A DNA stretch of 64,000 bases from positions 121,567,593-121,631,592 of the forward strand of contig NC_090378.1 in assembly GCF_036365525.1 (NCBI RefSeq), read 5' to 3'. The stretch's first letter is position 1; each line of letters begins with the position of its first letter. Positions 1-64,000 of this stretch are shown here, one piece after another. Under the pieces are notes generated by a model. The model saw only the letters and a program-made list of their open reading frames with translations, was not told the origin of the DNA and searched no databases. The stretch is from Heterodontus francisci (Eukaryota). The position numbers were made by a program, and so were the translations under genes.

Positions 1-216
1 CACCGTCACATCCCACAGTTATATATAATATATAATAATGGACACACAGTCCCACCTCCCGCACTGACACAACCCACAGTTATGTTTATTATATAATAAA
101 CAGACGGTGTGTTAAAACAGTTGCTTTAATCTCCAGTCTTTTCTGTCTGGGAAATATTTGCTGTTTTGTGCATTGCTGTCACATGTCTGGATCAGAGTGA
201 TGACACTAACATTTAC

Positions 217-317
217 CTGAACGGTGTGACGAATTGGGAAAGGATGGAGGAGTTTAGAGAGGACAAGGAGCTGCTGTCTTCATCAGTGAGAATTTCACAG
301 CTCTGGAGAGATGACAT
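217..317 (-). CDS. Putative first coding exon of an unidentified gene running off the left edge (MSSLQSCEILTDEDSSSLSSLNSSILSQFVTPF+AG)
   Basis: ATG at 317 in context GCAAAATGT; open frame to a strong donor CAG|GTAAAT at 217/216; TATA-like and AP-1 (TGAGTCA ~528) motifs upstream on the - strand. No homolog recognised. Confidence 0.3.
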
Positions 318-539
318 TTTGCTTCATTCGAATCTCTCTGGGTTCTGGTAGAGTCGCTTCATGAGCACAGACTAATTATTGCTCATTATTATAGACCCCC
401 CCCCACCCCACCCCACCCCACCCCAGGTCAGACACCCCAGGTCAGACACCCTAGGCTGCTGCAGTGCAAACCAGTTTCTTCTCATCTAATTGGCCCATGT
501 TTCCCCAATCAGCATTAAATTAAGAAATGAGTCATAACA

Positions 540-965
540 AATAAAACTGAAATCATAAATAGAAAGCAAACTGAACAAATTAAAGCCTGATGTTATTTTC
601 ACTATCCACTACACACTCCTGTCGCGGTGGTGCCCACCGCTGCCTGAAGGCCTCAAGTGACCCAGCAGACACCCCCTGCTCCTTCTCCAGGGTCACCCGG
701 GTGGGGCCAATGCCATGATAGATAGGCTGGCAGCCAGTGCCACCACCCCCACGGGTCCCATCCAACTCGGGCCTGTGGATGGACACCTTGGCCAGGCCCA
801 GGAGCAGACCCACGAGGAGGGGCCTCCAACCTGCCCACTCCCCTCTGCACTGGGTGGCCAAAGATCAGGAGCGTGGGCCTGATTTAGAACCAGAGGATGA
901 GAAGCAGCCCCTTCAAATAATGGAACAGGGGCCACAACCTCTCCCACTCCATGTAGACATGATCC
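540..965 (-). mobile_element. 3' fragment of a Tx1-like (L1 clade) non-LTR retrotransposon
   Basis: Peptides LLVGLLLGLAKVSIHR and RVTLEKEQGVSAGSLEAFRQRWAP match the ORF2 C-terminus of the Tx1 element at 14328-14984. Confidence 0.85.
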
Positions 966-1222
966 ACTGACTCTGAAACTCACTGTTTTCAAATGGTCCA
1001 TGAGGAAGACCAGAGTCAGCAACAGAAACATCACATTTACAGAAACACTCCTCCCCTTTTTTCCAGGGCACAGGCAGGTGAGCTCGGTTTGCTGGGAGAT
1101 TTTCATTTTCCAGGAATTGAGTGGCTCCAGGCTTTTCCATCTGATGTGGTGGGAAGAGCAGCTGGAAGATTTATCATCGACAAGTAGAATTCCCAACTTT
1201 CCCAAGCACGGCAGCATGGAAT

Positions 1223-1622
1223 TCAGACAGAGAGAGAGAGTGAAACAGAGACAGCAGGAGAGAGAGAGAAACAGAGACAGTGGGAGAGAGAGAATGACAG
1301 AAAGAGAGACAGTGGGAGAGAAACAGAGACAGTGGGAGAGAGAGAATGACAGAAAGAGAGACATTGGGAGAGAGACAGTGGGAGAGAGAGAACGAGACAG
1401 TGGGAGAGAGAGAAAGTGAGAAAAACAGAGACAGTGGGAGAGAGAGAGAGAGAGGGTGAAAGAGTGAGATCGACAGAGGGGACAGAGAGAGACAGAGTGA
1501 GAATCATCCAGCGAGAGAGAGAGCTAGAGTAACAGAGGAGAGAGTCAGAGTGAGAGATAGAGAGAGACAGGGAGAGAAATTCAGAGAGAGAGAGAGCGCA
1601 AGAGGGACACATTGAGAGAGAG
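1223..1622. repeat. (GA)n-rich low-complexity tract
   Basis: GAGAGACAGTGG-type degenerate repeats. Confidence 0.9.
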
Positions 1623-1639
1623 ATGGCTGCATGTTCCAG

Positions 1640-2378
1640 TGGACATTGGGACCCTGACGTTGGGCCTATATGAGGGTCCCAAGCCTGCCCATGTCATCAA
1701 CACTCGCCGGGGCAACCCTCTGGGAGGCAGCCTGCTAATTGATCACCTCCACATTCACTGTCCTATTAATGATGGCAGTCTGGCTCTGAGGCTGTAGGCC
1801 CAATCAGAGGGCCTTCAGTGATGTCAGACCGGCTGCCTCACCAGGAGAGGTGGGCCCTGCTGAAACAGGCAGGCGAGGGCCCCTCAACATGAAGATGCCC
1901 TCGGCTGCCTGCAGAGGAGTAATAAAATAATGAGGCCTGAAGCCAGTAGGACCATCAGGTTGGAGGTGGCACCCCTCCACAGGATTATTCATGGGCAGGG
2001 CTGCAGCCGTTCATGCCTGTGGCTCTGTCATTGGGGCATGGAGTCTCCGGCTCCGATGGTCCCCTGGTCTGCTGCCGGAAGGCCACCTCCATTGAGCTGG
2101 GGGCTTCCACACTTGGGGGTGGGGAGGCCACTCCGACATTGGTAAAATACCAGCACCGGCTCAAAATGGCCCCTAAGTGGGGCCTTCATTGCTCTAATTG
2201 ACTGCCCGTCTCCATGTAACCAGCAGCCGACCTGGTTCCCAGTCCGCCCCTGGGAAAGTACCCCAGAGGCGGGAATGTGTCAGGGAGCTGTATCAAAGCA
2301 GCTCGCCCCTATTTTCCCAGTCGGCCCACCTCCAACCCAGAACCCCGCCTCCATGGCGCTGGGAAAATTTATCCCAGA
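1640..2378. mobile_element. GC-rich non-autonomous DNA-transposon-like repeat splitting the GA tract
   Basis: Abrupt GC-rich island between two GA tracts, ending GGGAAAATTTATCCC; similar in character to the island at 11754-12490. No clean TIR/TSD resolved. Confidence 0.45.
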
Positions 2379-2379
2379 C

Positions 2380-2765
2380 TGAGATAGATCTAGAGACAGA
2401 GAGAGAGAGAGAGCGAGCGTGTGGCAGAAACAGAGTAACAGGGGGAGAGAGAGAGAGAGAGAGACATAATGAGAAAAAACAGTGAGGGGGGATGGAATGT
2501 GAGAGAAACACAAAGAAGCAGAGACAGAGTGAAACACACAAAGAGCGACAAACAGGGAGAGAGAGAGATAGAAACACACACTCACCAAGACATAAACAGA
2601 GAAGCACACATAACGACAGAGACAAATAGATACATACAGAAAGCGAGAGAGAGAGAGACACACACTCACAGGTAAAGATACACAGAGAGACAAGCACACA
2701 GTGACAGTGAGAGACAGAGAGAGGGTGAGAGAATGAGTGAGTGACAGAGAGTAAGTGAAACAGAA
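2380..2765. repeat. GA/CA-rich low-complexity tract
   Basis: Degenerate (GA)n/(CA)n. Confidence 0.85.
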
Positions 2766-2777
2766 AGCAGAGGATAT

Positions 2778-3684
2778 AAAAACAAGAAATGCTTGAAATA
2801 CTCAGCAGTTCTGGCAGCATCTGTGGAGAAAGTAGCAGAGTCATTTCAGGTCAGTGACCCTGCAGAACGCGCAGAAATTAGAAATGTGAAAGGTTTTAAG
2901 CAAGTGAAGCGGGGATGCGGCAAGGGATAACAAAGGAGAAGGTGTAGATAGGACAAGGTCACAGAGAATAACCGACCAGAAGGTCATGGAACAAAGGCAT
3001 ACACTATGTTAATGGTGTGTTGAAAGACAAAGCATTAGTACAGATAGAATGTTAATGGACTGAAAACTGAACAGACACAAGTACAAACATGAAAAAAACA
3101 GTAGAAACAAACTAAAATAAAAACAAAAGAAAAGAAAAAATAACTAAAAATAAAAGTAAAATGGGGGGCCCGTCATGCTCTGAAATTATTGAACTCAATG
3201 TTCAGTCCGTAAGGCTGTAGTGTGCCAAATCGGTAAATGAGATGCTGTTCCTCGAGCTTGCGTTGATGTTCACTGGAACACTGCAGCAATCCCAGGACAG
3301 AGATGTGAGCATGAGAGCAGGGGAGAGTGTTGAAATGGCAAGCAACCGGAAGCTCGGGGTCCTGCTTTCAGACCGAGCAGAGGTGTTCCGCGAAGTGGTC
3401 ACCCAGCCTCCGTTTGATCTCCCCAGTGTAGAGGAGACCACATTATACTACATTGAAAGAAATACCAGTAAATCACTGCTTCACCTGAAAGGAGTGTTGG
3501 GGCCTGGGATAGTGAGGAAAGAGGAGGTAAAAGTGCAGGTATTACACCTCCTGCGTTTGCAGGGGAAGGTGCCATGGGAAGGGGACGAGGTGGTTGGGCT
3601 AATGGAGGAGTGGACCAGGGAATTGCGGAAGGAACGATCTTTTCAAAATACTGACAGAGGAAAGGAGGGGAAGATGTGTTTGGT
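2778..3684 (-). mobile_element. 5'-truncated Penelope-like retroelement (GIY-YIG endonuclease end plus 3' terminal repeat)
   Basis: - strand reads ..CGLLYTGEIKRRLGDHFAEHL..PVACHFN..RKLEEQHLIYRFGTLQPYGLNIEFNNF*. Flanked by direct repeat AGCAGAGGATAT (2766-2777 and 3689-3700; 15/16 match when extended). Confidence 0.88.
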
Positions 3685-3694
3685 AGAGAGCAGA

Positions 3695-3733
3695 GGATAT
3701 TGTACAGCACCTGCACTGGAAGCAGTCAGTGTG
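3695..3733 (+). promoter_or_regulatory. V(D)J recombination signal sequence, 23-bp spacer (J-RSS)
   Basis: Nonamer GGATATTGT (3695-3703; consensus GGTTTTTGT), exactly 23 nt of spacer (3704-3726), heptamer CAGTGTG (3727-3733; consensus CACTGTG) abutting the J coding sequence. A J with a 23-RSS is the kappa/sigma-type orientation. Confidence 0.92.
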
Positions 3734-3768
3734 GTTAACGTTCGGTAAAGGAACCAAGCTCAGACTGA
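3734..3768 (+). CDS. IGKJ: Immunoglobulin light-chain J segment (kappa-like), LTFGKGTKLRL
   Basis: FGxGTKL motif, preceded by the RSS and followed by a consensus donor A|GTAAGT (3769-3774); phase 1 matches the C exon acceptor. Confidence 0.95.
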
Positions 3769-4294
3769 GTAAGTAAACCCCAATCCTCTGTTATTAATCC
3801 TTTAAATACTGAAACTTTCTAAAACACAAATGCTGAATAGTGGAAGGTGTTAGTAAGGAGCTGCAGTCAATGAAATGGTTCATTGAAGAGCACTGTGTAT
3901 AACAGGGTGCCCAGCTGTATTTCTTTAGTTACATTCCCCCTTTAACCAGCAAGATATAAGTAACCAACTTTTACCGAGTGTGCAGAGGAGATCTGGACGT
4001 TTGCAGACTGTGGTCACATTCCTGCTCCATGGAGTGAAATCCCTCACTAGACTCCTGCCAGTCTCAGTGAGAGCTCTGGGTCTCTGTCACAGTCTCTGAT
4101 ATAACTGATCTCAGCACCAGCACAGGGAGATACCGAGGTCCCACCTCCCCCAGCTTTAACTCTGCTCTGTCCACTCCCTGCTTATCTCTTGTCAAAGTTC
4201 TGATGACAAACAGTGACAGCAGGGCTCCCAATCCAGTGGCTTCAGTGTCCCAGGGTTTTGGGGAGACTCTCAGTTGCTTTCTCTTTGGGTGAAG

Positions 4295-4510
4295 TTCAGG
4301 CAGATATTTATCTCTGAACCAACATCACTAAAAATGTTCATTTACCTCATCGGTGTTTGTGGGATCTTGCTGTGCACAAATTGTCTGCCACATTTCCGAC
4401 ATTCCAACAGTGACTGCTCTTTAAACAAGTCCTTCATTGTCTGTAAATGACTTTGGGAGGTCCTGAGGTGTGAAATACTCGATATAAATACAAGTCTTTC
4501 TTTTCTTTTT
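4295..4510 (+). mobile_element. Deu-domain SINE fragment (3' half)
   Basis: AACCAACATCACTAAAA..GGGATCTTGCTGTGCACAAATTG..AAATACAAGTCTTTC, similar to the copy at 4915-5300. Confidence 0.65.
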
Positions 4511-4914
4511 ATTAACCGGGAGCTCCCACAATACCCTGTTGATTAAAGCTGAACCCAGCAGAAAATCCACAGAAAACTGACTAATGTTTGTCTGATTTGT
4601 CTGTGTGTTTATTAGACATGACTGAGCAGATAGCAAGAGTTTCAGCAGCAACAAAGGTGTTACTCTAGTGCCCCTCCCACTTTCCCCATCGACTTACAAA
4701 ATACTTACAGGGAAAGGGCTCAGCACCTGCCATCGACTGGTTAAATGTCACCCCTCTAGACTACAGGTCTCCCGCAATCTGCTCTCCATCTCTCTCCTGA
4801 AGGCACTATCTCTGGCTGGGTCACAGCTCCACCCTCCCCAAGTGGCCTCATTCCTCCAAGTGTGAGCCGGGTGGTTGAGAATGGCAGGCTATTCGACTGT
4901 GAGGTTTTAGTGTT

Positions 4915-5300
4915 GTCTCAGTGGGTCGCACTCTCACCTCTGAGTCAGAATGTCGTGGCTTCAGGTCCTACTCCAGAGACTGGAGCACGTAATCCAGGCT
5001 GACACTGCAGTGCAGTATTGAGGGAGTGCTGCACTGTCAGAGGTGCTGTCTTTCAGTTGAGACAAACTGACGTCTGCCCTCTCAGGTGGATGTAAAGGAT
5101 CCCACTGCGCTATTAGAAGAGCAGGGGAGTTCTCCTCGGTGTTCTGGACAATGTTTATCACTCAACCAACAGCACTGAAAATCAGATTATCTGCTCATTA
5201 TCACTCAGCTGTCTGGGATCTTGCTGTGCACAATCAGCCGTAAAACACTTTGGGATATCCTGAGGTGGTGACAGGTGCTATAGAAATGCAAGTCTTTCTT
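4915..5300 (+). mobile_element. tRNA-derived DeuSINE (SacSINE1/AmnSINE1-like)
   Basis: tRNA-like head, Deu-domain core GTGGATGTAAAGGATCCC..AGAAGAGCAGGGGAGTTCTCC, tail ATAGAAATGCAAGTCTTTCTT. Confidence 0.75.
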
Positions 5301-5749
5301 TGAGTTTGGAGGCTCCTGATCCTGACCCTCGCGCACACTCTCACCTTCCTGGGGTCATGGGATCATTTGGAGCAGTGACCCTGCCTGACCCCAGTACACA
5401 GAAACTGATTATAACCTCACCCTTGACCTCACCCCAGTGCTCGGCAGGAAGCTTTCAAATGAAATCTAGAACCTTCTACACCGACACCCAACATGAATCC
5501 TTTCTGACATGTGTTGATACAAGTCTGCTCCAGTGTTCTCGGAGAAAGTTCTCCGGATGTGTGTGTGATCTGAGATTTGTTAACACTGAGCCTGTTTCCT
5601 CCGGATAGACTGATCTATAGTTCGAGCTTCCTGTCAGGTTAACAGTGTCTTAAAGGGACACTGAGTCTTTAAACACTCTTACTATTAACCATTTCAGTGC
5701 TGAATTGGTGATTAACCTTCATTAGAGACGTTTAAACAGAGAAACACAA

Positions 5750-7300
5750 AGATTTACCATTCGGCCCATGGTTTCCATGCCAGCTGAAAATGAGCTCACC
5801 AGCCTAATCCCACTTTCCAGCTCTTATTCCCATATCCCTGTAGGTTTCACCTCAAGTGCATATCCAAGTGTTTTTTTAAATGTAATGAGAGTTTCTGTCT
5901 CTACCATCCTTTCAGGCAGTGAGTTCCAGACCCCCAACACCCTCTGGGTGAAAATATTACTCCTCAATTCACCTCTCATCCTTCCACCAATTAATTTAAA
6001 TCTATGCCGCTGGGTTATTGACCTCTCTGCTGCGGGAAGTAGGTCCTTCCTATCCACTCTATCTAGGCCCCTCATAATTTTATACACCTCAATTAAATCT
6101 CCCCTCAGCCTCCTCTGTTCCAGAGATAACAATCCCAGCCGATCCTATCTTTCCTCATAGGTAAAATTCTCCATTCCTGGTAACATCCTCGTAAATCTCC
6201 TCTGTACCCCCTCTTGTTTGATCACATCCTTCCTGTAATGTGGTGACCAGAACTGTACACAGTTTTCTAGCTGTGGTCTAACTAGTGTTTTCTACAGTTC
6301 TGGCATAACCTCCTTACCCTTATACTCCAGGCCTCAGCGAATAAGGGCAAGCATCCCGTAAGCCTTCTTAACCACCTTATCTAGCTGTCCTGCTACCTTC
6401 AGGGATCTGTGGACATGAACTCCAAGGTCCCTCAGTTCCTCTACACTTCTCAGTATCATCCCATTTATTGGATATTCCTTTGCCTTGTTTGTCCTCCCCA
6501 AATGCATCACCTCACATTTCTCTGGACTGAATTCCATTTGCTATTTTTCTGCTCACCTGACCAGTCCATTGATATCTTCCTGCAGTCTACAGCCTTTTTC
6601 CTCATTATCAACCGCAAGGCCTATTTTTTATCATCAGCAAACTTCTTTATCATGCCTCCTACATTTAAATCTAAATCATTGATATATACTATAAATAACA
6701 GGGGACCCAGTACTGACCTGCAGAACCCCACTATAAACAGCTTTCCACTCACAAAAACACCCACCGACAATAAAACTTGGCTTCCTGTCACTGACTCAAT
6801 TTTGGATCCAATTTCCCATGGATCCCATGGGCTTTTAATTTTCTGATCAGTCTACCATGTGGGATCTTATCAAAAGCCTTGCTAAAATCCATGTGGACTA
6901 TATCAAACATGCTGCCCTCATTGACACTCCTTGTAACCTCAAGAAATGTAATCTAGTTTGTCAGACATGACCTCACTTAACAAATCCATGCTGACTGTCC
7001 TGAATTAATCCTGTGCTTCTCTAAATGATGGTTTTTACTGTCTCTCAGAACTTTTTCCAATAATTTTCCCGCTGCCGAGGTTATGCTGACTGATCTGTAA
7101 TTACTTGTTCCATCCATTCTTTCCTTTTTAAACAACAGTACAACATTAACAGTCCTCAGGCACCATGCCTTTAACCAGAGAGGATTGGAAAATGAGGATC
7201 AGAGCCTCCGCTATTTCTCCCATTGCTTCCTTTGCAGCCTGGGATACATTTCACCTGGGCCTGGTGATTTATCCATTTTCAAGGATGTGAAACACCTCAA
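5750..7300 (-). mobile_element. CR1 LINE, 3' part (continues at 9943-10903 and 13240-13402)
   Basis: SLEQRRLRGDLIEVYKIMRG, MEFSPEKCEVMHLGR and QHGF-region motifs; frameshifted. Confidence 0.92.
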
Positions 7301-9942
7301 AACACTCCCACAGGGGATGCTGAGACCAAGTGGGCCCACATCAGAGACGCCATCTATGAGTCAGCTTTGACCACCTACGGCAAAAGTGCGAAGATAAATG
7401 CAGACTGGTTTCAATCTCATAATGAAGAGCTGGAACCTGTCATAGCCGCTAAGCGCATTGCACTGTTGAACTACAAGAAAGCCCCCAGCGAGTTAACATC
7501 CGTAGCACTTAAAGCAGCCAGAAGCACTGAAATAAGAACAGCCAGGCGCTGCGCAAATGACTACTGGCAACACCTATGCAGTCATATTCAGCTGGCCTCT
7601 GACACAGAAAACATCAGAGGAATGTATGATGGCATTAAGAGAGCTCTTGGGCCAACCATCAAGAAGATCGCCCCCCTCAAATCTAAATGAGGGGACACAA
7701 TCACTGACCAAAGCAAGCAAATGGACCGCTGGGTTGAGCACTACCTGGAACTGTACTCCAGGGAGAATGCTGTCACTGAGATCGCCCTCAATGCAGCCCA
7801 GCCTCTCCCAGTTATGGATGAGCTGGGCATACAGCCAACCAAATCGGAACTCAGTGATGTCATTGATTCTCTAGCCAGCGGAAAAGCCCCTGGGAAGGAC
7901 AGCATTACCCCTGAAATAATTAAGAGTGCCAAGCCTGCTATACTCTCAGCACTACATGAACTGCTATGCCTGTGCTGGGACGAGGGAGCAGTACCACAGG
8001 ACATGCGCAATGCCAATATCATCACCCTCTATAAAAACAAAGGTGACCGCGGTGACTGCAACAACTACTGTGGAATCTCCCTGCTCAGCATAGTGGGGAA
8101 AGTCTTTGCTCGAGTCGCTCTAAACAGGCTCCAGAAGCTGGCCGAGTGCATCTACCCTGAGACACAGTGTGGCTTTCGTGCAGAGAGATCAACCATTGAC
8201 ATGCTGTTCTCCCTTCGTCAGATACAGGAGAAATGTCGCGAACAACAGATGCCCCTCGACATTGATCTCACCAAAGCCTTTGACCTCGTCAGCAGACGTG
8301 GTCTCTTCAGACTACTAGAAAAGATTGGATGTCCACCAAAGCTACTAAGTATCATCACCTCATTCCATGAAAGGCACAATTCAACATGGTGGCTCATCAG
8401 ACCCCTTTCCTATCCTGAGTGGCGTGAAACAGGGTAGTGTTCTCGCACCCACACTTGTTGAGATTTTCTTCTCCCTGCTGCTTTCACATGCGTTCAAGTC
8501 TTCGGAAGAAGGAATTTTCCTCCACGCAAGATCAGGGGGCAGGTTGTTCAACCTTGCCCGTCTAAGAGCAAAGTCCAAAGGCGGCACAGTGGCTAGCACT
8601 GCAGCCTCACAGCTCCAGGGACCCGGGTTCGATTCCGGGTACTGCCTGTGTGGAGTTTGCAAGTTCTCCCTGTGTCTGCGTGGGTTTTCTCCGGGTGCTC
8701 CGGTTTCCTCCCACATGCCAAAGACTTGCAGGTTGATAGGTAAATTGGCCATGATAAATTGTCATTAGTATAGGTAGGTGGCAGGGAAATATAGGGACAG
8801 GTGGGGATGTTTGGTAGGAATATGGGATTAGTGTAGGATTAGTATAAATGGGTGGTTGATGTTCGGCACAGACTCGGTGGGCCAAAGGGCCTGTTTCAGT
8901 GCTGTATCTCTAATCTAATCTAATCTATGGAAAGTCCTCATCAGGGAACTCCTCTTTGCTGACGATGCTGCTTTAACATCTCACACTGAAGAGTGCCTGC
9001 AGAGTCTCATCGACAGGTTTGCGGCTGCCTGTAATGAATTTGGCCTAACCATCAGCCTCAAGAAAACAAACATCATGGGGCAGGACGTCAGAAATGCTCC
9101 ATCCATCAATATTGGCGACCACGCTCTGGAAGTGGTTAAAGAGTTCACCGACCTAGGCTCAACTATCACCAGTAACCTGTCTCTAGATGCAGAAATCAAC
9201 AAGCGCATGGGTAAGGCTTCCACTGCTATGTCCAGACTGGCCAAGAGAATGTGGGAAAATGGCGCACTGACACGGAACACAAAAGTCCGAGTGTATCAAG
9301 CCTGTGTACTCAGTACCTTGCTCCATGGCAGCGAGGCCTGGACAATGTATGTCAGCCAAGAGCGACGTCTCAATTCATTCCATCTTTGCCTCCGGAGAAT
9401 ACTTGGCATCAGGTGGCAGGACCGTATCTCCAACACAGAAGTCCTCGAGGCGGCCAACATCCCCAGCTTATACACACTACTGAGTCAGCGGCGCTTGAGA
9501 TGGCTTGGCCATGTGAGCCGCATGGAAGATGGCAGGATCCCCAAAGACACATTGTACAGCGAGCTCGCCACTGGTATCAGACCCACCGGCCGTCCATGTC
9601 TCCGCTTTAAAGACGTCTGCAAACGCGACATGAAATCCTGTGACATTGATCACAAGTCCTGGGAGTCAGTTGCCAGCATTCGCCAGAGCTGGCGGGCAGC
9701 CATAAAGGCGGGGCTAAAGTGTGGCGAGTCGAAGAGACTTAGCAGTTGGCAGGAAAAAAGATAGAGGCGCAAGGGGAGAGCCAACTGTGTAACAGCCCCG
9801 ACAAACACATTTTTCTGCAACACCTGTGGAAAAGCCTGTCAGTCCAGAATTGGCCTTTATAGCCACTCCAGGCGCTGCTCCACAAACCACTGACTATCTC
9901 GAGAGACAATGGGTAAGCGCCTGGAGGTAAGGAGGCAAAGAG
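7301..9942 (+). mobile_element. RTE-clade (BovB-like) LINE, 5'-truncated, nested in CR1
   Basis: NYCGISLLSIVGKVF, QCGFRAERSTIDM, DLTKAFD, GVKQG, LFADD, RRLRWLGHV, C-terminal CxxC..H finger; degenerate flanking repeat GAAACACCTCAA / GAAAGACCTTAA. Confidence 0.92.
8580..8926 (+). mobile_element. HE1/V-SINE family tRNA-derived SINE inserted in the RTE RT region
   Basis: GGCGGCACAGTGG head, B box GGTTCGATTCC, V-core TGTGTGGAGTTTGCAAGTTCTCCC, CR1-type tail with (CTAAT)n. Confidence 0.92.
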
Positions 9943-10903
9943 GAAAGACCTTAATATTTCCTCCCTCACTAAGTTTATCCCATCCAAGATTTCACGCTCC
10001 TCCTCTTTAACTACAATGTCTGCTTTGTCACTCTCTGTGAAAAAAGGCACAAAGTATTCATTCAGAAACATGTCCACATCCTCCGCCTCCACACACAGGT
10101 TAGGCTTTTGGACTCTAATTGACCCCACTCTTTTCTTAGTGATTCTCCGGCTCTTTATGATTAAACATCTTTGGATTGTCCTTGAATTTATTAGCCAATA
10201 TTTTTTCATGTCCTCTCTTTGTTTCCCTAATTTCCTTTTCAATTTCACCCCTGAACTCTCTATACGCCTCTAAGTTTTCTGCAGTATCGAGCTCTCAGTA
10301 TCCGATATAAGTTTCCCTTTTGTACCTTATCCTACTGTGTATGCTCTTTACCATCTGCGGTAAATGGAGATTTGGGAGTCTCACCCTTTTTCTTTGTGGG
10401 AACATGTTTGTTCTGAGCCCTCACTATCTCCTCCTTGAATGCCTCCCACTGCTCTGACACTGATTTACCTTCAAGTAGCTGTTTCCAGTCTAATTCTGAC
10501 AAATCACATCTCAGCTTAGTAAAATTGGCCTTTCCCCAGTTTAAAACATTTACTCTTGGTCCATCTTTATCCTTTTCTATAACTGCTCTAAATCTAACTG
10601 AATTATAATCACTGCCACTAAAACACTCTCACATTGATCCCCTTCCACCTGCCCAGATTCATTCCTGAAAACTAAGTCCAGAACTGTATCTTCTCTTGTT
10701 GGTCTTTCTACTAACGAGAAAAGTTCTCCCGAATGTATTTTAGGAATTCTGCGCCCTCTGTACCTTTTATACTGAATTTATCCCAGTTAATATTTGGAAA
10801 GTTGAAATCCCCTCCTATTACTGGCCTGTTGTTTCTGCACTTTTCAGTAATTTGCCGACACATTTGCTCTTCTCTCTCCCTCTGACTGTTTGAGGGTCTA
10901 TAG
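9943..10903 (-). mobile_element. CR1 LINE middle part (endonuclease/linker)
   Basis: GGDFNFPNINW endonuclease motif; LNEYF..FT; colinear continuation of 5750-7300. Confidence 0.85.
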
Positions 10904-11035
10904 CAGGAGTCTGGAACCTGCGGCTCCGGAGCCACATGTGACTCTTTAACAGCTCATTTACAGCTGCCAACCTTTTCCAGTTGGATCACATTAACATGAA
11001 AAAGGCCGAAAAAAAATTAAATCAAGAAAATCAAG
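10904..11035 (+). mobile_element. hAT/Charlie-like transposon terminus
   Basis: CAGGAGTCTGGAACCTGCGGCTCCGGAGCCACATG resembles Charlie-type TIR/subterminal sequence; the other end was not resolved. Confidence 0.5.
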
Positions 11036-11039
11036 ACTC

Positions 11040-11297
11040 TGGGTACTGCCTGTGTGGAGTTTGCAAGTTCTCTCTGTGACTGCATGGGTTTCCTCCGGGT
11101 GCTCCGGTTACCTCCCACATGCTAAAGACTTGCGGGTTGGTAGGTAAATTGGCCATTGTAAAAATTGCCCCGAGTGTAGGTAGGTGAGAGGAAAAATCAA
11201 ATTAATGTAGGATTAGTATAAATGGGTGGTTGATGGTCCGTGCGGACTCGGTGGGCCAAAGGGCCTGTTTCAGTGCTGTATGACTCTATGACTCTCT
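11040..11297 (+). mobile_element. HE1/V-SINE, 5'-truncated
   Basis: Same V-core and tail as 8580-8926. Confidence 0.9.
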
Positions 11298-11488
11298 AAA
11301 AGTAAACCGTGTTTTTATTGTGGGGATAAAAGGCTAATCATTATATTGCACTTTATAGTTTCAAATGATTATTTAAATGAAAAGCATGATCATTGTCTAA
11401 ATGAACTTGTTTGAGTGGTACAGCTTCCATTGGAGGAACAGCTTTTATGTTTGTGACCATTATTGTTTCTAATATCACTGAGATGATA

Positions 11489-11722
11489 AATTATTCTGCT
11501 ATTAGAAACTTCTTTTTTATTACGAGAATCAATAGCTGAAAAAATTGTCTGAATTCTGCACGTCTGAATTTAAATTTTTTTTTAAAATTTTTACTTTACT
11601 GACAAAATTATTCTGCTATTAGAAACTTCTTTCTAATTACGAGAATCAATAGTTGAAAAAATTGTCTTGATTCTACACATCTGAAGTTAAAATTTTTTTT
11701 TAAGATGACTTTACTGACAAAA
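11489..11722. repeat. Tandem duplication of a ~117-bp AT-rich unit
   Basis: AATTATTCTGCTATTAGAAACTTC...TTTACTGACAAAAT occurs twice in tandem. Confidence 0.85.
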
Positions 11723-11753
11723 TGATACTTAGAAAAAGTCAAAAAGCACAATT

Positions 11754-12490
11754 GCCGGAGTTTTACGCCCCCCAAACAAGTGGAGAAGTGACGGGGGTGG
11801 GGAGTCTAAAATTGAGTGGGAGGCCGGGGGTCTATTCCCGACCCCCTCCCACCCGTGCTCCAATTTTACACGGCGCCAGCATCGAGAAAAAGCCCACTCA
11901 CCTCAGGCCAATCGACTGGACAATTAACTGGCACTTAAGGGCCTCCGCCCACTGCCTTGGGTATTTTATCCTTGACTGGTGGGAGGCTGAGGACTCAAAA
12001 CCCCTGCCTATTGAAACCAGGAGGCCTTCTTGCAGGCTGTTGAGGGAGGGCCTCCTGATCGGGCACCCTGCGCCTCACGGAGAGCCACCCCCGAAGCCCC
12101 AACCGCTCCTAACACACAACATTCCCCCCACCCCCTAACTGACCACCCCCCCCCCCTTGCCTCGCTGGGACCAAACCGATTATTTTCGGTGAGGCCCTAA
12201 AAACCTACCTTTTTTCCAGAGCCATCCGTCACCTTGCTCGCAATGGCTGGGTGTAGTCCCAGCACTGGCCACTGCTCCCAATGGGACTAAGAGCTGCCAG
12301 CCCACTGATTGGTTGGCAGCTCCATTAGGCGGGACTTCCTGCCTCAAGAAGCTGGAAGTCCCGCCCAAGACCAATTGAAGGCCTGGGGAGTGAAAAGTCC
12401 CGGTCTGGCTCCCCAGGCCCAGTGGAGGCAGCCTCGCTATCGACTTTCCAGCCGGTGGACAGGCCTCGTGTCCAAGGAAAATTTCCTGCC
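11754..12490. mobile_element. GC-rich MITE-like element (possibly PIF/Harbinger-related)
   Basis: GC island in AT-rich DNA with imperfect inverted ends GCCGGAGTTTT.. / ..AAAATTTCCTGCC. Confidence 0.5.
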
Positions 12491-12829
12491 ATTTATTCAG
12501 GCCTATTTGATTTTGATTTTTTTTCTCGATAGATAAATTCTAGACATGTACTTTATTTATTATATTTACAAAGTCTTCATTCTCCCAGAGACACTTGGCA
12601 ATTTAGCAGGTATTAGGTTTAGAAATGCTGAATTTTGGTCTTGACGTTCCCAGTAGTTTCTATTTTCGGTAATATTTTTGAGAAAAGGTAATAACGGTAC
12701 TGAGCCCTGGTCTATACATAGTGCAGCAAAGTGATTGCCCCTTTTTGTGTTCCTATGTTCAAGCATACGGCTTCATTTGATGATCCTGCGGGAACATCAT
12801 TCCTCCTCATATATGAAAAATAATACAAA

Positions 12830-13222
12830 TTAGGAACAGGAGTAGGCCATTCGGCCCCTCGAGTCTGCTCTATCATTCAATAAGATCATGGCTGATCTGT
12901 TTATGTCTCGAAGTCCACACTCCCATCTACCCCCGATAACCTTTGATTCCCTTGCCTAACAAGAATCTATCTACCTCTGCCTTAAAAATATTCACTGACT
13001 CCGCCTGCACCACTTTCTGAGGCAGAGAGTTCCAAACCCTCTGAAAGAAAACATTTCTCCTCATCTCTGTCCTAAAAGGACGACCTCTAATTTTAAATCA
13101 GTGCCCGCTAGTTCTGGACTCACCCACAAGAGGAAACATCCTCTCCACATGCACCTTTTCAAGACTGTTCAGGATCTTATAAACTTCAATCAATTCTCCC
13201 CTCACTCTTCTAAACTCCAGTG
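12830..13222 (-). mobile_element. CR1 LINE 3' end
   Basis: AGGAACAGGAGTAGGCCATTCGGCCC hairpin tail typical of CR1 3' ends, followed by RT C-terminal sequence. Confidence 0.85.
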
Positions 13223-13756
13223 AAAACATCCCAGTCTGTCACAGCTGTGATTTTTTTGATCAATATTGCGACCCCCCCCCCCCCTCCTTTTTTTATCCCC
13301 CTCTCTATCCCATCTGAAAACCCAGTATCAGGAACGTTGAGCTGCCGTTCCTGCCCTTCTTTAAGTCATGTTTCAGTAATAACTACCATATCATACTTCC
13401 AAGAGCAGTCGAACACAATTTAACCAGCTGAACATCAAACCATCCAGTGTCTTCGTATTTTAGAATAAACTTAGCAAATGAGGCAAAAAAGAAGCAAATT
13501 AAGAATCAGTGATGCTCATTTCTAATGATTCAACACCAGCTGAAGTTCATTAACTCAGCTGTCTGTTATCTGATGTGACACATCCAAACATAGAAACACC
13601 CACAGAAACATACAGATAAATATACACATCGAACACACAAATATACAGACAGAAGACACAAATATACACAGACAACACATAAATATATACATGCAGCACA
13701 GAAATACACACAAAACACACAAACACACAGTGATTATAAATTTTTTTCTCTTTCAG

Positions 13757-14085
13757 GCCAAGAGAAGTCTCAGCCCACACTGACCCTGCTGCCCCCCTCC
13801 CCGGAGGAGGTCAAGGCCAAGGGCACTGCCACCCTGGTGTGCCTTGCCAATCACTTCTATCCCGATGAAGTAGGGGTAGAGTGGAAGAAGGATGGTGTCG
13901 TCATTTCGGCCGGGGTTCAGACTAACAACTACCTGCGAGCTTCGGATAGCACCTACAGTGTCAGCAGCCTGCTGACCATCTCTGGCTCCGACTGGGAGTC
14001 CAACGCACGCTATTCCTGTGCCCTTACCCACAAGACCCTGTCCTGTCCCATCAGTAAGAGTGTCAGCAGATCAGAATGTGTGTAG
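13757..14085 (+). CDS. IGKC: Immunoglobulin light-chain constant exon, kappa-like (type III/NS4-like)
   Basis: Acceptor TTTTCTCTTTCAG|GC; (S)QEKSQPTLTLLPPSPEEVKAKGTATLVCLANHFYPDEVGVEWKKDG...STYSVSSLLTISGSDWESNARYSCALTHKTLSCPISKSVSRSECV*. C1-set Cys/Trp/Cys plus the penultimate H-L Cys; in frame with J. Confidence 0.96.
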
Positions 14086-14241
14086 CGTGTTAGAGACAGT
14101 CTGCTGAGGAGACACAACTTTAAATATAACAGGGGTGAGCTGGGAGGACAAAAGTCATTGTCAGCACGGAATTTCAACTCTCTTCCTTCTTGTGACTGGG
14201 TCTGAGACACTTCTGAGGATCAGGGGTTAAGGCACGAAATT

Positions 14242-14279
14242 GGGACAGTGTAGAGGGAGCTTTACTCTGTATCTAACCC
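14242..14279 (+). repeat. 5' half of a shark ~60-bp tandem-repeat unit (3' half at 19461-19503)
   Basis: GGGACAGTGTAGAGGGAGCTTTACTCTGTATCTAACCC joins CGTGCTGTATCTGCCCTGGGAGTGTTTGATTGGACAATGTAGA across the Tx1 insertion; the 3' piece runs into the start of a second unit (GGACAATGTAGA ~ GGACAGTGTAGA). Confidence 0.8.
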
Positions 14280-14327
14280 ATTTTATTTTTCTTTTTTTCT
14301 TTATTAAAAACAGAAATAAACAAAAAC

Positions 14328-16803
14328 TCAAATTAAAATGCCATTTTCGGCGTCGACAATGCACTCCAGTCCCTGCGGTGCCCACCGGTCGCGGAAGGCC
14401 TCAAGCGTACCGGCGGATACCGCATGCTCCTTCTCCAGGGACACCCGGGCGCGAACGTAACCGCAGAAGAGGGGCAGGCAATCGGGGATGACGGACCCCC
14501 CGACGGCCCGCAACCTGGACCTGTGAATTGCCACCTTGGCCAGGCCCAGGAGCAGACCGACGAGGAGATCCTCCTCCCGGCCCAAACCCCTCCGCACCGG
14601 GTGCCCAAAGATCAGGAGCGTGGGACTGAAGTGCAGCCAGAATTTGAGGAGCAGCCCCTTCAGATACTCATAGAGGGGCTGCAACCTCGCACACTCCGTA
14701 TAAACATGGAACACGGACTCGTCCAGGCCGCAGAAAGTACAGGTGGCCTGGGAGTCCGTGAACCTACTTAAAAGCCTATTGCACGGGACTGCTCTGTGCA
14801 GCACCCTCCACCCCAAGTCCCCGATGTAAAGAGGGAAGACTCCCGCGTAGAGAGACCTCCATCGGGGTTTCCCCTCACCGCCAGATGGCAACGTGGACCG
14901 CCAGGGCGTGGCCGGCCAGCTGACGATGGCGAGGAAGTGGATAGTGTGCAGGAACAGCCCGTACAGGAAACCCCTCCGTGCCATTCCAATCGAAAAGGTA
15001 TACGTGATCCACCCTGTCGAACGCCTTCTCCTGATCGAGGGAGAGAAAGGCGACCGACTGACCAGTCCTCTGGGAAAGATGGATCAGGTCCCGGACCAGG
15101 TGGATGTTGTCTTGGATGGACCGGCCCGGGACCGTGTAGGACTGGTCGGGGTGGATCATGTGGGCCAGCACGGAGCCCAGGCGGGTAGACATAGCCCGGG
15201 CAAAGATCTTATAATCCGTGCTGAGGAGGGAGACCGGACGCCAGTTTTTAAGCAGGCGGAGATTGCCCTTCTTCGGCAGCAGGACGATGACCGCCCTGCG
15301 CCACGAGAGGGGCATCTCCCCGGTCGCCGGGCTTTCCCCCAGGACCCGCGCGTAATCGTCCCCCAGGACGTCCCAGAACGCCCTGAGGAACTCCACGGTC
15401 AACCCATCCAGCCCTGGGGATTTGCCTCGAGAGCTGGTGGAGGGCACCAGTCAGTTCTGCCAACGTGAGCGGAGCCTCCAATCATTCGGCGTCCTCCGGG
15501 CTGACCTGCGGCAGGTCCTCCCACAAAACTCTGCGCGCATCCTCGCTGGACGGATCCGGAGAGAACGCACTGTAATAAGTACGGACCAGGAGGCCCATTC
15601 CCTCCGGATCCGTGATGGAGGATCCGTCGTCGGCCAGCAGCTCAACGAGCTGCTTACGGACCCCCCGCCATTTTTCCAGCGAGTAGAAGAAGGGTGAGGC
15701 GCAGTCCAAATCTTCCAGGATCCGGATCCGCGACCTCACGTACGTGCCTCGGGACCCTATGAGCTGCAGGTCCCTCAGCGCGCCCTTCTTTTTGTACGCC
15801 TGCCACAGGGCCGGGTCTGCGACGGCATGACCGAGGCGGGACTCCATGTCGAGCACCTCCCTCTCAAGGCGCTCGATCTCGGCTTCCTGCCTCTTGGTCG
15901 ACCCCTTCGCGTACTCCTGACAGAAGACGCGGATGTGAGTCCTGCCCACATCCCACCATAGCCTCAAGGAGGGGAAGCCCCCCTGCTTCCTTCTCCAGTC
16001 GGCCCAGAATCGACAGAACGAGTCCCGAAATCGCTCGTCCTCCAGCAGCCGGTTGTTAAAGTGCCAGTACGTGGACCCTGCCCGCATGCGGAGCGGAGTG
16101 AACTCCACCCACACCAGGTGGTGGTCCGAGCACGGCACCAGCCGCATGGAGGCCGCCGAGACGCGGGAGACGTACGCCTGCGAAATGTAGAGGCGGTCGA
16201 TTCGGGACCCTCCTCCTCCAGACCTCCACGTGAAGGCGCTGGAGTCGGGATGGAGATTCCGCCAGACGTCCACCATGTTAAGGGAGCTGATCAGTCCCCT
16301 CAACTTCTCCACCGACGCTTGGCCGCGCTGGGGACCGGAGCAATCCCCCACCTCGAGGGTGCAGTTAAAATCCCCCCCCCCCCCCGAGGATGATGCACTC
16401 GCCGCTATCGATGGAGCTCAAGAGAGCAGACACTTCTTCAAAGAAGCGCGCTTGCAACGTGCCGGGCCTGGGCGCGTACACGTTCAAAGTGTAGCGGCAC
16501 GCTACCCAGGCGAATGGCGAGGTGGAGCAAGCGGCCCGGCACTAGCTCCTTGACCCCCAAGATCTCCGGCTGAAAAGTCGGGGCCAACAAGATAGCCACC
16601 CCACTAGAAATAGGGGTGAGGTGACTCATGTAGACCCCACCCTGCCACTCCAGGAGCCAGGTGGCTTCGTCTCCCGGAACGGTGTGGGTTTCCTGCAGAA
16701 AGCTCACCGCGTATCTCCCTTCCCTGAGGACTGAGAGATTGTGAAATCTGCAGTGAGACCCTCTGCTGCCGTTGATGTTGAGGCTGGCTATGGTTACCTT
16801 CAT
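14328..16803 (-). pseudogene. Tx1 ORF2 (APE endonuclease-RT), frameshifted and deleted at ~14991
   Basis: MKVTIASLNING..FLQETH..SRIDRLYIS..SDHHLV..KSPGLDGL..NWRPVSLLSTDYKIF..LDQEKAFDRVDH, then a direct jump to the C-terminal region; GxxQG and YADD motifs absent. Confidence 0.9.
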
Positions 16804-16835
16804 GTCAAAGGTACTTAAAACCCGTCACCAACAGC

Positions 16836-18846
16836 TCACTGTGAGGAGGGAGTGGAAGTGCACCTGGCCTTCCACTCCCCCAGCAACCCATTGAGGAACA
16901 CATTAAAACGGCCCCTCTCAACCAGTTTCACGCCCGTGCGCTTGCCCGCTTTCTTCAGGGCGGCACGGACGGACTGTATGATCTGCGCCAGATTCGACCA
17001 ACGGCCGAGGGCCAGCTGAACTTTATCGCGGCAACCCCTGCAAGCCGCGAGGAAATCCTGGAGTTCCACCATGGGGATAAGGGGAGATTCGGTGGGAGGC
17101 ACGAGGGACTCCACCACCTCACTGGCGATGGAATCAAGGTCATCCTCCGTGCCCCACACCGAATCCCCATCCTCCTCCGGGTCGTCACCGCCAGCGGCTG
17201 ACACATCCACCACACACTGTGGGGCGGACGTCCCGGCCGCGCCAGCTGGTCCTGCCTCCATCACGATCCCACCCCCAGGATCGATGGCGGAGGAGTCCTC
17301 TCCGGGTTCTACTGAGAAACTGGAGCCTGTGGGCGCCAGCAGTTCAGGATGCCCCTCCACATCCGTCCCCAGGCCAATGAGTGGTCCAGGGGAGACAGAA
17401 GTTCCCAACTCCGGAGCAGAGACCAGAGGCGGAGGGAGGAGGCTATCTCCTGCTCCGCCAGCACCCACAGGCCCAGCAGATGGGGCAGCATTCTCGGTTA
17501 TAACCGGGTCGGGTGTCTCCTGGTTGGTGGTGGACTCCGGCTGGGAGGGCTGATACTCTGGGTCCTCGCCCTCCCCTTCACTCAGGGCACCCGACCCAGT
17601 AGCAGTGGCAGAATGGGCGGCGTCCTCAGGCTCCCCCACCACAAGCAGGGCCCCACTTACTCCTTCAGGAGGGGCCTCAAGTACCGGGGCCTTCCCCTCC
17701 CCTCCATCCTGAGGAATAGGGTGCTCCTGCCTGGACTTTGTCGCCTTGGTGGTGGCGGTAGGGGAAACCTGGGGACCCGAAACAGGAGACAGCTCCCCTC
17801 CAACAGATGGGCCCTGCGCCTCAGGGCCCCTCGTTACCTCTGTGGAGGGGTGCCTTCTCCTCTTTTTCCCGCCAGAACGCAGAGGCTCAGAGACCTCCAT
17901 GTCATCAGAGGCCTCCGCACCCTCGTCCTTTTTAGTCACCCTAGGCCTGAGCCCAGCCCTGGGACAGGTGGATTCCATGAGAACGGGCTTTGGGCTGAGC
18001 TCAGGCTCGGGTCGTTTCAATATGTCCAGGGGATGCGCCTCTTGATGTTTCTTTTGCCTCCGTGTCTTCCTTCCACTCAGACGGGCACTCCCCTCCCCAC
18101 TGGAGGCTGTGAAAACCACAGCCTCCAGAACCGACTGTTGGATGTGTGGGGGGAGTGGGAGGAGGTGCTGTGGAACCACTCTGGGCCACCGAGGTGGAGC
18201 TGGCGGCCGGGAGGTTGGGGCAGTTCTTACGAACATGCCCCACCCCCTTACAGACGTGGCACCGCGCTCCGTCCGAGGTCCAAAAGACGTGGTAGGCCAT
18301 GCCCTGGAACTCCACATTAAATTGGCCTTCCAAGTCCTCCTCCCGCGCCAGCTGCATAAATAAATGGCGGCGGAAGGAGTAGACATGTTGGAGGCTGTGT
18401 TCCCGAAGACCAAGCCGGACTGGGGTGATCCCTGACCTCACCTCCCCCAGATGGTGTAGGTGGGGGAGGAGGAGCTCACTGGGAATGAAGGGTGGGACGT
18501 TTGATAACATTATCCACTGCGCAGTGGCCCCCAGAGGGTCCACCGACAGGAAGGTCACCCCCACAGTGAGCCCCTTATTCAGGGCCAGGGACACGGCCCG
18601 CTCAGTCTTTAGAAAAAACACAGCCTTCCCATACATCTTTGAGGCCGCAACAATAGCCGAGGGGCTGACAACCTCGGCCAATGCCTTCACACAGGCCTTA
18701 ATGGACATGTTGGGGTGGGGATAGCTCGTCACCCCATGGCTGGATGTTATTAATTTAAAAGGTGACGGGGCCACGTGGGCAGCCACAGAGGCTGCAGCTG
18801 CATAGGTTGTAGAGGGCCCCGCCACCTGTGATGAAGGGCTTGCCAT
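16836..18846 (-). pseudogene. Tx1 ORF1 (gag-like RRM + zinc knuckle), one frameshift near 18.1-18.2 kb
   Basis: MASPSSQVAG..ASKMYGKAVFFL..LSNVPPFIP..CHVCKGVGHVRKNC, then a long Pro/Ser/Glu-rich tail in another frame. Confidence 0.88.
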
Positions 18847-19696
18847 GGGTCTAAGAGCTAACCCACCCCAAATTGTAGGCTTGAAAATAACTATGCACAA
18901 AACAAACAAACAACAGGTTAGGGGAGAGGCTGAGGGAATAGAGGAGAGGGAAAGACAGGCTGTAAGTGATGACTTTCTTTCCTTTCTGGAGGTGGTGCAC
19001 ACAGCACACTTAAAACAGTCTCTGCCAGCACACTTGGTCTTACGATCTTCTGGTTGGGGGAGGCATCTTCACCTGGGTCAGCTGAAGCTGCCCAGGCACT
19101 ATTTATCCCCATCTGTGTATTAGCCAGGCAGCTTCAGCTGACTCAGGCTGGGCAATTGGGGTGGGGAGGGAGCTTCCCTGCAACTTTAGTGCAACTGCAC
19201 AGCTCCCTGCAGAATTCTATGGCCCCCACCCCTTGTTCTTCTGGCCTCTTACACCTCCCACAACAGTCCAAATGAAATGAGTCTGTGCTCAACACCCACC
19301 TCCAAATACAGACTTATTCCAAAAGTCTTTCCTCTGCAGCAAATGTTGAAAGTTTTTGCAGTTCCCTCCTCAGCACTCCCTCTCCAGCAGCACCTCCAGC
19401 AACTGTCAGCTGCACCTAATTGAGGCACTCAGTATTCCCAATCACAGAGGAGCCAATCCCCGTGCTGTATCTGCCCTGGGAGTGTTTGATTGGACAATGT
19501 AGACTCGTGCTGCCAAGTAAAACCTCTCGAAGATGCTGAAGACTGTCAGCTGAGCTAAAATAATGTGAACCTCAGAAGTCGCCGCTCAGTAAACCAGACC
19601 TCCTTCCTGCTCACTCTGCAGTTACAATTTAAAGTTTAGTCTCTGTTTAAAGCGACAGGATTCTCATGTTATTGAGAAAATCTCCACAACTGTTTT

Positions 19697-19797
19697 AATA
19701 AACCTCCATTCTCCCTGTGAATTTCTCCAGCTTCCTCTCGCTGGGCTGTTTATTCAAGTCTTTTTACTGTAAATGTAAATCTGTAAAAGGTAATAAA
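19697..19797 (+). terminator. Probable native IgL C polyadenylation signals (AATAAA at 19697 and 19792)
   Basis: First AATAAA hexamers after the C stop codon once the Tx1 insertion is removed; none in 14086-14279. Confidence 0.6.
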
Positions 19798-20309
19798 CAT
19801 TAAGAATATTGAGTAAATGTCTTGGGAGTGCTTTGGAAATGTCCCACCTTCCTGTCAGCTGATTAGATTCACTTGCTGAAATGCAGCCAATGATTGGCTG
19901 GTTGAGCTGTCAATCAATAACATGTCAGCAGCAGATTTGATCCAAAGCCAATTGTCAATCATATTAAAATGATCAGTTTTATCTCAAATCCCTTGAGATT
20001 ACAAGATTAAAAACAGAAACTGAAAGCAGCTGGGATTAAATCATCACAATCCCAGCATTCATACTTCACTCTGCACACTGGAGGTGTAGGTCTAGCCCCA
20101 GCTCGTGGGATCACACTGTGCGTTTTATGCTGACTGCTGAGTAATACCTGAAATGAGACTGGGACAATCTCAGGACTGCAGACCACAGTCATAATGTTTA
20201 TTTCTCTAACCTTAACCAGTGGCTCGTGGTAACAGCACAAAACTGAATGAAGTGAGGTCTCAGTTTAGAGACAGGAGCAGTCAGGGTATCACTGTGTACG
20301 TGACCCAGA

Positions 20310-21368
20310 GTGTGGGTGTGACTGTTACCCAGTACTGTCTGTTGGTGAGTGTCTCTGTGTGTGGGTGTGTTACCCAGTACTGTCTGTAGGTGTGCATCTG
20401 AGTGTGGGTGTGTTACCTAGTACTGTCTGTAGGTGTGCATCTGAGTGTGGGTGTGTTACCCAGTACTGTCTGTAGGTGTGCATCTCTGCATGTGGGTGTG
20501 TTACCCAGTACTGTCTGTAGGTGTGCATCTGAGTGTGGGTGTGTTACCTAGTACTGTCTGTAGGTGTGCATCTGAGTGTGGGTGTGTTACCTAGTACTGT
20601 CTGTAGGTGTGCATCTCTGCATGTGGGTGTGTTACCCAGTACTGTCTGTAGGTGTGCGTCTCTGAGTGTGGGTGTGTTACCCAGTACTGTCTGTAGGTGT
20701 GCATCTGAGTGTGGGTGTGTTACCCAGTACTATCTGTAGGTGTGTGTCTCTGAGCGTGTGTGTGTTACCCAGTACAGTCTGTAGATGTGCGTCTCTGAGT
20801 GTGGGTGTGTTACCCAGTACTGTCTGTAGGTGTGCATCTGAGCGTGTGTGTGTTACCCAGTACAGTCTGTAGATGTGCGTCTCTGAGTGTGGGTGTGTTA
20901 CCCAGTACTGTCTGTAGGTGTGTGTCTCTGAGTGTGGGTGTGTTACCCAGTACTATCTGTAGGTGTGCGTCTCTGAGTGTGGGTGTGTTACCCAGTACTG
21001 TCTGTAGGTGTGCGTCTCTGAGTGTGGGTGTGTTACCCAGTACTGTCTGTAGGTGTGCGTCTCTGAGTGTGGGTGTGTTACCCAGTACTGTCTGTAGGTG
21101 TGCATCTGAGTGTGGGTGTGTTACCCAGTACTATCTGTAGGTGTGTGTCTCTGAGCGTGTGTGTGTTACCCAGTACAGTCTGTAGATGTGCGTCTCTGAG
21201 TGTGGGTGTGTTACCCAGTACTGTCTGTAGGTGTGCATCTGAGCGTGTGTGTGTTACCCAGTACAGTCTGTAGATGTGCGTCTCTGAGTGTGGGTGTGTT
21301 ACCCAGTACTGTCTGTAGGTGTGTGTGTCTGAGTGTGGGTGTGACTGCTACCCAGTTCCATCTGTAGG
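20310..21368. repeat. 43/45-bp minisatellite, ~24 copies
   Basis: GTGTGGGTGTGTTACCCAGTACTGTCTGTAGGTGTGCRTCT(CT)GA; 133-bp higher-order periodicity visible in the ORF offsets. Confidence 0.95.
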
Positions 21369-22429
21369 TGGTTGAGGAGCTGATTAAGATATCATTAATG
21401 GGAGGTGCTGAGATTTTCACAGGGCCGTACAGAGTTCACACGCTGTCACGGTCAGAGCAGGTGAAGGGAGGCAGGCACACAGTGGGGAGCCAGTCATGGC
21501 CACTCAGGGAATTAGCTGGACCCCAGGAAAGGGTGAATGGGGCAGAGGGGGACTCGGCCATTGAGAAACAGTCTCTCTTGGTGCAGTGCAGTCTGCTGTT
21601 GTTGAGTTCTGAAATTGCATTGTACATTTTGTTAACTTGAAGCCACTGTAGAACACACATGCTAGCAAAGGAAAATTGAAAGTAAAGCTGAATAAAGAAG
21701 AAGCCTTTGTGTTCAGCAGCATGCTGTGTCTGTCTTTACCTCATATTTTTACTGAACTTACCTCAACCTCACTCCAGTCCCGAGAACATTACAATGACAA
21801 CGAGGTAAATAGTTAAGGATGGTAAAAAACTGGAAAGATTGCTTTCAGGGATGAAATTTTTGGAAGGTTTTTGTCTATTTTTACAAACAGCATTTTAAGT
21901 TGGAGACTGTGTTAGAGTAATACACAGGAAGCTTGTGCAGTGTATACTCACACACTGATCTCTCCAAAATAACCATCCAAACAGAAAAGTAGAAATAATC
22001 TCAAATCGTTGCAGAGAGGTTTCCTCTGAAAGGAACACAATCCCAGATCCTTTATCACAGTGTTGCTGATCAATATGGTGTCCTTTATGCACAATCTCCC
22101 ACCTTTTGATGTGAATTCAGAACCATCATCCTGTTTCCCCACGTTGAAAAACTTGGCTGAGACTTTTCCAAGGTGCGATGACAGGTTTCGCAATGACAGA
22201 CATCACAAGGAAAAAGGCCTTACTTGGACACTATGGAGGTGAAGAATTAGAACATGTTTGTCCAACATACATGGGCCAGACTCAAACACTCCAAGCTTTT
22301 CCATTTGCCCCATGGGGGCAAACTGCCTGAATGTCAGGCACATCAGTGGGCAGCTAGAGTTTTGTTAGGACCCCATTCCCAAACACCATTCACATCCTAT
22401 CTCTATTATCCCAATTTATGGTGAGTGCA

Positions 22430-25205
22430 CAGACAGGGAGCAGGCATTGGGGAGTGGGCAGTGGAGAGTAGGGAGCAGGCATTGGAGAGTGGGAAATGGG
22501 CAGAGGAGAGCGGGGAGCAGGGAGCGGGCAGTGGAGAGCAGAGAGTGGAGAGTGGAGAGTGGAGAGCAGAGAGTGGAGTGTGGGCAGTGGAGAGCAGAGA
22601 GTGGGCAGTGGAGAACATGGAGTAGGCAGTGGAGAGTAGGGGTGGAGAGCAGGGAGTGGACTGTGTAGAGCAGGGAGTGGGCAATGGAGAGTGGGCAGAG
22701 AGGAGACCGCATGGAGTGGACAGTGGAGAGCAAGAAGTGGAGGGCGGGGAGTGGCAGTGGAGGGTCGGGAGTGAGCAGTGGAGAGCAGGGAGTGGAGGCA
22801 GGGAATGGAGGGCAGTGAGTGGGCTGTGGCGAGCAGGGATTGGAGAGCAGGGAGCAGGCACTGGAGAATGGGGAGCAGGCAGTGGAGGGCAGGGGGTGGA
22901 GAGCATGGAGCTGGCATGGGAGGGCAGGGAGTGGACAGTGGAGGGCAGAGAGTGGAGAGCAGGGAGTGGGCAGTGGAGAGTGATCAGTGGAGAGCAGGGA
23001 GTGGGCAGTGGAGAGCGAGAAGTGGAGGGCAGGGAGTGGGCTCTGGAGAGCGAGAAGTGGAGGGCAGGGAGTGGAGAGCATGGAGTGGGCAATGGAGAGT
23101 GGTCAGTGGAGAGCAGGGAGTGGACAGTGGAGAGCAGGGAGTGGAGAGCAGGCAGGAGACCATGGAGTGGGTAGTAGAGAGCAGGGAGCCTGAAGTAGAG
23201 AGTGTGGAATGGGCTGTGGAGAGCAGGGAGTGGGCAGTGGACAGCAGGGATTGGAGGGCAGCGAGTGAGCAGTGCAAATCAGGGAGCGGCAAGTGGAGGG
23301 TGGGGAGCAGGCAATGGAGGGCAGAGAGTAGGTAATGGAGAGCAGGGAGCAGGGAGTGGAGAGCGGACAGTGGAGAGCAGGGAGGGGGAATTGGAGAGTG
23401 GGGGGCTGGCAGTAGAGAACAGGGAGTGGGAAGTGAAGGGCAGGGAGTGGGGACTGGGCAGTGGCGAGCAGGGTGTGGGCAGTGGAGAGCAGGGAGCGGG
23501 CAGTTGGCAGTGGAGAGCAGGGAGTGGGCAGTTGGCAGTGGAGAGCAGGGAGTGCATCGTGGAGAGCAGGGAGCATGAAGTAGAGTGTGGAGTCGGCACT
23601 GGAGAGCAGGGTGTGGGAAGTGGAGAGCAGGGAGTGGACAGAGGTGAGTGGTGAGTGGGAAGTGGGCAGTGGAGAGCAGGGAAGTGGGCAGTGGAGAGTG
23701 CTGAGATTGGGCAGTGGAGAGAGCTGGGATTGGGCAGTGGAGAGAGCTGGGATTCGGCAGTGGAGAGAGCAGGGAGTGGGCAGTGGAGAGAGCAGGGAGT
23801 GGGCAGTGGAGAGAGCTGGGAGTGGGCAGTGGAGAGAGCTGGGAGTGGGCAGTAGAGAGAGCTGGGAGTGGGCAGTGGAGAGAGCTGGGAGTTGGCAGTG
23901 GAGAGAGCAGGGAGTGGGCAGTGGAGAGAGCTGGGAGTGAGCAGTGGAGAGAGCAGGGAGTGGGCAGTGGAGAGAGCAGGGAGTGGGCAGTGGAGAGAGC
24001 TGGGAGTGGGCAGTGGAGAGAGCTGGGAGTGGGCAGTAGAGAGAGCTGCGAGTGGGCAGTGGAGAGAGCTGGGAGTTGGCAGTGGAGAGAGCAGAGAGTG
24101 GGCAGCAGAGAGAGCTGGGAGTGGGCAGCGGAGAGAGCTGCGAGTGGGCAGTGGAGAGAGCAGGGAGTGGGCAGTGGAGAGAGCAGGGAGTGGGCGGTGG
24201 AGAGAGCAGGGAGTGGGCAGTGGAGAGAGCAGGGAGTGGGCGGTGGAGAGAGCAGGGAGTGGGCAGTGGAGGGTAGGGATTGGAGAGCAAGGAGTGGGCG
24301 GTGGAGGGTAGGGATTGGAGAGCAGGGAGTGGGCGGTGGAGAGAGCAGGGAGTGGGCAGTGGAGGGTAGGGATTGGAAAGCAGGGAGTGGGCGGTGGAGA
24401 GAGCAGGGAGTGGGCAGTGAGAGAGCAGGGAATGGGCAGTGGAGAAAGCAGGGAGTGGGCAGTGGAGGGTAGGGAGTGGGCAGTGGAGGGCAGGGAGTGG
24501 GCAGTGGAGAGAGCAGGGAGTGGGCAGTGGAGAGCAGGGACTGGGCAGTGGAGAGCAGGGAGTGGAGAGCAGGCAGGAGACCAGGGAGTGAGTAGTAGAG
24601 AGCAGGGAGCCTGAAGTAGAGAGTGTGGAGTGGGCTGTGGAGAGCAGGGAGTGTGCAATGGTGAGTGGGAAGTGGAGGGCAGCAAGTGGGCATTAGTGGG
24701 CAGGGAGTTGAAAGCATGGAGCGGGCAATGGAGAGCTGGGAGTGGGCAGTGGAGAGTAAGGCACGGGTAGTAGAGAGTGGGGGTGCGAGCAATGGAGGGC
24801 AGGGAATGGGCAGTGGAGAGCATGGAGTGGGCAGTGGAGAGCATGGAGTGGGCAGAGGAGAGTGGGGAGTTGGCAGTGGGGAGCAGGGAGTGGGCAGAGG
24901 AGAGTGGGGAGTGGGCAGTGGGGAGCAGGGAGTGGGCATTGGAGAGCAGGGAGTGGGAAGTAGAGAGTGGGTGGTGGGCAATGGAGGGCAGGGAATGGGC
25001 AGTGGAGAGCACGGAGTGGGCAGAGAAGAGTGGGGAGTGGGCAGTGGGGAGCACAGAGTGGGCAGTGGAGAGCAGGCAGTGGGCAGTGGAGAGCAGGGCA
25101 GTGGAAGGCAGGGAATGGACAGTGGAGAGCAGGGAGCGGGCAGGGAGTGGAGGGCATGGAGTGGGCAGTGGGGCGCAGGGAGTGGAGAGCAGCAAGCGGG
25201 CAGTG
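22430..25205. repeat. 2.8-kb purine/G-rich degenerate minisatellite (core GGGAGTGGGCAGTGGAGAG(AG)CA/CT) inside the Gypsy element
   Basis: 21-23-bp units, most homogeneous at 23.7-24.5 kb; source of the many overlapping low-complexity ORFs. Confidence 0.95.
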
Positions 25206-26012
25206 AAAGAAGTCTGGAATCTGCTAGGACTAGTCATGTACTGTAGTCATTTCATTCCTGACCTCGTTACGCTATCTGGCCCCCATGCTATCTGTCAAAA
25301 GGGACAACCAATTGGAATGGACTAAATCACACAAACAGGCAGTACACCAGATCAAACAACGTCTGTCAACAAGTTGCACAAATGCCTATTTTGCCCCTGA
25401 GAAAAGGACCCAGCTCGATGTGGATGGCAGCCCGCTTGGCTTCGGTGCAGTTCTCATACAGAAAGACAAGACAGGTCACCCAGTAATCATTGTGATTGTA
25501 AATAGATCATTAACAGCCATAGAGCAATGTTATTCACAAAGAGAGAGAGAAGCTCTCTCAATCACATGGGGTATCTTACACTTTCATCTCTACTTATATG
25601 GAAGTGAGTTGAAAGAAATAACTATCAGAGACCACTAGTGAGCTAGTTCAACAATCCACACAGCAAAACACCCACTCAAATAGAACATTGGATATTCAAA
25701 CTACAAGAGTATGAGTTCCATGTTGAGTATCAGCCAGGCAAATTCAATCCAGCGGATTACCTTTCACAACATCCGCTGCCGACTGTCAGTCCTAGTAGTC
25801 GTGTGGAAAAGGTTGCTGAACAACATCTTAACTACGTAAGCATAAATGCAGTGCTAAAGTCGCTAAAAATAGCCAACAACAAAATCAGAATAAAATAAGA
25901 TGAGGCTTTGAAATTATGTATGAAGGCTATGGAATCTGAAAACTGGAAAACTGATCGAGAGAGCGTCTACAAAAGATATTCGCTCGCACACTACAAGGTC
26001 TTCACAATAACA

Positions 26013-26144
26013 TAAAAGCAAAATACTACAGATGCTGGAAATCTGAAATCAAAACAAGAAATGTTGGAAATACTCAGCAGGTCTGGCAGCATCTGTGGAG
26101 AGAGAAGCAGAGTTAACGTTTCAGGTCAGTGACCCTTCTTCAGG
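26013..26144 (-). mobile_element. Penelope terminal-repeat fragment carrying a hammerhead-ribozyme core
   Basis: Matches 2778-2860; - strand CTGAAGA-AGGGTCACTGACCT-GAAA-CGTTA at 26143-26114. Confidence 0.75.
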
Positions 26145-26896
26145 ACTAACCGTTACAACCACATCTAATCTTGTATTACACAACAACTGTATTGTCATTC
26201 CACACTCATTAAGGGAATGTGTTGTCAATAAAGCACATGAAGAACACCAGGGAATAGTCAATAGTAAACAACCCCTTAGGCAAATGGTTTGGGTTCCAGG
26301 AATGAACTGCATGGTAGAGATAAAATCAATCAGTGTTTACCATGTCAACTACCCACAATGTCAAATCTTCATGATCCTCTCGTGATGTCTGAACTACCTC
26401 CAGGACCAGGGATTGTGTCAGTGTTGATTTCACAGATTTACCCACAGGTGAACACCTGCTTGTTGTCACTGACGACTACAGCAGATTCCCAATCGTGGAA
26501 TTAGTTAAGTCAACTCCAACAAAAGCAGTGATTCCAAAGCTTGACCAGATCTTTACCTTGTTTGGAATCCCTCAAACAGTAAGAAGTGACAATGAACCCC
26601 CATTCAACAGCAATGAGTTCAGTAAATTCACAAACTACCTAGTGTTCACTCATAGGGAAATCACACCCCATTGGCCAAGAGCTAATGGAGAAGTCGAGAC
26701 ATTTATGTGAACCTTGAAAATAGTGATACGTACAGCTACAGCTGTGAACAAGTCATGGGAGCAAGAGTTATATCACTTTCTTCATAATTACAGAGTGACT
26801 CCAAACTCAACTACTGGAAAACCTCCAGTCACTCTCATCTTTACACATCCTCTGTGCACACGTCTTCCTCAGTTACCCTACGGAGATAATGATCAA

Positions 26897-27519
26897 TAAA
26901 AGCAAAATACTGCAGATGTTGGAAATCTGAAATAAAAACAAGAAATGTTGGAAATACTCAGCAGGTCTGACAGCATCTGAGGAGGGAGAAGCAGAGTTAA
27001 CGTTGTGAAAGGTTTTAAGCAAGTAATGAGGGGGTGGGGCAAGAGATAACAAAGGAGAAGGTGTAGATAGGACAAGGTCACAGAATAACTGACCAGAAGG
27101 TCATGGGGCAAAGGCAAACAATATGTTATTAGTTTAGTTTAGTGATACAGCACTGAAACAGGCCCTTCGGCCCACCGAGTCTGTGCCGACCATCAACCAC
27201 CCATTTATACTATTCCTACACTAATCCAATATTCCTACCACATCCCCACCTGTCCCTGTATTTTCCCTACCACCTACCTATACTCGGGGCAATTTCTAAT
27301 GGCCAATTTACCTATCAACCTGCAAGTCTTTGGCATGTGGGAGGAAACTGGAGCACCCGGAGGAAACCCACGCAGCCACAGGGAGAACTTGCAAACTCCA
27401 CACAGGCAGTACCCAGAATTGAACCCGGGTCGCTGGAGCTGTGAGGCTGCGGTGCTAACTACTGCGCCACTGTGCCGCCCTATTGGTGTGTTGAAAGACA
27501 AAGCATTCGTACAGACAGC
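26897..27519 (-). mobile_element. Penelope 3' fragment inserted in the Gypsy integrase
   Basis: Colinear with 2778-3045; perfect 10-bp TSD TAATGATCAA (26887-26896, 27520-27529). Confidence 0.88.
27131..27480 (-). mobile_element. Full-length HE1/V-SINE nested in the Penelope fragment
   Basis: A box TGGCGCAGTAG, B box GGTTCAATTC, V-core, (CTAAA)n tail; short flanking repeat TATT. Confidence 0.92.
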
Positions 27520-28414
27520 TAATGATCAACATATACACCAACACGATCGAGATCAGAAGTATAGAATGAAGGTAAATGCAGAGTGAAACATGAAACTTCG
27601 AGCTACACCATTAAAGCCAGGAGATAAAGTACTTGTGAAACGTGATGGTCATGTTGGAAAACAAACAACCCCTTATAACATCCAACCATTTGTTGTGACC
27701 AACACAAAAGGATCAATGATCACTGCTGAGCACGATTCACAAATTATCACAAGAAACGTGTCATTCTTCAAACACTGAAAACACCTCTTGTAAACATTGA
27801 ATCTGATTCCAGCATCGACACCTCCGATGAAGAACGTGAGTTAAATGAGACTTCACCTGATGTCAGACAATATCCTACTTGTGAGAGAAAAGGCCCACTA
27901 CACGTAGGTGACTAGATAACGAAGTGAACTATTTATGTTTAAGTTTATTCTTTACATTTTTGTAAACAATCCATTGAAACATGTCTCTCATTTACTAAGA
28001 AGGGGAGGAATGTAGTGTTGTCATGTTTTAAAATTCATTGTACATTTAATTAACTTGAAGCCACTGTAGAACACACTATACTAGCAAAGGGAAAGTGAAA
28101 GTAAAGCAGAATGAAGAAGAAGCCTTTGTGTTTAACAGCCTGCAGTCTCAGTCTCCCATCTCATACTAAACTCGGCTAAACCTCACTTAATTCCCGAGGA
28201 CATCACATGCAGGTGGCGGGAGAGTGGGCTGTAAACGATCGGGCAGTGGAAGGACTCGTCACCCTCCTGGCATCCTGAGGGCAGATGTAAACCAATGTAT
28301 TACTTTACCTTTTAATGTACAATCACATTCTCACCATGTAACTGTTATTTTATTTCTTTTCTATTCATGATCGTAGACCAGTTGTGGTGGAGTCCTGAGT
28401 GTGTGGAGCCTGTT

Positions 28415-28560
28415 TGAGCTAACCATTACAATCACATCTGATCTTGTATTACGCAACAGCTGTATTGTCATTCCACACTCATGAAGGGAATGTGTTGTCA
28501 ATAAAGTAAATGAAGGACACCAGGGAATAGTCAAGACCAAACAACTCCTTAGGCAACATG
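28415..28560 (+). mobile_element. Second Gypsy integrase-region fragment outside the 3' LTR
   Basis: Closely similar to 26145-26288 (LVLRNSCIVIPHS..EGHQGIVKTKQLLR). Confidence 0.8.
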
Positions 28561-29589
28561 GAGCATCGAAGTACCCAGACCAAAGACATCTAATGAATTG
28601 TAATGTGTGCTTGAAAACGCAAGGCAAGCTGGTCAGTTTTGGTCATGATAGTGCCTTGTCAGAATTAGCAGGGTCTGCAAAACTAATTAAACTGCAAAAG
28701 TGCCAGCATCCGGGAAGAGATCCAGAGCTTTCTCATTAATAGCTAAAAAAAGACATCTTTGTCGCAGACTGAAGATTGATAACGATGCTGGAGAGAACGA
28801 AGAAGAGAAACTGTCTTTGTTATCTGAAGCAGTGGGTCTTGAAACTCTAACATGAGGCCCAGCCTGTGGCCATATACCTTGTTTTTCTAAAAGAACAGAG
28901 AGGTAATTGCAGACCAATTGAAGGAGTTAATAACAGGTTTTATCTTATATGGAACAGGGCCATAGCAAAAGAAGGTACAAAGAAAGATCCCATAGGAAAA
29001 TCATTGCTGCAGTGGTTAGGGTGGTGTGGTCGGCCGTCGGGAAGTCACGCACGGAAGATTTGTTGACGGATTGACCACGGAGACGGACTCCAGTTCACAG
29101 GGCTGCTCAGCGACCAGTATTATTGTGAGTCTGTACTATTGCTTAGTGGTATAATAAAGGTGTACCACATCTAGTGGAACAATATCTAAGTTGTTGTGTG
29201 TCATTGATACCCAGAGTAAAGGCAAGGACCAATTAGACCAGGCAGAGGGTCTTACAGAATTTGGTGAACCAGCCAGGAGACTTGAAGGTAAAGAAATGGC
29301 AGAACATACTATGGATGGGTTAGTCACGAAGGACGTGGCAGGGATAACTACCTCTTAAACAGAGATGGATTTGGATTATCCTGAAGGGCCATGACCTGGT
29401 AGATGAGGCAGAACAGTGGACACAGAGGTCCACTTGTCAGAAAGCCTTGATGAAAGTAGATTGGCTGATGTCATATCAGCAACAGTGCAGGAGGGATGAG
29501 GCTGAGAAAGTAAAAGTCAGGTAGGAACTTTAAAGGGAGTAAAAGAAAGTTACTGTGTCTTTTATTCGAGTTTGAATATAGATGGTCCA

Positions 29590-31490
29590 GAGGGGAAGTG
29601 AAAAAAAGCAAATAAGAGAAGCAAAGTGAGAGCATGAAAAGAGACTGGCAGCTAGCATTAAAGGAAATGCCAAAGTTTTCTATTGGCATATAAATAGTAA
29701 AAGAGTGGTAAAAGGAGAAGTGGGGCTGATTATGGATCAGAAAGGGGATTTACACATGGAGGCAGAGGGCATAGCTGAGATATTAAATGAATACTTCGCA
29801 TCTGTCTTCACCAAGGAAGAAGACACAACCCAAACAATGTTGAAAGAGGAGGTAAGTCAGACACGAGAGGGGTTTAAAATTGATAAAGAGGAAGTATTAG
29901 ATAGGCTGTCTGTACTTAAAGTGGATAAAGCACAAGGACCAGATGAGATGCATCCAAGGATACTGAGGGAAGAGAGGGTGGAAATCACAGAGGCACTGGC
30001 CATAATGTTTCAGTCTTCCTTAGACTCGGGTTTGTGCCAGAGGACTGGAGAATTGCAGACGTTACACCCTCATTCAAAAAAGGGTGTAAAGATAAGCCCA
30101 GAAACTACAGGCCAGTCAGTTTCACTTCGGTGGTGGGAAAACTTCTAGAAAAAATAATTCATGACAAAATCAAGAGTCATATGGACAAATGCTAGTTAAT
30201 TAAGGAAAGCCAGCATGGATTTCTTAAGAGCAAATAATGTTTAACTAATTTGCTGAAGTTTTTTGAGGAGGTAACAGAGAGAGTTGATGAGGACAATGCT
30301 GTTGATGTAGTGTACATGGACTTTAAAAGGCATTTGACACAGTGCCACACGACAGACTGGTGAGCAAACCTATAGCTCATGGAATAAAAGAGAGGTTGTA
30401 ACATGGATACGAAATTGGCTGAGTGACAGGAAACAAACATTAGTGGTTAATGGATGCTTTTCGGCTGGAGCAAGGTTTGTCGTGGAGTTCCCAGGAATCA
30501 GTGTCGGGAGCCTTGCTTTTCCAAATATATATTAATGACCTAGGCCTTGGTGTACTGGGCAAAATTTCAAAGTTTGCAGATGATACAAAACTTGGAAGCA
30601 TTGTGAACTGTGAGAAGGACAGTATAGAACTTCAAAAGGACATAGACATGTTGGTGGAATGGGCAGACAGGTGGCAGATGAAGTTCAATGCAGAGAAATG
30701 TGAAGTGATTCACTTTGGTAGGAAGAACATGGAGACATAATATAAAATAAAGGGTACAATTCTAAAGCGGCTCCAGGAGCAGAGGGGCCTAGGTGTACAT
30801 GCGCATGTGAAGGTGGCAGGACAGGTTGAGAGAGTGTTTAATAAAACAGACAGTATCCTGGGTTTTATTAATAGGGGCATAGAATACAAAAGCAAGGAAA
30901 TTATGTTGAACTTGTATAAGACCCTTGTTCGGCATCAGCTGGAGTATTGTGTCCAATACTGGGCACCACACTCATGAAAATACGTGAGGGTATTGAAGAG
31001 AGTACATAAAAGATTCACGCGAATGGTTCCAGGGATGAGGAATTTCAGTTATGAAGATAGATTGGAGAAGTTAGGACTATTTTCCTTGGAGAAGAGAAGG
31101 CTGAGAGGTGGTTTGATTGAGTATTCAACATCATGAGGGGTCTGGACAGAGTAGATAGAGAGAAACTGTTCCCATTCCTGAAAGGATTGCGAATGAGAGG
31201 GCACAGATTTAAAGTAATGTGTAAGAGGAGCAAAAGTGACATGAAGAAAAGCTTTTTCACACAGCGAGTGATTCAGGTCTAGAATACTCTGTCTGAGAAC
31301 ATGGTGGAGACAGGTTCAATTGAAGCATTCAAAAGGGAATTAGCCAGTTATATGAAAAGGAAGAAGATGCAGGATTATGGGGAGAAGGCGGGGGAGTGGA
31401 ACTGAGGGAATTGTTCTTTTGAAGAGCTAGTGCAGACACGATGGGCCGAATGGCTTCCTCTGCACTGTAACGATTCTGTGATTCTGTGAG
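29590..31490 (+). mobile_element. CR1 LINE, 5'-truncated
   Basis: LNEYFASVFT, GPDEMHPRIL, QHGF, KFADDTKL, MKFNAEKCEVIHFG; tail GGGCCGAATGG..(ATTCTGTG)2. Confidence 0.93.
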
Positions 31491-31601
31491 TGTTGGAAGC
31501 TTCCATGAATGAATGTCCTTATCTCTGTAACTTGTGTTCTGTAGAGCTAACAGTCATTAACACTTTGTAGTCTGGCTTTAATGGTAAAAACATGAGTCTG
31601 T

Positions 31602-31938
31602 TAAAACCAGGCGACCCGACCTGAACCCGACTAGACCCGACTACATGTGTCAGGTTCTGGTCGGGTCGGGTCTATATTCCGAGTCCAGCATTCGGACTCG
31701 GGTCATGTTGGGCTGGACAGTGCTGCTTCCGGGAAGTCACAGGATCAGGCCTACCCATGATTCCCCACAACTCCATCTGCAGGAATAGCCTGCTGCCGGA
31801 AAGGATGAAGGATACTCGTGTCGGGTCAGGTCGGGCTCGAAAAAAAATTAAAGGACTTGGGTCTGAGTCGGGTTCAGGTTGGCTGTGGTCAGATCGGTCC
31901 TGGGTCAGGTTTTAATTTTATACCCGAGCCAGGCTTTT
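31602..31938. mobile_element. hAT-type MITE
   Basis: 8-bp TSD GAGTCTGT (31594-31601, 31939-31946), degenerate TIRs, CCCGA/TCGGG subterminal repeats. Confidence 0.85.
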
Positions 31939-33271
31939 GAGTCTGTTACTTGTTCTATTTATACACGGATATATTTTTGTGGGACTCATTACAGGAATCA
32001 ATATTTCTAAGCTGTTTGGAATTAAGAAAGTGTGAATGTGATGATTGAGAATATGCCTATGTCAATTTAATAGTATGTAAAGTTTAAATGAGGATCTGTG
32101 GGAACTCAATGGCAAGTTAAATGTGAGAATTGTAAGTTTAAAGGGATGTGGAATTCATGTTAGGATTTTATTGTGTTGTCACATCTCTCCCAGGTAAAAG
32201 AAGAGAATTTTGCAGGAGGTAATGTGTTTGGGTGAGAATGAGTTTGAGATTTAGAATCAGTAAAGAATGGGTAATGTAGATAACATCAGGAATTGGAAAT
32301 TGGTTTATGTGGAGAAAAGGATACGTTAAGTTAAGATGAAATGAAGGAGAATGGAAAATTCTGTTTGAATCTCCCTGAAGCTGTGGAAAGTTTACAGGTT
32401 GTGAAAACTCTGCCGTGTAATGTGTGAATGCTTGGCATTGCCGTGTGATTTTCTTCAGTGTGAAAGAATGTTGCTTTTTGCATATTTGTGAGAATTAACT
32501 TTAGTTTTGATTCCAGGGATTTGAAAAGTACCTGAAGAAAGAAGAGAAGTGATGTCATTTGTTTTTGTTTCCCATTTGTTTTAATAAAGTTGGTGTTATT
32601 TTACTCTGTGTTGAGTTGATAAAGTAAGGTTGTATTTAAAGCAAAACTGAGCATTGTGAATATCGAGACTGTAAAGTGTAGAGCATAAGGGAAATGCTGC
32701 CTGTGTGTGTAATAGAAGGAATTGTGGAAATGATTTTTGTGTGCTTCAAGTTTTCATATATTTTTGTTCCTGAAATTGTGATTTTGCAGGAGAAGTTTCA
32801 GCACTTTAACTTTAAAAAACACTAACAATGAGAGTTATGAGCATGGATTAACAAGGAAGTGTAACTGATAAATGTTTCAATTGATAACTGCATTAGACCC
32901 AGGATAGTTTAACTACTTAGTAAAGGGTGCCCTCTATTGACTGTCATCACTGTCACATACACAGAATACACTGAACCATTAGTCAGACTCAAGTATGGTC
33001 GACAGGAGTTTATAATCCACCAGGGCCCTGAGCAGACATTTGCTTCGAGGTGTCTCTTGGTCCCCAATTACTGTCTGTTGCTCTGGAATGTTGTTGGAAA
33101 CGGGAGATACACACAAGAAAATAGGAAAGCATAATAACAAGAAAAGGCCATTCTGTTCATTATGCCTGCTCCTTTCACTAACAAGGTACGAATCTTCCCT
33201 GTTATAGATTATGTCCCGACTGAATCTCATATGAGAAGCTTCTGCGTAAACACACTTTGATTGCTAAACAT

Positions 33272-34268
33272 CGTTACGACCGGATGAGGCAGGGGTCTAA
33301 GTCTCCCACTCTCAGCCTCTTCCTGGTTTGGCTATGACAGGGTTTAACTTTTGAAACATCATGTTTTTGCTTCCCTCTCAGTGAGTCCTTGCTCACTGCT
33401 CTCTAATTATAATGGCAAATAAATCAACCAGACAGGCTTTCTCAGATTTAAACAAGAAAAGTGAACGCTTATTAACCTTAAAACTCTAATTCAGTTAAAA
33501 CTACTAACAATGCACCATGCCACCATGCGAGCATACACACGCGATAAACACACAAGCAAATAGAGACAGAGGAGGAGAAAGAAAGGGAAAGGTTTGAAGT
33601 AATAACTGGAGTTCAGTTACTGGCTTTGGGTTTGATATAAAGTCTTTGATTGAAGTTAACTCCTGCAGTTCTCGTTGGTGTCCAGTGCACACTTTCAAAC
33701 TTGTTTCACGGGTCTTCTGTCTTGAGGCTTGAGTTACTTTTGTGGGTGCCTGGAACTTTGCGTGAGAATGAGAGAAAGAGACAGAAAGAGACCTTCCTTC
33801 ACTTTTGTCTATAAATTGCAGTCTGTTCCTTTCTGTGTGCCACAATTCAAATGACCTCAGATTGTCCAGCAGGTTAGTCATGTGACTAGCTCCTTATTTG
33901 GAACAACCTCCCCTGCGTGGTTTGTGGATTTCCCCCAAGCTTCGCAGACACTCTCAGTGGTGGGGGAGGGGGGGGGGGATGGAATGCTCGCTCTTACATA
34001 TTCAATGTCTCCTGATCATAAACCAGCTAGCTAACTGAATCAGGGAGGCACCCCCATTGTCTTCTTCCTGCAACTGTCTTGTAGAATGCCAATGTGCAGC
34101 CATATTTTCCAGCCACTGTCCTTTAGAAAGCAAATGTGCAGCCATGTTTTCAGCCACTGTTGTGGTCTTTTTAAACAAGTTATTTCAAGTCCAGTAACAG
34201 TTACAAAATAATGTTCCATCTGACAAAATTAATATGTCTCATATTTGGCTAGTGTGGTTTCCATCACA
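33272..34268 (-). mobile_element. Solo LTR (~1 kb)
   Basis: Ends (C)GTTACG...CATCACA, 4-bp TSD ACAT on both sides, no coding capacity. Confidence 0.7.
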
Positions 34269-34749
34269 ACATAACCAGGAAACATTAGAAAAGTGTAATT
34301 TATCTTCCCATTTTCACCCCTGGATTGCTATCCTCGAGGGATCAATTTCCTCTTTGGAATATGTTAACAGACCTCATTATCTCAAACTGATATGATTGTA
34401 CAAAATGTACCATCCTGGATCAATGGTTTAATTGAAACTAATTTGCACTCCGAGAATGTGTGTGTGTTCTGTGGAAATAATTCTTCACAAATCAAATTAA
34501 CAATAGCATCAAATTAATCACCTCAATTGCTCCAAGGTTAAACAGGTTGACAGTGAGTGGCAACAGGCTATTCAATCATGGGGGCATCACAGGAAACCTG
34601 ATTCTGTAATAATCTGACATCCCGACATACAGACTTTCTAGTGAGTAACATGTACAGTGATTGGAAACTGACACTTTAATTTAATTCAAGTTTTTATATA
34701 AAACTCACAAACTCCTGTTAAAATGCATTTGTGAAGTTACCAAATATTG

Positions 34750-35140
34750 TCTTGTATTCCTCTGAGTTTAGAAAGTTGAACGGATGATTTAATTAAGGTG
34801 CTTAAAGTAATAAAAGGATTTGATAGGTTTGATGAAGAGAAGTTATTTTATCAAGTTCGGGAATCCATAACAAGGTGACATAATCCTAAAATTAGAAGAT
34901 TCGAAATCAGGAAGTACTTCTTCACACAAAGGGTGGTGGAAATTGGAATTCTCTCCTCTAAAACATTGGAGATGTTGATCAATTGACATTTTAAAGGCAG
35001 AGATTGACTGATTTTTATTAGATAAGAATAACAAGGAATATGGATCAAAGGCGGGTAAATGGAGTACAGATCAGACATGATTGAACTGAATGATGGAACA
35101 GTCTTGAAGGGGCTGAATGGCCTACCCCTGTTCCTATATT
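34750..35140 (+). mobile_element. Old CR1 3' end
   Basis: FFTQRVV motif and GGGCTGAATGGCCTAC..CCTGTTCCTAT tail. Confidence 0.75.
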
Positions 35141-36675
35141 CTACATAGCAGAGTAACAGTTAAGTGCTCATTTGGAGGCTCATATCTGGGGCTTTGTTCT
35201 TTGCTGGGTTTCTGCTTCTGTGTTTACTTCCCGAGATAATAAACACAAAACACAACTTCACAAATTGAGTCAGAAGCAGCATCTTCAGCTACAGATGAAA
35301 GTTGATTTTCGCTGCCAGTTCAAACTGCAGCACATTAGGGTCATTACAGCCGTAACCTTGGAGCGACTTCCAATTTCCACCAGCTGCTCCTGAGGAGTAT
35401 CGATAAGAGGGAGACGGACAAGTCCCCACCCTCCCCTGCTCTCCTCCACATGTGGGGGGTGGGGAATAGGTGCTTAACCGTGGTTGCAACAGGGGGGCTA
35501 AATTTTGCTCAGGGTGGGAATACGACATTATTCCCGACTGTCCAAATCTGCTCCCTTTCCCAGACCATGGTGCCATTGACAGGAAACACTGGGTCACTAA
35601 ACACTGGGCGGACACATACAGCAATTTTACAGAATAAAAATTGTGTCACACTCACATTCACCTGTGTCTAAAGAATATTCTTGGTCTGATGTTGGATATT
35701 GAATCATCAGGTAACAGAAATAGGTCCTTGGTATTTATTCTGGAAAAAGTAAATCCCAACAATTACTTCCAATTAAATTATGACAAGAGCGAGAGGCCAC
35801 ACATTCAAACTAGTAAAAGGCAGCTTCAGGACTAATATCAAGGAGTCTTTCTTCATATCAGAGTGACTAATCATGGAATGGATTCCCAGATAAAGTAATG
35901 GAAATGAAAGTCATGGAAGAACCAGCTGGATGCTGCATTGGGGAGACTTTAGGGTCATCATCAATGGAGGAGCTAAGGTGGGCCGAATGGCCTTCCTCTT
36001 CCATTAATATCTTGTAATATATAGAGGAAAGGGGCAATGTCTGTCATCGTAAATGAAAGAACTGGATATTGAGGATTAGTGACTTGTTGAAACTGAAGTG
36101 TTCACACTCTTTGTTTCAGAGACAGGATCAGTGACACCTACAATGAGATTTTTCTCAGCAATTTACCGAGACCTCAATATGCTGAGGAAATCTGTCCGAG
36201 TGTGGCACTGGGTACAGAAATTTAAAGTGAAATATAACCATTATTTCAGAACATCAGGAAATCCTTTTAAAAGTGATTCATTATCTTCACTAAGACTGCT
36301 GTGATGAACCAGTTCTCTGAGGAAGATCTTAATGTGCGTGATGTTTCAAAACATTGGCTTCAAACAGAGACTAGAAACATGCTTTCCTGCCCTCTGTCAG
36401 AATAGCTACAGTGATAAACCTGGGCCTAGGAATTCAGGTGCACCTATTTTTGGGAATGTGAACAATGATCCCAGTACCTGAATGGTGAAGTCCACGGCAC
36501 CACCAACACTGGGTCACTGATCTCATTTCCATTGGGCTGGTGAGTTGTGGACAGCAACAGGTTTCTCTTTCTGAGGTCTGGTCTGCACTTTGGGCCACCA
36601 GACAATCCAGTAGAAATGAGGAACTCACCACAGGAGGAAAAGTGGAGGTGGAATGGCACTGTGATACTTTGAGGA

Positions 36676-37610
36676 ATGGCTGAACGTGTGAGAGAGCGTG
36701 CACCAAGCTTTTCTGATGATGTGTTACAGGTCTTGGTGGAAGAAGTGGAAAGAAGGAGAGACATCCAGTATCCACAGAGAGGTAGGAACTCCTCCAGATA
36801 GATGATCAAGAGACAGTGTGAAGAAGTAATAGCAGAGCTCAATGTCAGGAGTGTTGCTCCAAGAACAAGGATGCAGGAAGAAGTTTAATGATCTGATACG
36901 AGTTGTCAAGGTGACTGAGTGCATCTTCAAATGGCAGATCCTACCAACTGCATCACTAACCTCATCCATTGCTCAATTCACCAAACCCACATCACCCAGC
37001 CACCAACAGTCTCTATAAATCAGTATTCAACCCTTCAATTCATAGGATTTACCTCACCCTCACACACTTAGCATTACTGCCAACCTTGTACCAACAACTC
37101 ACAGCTAGCACACAGCTATTCAACCATGACAGCCACATCAAACATATTACAGGACACTCACTCTCACACTTCTCTCTTTCTTATAGGAGAAGGTGGTTCA
37201 TAATAGAGGCAACAAGAAGGAACTGGAGGCGGACAAGCAGATCTGCAGATTTTAACCCTCACGGAGGAGACAGTGCTGGTCAATATGGGAAGGGGCATCG
37301 CTGAGGCTATGGACACTGGTGGGGCTGGAGAGATCGATGATAAGGTTGTCTGTATACCTTATCCTCCTTCTCTCATCACACAATCTCTTCAGACTCTCAA
37401 GCTGCAGACGGTGTAAACATGCACTTCTTACTTTCTCCTCTCCCCTCACCACATCCCAATCCTTGTCCATATTCATTTCAGGTACCCAAAAACTGGGAGC
37501 TTCCCAGTCAGGGAGGAAGAGGCAGAAAACAAGGAAGATAAAGAGACACCATCACTCAATCTTACACTTACAGCCACCAGTATTTTAGAGGCTAAGATAG
37601 AGGAGGGATC
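36676..37610 (+). mobile_element. PIF/Harbinger transposon Myb/SANT-like protein gene remnant (with introns)
   Basis: MAERVRERAPSFSDDVLQVLVEEVERRRD..RKKFNDLIRVVK|gt; exon 2 at ~37187 EKVVHNR..TGGGQ..LTLTEE; frameshifted. Confidence 0.75.
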
Positions 37611-37712
37611 CAGATAGACTGATTTATAGTTAGAGTTTCTGCCAGGTCAACAGTGTCTTAAAGGGACACGGTCTCTTTAATTACTCTTACTATTAACCAT
37701 TTCAGCACTGAA

Positions 37713-40700
37713 ATGTTTCTGCCTCCACCACCCTTTCAGGCAGTGAGTTCCAGACCCCCACCACCCTCTGGGTTAAAAAGTCCCCCTGAATTCCCTCTAA
37801 ACCTCCTACATCTTACCCTAACTCTATGCCTCTGGTTATGGACCCTTCAGCCAAGGGGAATAGGCCCTTCCTATCCACTCTGTCAAGACGCCTCATAATT
37901 TTATAAACTTCACTAAGGTCTCTCCTCAGCCCTCTCTGTTCCAAAGAAAACAAACCCAGCCGATCATATCTTTCCTCATAACTAAATTTCTCCGGTCCCA
38001 GCAACATCCTTGAAAATCTCCTTTGTATCCTCTCCAGTGCAATCCCATCTTTCCTGCGGTGTGCGGTGACCAGAACTGCACACAGTACTCCAGCTGTGGA
38101 CTAACTAGTGTTTTATACAGTTCCAGTATAACCTCCCAGTTCTTATATTTCATGTCTCAGTTAATGAAGACAAGTATCCCATGTGCCTTCTTGACCACCA
38201 TATCTACCTGTCCAGCCACTTTCAGGGATCTGTGAACGTGCATTCCAAGGTCCCTCTGTTCTTGTACATTTCTCAGTAACCTACAATTTATTGTGTATTC
38301 CTTTGCCTTGTCAGCCTTCCCCAAATGCATTACCTCACACTTCTCCGGATTGAACTCCATTTGCCACTGCTCTGCCCACCTGACTAGTCCATTGATATTT
38401 TCCTGCAGTCTACAGCTTTCTTATTTATTAACAACCACACGGACAATGTTTGTATCGTCTGCAAATTTCTTATTTATACCCATTACATTGAAGTAAAGGC
38501 CTGCTCAGGTCGGGGAAAAAGAACCCAACCCAAACCAGACCGAACCATAGTGGACCCGAGCCCGACCTGGCCCGAGTCCCTCCGATTTTGCCCCAAGCCC
38601 AACCCGACCCGAGCCCGACTCGACCATCCCTTTCCTTACCTTCCGACTCGGAACGTCCAGGAAGCTGCAGCATGTGTGTGATGGCATCACAGAGACGTCA
38701 CTCACTAACTGCACACACTCAGTTTCGCTGCTTGACGTCCCGGACTCCCAGCTCAGGTAAGTTTTATTTAATTTTAATACTGACCAGCAGAGCAATAACC
38801 GTCTGTGTCCGGCCTGACCCGGACCTGGACCCGAACCCGGCCCGACCTGAGCCCGAAAACCGGACCTGGAAGAGGGGCCCAACCCGACCTGAACCCAACA
38901 CATGTCGTCGGGTCCCGTCGGTTCCCGGTCGGGCCATAGGCCTTTACATTGAAGTCCAAATCATTGATATATCCTGCAAAAAGCAAGGGACCTGGTACTG
39001 AACCCTGCAGAACCCATTTGGAAACAGTCTTCCAGTCACAAAAACACCCATCGACCATTATCCTTTGTTTCCTGCCTCTGAGCCAATTTTGAGTCCATCT
39101 TGTCACTTTGCCTTGGTCCCCTGGGCTTTTACTTTCATGACCAGTCTGTCATCTGGGACTTTATCATAAATCTATGTATAATCCATATAGCTTACATCAA
39201 ATGCACTTCCCTCATCGACCCTCCTTGTTTCCTCTTCAAAAAATTCAATCACGTTAGTCAGACACAACCTTCCCTCAACAAATCCATGCTGACTGTCTGT
39301 GACTAATCCATGTCTGTCTAAATGAATATTTATCCTGTCCCTCAGAGCTTTTTCCAATATTTTTCCCACCACTGGAGGTAGGCTGACTGGCCTGTAATTA
39401 CTCGGTCTATTCCTTTCTCCCGTTTTAAACAATGGTACAATGTGAACTGGCCTCCAGTCCTCTGGCACCACACCTGGAGACAGAGAATATTGGAAAATGA
39501 TGGTCAGAGCCTCTGCTGTTTCTTCTCTTGCTTCATTTAACAGCCTAGGATGCATTTCATCTGGGCTTGGTGATTTAACCACTTTCAAACATGTTAAATC
39601 CCTTAATATCTCATCTCATTATATTAGTTTTATCTAACATTGCACACTCCTCCTCCCTGATTGCAATTTCTGTATCATCCCTCTCTTTAGTGAAAACAAA
39701 TGCGAATCCTCCTCCTTCATCCACAGGTTACCCTGGTGGACCCAAATAGGCTCTACTCTTTCTTTCATTATAATCCTGCCTTTCTGTATTTATAAAACAA
39801 CCTTTAGTTTTCTTGATTTTATTTGACTTGCCAATTTTTTTCATGCCCTCTCTTTGCTTTCCTAATTTCCTTTTTAATTTCACCCCTACACTTTTTATAC
39901 TCCTCTCGATTTTCTGCCTTGGTATCTGTCATTAATCTTCCTGTTTTACTTTATCCTCTCCTTTCAGCCCCTTGACATCCACAAGACTCTGGATTTGTTC
40001 GTCCCACCCGTTTTCTTTAAGGGAACATACTTGCTCTGAACCCTCACGATCTCTTCCCTGAATGCCTCCCACTGATCCAGCACTGATTTACTTTCAAGTA
40101 ACTGTTTCCAATCCCATTTAGCTAAATCACATTTCAGCTTAGTAAAATTAGCTTTTCCCCAATTGAGAACTTTTATTCCTGGTTTGTCTTTGTCCTTTTC
40201 CATAACTATCCTAAATCTAACTGAATTATGATCACTTTCATCAAAGTGCTCCCCGTCCGATCCCCCTTCCACCTGCCCAGCTTCATTCCCTAAAATTATG
40301 TCCAGTCTCACAATCCCTCTTGTTGGACTTGATACATACTGGATAACAATGTTCTCCTCAATGCATTTGAAGAATTCTGTGACCACTGAGTCTTTCACAT
40401 AAACTCTACCCCAGTTAATATTGGGGCAGTTGAAATCCCCCACTATTACTGTTTAATTGTTTTTTCAGTTCTGAAATTTGTCTACATATTTGCTCTTCTC
40501 TCTCCTTCTAACAGTTTCAGGGTCTATAGCACACTCCCAGTAGTGTGATTGCCCCTGTTTTGTTCTTCAGTTCAACCCATATGGCAACATTTGTTTATCC
40601 TTCTACCATATCTTCTCTCCTCACAGCTATAATTGTTTCTTTAATCAATATTGCAATTCACCCCCTCCTGAGATATCCCCATCTCTGTCTCGTCTGAAAA

Positions 40701-41930
40701 CCCTGTAGCTAGGAATGTTGAGCTGCCATTCCTGCCCTTCTATCAGCCATGTCTCAGTAACAGCTATAATATCATACTGCCATGTGTCAATCTGTGCTCT
40801 CAGCTCATCTGCCTTATTTCCTCAACTTGTATTGAAGTATATATTATTTAGCTCTGTCAAACTCCCTTGTTTATTTTCTAACCTTCGTTTTCTCTGCCTT
40901 CCAAAGACGCTGACTAATTTACTGCCTTCCATTTCCAACTTTTCTTCTCTCTCTTCTGAATCTACTCTCAGGTTCCCATCCCTGTGCTCAGCTAGTTTAA
41001 ACTCTCCCCAACAGCACAAGTAAAACTCACTGCGAGGATATTGGTCCCGGCCCTGTTGATTTGCAAACAGTCCGTCTTGTACAGGTCCCACCTCCTCCAG
41101 AAGCAGTCCCAAAGCCTCAGGAATCTAAAGCCCTCCCTCCTGCATAATCTCTCCAGCTCTATGTATTCATCAGTTCTATCTTCCTATTTCTGTACTCACT
41201 AATACGTGGCACTGGGAGTAATCTAGAGATTAATACTTTAGAGGTTCTGCTTTTCAATCTCCCTCCTAGCTGCCTAAATTCTGCCTCAGGACCTCATCCC
41301 TCCTTCTGCCTCTGTCATTGGTGCCAATATGGACCACGACCTCTGGCTGTTCACTCTCCCCTGTCAGAATGTCCTGCTGACGCTCAGTGATATCCTTGTC
41401 CCTGGCACCAGGGAGGCAACATACCATCATGGAGACACCTCTGCAGTCACAGAAGTGCCTGTCTATTCTCCTCACTATCGAATCCCCTCCCACTATTGCT
41501 CTTCCACTCTTCTTCCTCCCTCCCTGTACAGCTGAGTCACCCATGGTGCTGTGGACTTGGCTCTGCCTGCACTCCCCAATGGAACCATCACTCTGACCAG
41601 TATTCAGAACTGAATACCAGTTGGAGAGTGAGATGCACTCATGGGATTACTGTTCTGCATGCCTGGTCCTCCTTGTTCTTCTGGCCCTCACCCATTCCGC
41701 CTCTGCCAGCACATTTTTAAACTGTAGGGTGACCACCTCCAGAAAGCTCTCAGCCTCGTGGATGCTGCATAGTGACTCCAGTCAGTGCTCAAACTCCGAA
41801 ACCCAGAGCTCGAGCTGCTGTAACCGGTGACACTTCCTGTACATGTGGTCATCCAGGTCATGAGAAGTGTCCAGGATTTCCCACATGACACAGGATGTGT
41901 ATTCCACAGGGCTGAGGTTCCCTGCCATGT
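37713..41930 (-). mobile_element. Near full-length decayed CR1 LINE (esterase-type ORF1 + EN-RT)
   Basis: ORF1 GDSIVR..CCLPGA..VVVHIGTND (SGNH esterase); GDFNCPNINW; NYRPVSL; QHGF; SLEQRGLRRDL. Confidence 0.93.
38494..38946. mobile_element. hAT-type MITE nested in CR1
   Basis: Perfect TIR TAAAGGCCT/AGGCCTTTA, 8-bp TSD CATTGAAG (38486-38493, 38947-38954), ACCCGA subterminal repeats. Confidence 0.93.
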
Positions 41931-42608
41931 TTTACTTTCTAGACTAGTATCTAGAAACACTTAGAGCTGATCACCAGGTCTCGCTGTCTCCCGTTCCATC
42001 ACTCAGACTGCTCCGTGTTTTGTCAAAGATCAGAACAGAACCTATTCAGTCATTGCACTGAATTCCCTCAATCCCCAATTCTCCGAGTTAGGTATCTGTT
42101 GAAGCAGTACTCCATCAAGCTGGACTTGGTGCTGGGCTGCTGTGTGATCCTGCAAGCCCCTTTGAGCACTGGCATCCACAGCCATGATGGCAGCAGTCTG
42201 AGCCTGTGTGGCAGCAAGCTCAGATTACAATACCACAGTCTGAGCTTCCACTGCAGCACTCAGACATTGGGGTGGCCTCTACTTGTACTGCAATTCACTC
42301 ATCCATGTCTCTGATAGTCTGGAAATGTTAATCTGCTCACTTGTGTTTATATTATTCAAATCATCAGAGGAATTTGTAACAGCAATATAATCATGGAGCT
42401 TCAGAGGGCAATGTAACCATTGGAACAGGATGATTTGAAGGGATAGAGAGGAATAAAGAGCCTATGCTGGCTCCATGTGGTTATTCTGATATCACTTTTA
42501 TGTATCTTTGATGTCCTCTGATTCAGTGGCAGTATGAATGGAATGTAGATGTAGATAAAGTAGAATTAGGATAAGACTTGTGAGTGAAACACTGCATGTT
42601 GTATTCAT

Positions 42609-44304
42609 ACTGGATTGTGAAGTGTGATGTTCCTGAGTACACAGACTGGATTGTGAAGTGTGATGTTCCTGAGTACACAGACTGGATTGTGAAGTGTGAT
42701 GTATCTGAGTACACATACTGGACTGTGAAGTGTGATGTTCCTGAGTACACAGACTGGATTGTGAAGTGTGATGTACCTGAGTACACAGACTGGATTGTGA
42801 AGTGTGATGTTCCTGAGTACACAGACTGGATTGTGAAGTGTGATGTTCCTGAGTACACAGACTGGATTGTGAAGTGTGATGTTCCTGAGTACACAGACTG
42901 GATTGTGAAGTGTGATGTTCCTGAGTACACAGACTGGATTGTGAAGTGTGATGTTCCTGATTACACAGACTGGATTGTGAAGTGTGATGTATCTGAGTAC
43001 ACATACTGGATTGTGAAGTGTGATGTTCCTGAGTACACAGACTGGATTGTGAAGTGTGATGTATCTGAGTACACAGACTGGATTGTGAAGTGTGATGTAT
43101 CTGAGTACACAGACTGGATTGTGAAGTGTGATGTTCCTGAGTACACAGACTGGATTGTGAAGTGTGATGTTCCTGAGTACACAGACTGGATTGTGAAGTG
43201 TGATGTATCTGAGTACACAGACTGGATTGTGAAGTGTGATGTTCCTGAGTACACAGACTGGATTGTGAAGTGTGATGTTCCTGAGTACACAGACTGGATT
43301 GTGAAGTGTGATGTATCTGAGTACACAGACTGGATTGTGAAGTGTGATGTTCCTGAGTACACAGACTGGATTGTGAAGTGTTATGTACCTGAGTACACAG
43401 ACTGGACTGTGAAGTGTGATGTACCTGAGTACACAGACTGGATTGTGAAGTGTGATGTATCTGAGTACACAGACTGGATTGTGAAGTGTGATGTATCTGA
43501 GTACACAGACTGGATTGTGAAGTGTGATGTACCTGAGTACACAGACTGGATTGTGAAGTGTGATGTATCTGAGTACACAGACTGGATTGTGAAGTGTGAT
43601 ATACCTGAGTACACAGACTGGATTGTGAAGTGTGATGTTCCTGAGTACACAGACTGGATTGTGAAGTGTGATGTATCTGAGTACACAGACTGGATTGTGA
43701 AGTGTGATGTACCTGAGTACACAGACTGGATTGTGAAGTGTGATGTATCTGAGTACACAGACTGGATTGTGAAGTGTGATGTACCTGAGTACACAGACTG
43801 GATTGTGAAGTGTGATGTATCTGAGTACACAGACTGGATTGTGAAGTGTGATATACCTGAGTACACAGACTGGATTGTGAAGTGTGATGTTCCTGAGTAC
43901 ACAGACTGGATTGTGAAGTGTGATGTACCTGAGTACACAGACTGGATTGTGAAGTGTGATGTATCTGAGTACACAGACTGGATTGTGAAGTGTGATGTTC
44001 CTGAGTACACAGACTGGATTGTGAAGTGTGATGTATCTGAGTACACAGACTGGATTGTGAAGTGTGATGTTCCTGAGTACACAGACTGGATTGTGAAGTG
44101 TGATGTTCCTGAGTACACAGACTGTATTGTGAAGTGTGATGTATCTGAGTACACAGACTGGATTGTGAAGTGTGATGTTCCTGAGTACACAGACTGGATT
44201 GTGAAGTGTGATGTATCTGAGTACACAGACTGGATTGTGAAGTGTGATCTACTTGAGTACACAGACTGGACTGTGAAGTGTGATGTACCTGAAAACACAG
44301 GCTG
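42609..44304. repeat. 36-bp minisatellite, ~47 near-identical copies
   Basis: ACTGGATTGTGAAGTGTGATGT(TC/AT/AC)CTGAGTACACAG head-to-tail, no spacers. Confidence 0.97.
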
Positions 44305-44900
44305 GAGAGCAGAGAGAGGGCTCCCAAGTTTCCCGATGTGACACTGGAGACATTAATAGAGGAGGTACAAAGGAGGAGAGAATCAATGTTTGCACAAGGA
44401 GCCAGGAGGCCCTCAAAGCAAAACTCTCAGAAGAGAATGGGAGCGATGACCAGGGAGGTCAATTCCTGGAGTCTGGACCTGAGGACCTGACAGCAGTGTC
44501 GCGAGAAGTTCAGTGACCTCACAGGGGTGGTCAAGGTCAGTGAATGTAACTTCACAGGACATCTCCCACCAAGCACAGCACCAACCTCTCCTGCTGCTCA
44601 TTGTACCACACCCCCATCACTCACCCAGTAACAATCCCGAGCACTCAGGACTCACTCCTGACAGTCAAATCCTCCACCTCACCCTCACACTCCCACCAAT
44701 GCATCCTAACCGCAACCCCCACCCCCTGAAGAACCATGGTATCTCTGCTCCTACCCACCTCCACTGTTCATGCCTCTGTCATCCTTGAAGCCCCTCCCTC
44801 CCCTGGCATTCTGTTTGGCATCATTTAAACTTCAGCAATATTATTCAGTTCAGATTTCCTTTAAAAGGGACAGCCTGCCTTTAAGAAGAGCAGCCTGGCT
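44305..44900 (+). mobile_element. Second Harbinger Myb/SANT remnant
   Basis: RERAPKFPDVTLETLIEEVQRRRE..QQCREKFSDLTGVVK|gtcagt, paralogous to 36676-36910. Confidence 0.7.
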
Positions 44901-45366
44901 GCAAAACATGGTTTGTGAACAACACAACTGGGACCCTCTGAGGAACACAGAGGCTGTCATCAGCATCTGTAAACAATTTCTGCTCATCTTGTTCACATCT
45001 TGTTAACTTAATTCTGCTTATTGTTAAAACATGAAATCAACATCTCAACATTGTCCAACTTTAGCACAGCCTGTCTGCATATATTACTCAACAGGATATA
45101 TCTTTACTGACAAGGAGACCTTTTTAAATATAATAATGACACATTTCTGATAATCATATTCATAAAGTTTTTATTCTCCCTTTCATTAGTTCTATGCTCA
45201 TTGACACAATGCTGTGGTTTCTACTTTGCCAAATGTAGAAGCCATTTGTAATGTTTTTGGTGCTGTTCAAATTTATTTCATCAAACTTACACTTAAAATA
45301 TGCAGACATTATTCTGAATGGTATTAAATGTAACAAACTCAGGTCTGACTCCCAGCAGCTCAAATG

Positions 45367-45891
45367 GAGGGAGGGATGGAGCTCAGATAGAGGGAGGGAT
45401 GGAGCTCAGACAGAGGGAGGGATGGAGCTCAGACAGAGGGAGGGATGGAGCTCAGATAGAGGGAGGGATGGAGCTCAGATAGAGGGAGGGATGGAGCTCA
45501 GACAGAGGGAGGGATGGAGCTCAGACAGAGGGAGGGATGGAGCTCAGATAGAGGGAGGGATGGAGCTCAGATAGAGGGAGGGATGGAGATCAGATAGAGG
45601 GAGGGATGGAGCTCAGATAGAGGGAGGGATGGAGCTCAGAAGGAGGGAGGGATGGAGCTCAGACAGAGGGAGGGATGGAGCTCAGACAGAGGGAGGGATG
45701 GAGCTCAGATAGAGGGAGGGATGGAGCTCAGATAGAGGGAGGGATGGAGATCAGATAGAGGGAGGGATGGAGCTCAGATAGAGGGAGGGATGGAGCTCAG
45801 ATAGAGGGAGGGATGGAGCTCAGATAGAGGGAGGGATGGAGGTCCGATGGAGGGAGGGATGGAGCTCGGATGGAGGGAGGGATGGAGCTCA
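45367..45891. repeat. 23-bp minisatellite GAGGGAGGGATGGAGCTCAGA(T/C)A, ~23 copies
   Basis: Direct tandem units. Confidence 0.96.
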
Positions 45892-46022
45892 GGGAGGTGT
45901 GTATCTGAGAGGAAAGAGGATGTCCCTCCACCAATCCATGCAGCTCCCTGCTCCCCTATCCTGACGACAGACTCCACTATTACAATTCGATGGTTTTCAC
46001 CTTGTACTTTTTACTGATATGA

Positions 46023-47136
46023 TGGATGAATGGAGCCTTGGCTGGAGACGGCACTGGATGGACGGAGCCCTGGCTGGAGACTGCACTGGATGAATGGAGC
46101 CCTGGCTGGAGACTGCACTGGATGAATGGAGCCCTGGCTAGAAACTGCACTGGATGAATGGAGCCCTGGCTGGAGACTGCACTGGATGAATGGAGCCCTG
46201 GCTGCAGACTGCAGTGGATGAATGGAGCCCTGGCTGCAGACTGCACTGGATGAATGGAGCCTTGGCTGGAGACTGCACTGGATGAATGGAGCCCTGGCTG
46301 CAGACTGCACTGGATGAATGGAGCCCTGGCTGGAGACTGCACTGGATGAATGGAGCCCTGGCTGGAGACTGCACTGGATGAATGGAACCCTGGCTTGAGA
46401 CTGCACTGGATGAATGGAGCCCTGGCTGGAGACTGCACTGGATGAATGGAGGCCTGGCTGGAGACTGCACTGGATGAACGGAGCCCTGGCTGGAGACTGC
46501 ACTGGATGAATGGAGCCCTGGCTGGAGACGGTACTGGATGGATGGAGCCCTGGCTGGAGACTGCATTGGATGAATGGAGCCCTGGCTGGAGACTGCACTG
46601 GATGAATGGAGCCCTGGCTGGAGACTGCATTGGATGAATGGAGGCCTGGCTGGAGACTGCACTGGATGAACGGAGCCCTGGCTGGAGACTGCACTGGATG
46701 AACGGAGCCCTGGCTGGAGACTGCACTGGATGAACGGAGCCCTGGCTGGAGACTGCACTGGATGAACGGAGCCCTGGCTGGAGACTGCACTGGATGAACA
46801 GAGCCCTGGCTGGAGACTGTACTGGATGAACGGAGCCCTGGCTGGAGACTGCACTGGATGAATGGAGCCCTGGCTGGAGACTGCACTGGATGAATGGAGC
46901 CCTGGCTGGAGACTGTACTGGATGGACGGAGCCCTGGCTGGAGACTGCATTGGATGAATGGAGCCCTGGCTGGAGACTGCACTGGATGAATGGAGGCCTG
47001 GCTGGAGACTGCACTGGATGAATGGAGCCCTGGCTGGAGACTGCATTGGATGAATCGAGCCCTGGCTGCAGACTGCATTGGATGAATGGAGGCCTGGCTG
47101 GAGACTGCACTGGATGAATGGAGCCCTGGCTGGAGA
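46023..47136. repeat. 32-bp minisatellite TGGATGAATGGAGCCCTGGCTGGAGACTGCAC, ~35 copies
   Basis: Direct tandem units. Confidence 0.96.
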
Positions 47137-47369
47137 TGGATTAAAGGAACATGTACATTTTAAATACAGTAACTCAGAGACTAGTCAGGGAGGGCGTGAC
47201 AGTAACCAGTTCATGTTGACCAAGAGCCCGAGTGGTGAGTTTCTGGTTAGAAACTGGACCTTCTGCAGCTTATCCTGGGTAACAGCTCAATCATTAAATA
47301 ATGACCAGTTAAAACAGAGGAAACCCATTTATTATTAACACACAATGACACAATTATAATCACATCAGA

Positions 47370-47973
47370 AATAGGAGCAGGGGGAGGCCATTCGGCCCTT
47401 TGAATCTACTCCACCATTCAATATGATCATGGCTGGTCTTCTCACTCAATTCCACCTTCCCGTACTATCCCCTATTCCTTAATTTCTGTAGTAACTAAAA
47501 ATGTATGGACCCCTGTCTTCAATATACTCAAGGACTGAGCATCCACAGCTCTCTGGGATACAGAATTCCAAAGATTCCAAAGATTCACAACGTCTTGAGT
47601 GAAGAAATTTCTCCTTATCTCAGTCCGAAATGGCCGACCCCTTATTCTGAGACCGTGACCCCTAGTTCTAGATTCCCCAGCCAGGGGAAAACATCCTCCC
47701 AGTATCTACCCTGTCAATCACATTACAAATTGTATATCTTTCAATCAGATCACCTCTCATTCTTCTACATTTCAGGGAATAATGTCCCAGTCTACTCAAT
47801 CTCTCCTCATAGGACAATCCCCTCATCCCAGGAATCAGTCTGGTGAATCTTTGCTGCACTCCTTCCAAGGCCAGTATATCCTTCCTTAGGTAAAGAGACC
47901 AAAACTGTCCACAGTTCACCAGGTGTGGTCTCAGCAAGGTCCGATCGAACTGCAATAAGACTTCTTCACTCTT
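47370..47973 (-). mobile_element. CR1 LINE 3' end
   Basis: LRPHL..LEGVQQRFTRLIPG..RRMRGDLIE; hairpin tail. Confidence 0.88.
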
Positions 47974-47979
47974 ACATGT

Positions 47980-50900
47980 AGGGAGGTGGTGGTGTAGTGG
48001 TATTGTCACTGGACGAGCGACCCAGGGTATTACTCTGGGGAGATGGGTTCAAATCCCATCAGTGCAGAAGGTGAAACTTGCATTCAGTTAATAAATCTGG
48101 AATTAATGATGGCTATGAAACCATTGCCGATTGTTGTAAAAGCCCATCTGGTTCTCTAATGCCCTTTAGGGAAGGAAATCTGCCATCCATACTTGGTCTG
48201 GCCTCTATGTGATTCCAGTCCCAATGCGTTTTATACTTAATGCCTTCTGAGATGGCCTAGCAAGCCACTCAGTTGTATCTAGTTGCTACAAAGTCAATAA
48301 GGAATGAAACTGGACGGACCACACATCATTGACCTGGGCACCAGAAATGACAACGACAAATCCAGTCCTGTCAACCCTGCAAAGCCCTCCTTCCTAACAC
48401 CTAGGGATTGTGCCAAAATTGGGAGAGCTGTCCCACAGACTAGTAAAGCAACAGCCTGACATAGATATACTCACGTAATCATACCTTGCAGATAATGCCC
48501 CGGATACTGCCATCACCATCCCCATCCCCGCCTATGTCCTGTCCCACCGGCAGGACAGAACCAGCAGAGGGGACAGCACAGTGGTATACAGTTGGGAGGG
48601 TGTCCTCAACTGTGACTCCAGACCCCATGAAATCTCATGGCATCAGGTTAAACATGGGCAAAGAAACCTCCTGCTGATTAACACCTACTGCCCCCCTCAG
48701 CTGATGAAGCAGTACTCCTCCATGTTGAACAGCACTTGGAGGAAACACTGAAGCTGGCAAGGGCACAGAATATACTCTGGGTGGGAGTCTTCAATGTCCA
48801 TCACCAAGAGTAGCTCGGTAGCACCACTACTGACTGAGCTGGCCAAGTCCTAAATGACATAGCTGCAAGACTGTCTGCAGTAGGTGGTGAGTGAACCAAT
48901 AATAGGGTAAAACATACTTGACCTCATCCTCACCAAGCTGCCTGCCACAGATGCTTCTGTCCATGACAGTATTGGTCGGAGTGACCACCGCACAATCAAT
49001 GTGGAGACGAAGTCCCGTCTTCGTATTGAAGATACCCTCCATCATGTTGTGTAGCACTAGCACCGTGCTAAATGGGATAAATTTTGAACAGATCTAGCAA
49101 CTCAAAACTGGGCATCCATGAGGCACTATGGGCCATCAGCAGCAGCAGAATTGTACTCAATCACAATCTGTAACCTCATGGCTTGGCATATCCCCCACTC
49201 TATCATTACCATCAAGCCGGGGGATCAACCCTGGTTCAATGAAGAGTGCAGGAGGGCATGCCAGGAGAAGCACCAGGCATACCTCAAAATGAGGTGCCAA
49301 CCCGGTGAAGCTACAACACAGGACTACTTGCCTGCCAAACTGCGTAAGCAGCATGCGATAGACAGAGCTAAGCAATCCCATAACCAACGGATCAGATCTA
49401 AGCTCTGCAGTCCTGCCACATCCAGTCGTGAATGGTGGTGGACAATTAAACAACTAACTGGAAGAGGAGGCTCCACAAATATCCCCAACCTCAATGATGG
49501 GGGAGCCCAGCACATCAGTGCAAAAGATAAGGCTGAACCATTTGCAACAATCTTCAGCCAAAAGTCCTGAGTAGATGATCCATCTCAGCCTCCTCCTGAA
49601 GTCCCCAACATCACAGATGCCAGACTGCAGCCAATGCGATTCACCCTGCGTGATATCAAGATACAACTGAAGGCACTGGATACTGCAAAAGCTATGGGCC
49701 CTGATAACATTCCAACAACAGTACTGAAGGCCTGTGCTCCAGAACTTGTTGCGCCCATAGCCAAGCTGCTCCAGTTCAGGTACAACACTGGCATCTACCC
49801 TGCAATGTTGAAAATTGCCCAGGTATGTCCTAAGCACAAAAAGCTGGACAAATCCAACCCGGCCAATTACCGCCCCATCAGCCTACTCGCAATCATCGGT
49901 AAAGTGATGGAAGGTGTCATCAACAGTGCCATCAAGCGGCACCTGCTTAGCAATAACCGGCTCAGTGACGCTCAGTTTGGGTTCCGCTAGGGCCACTCAG
50001 CTCCTGACCTCATTACAGCCTTGGTTCAAACATGGACAAAAGAGCTGAACTAAAGAGGTGAGGTGAGAGTGACCGCCCTTGACATCAAGGCAGCATTTGA
50101 CAGAGTATGGCATCAAAGAGCCCGAGCAAAACTGAGGTCAATGGGAATCAGGGGGAAACCCTCCGCTGGCTGGAGTCATACCTAGCACAAAGGAAGATGG
50201 TTGTGGTTGTTGGAGATCAATCATCTGAGCTCCAGGACAACACTGCAGGAGTTCTGTAGGGTAGTGTCCTGGGCCCAACCATCTTCAGCTGCTTCATCAA
50301 TGAGCTTCCTTCAATTATAAGGTCAGAAGTGGGGATGTTCGCTGATGATTGCACAATGTTCAGCACCATTTGTGACTCCTCAGATACTGAAGCAGTCCGT
50401 GTAGAAATGCAGCAAGACCTGAACAATATCCAGGCTTGGGCTAATAAGTGGCAAGTAACATTCGCGCCACACAAGTGCCAGGCACTGACCATCTCCAACA
50501 AGTAAGAATCTAAATATTTTCCCTTGACATTCAATGGCATTACAATCGCAGAATGCTCCACTATCAATATCCTGGGGGTTACCATTGACCAGAAACTGAA
50601 CTGAAGTAGCCATATAAATACCATGGCTACAAGAGCAGGTCAGAGGCTAGGAATCCTGTGGCGAGTAACTCACCTCCTGACTCTCCAAAGCCTGTCCACC
50701 ATCTACAAGGCACAAGTCAGGAGTGTGATGGAATACTCTCCACTTGCCTGGATGGGTACAGCTCCAACAACACTCAAGAAGCTCGATACCATCCAGGACA
50801 AAGCAGCCTGCTTGATTGGCACCCCATCCACAAACATTCACTCCCTCCACAAGAGACCTACAATGGCAGCAGTGTGTACCATCTACAAGATGCACTGCAG

Positions 50901-51236
50901 TAAGACACCAAGCCTCCTTAGGCAACACCTTCCAAACCTGTGACATCTACCACCTAGATGGACAAGGGCAGCAGATGCATGGGAACACGACCACCTGCAA
51001 GTTCCCCTCCAAGTCACACACCATCCTGACTTGGAACTATATTCCCATTTCTTCACTGTCGTTGGGTCAAAATCCTGGAACTCCCTTCTTAACAGCACTG
51101 TGGGTATACCTACCCCAAATGGACTGCAGCGGTTCAAGAAGGCAGCTCACCATCACCTTCTTAAGGGCAATTAGGGATGGACAATAAATGCTGGCCTAGC
51201 CAGTGATGCCCACATCCCATGAATGAATAAGAAAAA
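47980..51236 (+). mobile_element. Single-ORF CR1/L2-group LINE with a tRNA-derived SINE-like 5' head
   Basis: A box TGGTGTAGTGG (47990-48000), B box GGTTCAAATCC (48046-48056), SINE body, then decayed EN-RT (QQPDI..FNVHH..SDHR..NYRPISLL..QFGFR..DIKAAFDRVWH..FADD); tail GAATGAATAAGAAAAA; TSD ACATGT (47974-47979, 51237-51242). Confidence 0.88.
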
Positions 51237-51611
51237 ACATGTCCAGGAGCTGACACAGAGTCTCTGTCTATCTCTCTCTCTCTCTCTCCATCTCACTCCC
51301 TCTCTCTCTCTCTCAATCTCTATCCCGTCTTCTACCTCTGAAGGTGTTCTATGGGTGTGAGTGTTTAATATAAGGTGGTGTTTGTCAGTATATTTTCTCT
51401 ACTGTATGGTTTATGAACATGGTGAGAGGGGATAAGGGGTCTGTTCTTTGATGTGCGGCAGTGATGTCTGTCCCAGTGACTCAGACTGTGATGCTGTTGT
51501 TTTCTGTGACTGACACTATGATATCGATTGTAATTTCACTCAGTGTGACAGGAGGTTACATGGCTTGATCAGTGGTGAGGGCGGAGCAGACTGAACAAGG
51601 AGCTGTAATCA

Positions 51612-51702
51612 TCAGTCACTGCCGAACACCTTCACACACACCGCACAGTCCGGAAACTTCTTCACTAAATATTCTTTCAGCTCCTTAATTACAGCCCTGG
51701 AT
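51612..51702 (-). CDS. Putative terminal coding exon of an unidentified gene (SRAVIKELKEYLVKKFPDCAVCVKVFGSD*)
   Basis: Strong acceptor CTCTTTTTCCCTTTTCAG|; only the phase-2 frame stays open; ATTAAA on the - strand at 51369-51364. Confidence 0.4.
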
Positions 51703-52344
51703 CTGAAAAGGGAAAAAGAGAAAGACATCTTTTAGAGAGGGTCCTGGACACAATGTAGACTGTGCATTACCCACTAATGACACTACCTCCATATTTAACT
51801 CATTGTTTAAACTCCAGCACACCTCCTGTTCCAATCCACATGTTTCAGCCAAAAAGCAGTATAATTCTACAGCACAGGAGGAGGCCGTTCAGCCCCTCGT
51901 GTCTGTGCCAGCTGTTTGCTCGAGTAATTCATGACTAACATCTCAGTTTAATATCTGTTTTGGGGAAGTTATTTGAATCTGTTATTAGGGACAGAATGAC
52001 TGACAAATATAAACAAATATAATGTCTCAATTCATTCTGCATCTGTCACCTTCTGCATTCCACATTTTCACAGCCCTGTGTATGAATTTATTTGTTTTCA
52101 ATTTTAACCCTCAAAAGAGTAAGCCACTTTATGCATTGTGTGGTGCTCTAGCCAGCTGCACCAGTTCATTAATGCTGACAGAAGACTTTCACTCCATCAT
52201 TCTGGGCTGGATTCTAACCCAGGTCCCAAAGGTGAGAGGACAGTATTCTACCCAGTACCGTGCAGCCCCGGCATAAATCATTTCACAGCAAGTTGTTATG
52301 TCGGTGGATACTTTACCTTGCTAGTATTAAGAGTGGACTGGGCT

Positions 52345-52672
52345 TTCTCCAACACTCACTCCCTTCATCACTGGTGCACAGCGGCAGCAGTGTGCACCAT
52401 CTACAGGATGCACTGCAGCAACTCATCAACTCTCCTTTGACAGGACCTACCACCTAGGGGGACAGGGGCAGCAGACCCATGGGAACACCACCACTGTGGG
52501 TTTCCCTTCAAGTCACACACCATCTTGATTTGGAAATATACCACAGTTCCTTCACTGTCGCTGGTCAAAAATTTGGAAACACCTGCCTGGCAATGCTGTG
52601 GGTCTGCCTGCACCACATGGACTGTGGCGGATCGGGAAGGTGGCTCTCTACCAACTTTTTAAGGGCAATTAG
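52345..52672 (+). mobile_element. 3' fragment of the same LINE family as 47980-51236
   Basis: Colinear with 50835-51172 (AAVCTIYRMHCSN..AGGGCAATTAG). Confidence 0.85.
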
Positions 52673-52780
52673 ACTACACTGCTTGCTACAACCTCAAAAC
52701 ATTCCATGAGATTCGTCAATTAAGATTTGCCTTTCATAAATCCATGTTGACTCAGTCAAAACACATTATGATTCTTTAAG

Positions 52781-52985
52781 TAAAAACTGAAATGTTGAAA
52801 TACTCAGCAGGTCAGGCAGCATCTGTGGAAACAGAAACAGAGTTAACGTTTCAGGTTTGTGACCTGATGAAATGACACAGATTACAATGTTAACTGCTTC
52901 TCTCTCCACCGATGCTGCCTGACCTGCTGAGCATTTCAGCATTTTCTGTTTTTATTTCAGATTCCCAGCATCTGCAATATTTTGC
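52781..52985. mobile_element. Palindromic Penelope-derived element (inverted terminal-repeat arms)
   Basis: CTCAGCAGGTCAGGCAGCATC..GTGGA.. and its reverse complement ..TCCACCGATGCTGCCTGACCTGCTGAG around a CTGATGA-containing loop. Confidence 0.75.
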
Positions 52986-53480
52986 TTTAATGATTCTTGA
53001 AGTGTTCATGCCCCTAATAATAGATTCCAGCATTTTCCCATGATCTGACACTTGAACATCTTAATTTGGGGGAAATTCTGCTCAAAGAGTTTGTCTGACA
53101 CTCCCATTTCTACATCTCTTGTCACAAATACTTTGAATGACTGCAGTGCAGTAGATGCTTTATCAGGAACAAACAGCTGCTCAGTCCAAATATGGCTGCC
53201 AAGGTCTATGAATTTGCATTGTCCCTATGGTCTGCATCTCAGGCCTTAAATCCCCACCACCCACCTTAACTGGCTACACGCAGGTGGTAGGTCTTGTGTG
53301 GTGCAAGATCCAGGGCCACATCAATACTGAAGTGTTATGTAACCTGCCCCTCACCAGAGAACCATGATGACACAGAAACTGCAGGGCTGTATAAAACACA
53401 GCAAATTGTTACAAACTGTGCACATGTGTCTGCAAGAGCAAAGAGGGAAGAGGTAAAGCCAAGTGCGTTAAAAACATCCA

Positions 53481-55652
53481 GTGAAGATCACTGATTCAAA
53501 AGAAATCCAAAAGAAGTCAACCAAACAAAATCTGATTTCAATCAGTGGGCTGTGGAATGAGTATAAAATGGACATCAAAGTAGATTTATTCACAACTCTC
53601 CTTAAAGAGATCGCTGAGAAAAGTGAAAATTCTCAGCAGAATATATCAAATACAATCCATCATGTAGAGGAGGGGATCATTTCAACTGAAGACCATGAGC
53701 GACAGAGAGCCATGCAGACCACCTTCGAGCTTCTGAAAGTTTACTTGCAGAAACTCAATGTCAGTAACCTTGCGTCTGGAAATATTATGGGGGCTCTAAT
53801 TGGACGATTGATGCTGCACTGTGCAGACAGTTCGCTACCTGTGTGACAGATGGCCCTGGTCTCTGTGTACACCATCCTGTCCATTCAGTTATAATATGAA
53901 GGTGCTGATCTGGATCAGCAACAGGAGCAGCCAGAGGATCTGAACACACTCAGAGAACAGTTAGACAACAATGACCTTTCAGTCCTCTTGCAAAAATACC
54001 ATCAGATTGCAAAGGTAATTTCCAAGAATTTTCCCCATAACCAGCTGTGCAACTTGCTCCTCATGGTCTTTAAAGGACTGTCTGACCAACACCCCAGCTG
54101 TTCCTTTGCAGCCGCTGTGCTCGTAAAAATCATCATTAAAGGTGAGGCAGTGATCCACGGGACCAAGTCTCAGAAATACTAGACATGCTGAGGGTTGAAC
54201 TGGAGTCAGTTCCTTATGAGGATTCAAAATGTTCTGTTCCATGTAGTTTCACCATTTTGTCCTGGCACAATATACTAGCAGTTGTGTCCCATCTCCTCAG
54301 CTCCCTGGACCCATTGGAGAAATTTGTCAGAGACGTGTGGAGATCAATGGCCAAAGACACAAATGTGCAGTCAGGACTATTAAGTAGCTGGTGTACACAC
54401 TTGAGAAAAGAACCTGCCCCATCAATGGAAACAGAAAACCCTATTCAACCGCTGTATCACTGGCTGCCATCTGCAGGTTGTCTGAGATTATCACTAAGCC
54501 TGTGTTGGCAGAGGTGCTGAATACATTATTCCCACTGATATTCAGTACCCTAATTATTTTGTTAACCAGCTGCGTTAATATTTCTCTGTTCGATTGTTCA
54601 GATACTGAATCGCAGCAGAGAGATTTCACAGCCCTATTTCAAACATCACCAAGTTGCGATCTGTATAAGAAGTGTGTACAGACACTAAAGGTCCTTCCAG
54701 GCCAAGCAACAAATGGAGGCGTCATTGAAAACATGAATAGAAATGGAGGATGGTGCCAAAATGATGAAGCTGAACCACTTCGACAAGGGGGTCGTTCTGC
54801 TGGCCACAGCAATGGCAGAACATGCTGGCTACAGTCTGCCTCATATCGTGAACCAACTGGCTTCTCACATCATTAGGCTCCAAGACTATCAGGCAGTTAA
54901 AGTAATCACCTCCTCGGAGAACTGCTGAAAGCTCCACTGCTTTCAGAGCTGTAGCTCACAGACACTGTGCTAAACAGTTTGATAAGGTATTTGCTGTATG
55001 TCTCTCCTGTTAGCCGGTTGTTGTGTGTCTGGGTCCGGAGAAATATTAACTTTGGAACTAAAAGACAGTCTTGGAGCGTGATGGACACAATGATTAGCCT
55101 GTTGGGGAATGAGCAGAACTCGGAGTTGCTAATGCATGTGGTGCTGTCGTACCTGAGTATTATCCAGTCAATGGCAAACACCATCCAGCTCTTTGTGGAT
55201 CCAAATCTTACCAGAATTCAGCCACTCTTTGGGGCAGAGTCTGAGAAAGTGCGGGTGGAAGTATTCAACGTGTTGGGGAACTTGACCAAGTGTGGAATTG
55301 GAGGGTCCACATCTTCCATCTCCCAGCAGGTCCATTCCAACCTGGTGCACTTGTTGTTGCACTCAGATGGAAAGAGTGAGGAGATCACCTGATCTTGCAG
55401 TTTAACACTGTGGATGATCTTCCCACTTATTGGATGTGTGAAGGGTTCTTGTTTAATTGAAAGATATCTAGAGAACCCCAACTGGAGTTACATGGACTTC
55501 CTCAGAAGCATCTCATGCCAGTTGGTTCAAGATTTCCCAATGGGTGAATTCCTATGCCATGGATTGTGAATCATTTTTCAACAATGACCAGGAGCAGCTC
55601 TGAGATCACGCAAAGGCCTTTTCAACTTTCCTCCTGAGGCAGCCAGCATGTG
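53481..55652 (+). pseudogene. MROH1: Intronless maestro HEAT-like repeat (MROH1-like) pseudogene, C-terminal half
   Basis: GALIGRLMLHCAD..QL*YEG..HQIAKVISKNFPHNQLCNLLLMVFKGLSD..AMAEHAGYSLPHIV..RIQPLFGAESEKVR..QVHSNLVHLLLH follow MROH1 motif order without introns; several stops and frameshifts. Confidence 0.82.
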
Positions 55653-55661
55653 ACCGACTCA

Positions 55662-57422
55662 GCCGGTGGAGAAATAACGGATGCGCTGAGGATCATCTTC
55701 AAATCCTCACTGGATATGGGAGAGGTGCCAGAGGGTTGGAGGTCTGCGAACGTTATACCACTATTTAAAAAAGGTGCGAGGGATAAGCCAAATAATTATA
55801 GGCCGGTCAGTCTGACCTCAGTGGTGGGTAAGTTATTCGAATCAATTCTGAGGGACAGGATAAACTGCCACTTAGAAAGGCATGGATTAATCAGAGATAG
55901 TCAGCATGGATTTGTTGAGGGAAGGTCATGTCTTGCTAACTTGATTGAGTTTTTTGAGGAAGTAACAAGATGGATAGATGCGGGTAATGCAGTGGATGTG
56001 GTCTACATGGATTTTAGTAAGGCATTTGATAAGGTCCTGTATGGCAGCCTGGCCAGTAAAGTGAAAGCCCATGGGATACAGGGAAATGTGGCAGGTTGGA
56101 TCCAAAATTGGCTCAGTGAGAGGAAACAAAGGATAGTCTGGTTGGGCATAGTCAACATGGATTTATGAATGGAAAATCATGTTTGACAAATCTGTTGGGA
56201 GTTTTTTGAGGATGTTACTAACAGAATTGATAAAGGGGAGTTGGTGGACGTGGTATACTTGGATTTTCAAAAGGCCTTTGATAACGTCCCCCACAGGAGG
56301 TTGATTAGCAAAATTAAAGCAAATGGGATAGGAGGTAATATACTGGCATGGATTAAGGATTGGTTAACAGGCACAAAACAGAGTAGGAATAAACGGGTCA
56401 TTCTCACATTGACAGGCTGTGACTAGTGCGGTACTGCAGCTTTCAGGGCTTGGGCCCCAGCTGTTCACAATATATATCAATGATTTGGATGTGGGGACCA
56501 GATGTAATATTTCCAAGTTTGCGGATGACAGAAAACTAGATGGGAATGTGTGTTGTGAGGAAGATTCAAAGTAGCTTCAAGGAGATTTGGAAAGACTTTG
56601 TGAGTGGGCAAGAACGTGGCAGATGGAATCTCATGTGGAAAAATGTGAGGTTATCCACTCTGGTAGGAGGAACAGATGTGCAGAGTATTTCTTAAATGGT
56701 AAGAGATTGGAGAGTGTAGATGTACAAAGGGACCTGGGTTTCCCTGTCAATAAGTCACTGAAAGCTAATATGCAGGTGCAGCAAGCAAGCAAGGCGGCGA
56801 ATGGCATGTTAGCCTTTATTGCAAGAGGATTTGAGGACAGGAGTAATGAAGTCTTACTTCAATTGTATAGAACCTTGGTTAGACCACACCTGGAGTATTG
56901 TATGTAGTTTTGTTCCCCTTACCCTAGGAAGGATATTATTGCCATAGAGGGAGTGCAATGAAGGTTCACCAGATTTGTTCCCAGGATGGCGGGATTGTCC
57001 TATGGAGAGAGATTGGGGAAACTGGGCCTGTATTCTCGAGAGTTTCGAAGAATGAAACTGAAACCTACAAAATACTTAAAAGGATAGATGCAGGTAATAT
57101 GTTTCCCCTGGTTGGGGAGTCTAGAACCAGGGGACACAATTTAAAAAATAAGGGGGAAGCCACTGAGGACAGAGATGAGGAGAAATTTCTTTACTCAGAG
57201 GGTTGTGAATCTTTGGAATTCTTTATCTCAGAGGGCTGTGGAAGCTCACTCATTGAGTATGTTTAAAGCAGAGATTGACAGATTTCTAAATACAAGTGAC
57301 ATAAGGGGATATGGGGATCGTGTGCGAAAAAGGCACTGAAGTAGATGATCAGCCATGATCATATAGAATAGCGCAGCAAGCTCGATGGGCTGAATGGCCT
57401 ACTCCTGCTCCTATGTTCCTAG
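55662..57422 (+). mobile_element. Chimeric CR1 insertion (two RT pieces joined at ~56137)
   Basis: QHGF..CL.NL..DVVY.DF.KAFD block appears twice (55900-56135 and 56150-56390); single 3' tail at 57385-57422. Confidence 0.88.
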
Positions 57423-57755
57423 ACTGAATTTGGAGTAAACAAAATGCTGCTAAAAATAAACACTTGAAACCTTAATTATAAATGAAACAAAAAATATCAC
57501 TATCAGAGATATCCAAGAGCAGGTATGAATCTAGGCCTGCTCACAGAACAACTGAGCTTTAAAGTAATGTCCAACATCACCAGAGAGGCTGTTCATCAAA
57601 ATAAAGTCAGATTTATCAGAAGGTTTAACTTGTCTTTTACATGTAACCTTGTCTAAGACCGAGGCTGAGAGATATCTATTAAATCAGTTTATCAATTCAG
57701 TATATAAAATAGTACAGCACTTGAATCTGACAATAGCATCTCCTATGAAGTAAAC

Positions 57756-57935
57756 CTCAGTTGCATCAGATTCCTGGAAAGTTGCATCTTTGAGAAATTT
57801 TTTGTCGCAAAGTAGAGAGAAACAAATTGTTTGACCAATCTCGACTATCGAAGATTGTGGATTTGCTTCGGTCTGATGCTTGCAGTTCACTGAGGCAATT
57901 AGATTTCTGCCCTTCTGGACTTGATAATCTTTGGT
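57756..57935 (-). pseudogene. CEP350: Probable CEP350 exon following ..SVAKH, with in-frame stops
   Basis: Acceptor TTGTGTTTGTTACAG|, phase compatible with the upstream exon (DQRLSSPEGQ..); TGA at 57766; weakly conserved, so identity rests on position. Confidence 0.5.
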
Positions 57936-58793
57936 CTGTAACAAACACAAGTAATTGGTGTGACTCAATCACTTTCTATAAAGAATGAAATTGTGTGTGT
58001 ACAATACACTTCATGTCCTCAGGACCACCACCAAAGCACCTGACAATAAATCAAATATTTTTTGAAATGCAGTCACGGTTGTAACGTTGGAATCACGGCA
58101 GCACAGCAAGGTCCCACAACTAGCAATAAGATCAATGACAAGATAATCTGTTTTAGGTGTTTACTGAAGGATAAAAATTGGCCAGGACACTTGGGAAGAA
58201 CTCGCTACACTTTTCTTTTACATCCACCTGAGAAGGCAGACGGGGCCTCGGTTTAACATCTTCAACAAAAGACAGCACCACCAACAGTGCAGCTCTCACT
58301 CAGTACTGCACTAAAGTGTCAGCCTGGATTATGGGATTCAGGTCTCTGAAGTGGGACGTGAAATTATTTTATCCATGTAAACTTGCAATGACACCACTTG
58401 AGGATGTAGTTTTGAAAGCTATTGCATTCTCAGTAAAGGAACAAAAAAGCCTTATTGAAACAATATTTGGATTTTTTTTTAAAAAGCCAGTCTGGTGATG
58501 GCACATACAAGTTCAGAACTGAATGCGAAAGATCTAGATACAAGGGAGAGTAGGTGAACTGGAGATCAGTGCAGCAACCGATTGCAGAATTACCAAAAAC
58601 ATAAATATATCAGCTGCTGATTTACACTGGCTTTCAATATGAAGGCTGACTGCTTGCTCCTCAATACATCAAGTCAAAATATTAAAATGATAGTAAACAT
58701 TTTCTAGAGCTTTTCAATCCTACACTAACTTAGCTGTTTAAAGGCACAACCCCTGGGGTCCAAATCTATTGGTGTGTGGTAACAGGTACATAC

Positions 58794-58873
58794 CGTGTTT
58801 GGCAACGGAGCCCAACGATGCTTTGGATCTTTCGCCCTCAGTAAGGGATTTCCAGCTCTTTGCAGATTCAGTC
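58794..58873 (-). pseudogene. CEP350: CEP350 exon (R)TESAKSWKSLTEGERSKASLGSVAKH
   Basis: AG/GT boundaries, phase 2 to 1; matches recalled human ETAKNWKSLTESERSRGSLESIAEH. Confidence 0.88.
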
Positions 58874-60499
58874 CTGAAAACAGAAAACAAATTCTAACTT
58901 AGAGCTCGGCAGCGTAAATCATATAGTCCGTGCAGTATAACCAACTTAGCTATTTTCACTGATGGATAAATCCAGTCAACCCCTTCTTGGACTGTGGTGC
59001 ATAAACAGGCAGTCCCCATACTAAACAGCATTTCCCAATCTTTGCCTAACCTTCCAGAGTGTCTGTGATAGACACAACTGGTAAACCAACACTGGCCTCC
59101 TAGTCAGAACCCTGAAACTGTTGTGCCACTATTTCCCAGCAAGCTTTTCTGACTTGCTTTTCACCTTATAACCTGCCCTGCTGGTAACACAGCTGATGTC
59201 TCTGGGTAATAGTCACATTTTAAACTGCAAGAACACAGATTTCTGCACTGCTGCCTGGAGGAGTTATATCAGTAAAAAGGCAATCAGCTATCAAAAATGT
59301 CTTCCAGGGAATGTAAAACAATTCCCACTCTGGGCCATAATGAGTTGAATAAAATGACAAAAGCAAAATACTGCAGATGCTGGAAATCTGAACGAAAAAC
59401 AGAAAATGCTAGAAACGTTCAGCAGATCAGGCAGCAGCTGTGGAGAGAGAGAAATGGAGTTAATGTTTCAGGTCAATGACCTTGCATCAGATTCTGATAA
59501 AAGGTCACCAACTTGAAACAGCAACTTTATCATTGAATAAAAATGAACCTGAAACACCAGCAGTAAGAAAGGTACCATCCTGATCTAATATTACAATCAC
59601 ATTTCTGTGCTGTGAAATACAAAATGCTGGAGAAATCTACCATGTTTCAGTTATAAAGGAATTCCAATTTTTATTTTCCACACACATTTCGCTCCATGCA
59701 CTTAGTCACTTTTGATGCGTATTAAATTAAGATGCCAAACAGTTGCATCGTCCAATCTTCTTAAACCAGTAGCATACAAAGCTTCGGTTAAATGACTGTC
59801 TGCTATCAACACCCGAAAGAGGAGAATATAATTGCAGCACTTAGCACAAACTAATTGAAGGAGGTATTGGGCCTGGTGCACACTGTGTGGAAGCATTGGG
59901 TCAACCTGAAGTTGAGTTTCTGTCTTGATTGACACTTACTCCTTCCCTCATCATTGGCTAGACCATGGTGAAAGGAGAAAGTGGTAACATGGTGGAATGG
60001 ATTCTTTTGACACTGAAGGTTGCTACAGAGCAGTACTCAAATATGTAACCGGGCCTCCAGGCTGGAACAACCAGCTCTTTAGACAATAGTGTGTGATGGA
60101 GATAGGGTAAACGGAAGCAGCAAATAAATTCAAATTTCAAGTATGAAAGGGTGTTCAATATGAATGGAGAAAAGAGTCATTGTCCATTTCAGTGCATGGA
60201 ACATTACAACCTGGGGGCAGGAGATGAGAGTATACAAATGGCAGTTTACAATCCCAACAATACACGGATTTTGTGGAAATACTACACTCCCAGGACTGCC
60301 TCATGGCACATCCCAAAACTCACCCAATTGACCTGCCCAGGTAATGTATGAACATTAACATTTTGGAGCAATTGCATAGGTTTGCTTTCAAATAAAATTA
60401 TTGAACAATGCTCTTCTTTTCTGTCATACAGAATGACCTGATCGGTTTTGCATCAGATATACAGGCTTGTTTTTGGAAAGGTTTTAAACTGTTGAGAGG

Positions 60500-60960
60500 A
60501 ACATTAGTTATAACTATTAGGAAAGGTTGAACCGACTGGGGGTCTTTAATCTAAAAAAGAGAAGGCTGAGGTGTGTCCTGATGGAGGTCTTTAAAATATG
60601 AAGGGGTTCAAATAGGGTAAACATAGAGAAGATGCTTCCACTTGTGGGGGAGACCAGAACTAGGGGCCATTAATATCAGGCAGTCATGAATAAATCCACA
60701 GGGAGTTCAGAAGAAAATTCTTTACCCAGAGTGTGGAGTGGAGAGTGGTGAGAATTATGGAACTGGCTACTACATGGAGTGCTTAAGGTGAATAATATAG
60801 GTGTATTTAAGGGCAATCTAGATAAGTACCTGAAAGAAAAAGGAAGAGGAAGCACTATTAGGGTCAGATGGTGTAAGGTGGGAGGAGGCTCAGGTGGAGC
60901 ATAAATACCTACATAGACCTGTTGAGTCGAATGGTTGGTTTGTGTGCTATAAAGTCTAGG
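60500..60960 (+). mobile_element. Old CR1 3' end
   Basis: KKRRLR..LMEVFK, ETRTRGH and FFTQ motifs; CR1-type tail. Confidence 0.75.
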
Positions 60961-61150
60961 TAAATGCACAGCTTCCCCAACATAAAACTGCAAGATAACT
61001 GGGGACCCTTCAACCACTAACTTATTTCGACAACAGGAATTCCACTCGGGTAGAAGACCCACCATTACTATCATATTTATCAGATAAAAGTGCAATAGAA
61101 GAGACAATTCTTCAGAAGATTTTCCAATTAGCACCCAACACTGACAGTAC

Positions 61151-61290
61151 CTCTGTAGAGAGAGTGGTTTAATCTTGGGTTTCTCAGTACCAGTGGAGTA
61201 CAGGTTTTTGATCTGCGGTTTGGTTGAGCAGGCCACATCAAGGTCTTTACTTAGTTCAGCCTGGGTCTTCTTAATAAATTCATCATAGGA
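61151..61290 (-). pseudogene. CEP350: CEP350 exon SYDEFIKKTQAELSKDLD..KPQIK..EKPKIKPL
   Basis: AG/GT boundaries, phase 0 to 2; matches recalled human SYDEFIKKTEAELSQDL..KPQIK..EKPKIKPL. Confidence 0.92.
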
Positions 61291-62081
61291 CTGGTGAAGA
61301 CAGAGACACAGAGAGACATGTGAGGTCAAACATTCTGATTTAAAGAACCACAAGTCAATCATAGTTTGCTAACTGCACCAGACAAACTGCAAAACCATTT
61401 CTGAATAAAAAAAGTGAATTTTAGCAGCAAGTAAAACTAATCACCCAAGTAAGTAACTAAAAAGATTAATGGGGGTGACAAAATACCTGGATGGTCATAT
61501 GGTGTCAAAACCAATCTGTTAGTTAAGGGTCCCCCCACCCTACCAAACACTTAACACACAAAATCCCAACACTACAACAACCTCTAATTATCCAGCATTT
61601 AATATAGCAAAATGCCCCGAACTGCTTTAACAAAGAAGAAGTGGGCATTGAGCAGGAGGGTGACAGCCTACGGAGAGGCTACCCAAGGTGCCATTGAAAA
61701 ACATAGATCTTCAGGAACCTCCTGAAAGTAGGAAGTGATGTGGCAATGCAGATGGATTTGGGAAATGGTTTTGAACGAGCTTTGGACATAATGTGGAAGA
61801 CTCTGCCACTAACGGTGGAGCAGAGACAGACCAAAAGAGAAAACCTATTTTTGAATAACATCTTTCTTGCCCGCCGGACATCCCAAAACACTTTATAGCC
61901 CTCAATGATTTTCTAATTAAAAATTGTAAAAGCATCTACTTTGTAGATGCTGAGTTGATTTTGAGAATATGAATTATGTGCAACTGGCTGAATTGCAGCT
62001 TCTGCAGTGACTGATGTTCTATCGCCAGCTGAAAACTGGCTAGACAGTGTGGGGTGTCAGGCCCTTCCACAATAGTCTCAC

Positions 62082-62523
62082 CTCCAGTTGTTTAAGGAGG
62101 CTAGCCTCCTGGGCTTTCAATCTCTCCTTCTGACGTTTCTTCTGTTCTTTTTTCAGCTTATCTGCCTGTGTGGAGTTTGCAAGTTCTCCCTGTGTCTGCG
62201 TGGGTTTCCTCTGGGTGCTCCGGTTTCCTCCCACATGCCAAAGACTTGCAGGTTGAGAGGTTAATTGGCCATTATAAATTGCCCCTAGTATAGGTAGGTG
62301 GTAGGGAAATATAGGGACAGGTGGGGATGTGGTAGGAATATGGAATTAGTGTAGGATTAGTATAAATGGGTGGTTGATGGTCGGCACAGACTCGGTGGGC
62401 TGAAGGGCCTGTTTCAGTGCTGTATCTCTAAACTAAACTTATCCACAATTGACTTGCGTTTCCTAAGCTCATCCTTCAGAGCACGGATTCTGCTTTCAAT
62501 ATCACTCTGGTCTGATGTTGTTT
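62082..62523 (-). pseudogene. CEP350: CEP350 coiled-coil exon interrupted by a SINE
   Basis: After removing the insert: 161-nt exon ETTSDQSDIESRIRALKDELRKRKSIVDKLKKEQKKRQKERLKAQEASLLKQLE, near-identical to recalled human CEP350. Confidence 0.93.
62163..62437 (+). mobile_element. 5'-truncated HE1/V-SINE in the CEP350 exon
   Basis: V-core and (CTAAA)n tail; TSD CTTATC at 62157-62162 and 62438-62443. Confidence 0.95.
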
Positions 62524-62939
62524 CTGTAAAGAATCCACTCAGGTTAAGATGATAACAGTTTTACTTACAACCACACTCATGTAGCAATAGCACTCAAAAT
62601 CAAATGCAGTAAGGGAAGGAATCCACTTTGAAACTCAATTATGTCCTATGTCCATGTGTTTAAAAACAGAGATAGTTATGCTTAGTCAAATCTCCAGTTA
62701 ACATGCATCCAGTCTCTGCACACTAACATTAACTGATAGAGATAAATGTAAATCCACATCTGTATAACTCCTAGATTCACTCATCATAACCTCTTCAGTA
62801 ACTGTAATCAGACCCGCAGTCCCGCTGTACACACTGACCGAGCGGACCCGCAGTCCTGCTGTAAACTCTGACTGTGTTGTGCACTGATCTGGTCAGACCC
62901 ACAGCAAGTCAAAAGGAACAGAAATTAGGAGCTAGTGGC

Positions 62940-63868
62940 TAAAAGCTTTGTGAAAGAAGCTGTTTTAAGGAGAATGCTTACGGAGAAGAACAATAGGGTT
63001 TTGAGGCAATTCCAGAATGTGGGGCCTAAATTTTGGGAAGTATGGCCATGAATGACGGGGAGAATGAAGGGACAGCAGGGGGTGGAAATGCACACGAGTT
63101 CAGCTCAAGAGTGCCTCGGAAGGTGGATGGAATCAGTGGCTATGTCAGTATTGGATGTCAGAGAAGCAGTGTTAGAAATCGGAAGCAGTGAAGGAGATGA
63201 AAGAGGTGGTGGTAAAAGCTGGTTGTTGCCACTGTACAAATGGAATCTTACTGTGCATTGGTTTATGTCCCCAAAGGACAGCATGTAGATGAGAAATAGG
63301 TAGGGGAAACCAAGATGTGGGAGCAGGAAGAGAAATCATTGCAGGTGATTCGCTGGCCACTACTGGAATGCTAGGAATGAAACCAGGTGAGGGCAGTCTC
63401 AGGCTGGATGACAGAGAAGCATTGGAGGAGGATGGTGTGGTCAACTGTGTCAAAGGCAGCAGACAGGTCGAGTAGGATGAGAAGTGATAATTAATGACAG
63501 TCACAATCATAAAGAATGCCATTTGTGACTTATTGACAAATGTTTCGATGCTGTGACAGGAATGGATACCTCACTGGAGAAGTTTAAACATGGAGCTGTG
63601 GGAAATTTGGGCAAGGATTTGGGAAGCAACAACACGTTCAAGAACTTTGGACAGGAAAGGGAAGTTGGAGATGGGCTGGTAGTTTGTAAGGACAGATGGA
63701 TCAAGTGTGGGTTTTTTGAGGAAGGGGGTGATGCCAGCATATTTGAAATGCTGTTGTATGTGACTTGGAAAGACACAAAAGGATGTGAGATTGGGATGGG
63801 AACCAGAATGTGAATGGAAAGGGAGGTGATCAGAAATGGTCGTATCTTTGATTGACGTGATGGGAGGT
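62940..63868 (-). mobile_element. L2-clade LINE RT fragment
   Basis: ITPFLKKPTLDPSVLTNYQPISNFPFLSKVLERVVASQI. Confidence 0.8.
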
Positions 63869-64000
63869 TTTTTTAATTCTTTCATGGAATGTGGGTGTCT
63901 CTGGCATGGCCAGCATTTGTTGCCCATGCCTAATTGCCATTTCAGAGGGCAGTTAAGAGTTAACCACATTGCTGTGGGTCTGGAGACACACATAGGCCAA
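63869..64000 (-). mobile_element. SINE 3' half sharing body and tail with the LINE at 47980-51236
   Basis: - strand TGGCCTATGTGTGTCTCCAGACCCACAGC..CTGAAATGGC|AATTAGGCATGGGCAACAAATGCTGGCC..CCATGAAAGAATTAAAAAA. Confidence 0.8.

Follow-up and report, generated by a model that had tools for sequence, protein, structure and literature searches.

A copy of an abundant Penelope-like element lies at the outer edge of the signal (RSS) of a kappa J segment of Heterodontus francisci and very probably arrived there by the family's usual endonuclease-primed route, in AT-rich DNA, rather than through RAG. The insertion is real, was correctly described in the initial annotation and is ordinary. All positions given below, unless a contig is named, refer to the window, the whole stretch of 64,000 nt that was analysed (GCF_036365525.1, NC_090378.1:121,567,593-121,631,592, forward strand).

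Insertion site and target-site duplication

The 12-mer AGCAGAGGATAT has just two occurrences in the window, starting at 2766 and 3689. Extension gives direct repeats of 16 bp that differ at one base (2762-2777, AGAAAGCAGAGGATAT; 3685-3700, AGAGAGCAGAGGATAT), and both copies are found where the initial annotation had placed them on either side of the Penelope copy (2766-2777 and 3689-3700, 15 of 16 bases when extended). The final six bases of the right repeat are positions 1-6, on the plus strand, of the nonamer GGATATTGT at 3695-3703; these coordinates agree with the earlier reading that one edge of the target-site duplication (TSD), GGATAT, falls within the nonamer. Downstream of the nonamer follow a 23-bp spacer (3704-3726), the heptamer CAGTGTG (3727-3733), the J segment (3734-3768) and a splice donor at 3769, and the right-hand copy indeed leaves a complete 23-RSS on the J. 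On the other side, the insertion site is directly adjoined by a GA-rich simple repeat (2391-2761; trinucleotide entropy of 4.36 vs 5.4 in random DNA) that is present 5' of the J RSS in the paralogs as well.

A search of the genome with the J region yielded 29 loci, namely the one in the window, 27 others on contig C8 and one on contig C2. The alignment of J-kappa upstream regions proposed in the initial annotation gives a uniform result: the insert is absent and the repeat is single in all 28 other loci, with the consensus ...AGAGCAGAGGATA(T/C)TGT. The empty-site allele is AGAGAGCAGAGGATATTGT in 20 of these loci, ACAGAGCAGAGGATATTGT in seven and ACAGAGCAGAGGATACTGT in the C2 copy. The left TSD copy (2762-2777, plus strand) shows one substitution compared with the common empty-site allele, and its final AT is also microhomology templated by the element; the same applies to the first AG of the right copy (3685-3700, plus strand). 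Family copies read ...CTGAAAT ahead of the 3' junction and AGTGGCATC past the 5' junction, and target and element overlap at the 3' junction in AT only, at the 5' junction in AG only. Because the family ends share only these 2 nt each with the target, the repeat is not element sequence, and the concern that it might belong to the Penelope consensus end can be set aside. The assignment of the two microhomologies sets the range of the TSD length, 12-16 bp.

Given the single repeat copy at all 28 empty loci, the 16-bp repeat at the J RSS is a true TSD. A chance match, a later duplication or an assembly artefact could be suspected from the mismatch and from the simple sequence on the left flank, but the empty sites, the element ends that adjoin both repeats exactly and the family-typical length leave next to no probability for such an explanation.

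The Penelope-like element and its family

The insert (2778-3684, minus strand, 907 bp) is a 5'-truncated Penelope-like element with Neptune/Nematis-type motifs and a tail-less 3' end at 2778. Six-frame translation, tblastn and the motif table identify in it a decayed remnant of a C-terminal ORF with a GIY-YIG endonuclease (3176-3687, minus strand) that is interrupted by stops and frameshifts; tblastn of a family ORF against this remnant gives an E value of 1e-29. The GIY-YIG motif LY(I/T)GET-RRLGDRFAEH is present in the insert and in 24 relatives. A CX2-5CxxC linker upstream of GIY-YIG is found in 17 of the 25 frames, in the insert as CKRRRCNTC, a CX4CxxC linker at about 3540-3565, and CxxCGLLY is found in 15 of the 25 listed frames but is partly deleted from the insert. 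The Pfam GIY-YIG matches are weak (E 0.003-0.012, under the curated cut-off); RVT_1 is detected in all three longer family frames, also under the cut-off (E 3e-4 to 6e-3), whereas the truncated insert is devoid of RT. Judged by these motifs, the insert is an endonuclease-positive Penelope-like element of putative Neptune/Nematis type, as this type is characterized in the available part of the respective study (PMC8557442).

The family is very large. A family 29-mer has 21,385 exact matches genome-wide (control, 0), and twenty 10-kb stretches at fixed, unselected positions (200 kb) contain eight copies, which extrapolates to perhaps 100,000-500,000. The best 29 of more than 10,000 candidate relatives are 79-87% identical to the insert, which has diverged by 6.7% at non-CpG positions from the majority of these 29. 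The family has two 3' ends, 37-39 bp apart, with a tail in 35 of 57 flanks and none in the other 22, matching the prediction of two initiation sites and an optional tail that is found in the accessible text on a related element (PMC11167929). Family TSDs are 12-17 bp long, with a mode of 14 and one of 21 bp, in a survey of 71 3' ends that produced 31 calls, from about 23 separate insertions other than the focal one, and in which TSDs shorter than 12 bp fell below the score cut. The focal junction itself, GGATATAAAAACAAGAAATG (GGATAT|AAAAACAAGAAATG), recurs at 116 places on many contigs (control, 0). All 20 fetched GGATAT junctions are tail-less; seven have a callable TSD of 13-17 bp, and none of these seven runs on into TGT or a nonamer. 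In many family copies (L034, L037, L044, L046, L059, L136, L138), the conserved 3' end is present on both sides within one TSD; such inverted pairs are already known among Penelope-like elements. The sequence CUGAAGA...GAAA, which we take to be the core motif of a hammerhead ribozyme, is visible in the copy at 26012 and lost from the focal copy; an Rfam scan of four loci for hammerheads returned no matches, and two pLTR pieces fold no better than shuffled sequences (z -0.8 and -0.6).

The position of the focal TSD, which starts exactly where the GA-rich repeat ends, raises the question of whether this structure-prone edge, rather than the RSS, attracted the endonuclease. A microsatellite bias has been described for the Naiad and Chlamys elements and tentatively linked, in the portion of the study available, to the CX2-5CxxC linker that is present here too (PMC8557442). 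The family flanks as a whole, on the other hand, match random DNA in complexity (entropy of 5.39 vs 5.41) and are only slightly richer in AT (62% vs 56%). Only one of the 57 approaches the simplicity of the focal flank, which is thus unusual for the family, and a role of the GA-rich repeat appears quite improbable.

Two further family copies lie within 25 kb in the focal cluster, and both are missing from the paralogs. One (26884-27529, minus strand) is tailed, carries a nested SINE-like insert and resides in an LTR-type element. The initial annotation had credited it with a clean 10-bp TSD (26887/27520); the repeat is present, but comparison with the empty paralogous site lengthens it to 13 bp with one substitution (26884-26896 and 27517-27529). 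The other copy (26012-26148, minus strand) is short and tailed, is absent from the matching site in two paralogs, and was accompanied by a small target deletion without a TSD. The LTR-type element, with an integrase remnant, spans 25.2-28.4 kb of the window and contains both Penelope-like copies. In five other cluster regions, which are satellite-rich and add up to 190 kb, only one family copy is present, so the local copy density varies widely. Elsewhere in the window, there are frames of Maestro HEAT-repeat proteins (53472-54517) and several minisatellites with periods of 45, 21-23, 36, 23 and 32 (20.3-25.2 kb and 42.6-47.1 kb).

The kappa cluster

The target is a kappa J 23-RSS (3695-3733, minus strand) that consists of the heptamer CACACTG, a 23-bp spacer and the nonamer ACAATATCC. 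Of the 27 further J copies on C8, 26 have an identical heptamer and nonamer; the spacer of the focal RSS has two private substitutions. The J segment (3734-3768, plus strand) encodes WLTFGKGTKLRL. The C exon (13757-14085, plus strand) has an open frame (Pfam C1-set, E 9e-23) and is 92-94% identical to 27 other C exons. Its best named protein match is a horn shark kappa chain (94%); among 29 protein matches, 24 are named kappa or kappa-like and three lambda-like or lambda-1-like. A sigma-type identity was considered for this exon and rejected, the named matches being kappa. The V exon, whose frame is open, lies 52.4 kb 5' of the window and is followed by the consensus 12-RSS CACAGTG-12-ACAAAAACC. 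With a V 12-RSS, a J 23-RSS, one C exon and kappa-type sequence, the locus has the make-up of a shark kappa (NS4/type III) cluster.

In the region of C8 between 115.6 and 124.8 Mb, V, J and C were each found 28 times. None of the V and J segments found is germline-joined, and an RSS is present on all of them. The 28 clusters are arranged in two blocks of opposite orientation, the first with 15 clusters on the minus strand and the second with 13 on the plus strand. Near-identical J regions are paired between the two blocks, an arrangement suggestive of a large inverted duplication or of conversion. The focal cluster has the longest terminal branch among the 28 J regions (0.025), its nearest paralog being 2.3% distant. 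The divergence of the insert exceeds this distance of the J flank, and its age is matched more closely by the C exon, in which 10-13 of 106 codons differ synonymously; we infer that conversion or constraint around the J explains the low distance of its flank. Compared with five paralogs, the C exon has seven non-synonymous and four synonymous private codon changes; among the seven amino acid replacements is S96C, which adds a cysteine near the C-terminus. No sequencing run is catalogued as RNA, but contigs from four runs of one sample, by our guess RNA, contain kappa J spliced to C, with a loose end at 13757. None of the listed contig pieces with 100% likeness covers the stretches with private bases of the focal cluster; as contigs drop rare variants and the animal may differ, this speaks neither for nor against expression of the cluster.

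The V-J interval of the focal cluster measures 56 kb (C8:121515475-121571277; upstream of the window to window position ~120), and 52 kb of it is a 61-bp satellite in 855 copies that begins right after the V nonamer. The same satellite unit is met at the end of each of the 28 kappa V segments (loci L060-L069 and L098-L125), and V-J distances, by nearest same-strand pairing, range from 7 to 216 kb. The unit contains CACAGTT-23-ACACA(A/G)TCC, a few mismatches off a 23-RSS. The satellite-filled interval is likely of more interest than the Penelope insertion; a literature search of incomplete coverage found no paper on V-J spacing in these kappa clusters. Behind some TCR-like V segments (C34) lie near-consensus 23-RSSs in tandem, in arrays with a 62-63 bp unit (L178:1715-1940 and 4416-4580; L179:4660-5510; L180:8309-8536); the L179 array has 12 RSS calls over 13-14 units. 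The C2 copy of the kappa J (125.446 Mb; L029 / L097:6140-6360) is an orphan that retains about 200 bp of flank and an RSS that is degenerate (heptamer CAGCGTG); it is embedded in repeats, with no V in the 10 kb examined and without a C-exon match. The octamer consensus is ATTTGCAT; the three kappa V promoters checked (L124, L107, L123) have ATTTACAT in its place.

Probable mechanism of insertion

The likely course of events can be outlined from the junctions. The GIY-YIG endonuclease would have nicked the plus strand within the nonamer, at GGAT(AT)|TGT, and the freed 3' end would have primed reverse transcription from the internal, tail-less start of the family, aided by the 2-nt microhomology. 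A second nick, 12-16 bp leftward, would have followed, with the 2-nt AG microhomology closing the truncated 5' end. The minus-strand orientation of the element ORF places the priming 3' end on the plus strand, probably at 3698-3700, and the second nick was probably at 3684-3686. Because the TSD spans the outer edge of the nonamer, the copy on the J side retains the whole signal. The "rebuilt" RSS requires no special process, given that a TSD straddling the outer edge of any motif leaves one whole copy. The net outcome is a 0.9-kb insert that lies 6-10 bp beyond the RSS, within the DNA that would be deleted on joining of V to J. Signal-breaking insertions were likely purged, so a signal-sparing survivor is the kind that is expected to be seen.

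The initial annotation had offered two causes, chance targeting of AT-rich DNA and germline accessibility or breakage of this RSS. The first fits the data; the second is at odds with the probable nick positions, the family-typical junction and the absence of copies from the other RSSs sampled. In principle, RAG active in the germline or an open chromatin state of the J RSS could have supplied or exposed the break used for priming, and germline-joined nurse shark kappa (NS4) genes have joints that, in the part of the report available, are RAG-like (PMC2193156); the TSD edge inside the nonamer could be taken in the same sense. RAG cleavage, however, occurs at the heptamer/coding border, a matter of established knowledge that the accessible text also conveys (PMC2193156). 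This border is here 3733/3734, and the probable nicks are 33-35 and 47-49 bp away. The first RAG nick on the J would furthermore be on the minus strand, opposite to the likely priming nick, and a staggered TSD of 12-16 bp is typical of the family and unlike a blunt or hairpin break. Together with the lack of germline joining in the C8 clusters and the RSS counts given below, these observations make a contribution of RAG breaks or of open chromatin very unlikely.

Frequency of family copies at recombination signals

Enrichment of Penelope insertions at RSSs, another proposal of the initial annotation, was examined on a sample and none was seen. No family copy is present at any of the 56 other kappa RSSs (28 V and 28 other J). 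Outside C8, the sample comprised 60 stretches of 10 kb round V-set matches, drawn from 150 scored of 2,384 candidates, with 43 family fragments. A copy edge lies within 300 bp of another Ig/TCR RSS in none of 110 strict calls, vs 6.8 expected for random positions in the same stretches, and within 500 bp in one, vs 9.6 expected. This depletion, which speaks against the involvement of RAG, is to be read as absence of strong enrichment and not as active avoidance, since a bias toward depletion arises from paralogy, from the coding exon that flanks one side and from the requirement that the RSS be intact. A looser caller gave 163 calls, with the nearest copy at 319 bp; some tandem RSSs were misfiled by it, so the 110 strict calls are quoted. 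A loose 12-RSS pattern (309 matches vs 135 in the control, satellites included) was too noisy and was not used.

Four genome-wide junction-plus-RSS patterns produced 0, 3, 7 and 0 matches and, at the seven loci inspected, no 12/23 RSS beside Ig coding sequence. These patterns cover one orientation, with the conserved 3' end facing a near-consensus RSS, and would miss the focal case; that the heptamer-side patterns detected no real RSS also counts against RAG. All ten matches were rejected, the grounds being a wrong spacer or heptamer orientation, a position within the element's own tail in one case, and in six cases descent from a single duplicated site with a 14-bp spacer. No Ig motifs were seen at the seven of the ten pattern-match loci that were inspected.

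The focal case was chosen after the fact, and its chance occurrence was estimated from 4-8 copies per 100 kb and 14 RSS-sparing positions. The Poisson probability of at least one RSS-sparing insertion is 0.12-0.22 for 219 RSSs (roughly 0.1-0.25), 0.3-0.5 for an assumed 600 RSSs and 0.03-0.06 for the 56 kappa RSSs alone, the last being the count most favourable to RAG. About 0.2 such insertions would be expected at the other RSSs and none is seen, which excludes only an excess greater than ~15-fold. Since most paralogs are young, near-identical duplicates, the number of independent trials is smaller than these counts imply.

A variant in which RAG binds or opens receptor signals in shark germ cells without cutting, and in this way exposes the nonamer to the retroelement endonuclease, has only a very slight chance of being correct. 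If it were, the insert would record, as a fossil footprint, the binding of RAG in the germline, and RSSs repaired by TSDs would map RAG positions. Likewise, an enrichment of insertions at RSSs would have documented independently that RAG has access to these signals in the germline of sharks; depletion is what the sample shows instead. With insertion by the ordinary endonuclease-primed route, the event matters little as found, being one of the very many copies of the family, with the signal intact. It nevertheless offers a clean example of a functional motif spared by target-site duplication and also marks the lineage of the focal cluster. A literature search of incomplete coverage found no report of a Penelope insertion at an RSS.

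Comparison with known systems

The element class, its TSDs, tail and AT preference have already been described, as far as the available parts of the sources go (PMC11167929; PMC8557442; PMC3846280). The family shares with the Neptune/Nematis elements, as presented in the accessible part of PMC8557442, the C-terminal GIY-YIG domain after the RT, the CxxC in the GIY-YIG core and the upstream CX4CxxC linker, as well as the optional tail (here 37-39 bp), the inverted-end copies and the TSDs. Unlike these elements, the focal copy is a decayed 0.9-kb 3' fragment, and its putative class is assigned by motifs (PMC8557442).

The green anole element PAc (Poseidon) similarly uses two starts of reverse transcription and has tailed and tail-less 3' ends, according to the part of PMC11167929 that was available. 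PAc cuts AT-rich DNA with a preference for an ATT motif, and the focal nick would, by analogy, fall in GATATT (PMC11167929). In contrast to the insert, PAc belongs to the Penelope/Poseidon clade, without the CX2-5CxxC linker in the account accessible to us, and initiates in vitro without target homology, whereas the focal insert shows 2-nt microhomology (PMC11167929).

Finally, the horn shark clusters resemble nurse shark NS4 kappa, as covered by the available text of PMC2193156, in the light-chain type, assigned by protein likeness, and in the multiple V-J-C clusters. In the germline-joined NS4 genes, the RSSs have been removed by excision at the heptamer border and the joints are of the hairpin type, whereas the focal RSS is intact and the breaks are at the nonamer end (PMC2193156). 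The two sharks also differ in V-J spacing, which spans 7-216 kb in the horn shark clusters vs ~0.5 kb in nurse shark NS4 (PMC2193156).

Follow-up and report, generated by a model that had tools for sequence, protein, structure and literature searches.

A tRNA-type head at the 5' end of an elasmobranch Zenon LINE and the loss of T-runs from its sense strand: a candidate protein-coding Pol III unit

The element at about 47980-51236 on the plus strand of the analyzed window (64,000 nt of Heterodontus francisci contig NC_090378.1) is a dead copy of an abundant shark-and-ray Zenon LINE. It is a decayed member of a dispersed 3.3-kb family consisting of a tRNA-type head with A and B boxes, a Deu body, a single EN-RT frame without any ORF1, and poly(A). 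SINEs and LINEs are divided by polymerase, with SINEs being non-coding Pol III products and LINEs being products of Pol II, while Pol III itself is known for short non-coding RNAs. Since the family combines a tRNA-type promoter at its 5' end with a sense strand devoid of T-runs, its RNA is likely both made by Pol III and protein-coding. We consider it probable that Pol III transcribed the source copies end to end and that their translation did without a normal start codon. On balance, we also favor the fuller reading of an autonomous LINE whose transcription by Pol III would predate the divergence of sharks and rays, with 2.9 kb of coding sequence that selection would have recoded against terminators and an uncapped RNA lacking an opening AUG, and that would spawn SINEs by deletion.

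The preliminary description of this DNA had read the head, SINE body, EN-RT ORF, and tail as one 3.26-kb insertion, which is confirmed at the coordinates listed in Table 1. Base 47980 is a G in 17 of 20 copies and 47993-48067 is recognized by ARAGORN as a tRNA-like gene; Rfam yielded no match. With about 8% divergence, the window copy is the most diverged family member, and it is clearly dead: relative to the family majority it has 18 in-frame stops and 10 deletions, and Pfam detected RVT_1 in two of its five frame pieces. The genome measures 6.0 Gb and the window region is duplicated 9-10 times on its contig (C8); therefore, matches on C8 were set aside. The ACATGT target site duplication (TSD) proposed to enclose the insertion is probably real. 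TSDs of at least 5 nt were found in 5 of 20 two-ended copies (4 of 19 without the window copy), compared to 5.3% of swapped pairs (permutation P=0.001). However, the TSDs are short and occur in a minority of copies, and the argument stands without them.

Table 1. Coordinates of the window LINE, its parts, and the matching SINE
Feature	Position	Strand	Remark
Left TSD copy, probable, ACATGT	47974..47979	+	Among swapped flank pairs, 1.1% show a 6-nt match
tRNA-derived head; family 5' end is a G-run	47980..48067	+	
Box A	47990-48000	+	In head of window LINE
Box B	48046-48056	+	In head of window LINE
SINE body including Deu-type block (from about 48143); common with SINE up to CAGTTG	48068..48275	+	Name from PMC5499810, PMC4824008
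In-frame AUG-GCC-UAG within Deu block	48252..48260	+	Sole in-frame AUG close upstream of EN domain
Single EN-RT frame, no AUG ahead of EN domain	48261..51174	+	Broken in this copy by 18 stops and frameshifts
EN-RT stop codon	51172-51174	+	
3' tail common with SINE: nested hairpin, (TGAA)2, poly(A)	51161..51236	+	Hairpin folded in sister copy
Right TSD copy, probable, ACATGT	51237..51242	+	
3' part of SacSINE1-like SINE (about 370 nt, runs past window)	63868..64000	-	Private 28-nt deletion at body-tail joint

The genome was searched with a 461-nt query spanning the joint between the body and the ORF, and the best 40 of 8667 candidates were scored, of which nine lie on C8. The other 31 are dispersed, and every one of them covers the joint at 84-86% identity; 25 of these copies begin no further in than nt 11, the 3' end is contained in the 4.3 kb fetched for 22, and 19 are complete at both ends. 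To remove the query bias, a second search employed the EN region alone, and 30 loci were fetched among its best 40 matches, one being the query's own locus. The 5' end lies at majority nt 1-10 in 17 of these, within the head or body in 11, and below it in two, such that 28 of the 30 carry the head. By eye, the 40 nt upstream of these loci are unrelated, and no other shared leader or ORF1 exists among the 30, nor does the family majority contain any other long sense frame upstream of EN-RT. In addition, one match from the SINE search ran on into a LINE leader, and a search with that leader identified a second subfamily (B), in which a SINE-type head continues into the ORF at 24 of 24 further loci. 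Subfamily B is older than the first subfamily (A), to which the window copy belongs, with the B copies a median of 9.5% from their own majority vs. 3.8% for A. In both subfamilies, the A and B boxes occupy majority nt 10-20 and 74-84; the LINE 5' ends coincide with the SINE start, and the two-ended copies have an A-run, i.e. poly(A), after (TGAA)2. Thus, the head is integral to the LINE family. The alternative that a LINE happened to insert once into a SINE, for which the preliminary description had looked to other copies lacking the head, is rejected on the recurrence of the head-ORF joint with both queries and in subfamily B.

Zenon LINEs have been described from elasmobranchs, coelacanth, and hagfish by Stuart et al. 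(2026; PMC13343379), whose text states that they "universally lacked ORF1" and reports poly(A) ends. Therefore, the lack of an ORF1, earlier regarded as odd for the CR1/L2 group, is unremarkable for Zenon. It does set the family apart from a canonical CR1, which has two ORFs including an esterase ORF1, just as a length of 3.3 kb and a selected frame of 975 codons set the long element apart from a short, non-coding SINE2. Over the first 400 nt compared, the head starts all seven elasmobranch Zenon consensuses (five species), which are collinear with our family by eye, and the supplement of the same paper contains an exact 18-nt joint motif in five rows and a 20-nt Deu motif in five Zenon rows. 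The head is absent from the first 400 nt of the two hagfish and one coelacanth consensuses, the start of the latter being of low confidence. Matched over the 5' 400 nt of the consensuses, the family is in our assessment the elasmobranch Zenon LINE.

In the family majority, a frame of 975 codons follows the UAG, and this is the single EN-RT frame of both subfamily majorities. A sister copy (L051) retains a natural open frame of 937 aa with both EN and RT according to Pfam (for protein P0001, RVT_1 at 1.5e-35 and Exo_endo_phos_2 at 2e-12). Between A and B, dN/dS is 0.16 (dS 0.153, dN 0.025), and the indels separating them are of 3 and 6 nt in frame within the ORF and of 6 and 4 nt in the head. 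Among subfamily A variants, counted without CpG and CTAG changes, those present in at least 15% of the copies comprise 17 replacement changes, 23 silent changes, and no stops, vs. 1263, 483, and 87, respectively, among singletons (P=4e-5). Codons 4-48 give no dN/dS signal (0.92, from only nine changes). Overall, these patterns show that the EN-RT frame was under purifying selection while it was headed, and a consensus check proposed earlier accordingly finds the family frame both open and selected. Gene models of Heptranchias and Mobula include pieces that are 82-83% identical to the family protein, while other protein homologues are 24-37% identical and the local CR1 proteins merely 25-35% alike. 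The only PDB matches were L1 ORF2p and R2 (E values of 1e-14 to 1e-4), and metagenome scans both by pattern and by protein returned no match.

A depletion of TTTT terminators on the sense strand had been suggested as a further check, and T-runs are missing as predicted. No TTTT occurs in either majority or in 16 of 19 dispersed copies of the first alignment, and its density in the raw copies is 0.18 per kb vs. 3.27 for CR1. The absence of TTTT is weak evidence by itself (P=0.08 from synonymous shuffles and P=0.16 from dinucleotide shuffles), and the signal comes from TTT and T-rich words. Every in-frame TTT is a Phe codon, whereas the number of TTT crossing codon boundaries is zero; 3000 synonymous shuffles gave expectations of 10.0 (A), 11.4 (B), and 10.4 (L051), with no shuffle as low as the observed value. 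Likewise, words with four T in five positions were observed once vs. 6.6-8.1 expected, while runs of A, C, and G in the frame match expectation. The controls were CR1 and RTE elements of the same genome: cross-codon TTT numbered 10 vs. 12.9 expected in an old CR1 (which also has 10 TTTT in 2485 nt), 28 vs. 27.2 in a young two-ORF CR1, and 6 vs. 8.2 in an RTE piece (T3). The Phe content of 1.85% is also below that of all 39 homologues of at least 800 aa (lowest 2.51%, median 3.57%). Within subfamily A, a new TTT is created by 1 of 40 shared variants and 53 of 1833 singletons, a difference that is not significant. As subfamilies A and B are 92-95% alike, they are not independent evidence. The same data bear upon a different reading, in which the head is or hides a Pol II promoter, its A and B boxes are kept by exchange with the abundant SINE, and the T-poverty has a different cause such as avoidance of U-rich signals for decay or cleavage. 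Transcription by Pol II is the accepted mode for LINEs (PMC5786205), and exchange would be possible because the head and the SINE are 96.7% alike in subfamily B. The weakness of TTTT absence on its own suits this reading as well, but it does not predict why T-runs persist in both CR1 families and the RTE piece examined from this genome or why the LINE 5' ends coincide with the SINE start, and a capped RNA would leave the missing opening AUG unexplained. We consider a Pol II promoter decidedly unlikely.

The matching SINE extends about 237 nt beyond the window, where it has a full head, and a plan of head, body, and tail totaling about 400 nt was found in 19 of the 20 dispersed SINE matches fetched (of 30). 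It corresponds to the first 322-332 nt or so of the LINE plus its last ~79 nt. The SINE majority is 96.7% identical to LINE subfamily B over nt 1-332 and 94.9% over the last 79 nt, while the values for subfamily A are 88.3% and 93.7%, respectively. Thus, the earlier view of the SINE as the two ends of the LINE joined together holds for the dispersed SINE majority against the LINE majorities; the two heads in the window are only 70% alike. The joint given for the SINE in the preliminary description has to be replaced, as GGC followed by AATTAGG reflects a 28-nt deletion private to the window SINE and found in 0 of 19 dispersed copies, the usual joint being CAGTTG followed by TCAAGGG. Judging from the published plan of SacSINE1, which comprises a tRNA head, a Deu domain, and a tail common with a LINE (PMC5499810), we refer to the short element as SacSINE1-like. 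The Nin sequence is part of the Deu domain (PMC4824008).

Two histories had been offered for the pair, either a LINE that captured a SINE or an original SINE-headed LINE that yields the SINE by deletion, and of these the former fits better and the latter is less favored. Capture is the better fit because SacSINE1-related SINEs are reported from chimaera and coelacanth (PMC5499810), while the hagfish and coelacanth Zenon consensuses have no head in their first 400 nt, and it is likelier also because the Deu/Nin domain is far older, having been found in SINEs whose tails differ, from cnidarians through to vertebrates (PMC4824008). We therefore regard it as likelier that an elasmobranch Zenon captured the front of an older SINE, with later renewal of the SINE from the LINE or head exchange. 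If the SINE-headed LINE were ancestral instead, then the DeuSINEs of jawed vertebrates would be its internal deletions and the Deu block would be a LINE leader. Such an origin would account for a SINE that equals the two ends of the LINE and for the small A vs. B difference of the Deu block and nt 361-441 (2-2.5% against a dS of 15%), and the bodies of other SINEs do derive from LINE 5' UTRs (PMC5786205). It is nonetheless rather improbable given the broad occurrence of Deu/Nin with other tails, the absence of the head from the first 400 nt of the hagfish and coelacanth consensuses (the coelacanth start being low-confidence), and the fact that no chimaera Zenon was recovered. The question concerns history, and a LINE-first origin is compatible with Pol III transcription.

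To account for these features, we propose that template switching on the elasmobranch stem lineage gave an ancestral Zenon the head and body of a DeuSINE older than itself. TFIIIC would bind the internal A and B boxes, and therefore each full-length insert would bring its own promoter. Pol III could then pass through 3.3 kb from which TTTT and near-terminators would have been purged, with even Phe content sacrificed, and would terminate upon meeting the first T-run of the flanking DNA. The resulting uncapped RNA would be translated at a low level via AUG-independent initiation or reinitiation, and the encoded protein would bind the 3' hairpin tail and insert the RNA by target-primed reverse transcription. 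The same protein may also mobilize the SINE, which would be renewed from the LINE via internal deletion or head exchange. Contigs from sequencing runs of four organisms, which are only guessed to be RNA and carry no strand, start, or transcription information, cover all 30 bins of the element; the SINE joint is a loose end in 4 of 4 organisms and the body-ORF joint is bridged in two of them (X4 and X11).

The stretch from the amber codon (majority nt 304) to the EN domain contains no AUG. In both A and B, an in-frame AUG lies two codons before the UAG in the Deu block, with 141-144 nt separating it from the EN start. Counted by hand, AUG-GCC-UAG is in frame in A, B, and three of the seven published consensuses, shifted in another three (one with an added UAA), and without the stop in one, with the reservation that the published Zenon consensuses drop bases and may err. 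Universal readthrough from AUG-GCC-UAG is weakened by these four of seven consensuses, possibly erroneous ones. Subfamily A and six of the seven published consensuses contain an AUG in the +1 frame, whereas a single one of the 24 B copies has it. Of 58 A copies, 13 differ at the T of the amber codon, which is intact in 24 of 24 B copies. Selection for amber loss was considered and rejected, as copies with the change do not cluster in the tree and CTAG sites elsewhere show similar variation on either strand; the variation thus points to a DNA mutation hotspot. A UGA at majority nt 397 in a 20-copy alignment likewise dissolved once 57 copies were aligned (39 C, 18 T). The site is a decayed CpG, and the frame therefore reaches back as far as the amber codon. 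Between A and B, divergence is just 2% over majority nt 176-322 and 2.5% over nt 361-441 against a dS of 15%, which points to constraint at the RNA level, while the leader folds no better than its shuffles (z=-0.18). Among the conceivable modes of initiation, initiation independent of an AUG, or reinitiation once short upstream frames have been read, has a chance only a little short of even, readthrough of the amber codon is possible at clearly lower probability, and a frameshift from the +1 upstream frame is unlikely. That the Deu domain doubles as the translation leader of the LINE is an idea we hold with considerable doubt.

An uncapped RNA could also arise if the element were co-transcribed from host promoters and its tRNA-like head were cut by RNase P-type processing, as a ribozyme does for R2. 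The precise 5' ends and the tRNA-like fold called by ARAGORN would agree with such processing, and R2 RNAs are reported to be uncapped and translated via structured leaders (PMC9967249); however, it does not predict the T-run loss along the ORF, and the intact A and B boxes suffice to explain the 5' ends, making it very improbable. Finally, we give almost no credence to the headed element being a non-autonomous passenger of an unseen conventional Zenon, with an untranslated ORF, since the lack of an AUG opening the frame and the chance that a rare conventional parent escaped a scoring of the best 40 candidates are outweighed by the dN/dS of 0.16 between headed subfamilies, the strictly in-frame ORF indels, the excess of silent shared variants, the natural 937-aa open copy, and the lack of any other leader in the 30 EN-selected loci.

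Both the family and its SINE have already been described. The elasmobranch Zenon consensuses (CarCar_, HypSab_, RhiTyp_, ScyCan_Zenon-1, and SquAca_Zenon-1/2/3; PMC13343379) resemble our family in their 2.9-3.3 kb length, lack of ORF1, and poly(A), and their first 400 nt contain the head, Deu block, and leader seen here. The main text of that paper does not mention the head, uses the words 'tRNA', 'promoter', and 'polymerase' 0 times, and leaves the SacSINE1 link, T-run loss, and missing AUG undiscussed. Our literature search turned up no paper describing a Zenon that has a tRNA head or is driven by Pol III, nor any other Pol III-driven LINE, with Repbase, Dfam, and subscription journals lying outside the search. 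The DeuSINEs SacSINE1 and LmeSINE1 of sharks, skate, chimaera, and coelacanth share with the local SINE the tRNA head, Deu domain, and LINE-derived tail (PMC5499810, PMC4824008, PMC3747384). These papers tie the SINE to a LINE by the 3' tail only (L2-2_CM, 78.6%; 'CR1-4_DR-like'), whereas here the LINE has the whole head and body. In Lepidoptera, Zenon repeatedly gives rise to internally deleted derivatives of 5' plus 3' ends such as the Persaeus SIDE, which unlike the shark family are described as having no tRNA homology or Pol III promoter (PMC6740152). A LINE containing tRNA-like sequence, RTE-1_DAn, is mentioned in a survey that filtered such matches as accidental and did not study it (PMC5786205). 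The same source, in the portion available, describes bipartite RTE and Vingi SINEs that hold both LINE ends, but with the tRNA head added to a LINE derivative rather than on an autonomous LINE, and lists no CR1-group case among SINEs with both ends. As a functional model, R2 is a coding non-LTR element with an uncapped, non-Pol II transcript and unconventional initiation (PMC9967249). R2 differs in being co-transcribed by Pol I at the rDNA and in carrying no promoter. It also belongs to a different clade and has a different endonuclease. If the Pol III reading is correct, then the elasmobranch Zenon LINE would be a natural, long-lived, protein-coding Pol III unit that breaks the SINE/LINE polymerase rule and shows how an ORF gets reshaped to let Pol III through. 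Two old questions, the role of the conserved Deu domain and the origin of matching SINE heads and tails, also become testable in one element, and the family and its consensus sequences are public.

The Zenon copy lies among other insertions and tandem repeats in the window (listed below). The CR1 fragment on its left side has no continuation on its right side, and a second, older Zenon 3' fragment of the same family lies downstream. The 36-nt minisatellite carries frames without stops of 547-642 codons on both strands, which are probably a by-product of the repeat unit.

Repeats and retroelement pieces in the window
Feature	Position	Strand	Remarks
RT frames	7691-9764	+	
Long LINE	14328-19068	-	zinc-knuckle-like ORF1 piece and EN-RT pieces
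Minisatellite, 36 nt x 47	42609-44306		94-95% matches (range for both minisatellites)
Minisatellite, 32 nt x 35	46023-47136		94-95% matches (range for both minisatellites)
CR1 fragment, 5'-truncated	47371-47971	-	its end is separated from the left ACATGT by 3 nt
Second Zenon 3' fragment	52351-52672	+	older, same family, 72% alike

The region of the window is repeated on contig C8 within about 114-124 Mb, in 9-10 copies (97-100% identity) that lie in both orientations, which would be a recent segmental duplication or a gene cluster. Across the copies of family A, the Zenon subfamily of the window copy, a strand-symmetric hotspot of mutation was observed at all CTAG, TTAG and GTAG words; at CTAG, T>G reached 5.4% and A>C 4.2%, each being the top or second context of its kind.

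Pieces of the Zenon ORF were also found, in frame and at 82-83% identity, within two gene models (P0006 and P0044), an aldo-keto reductase of Heptranchias and a protein of Mobula, where their presence would reflect either exonisation or mis-annotation. Among distant relatives (29%), P0007 and P0010 each have a PHD finger fused in frame with EN-RT in one ORF.

A young CR1 family with two ORFs (L192-L199), whose copies are 96-99% alike and have ORF2 frames of 830-970 aa, served as a control. Of the LINE pieces in the window, we take the RT frames to be of RTE/BovB type, and the long LINE presumably resembles elements of the Tx1/L1 clade.
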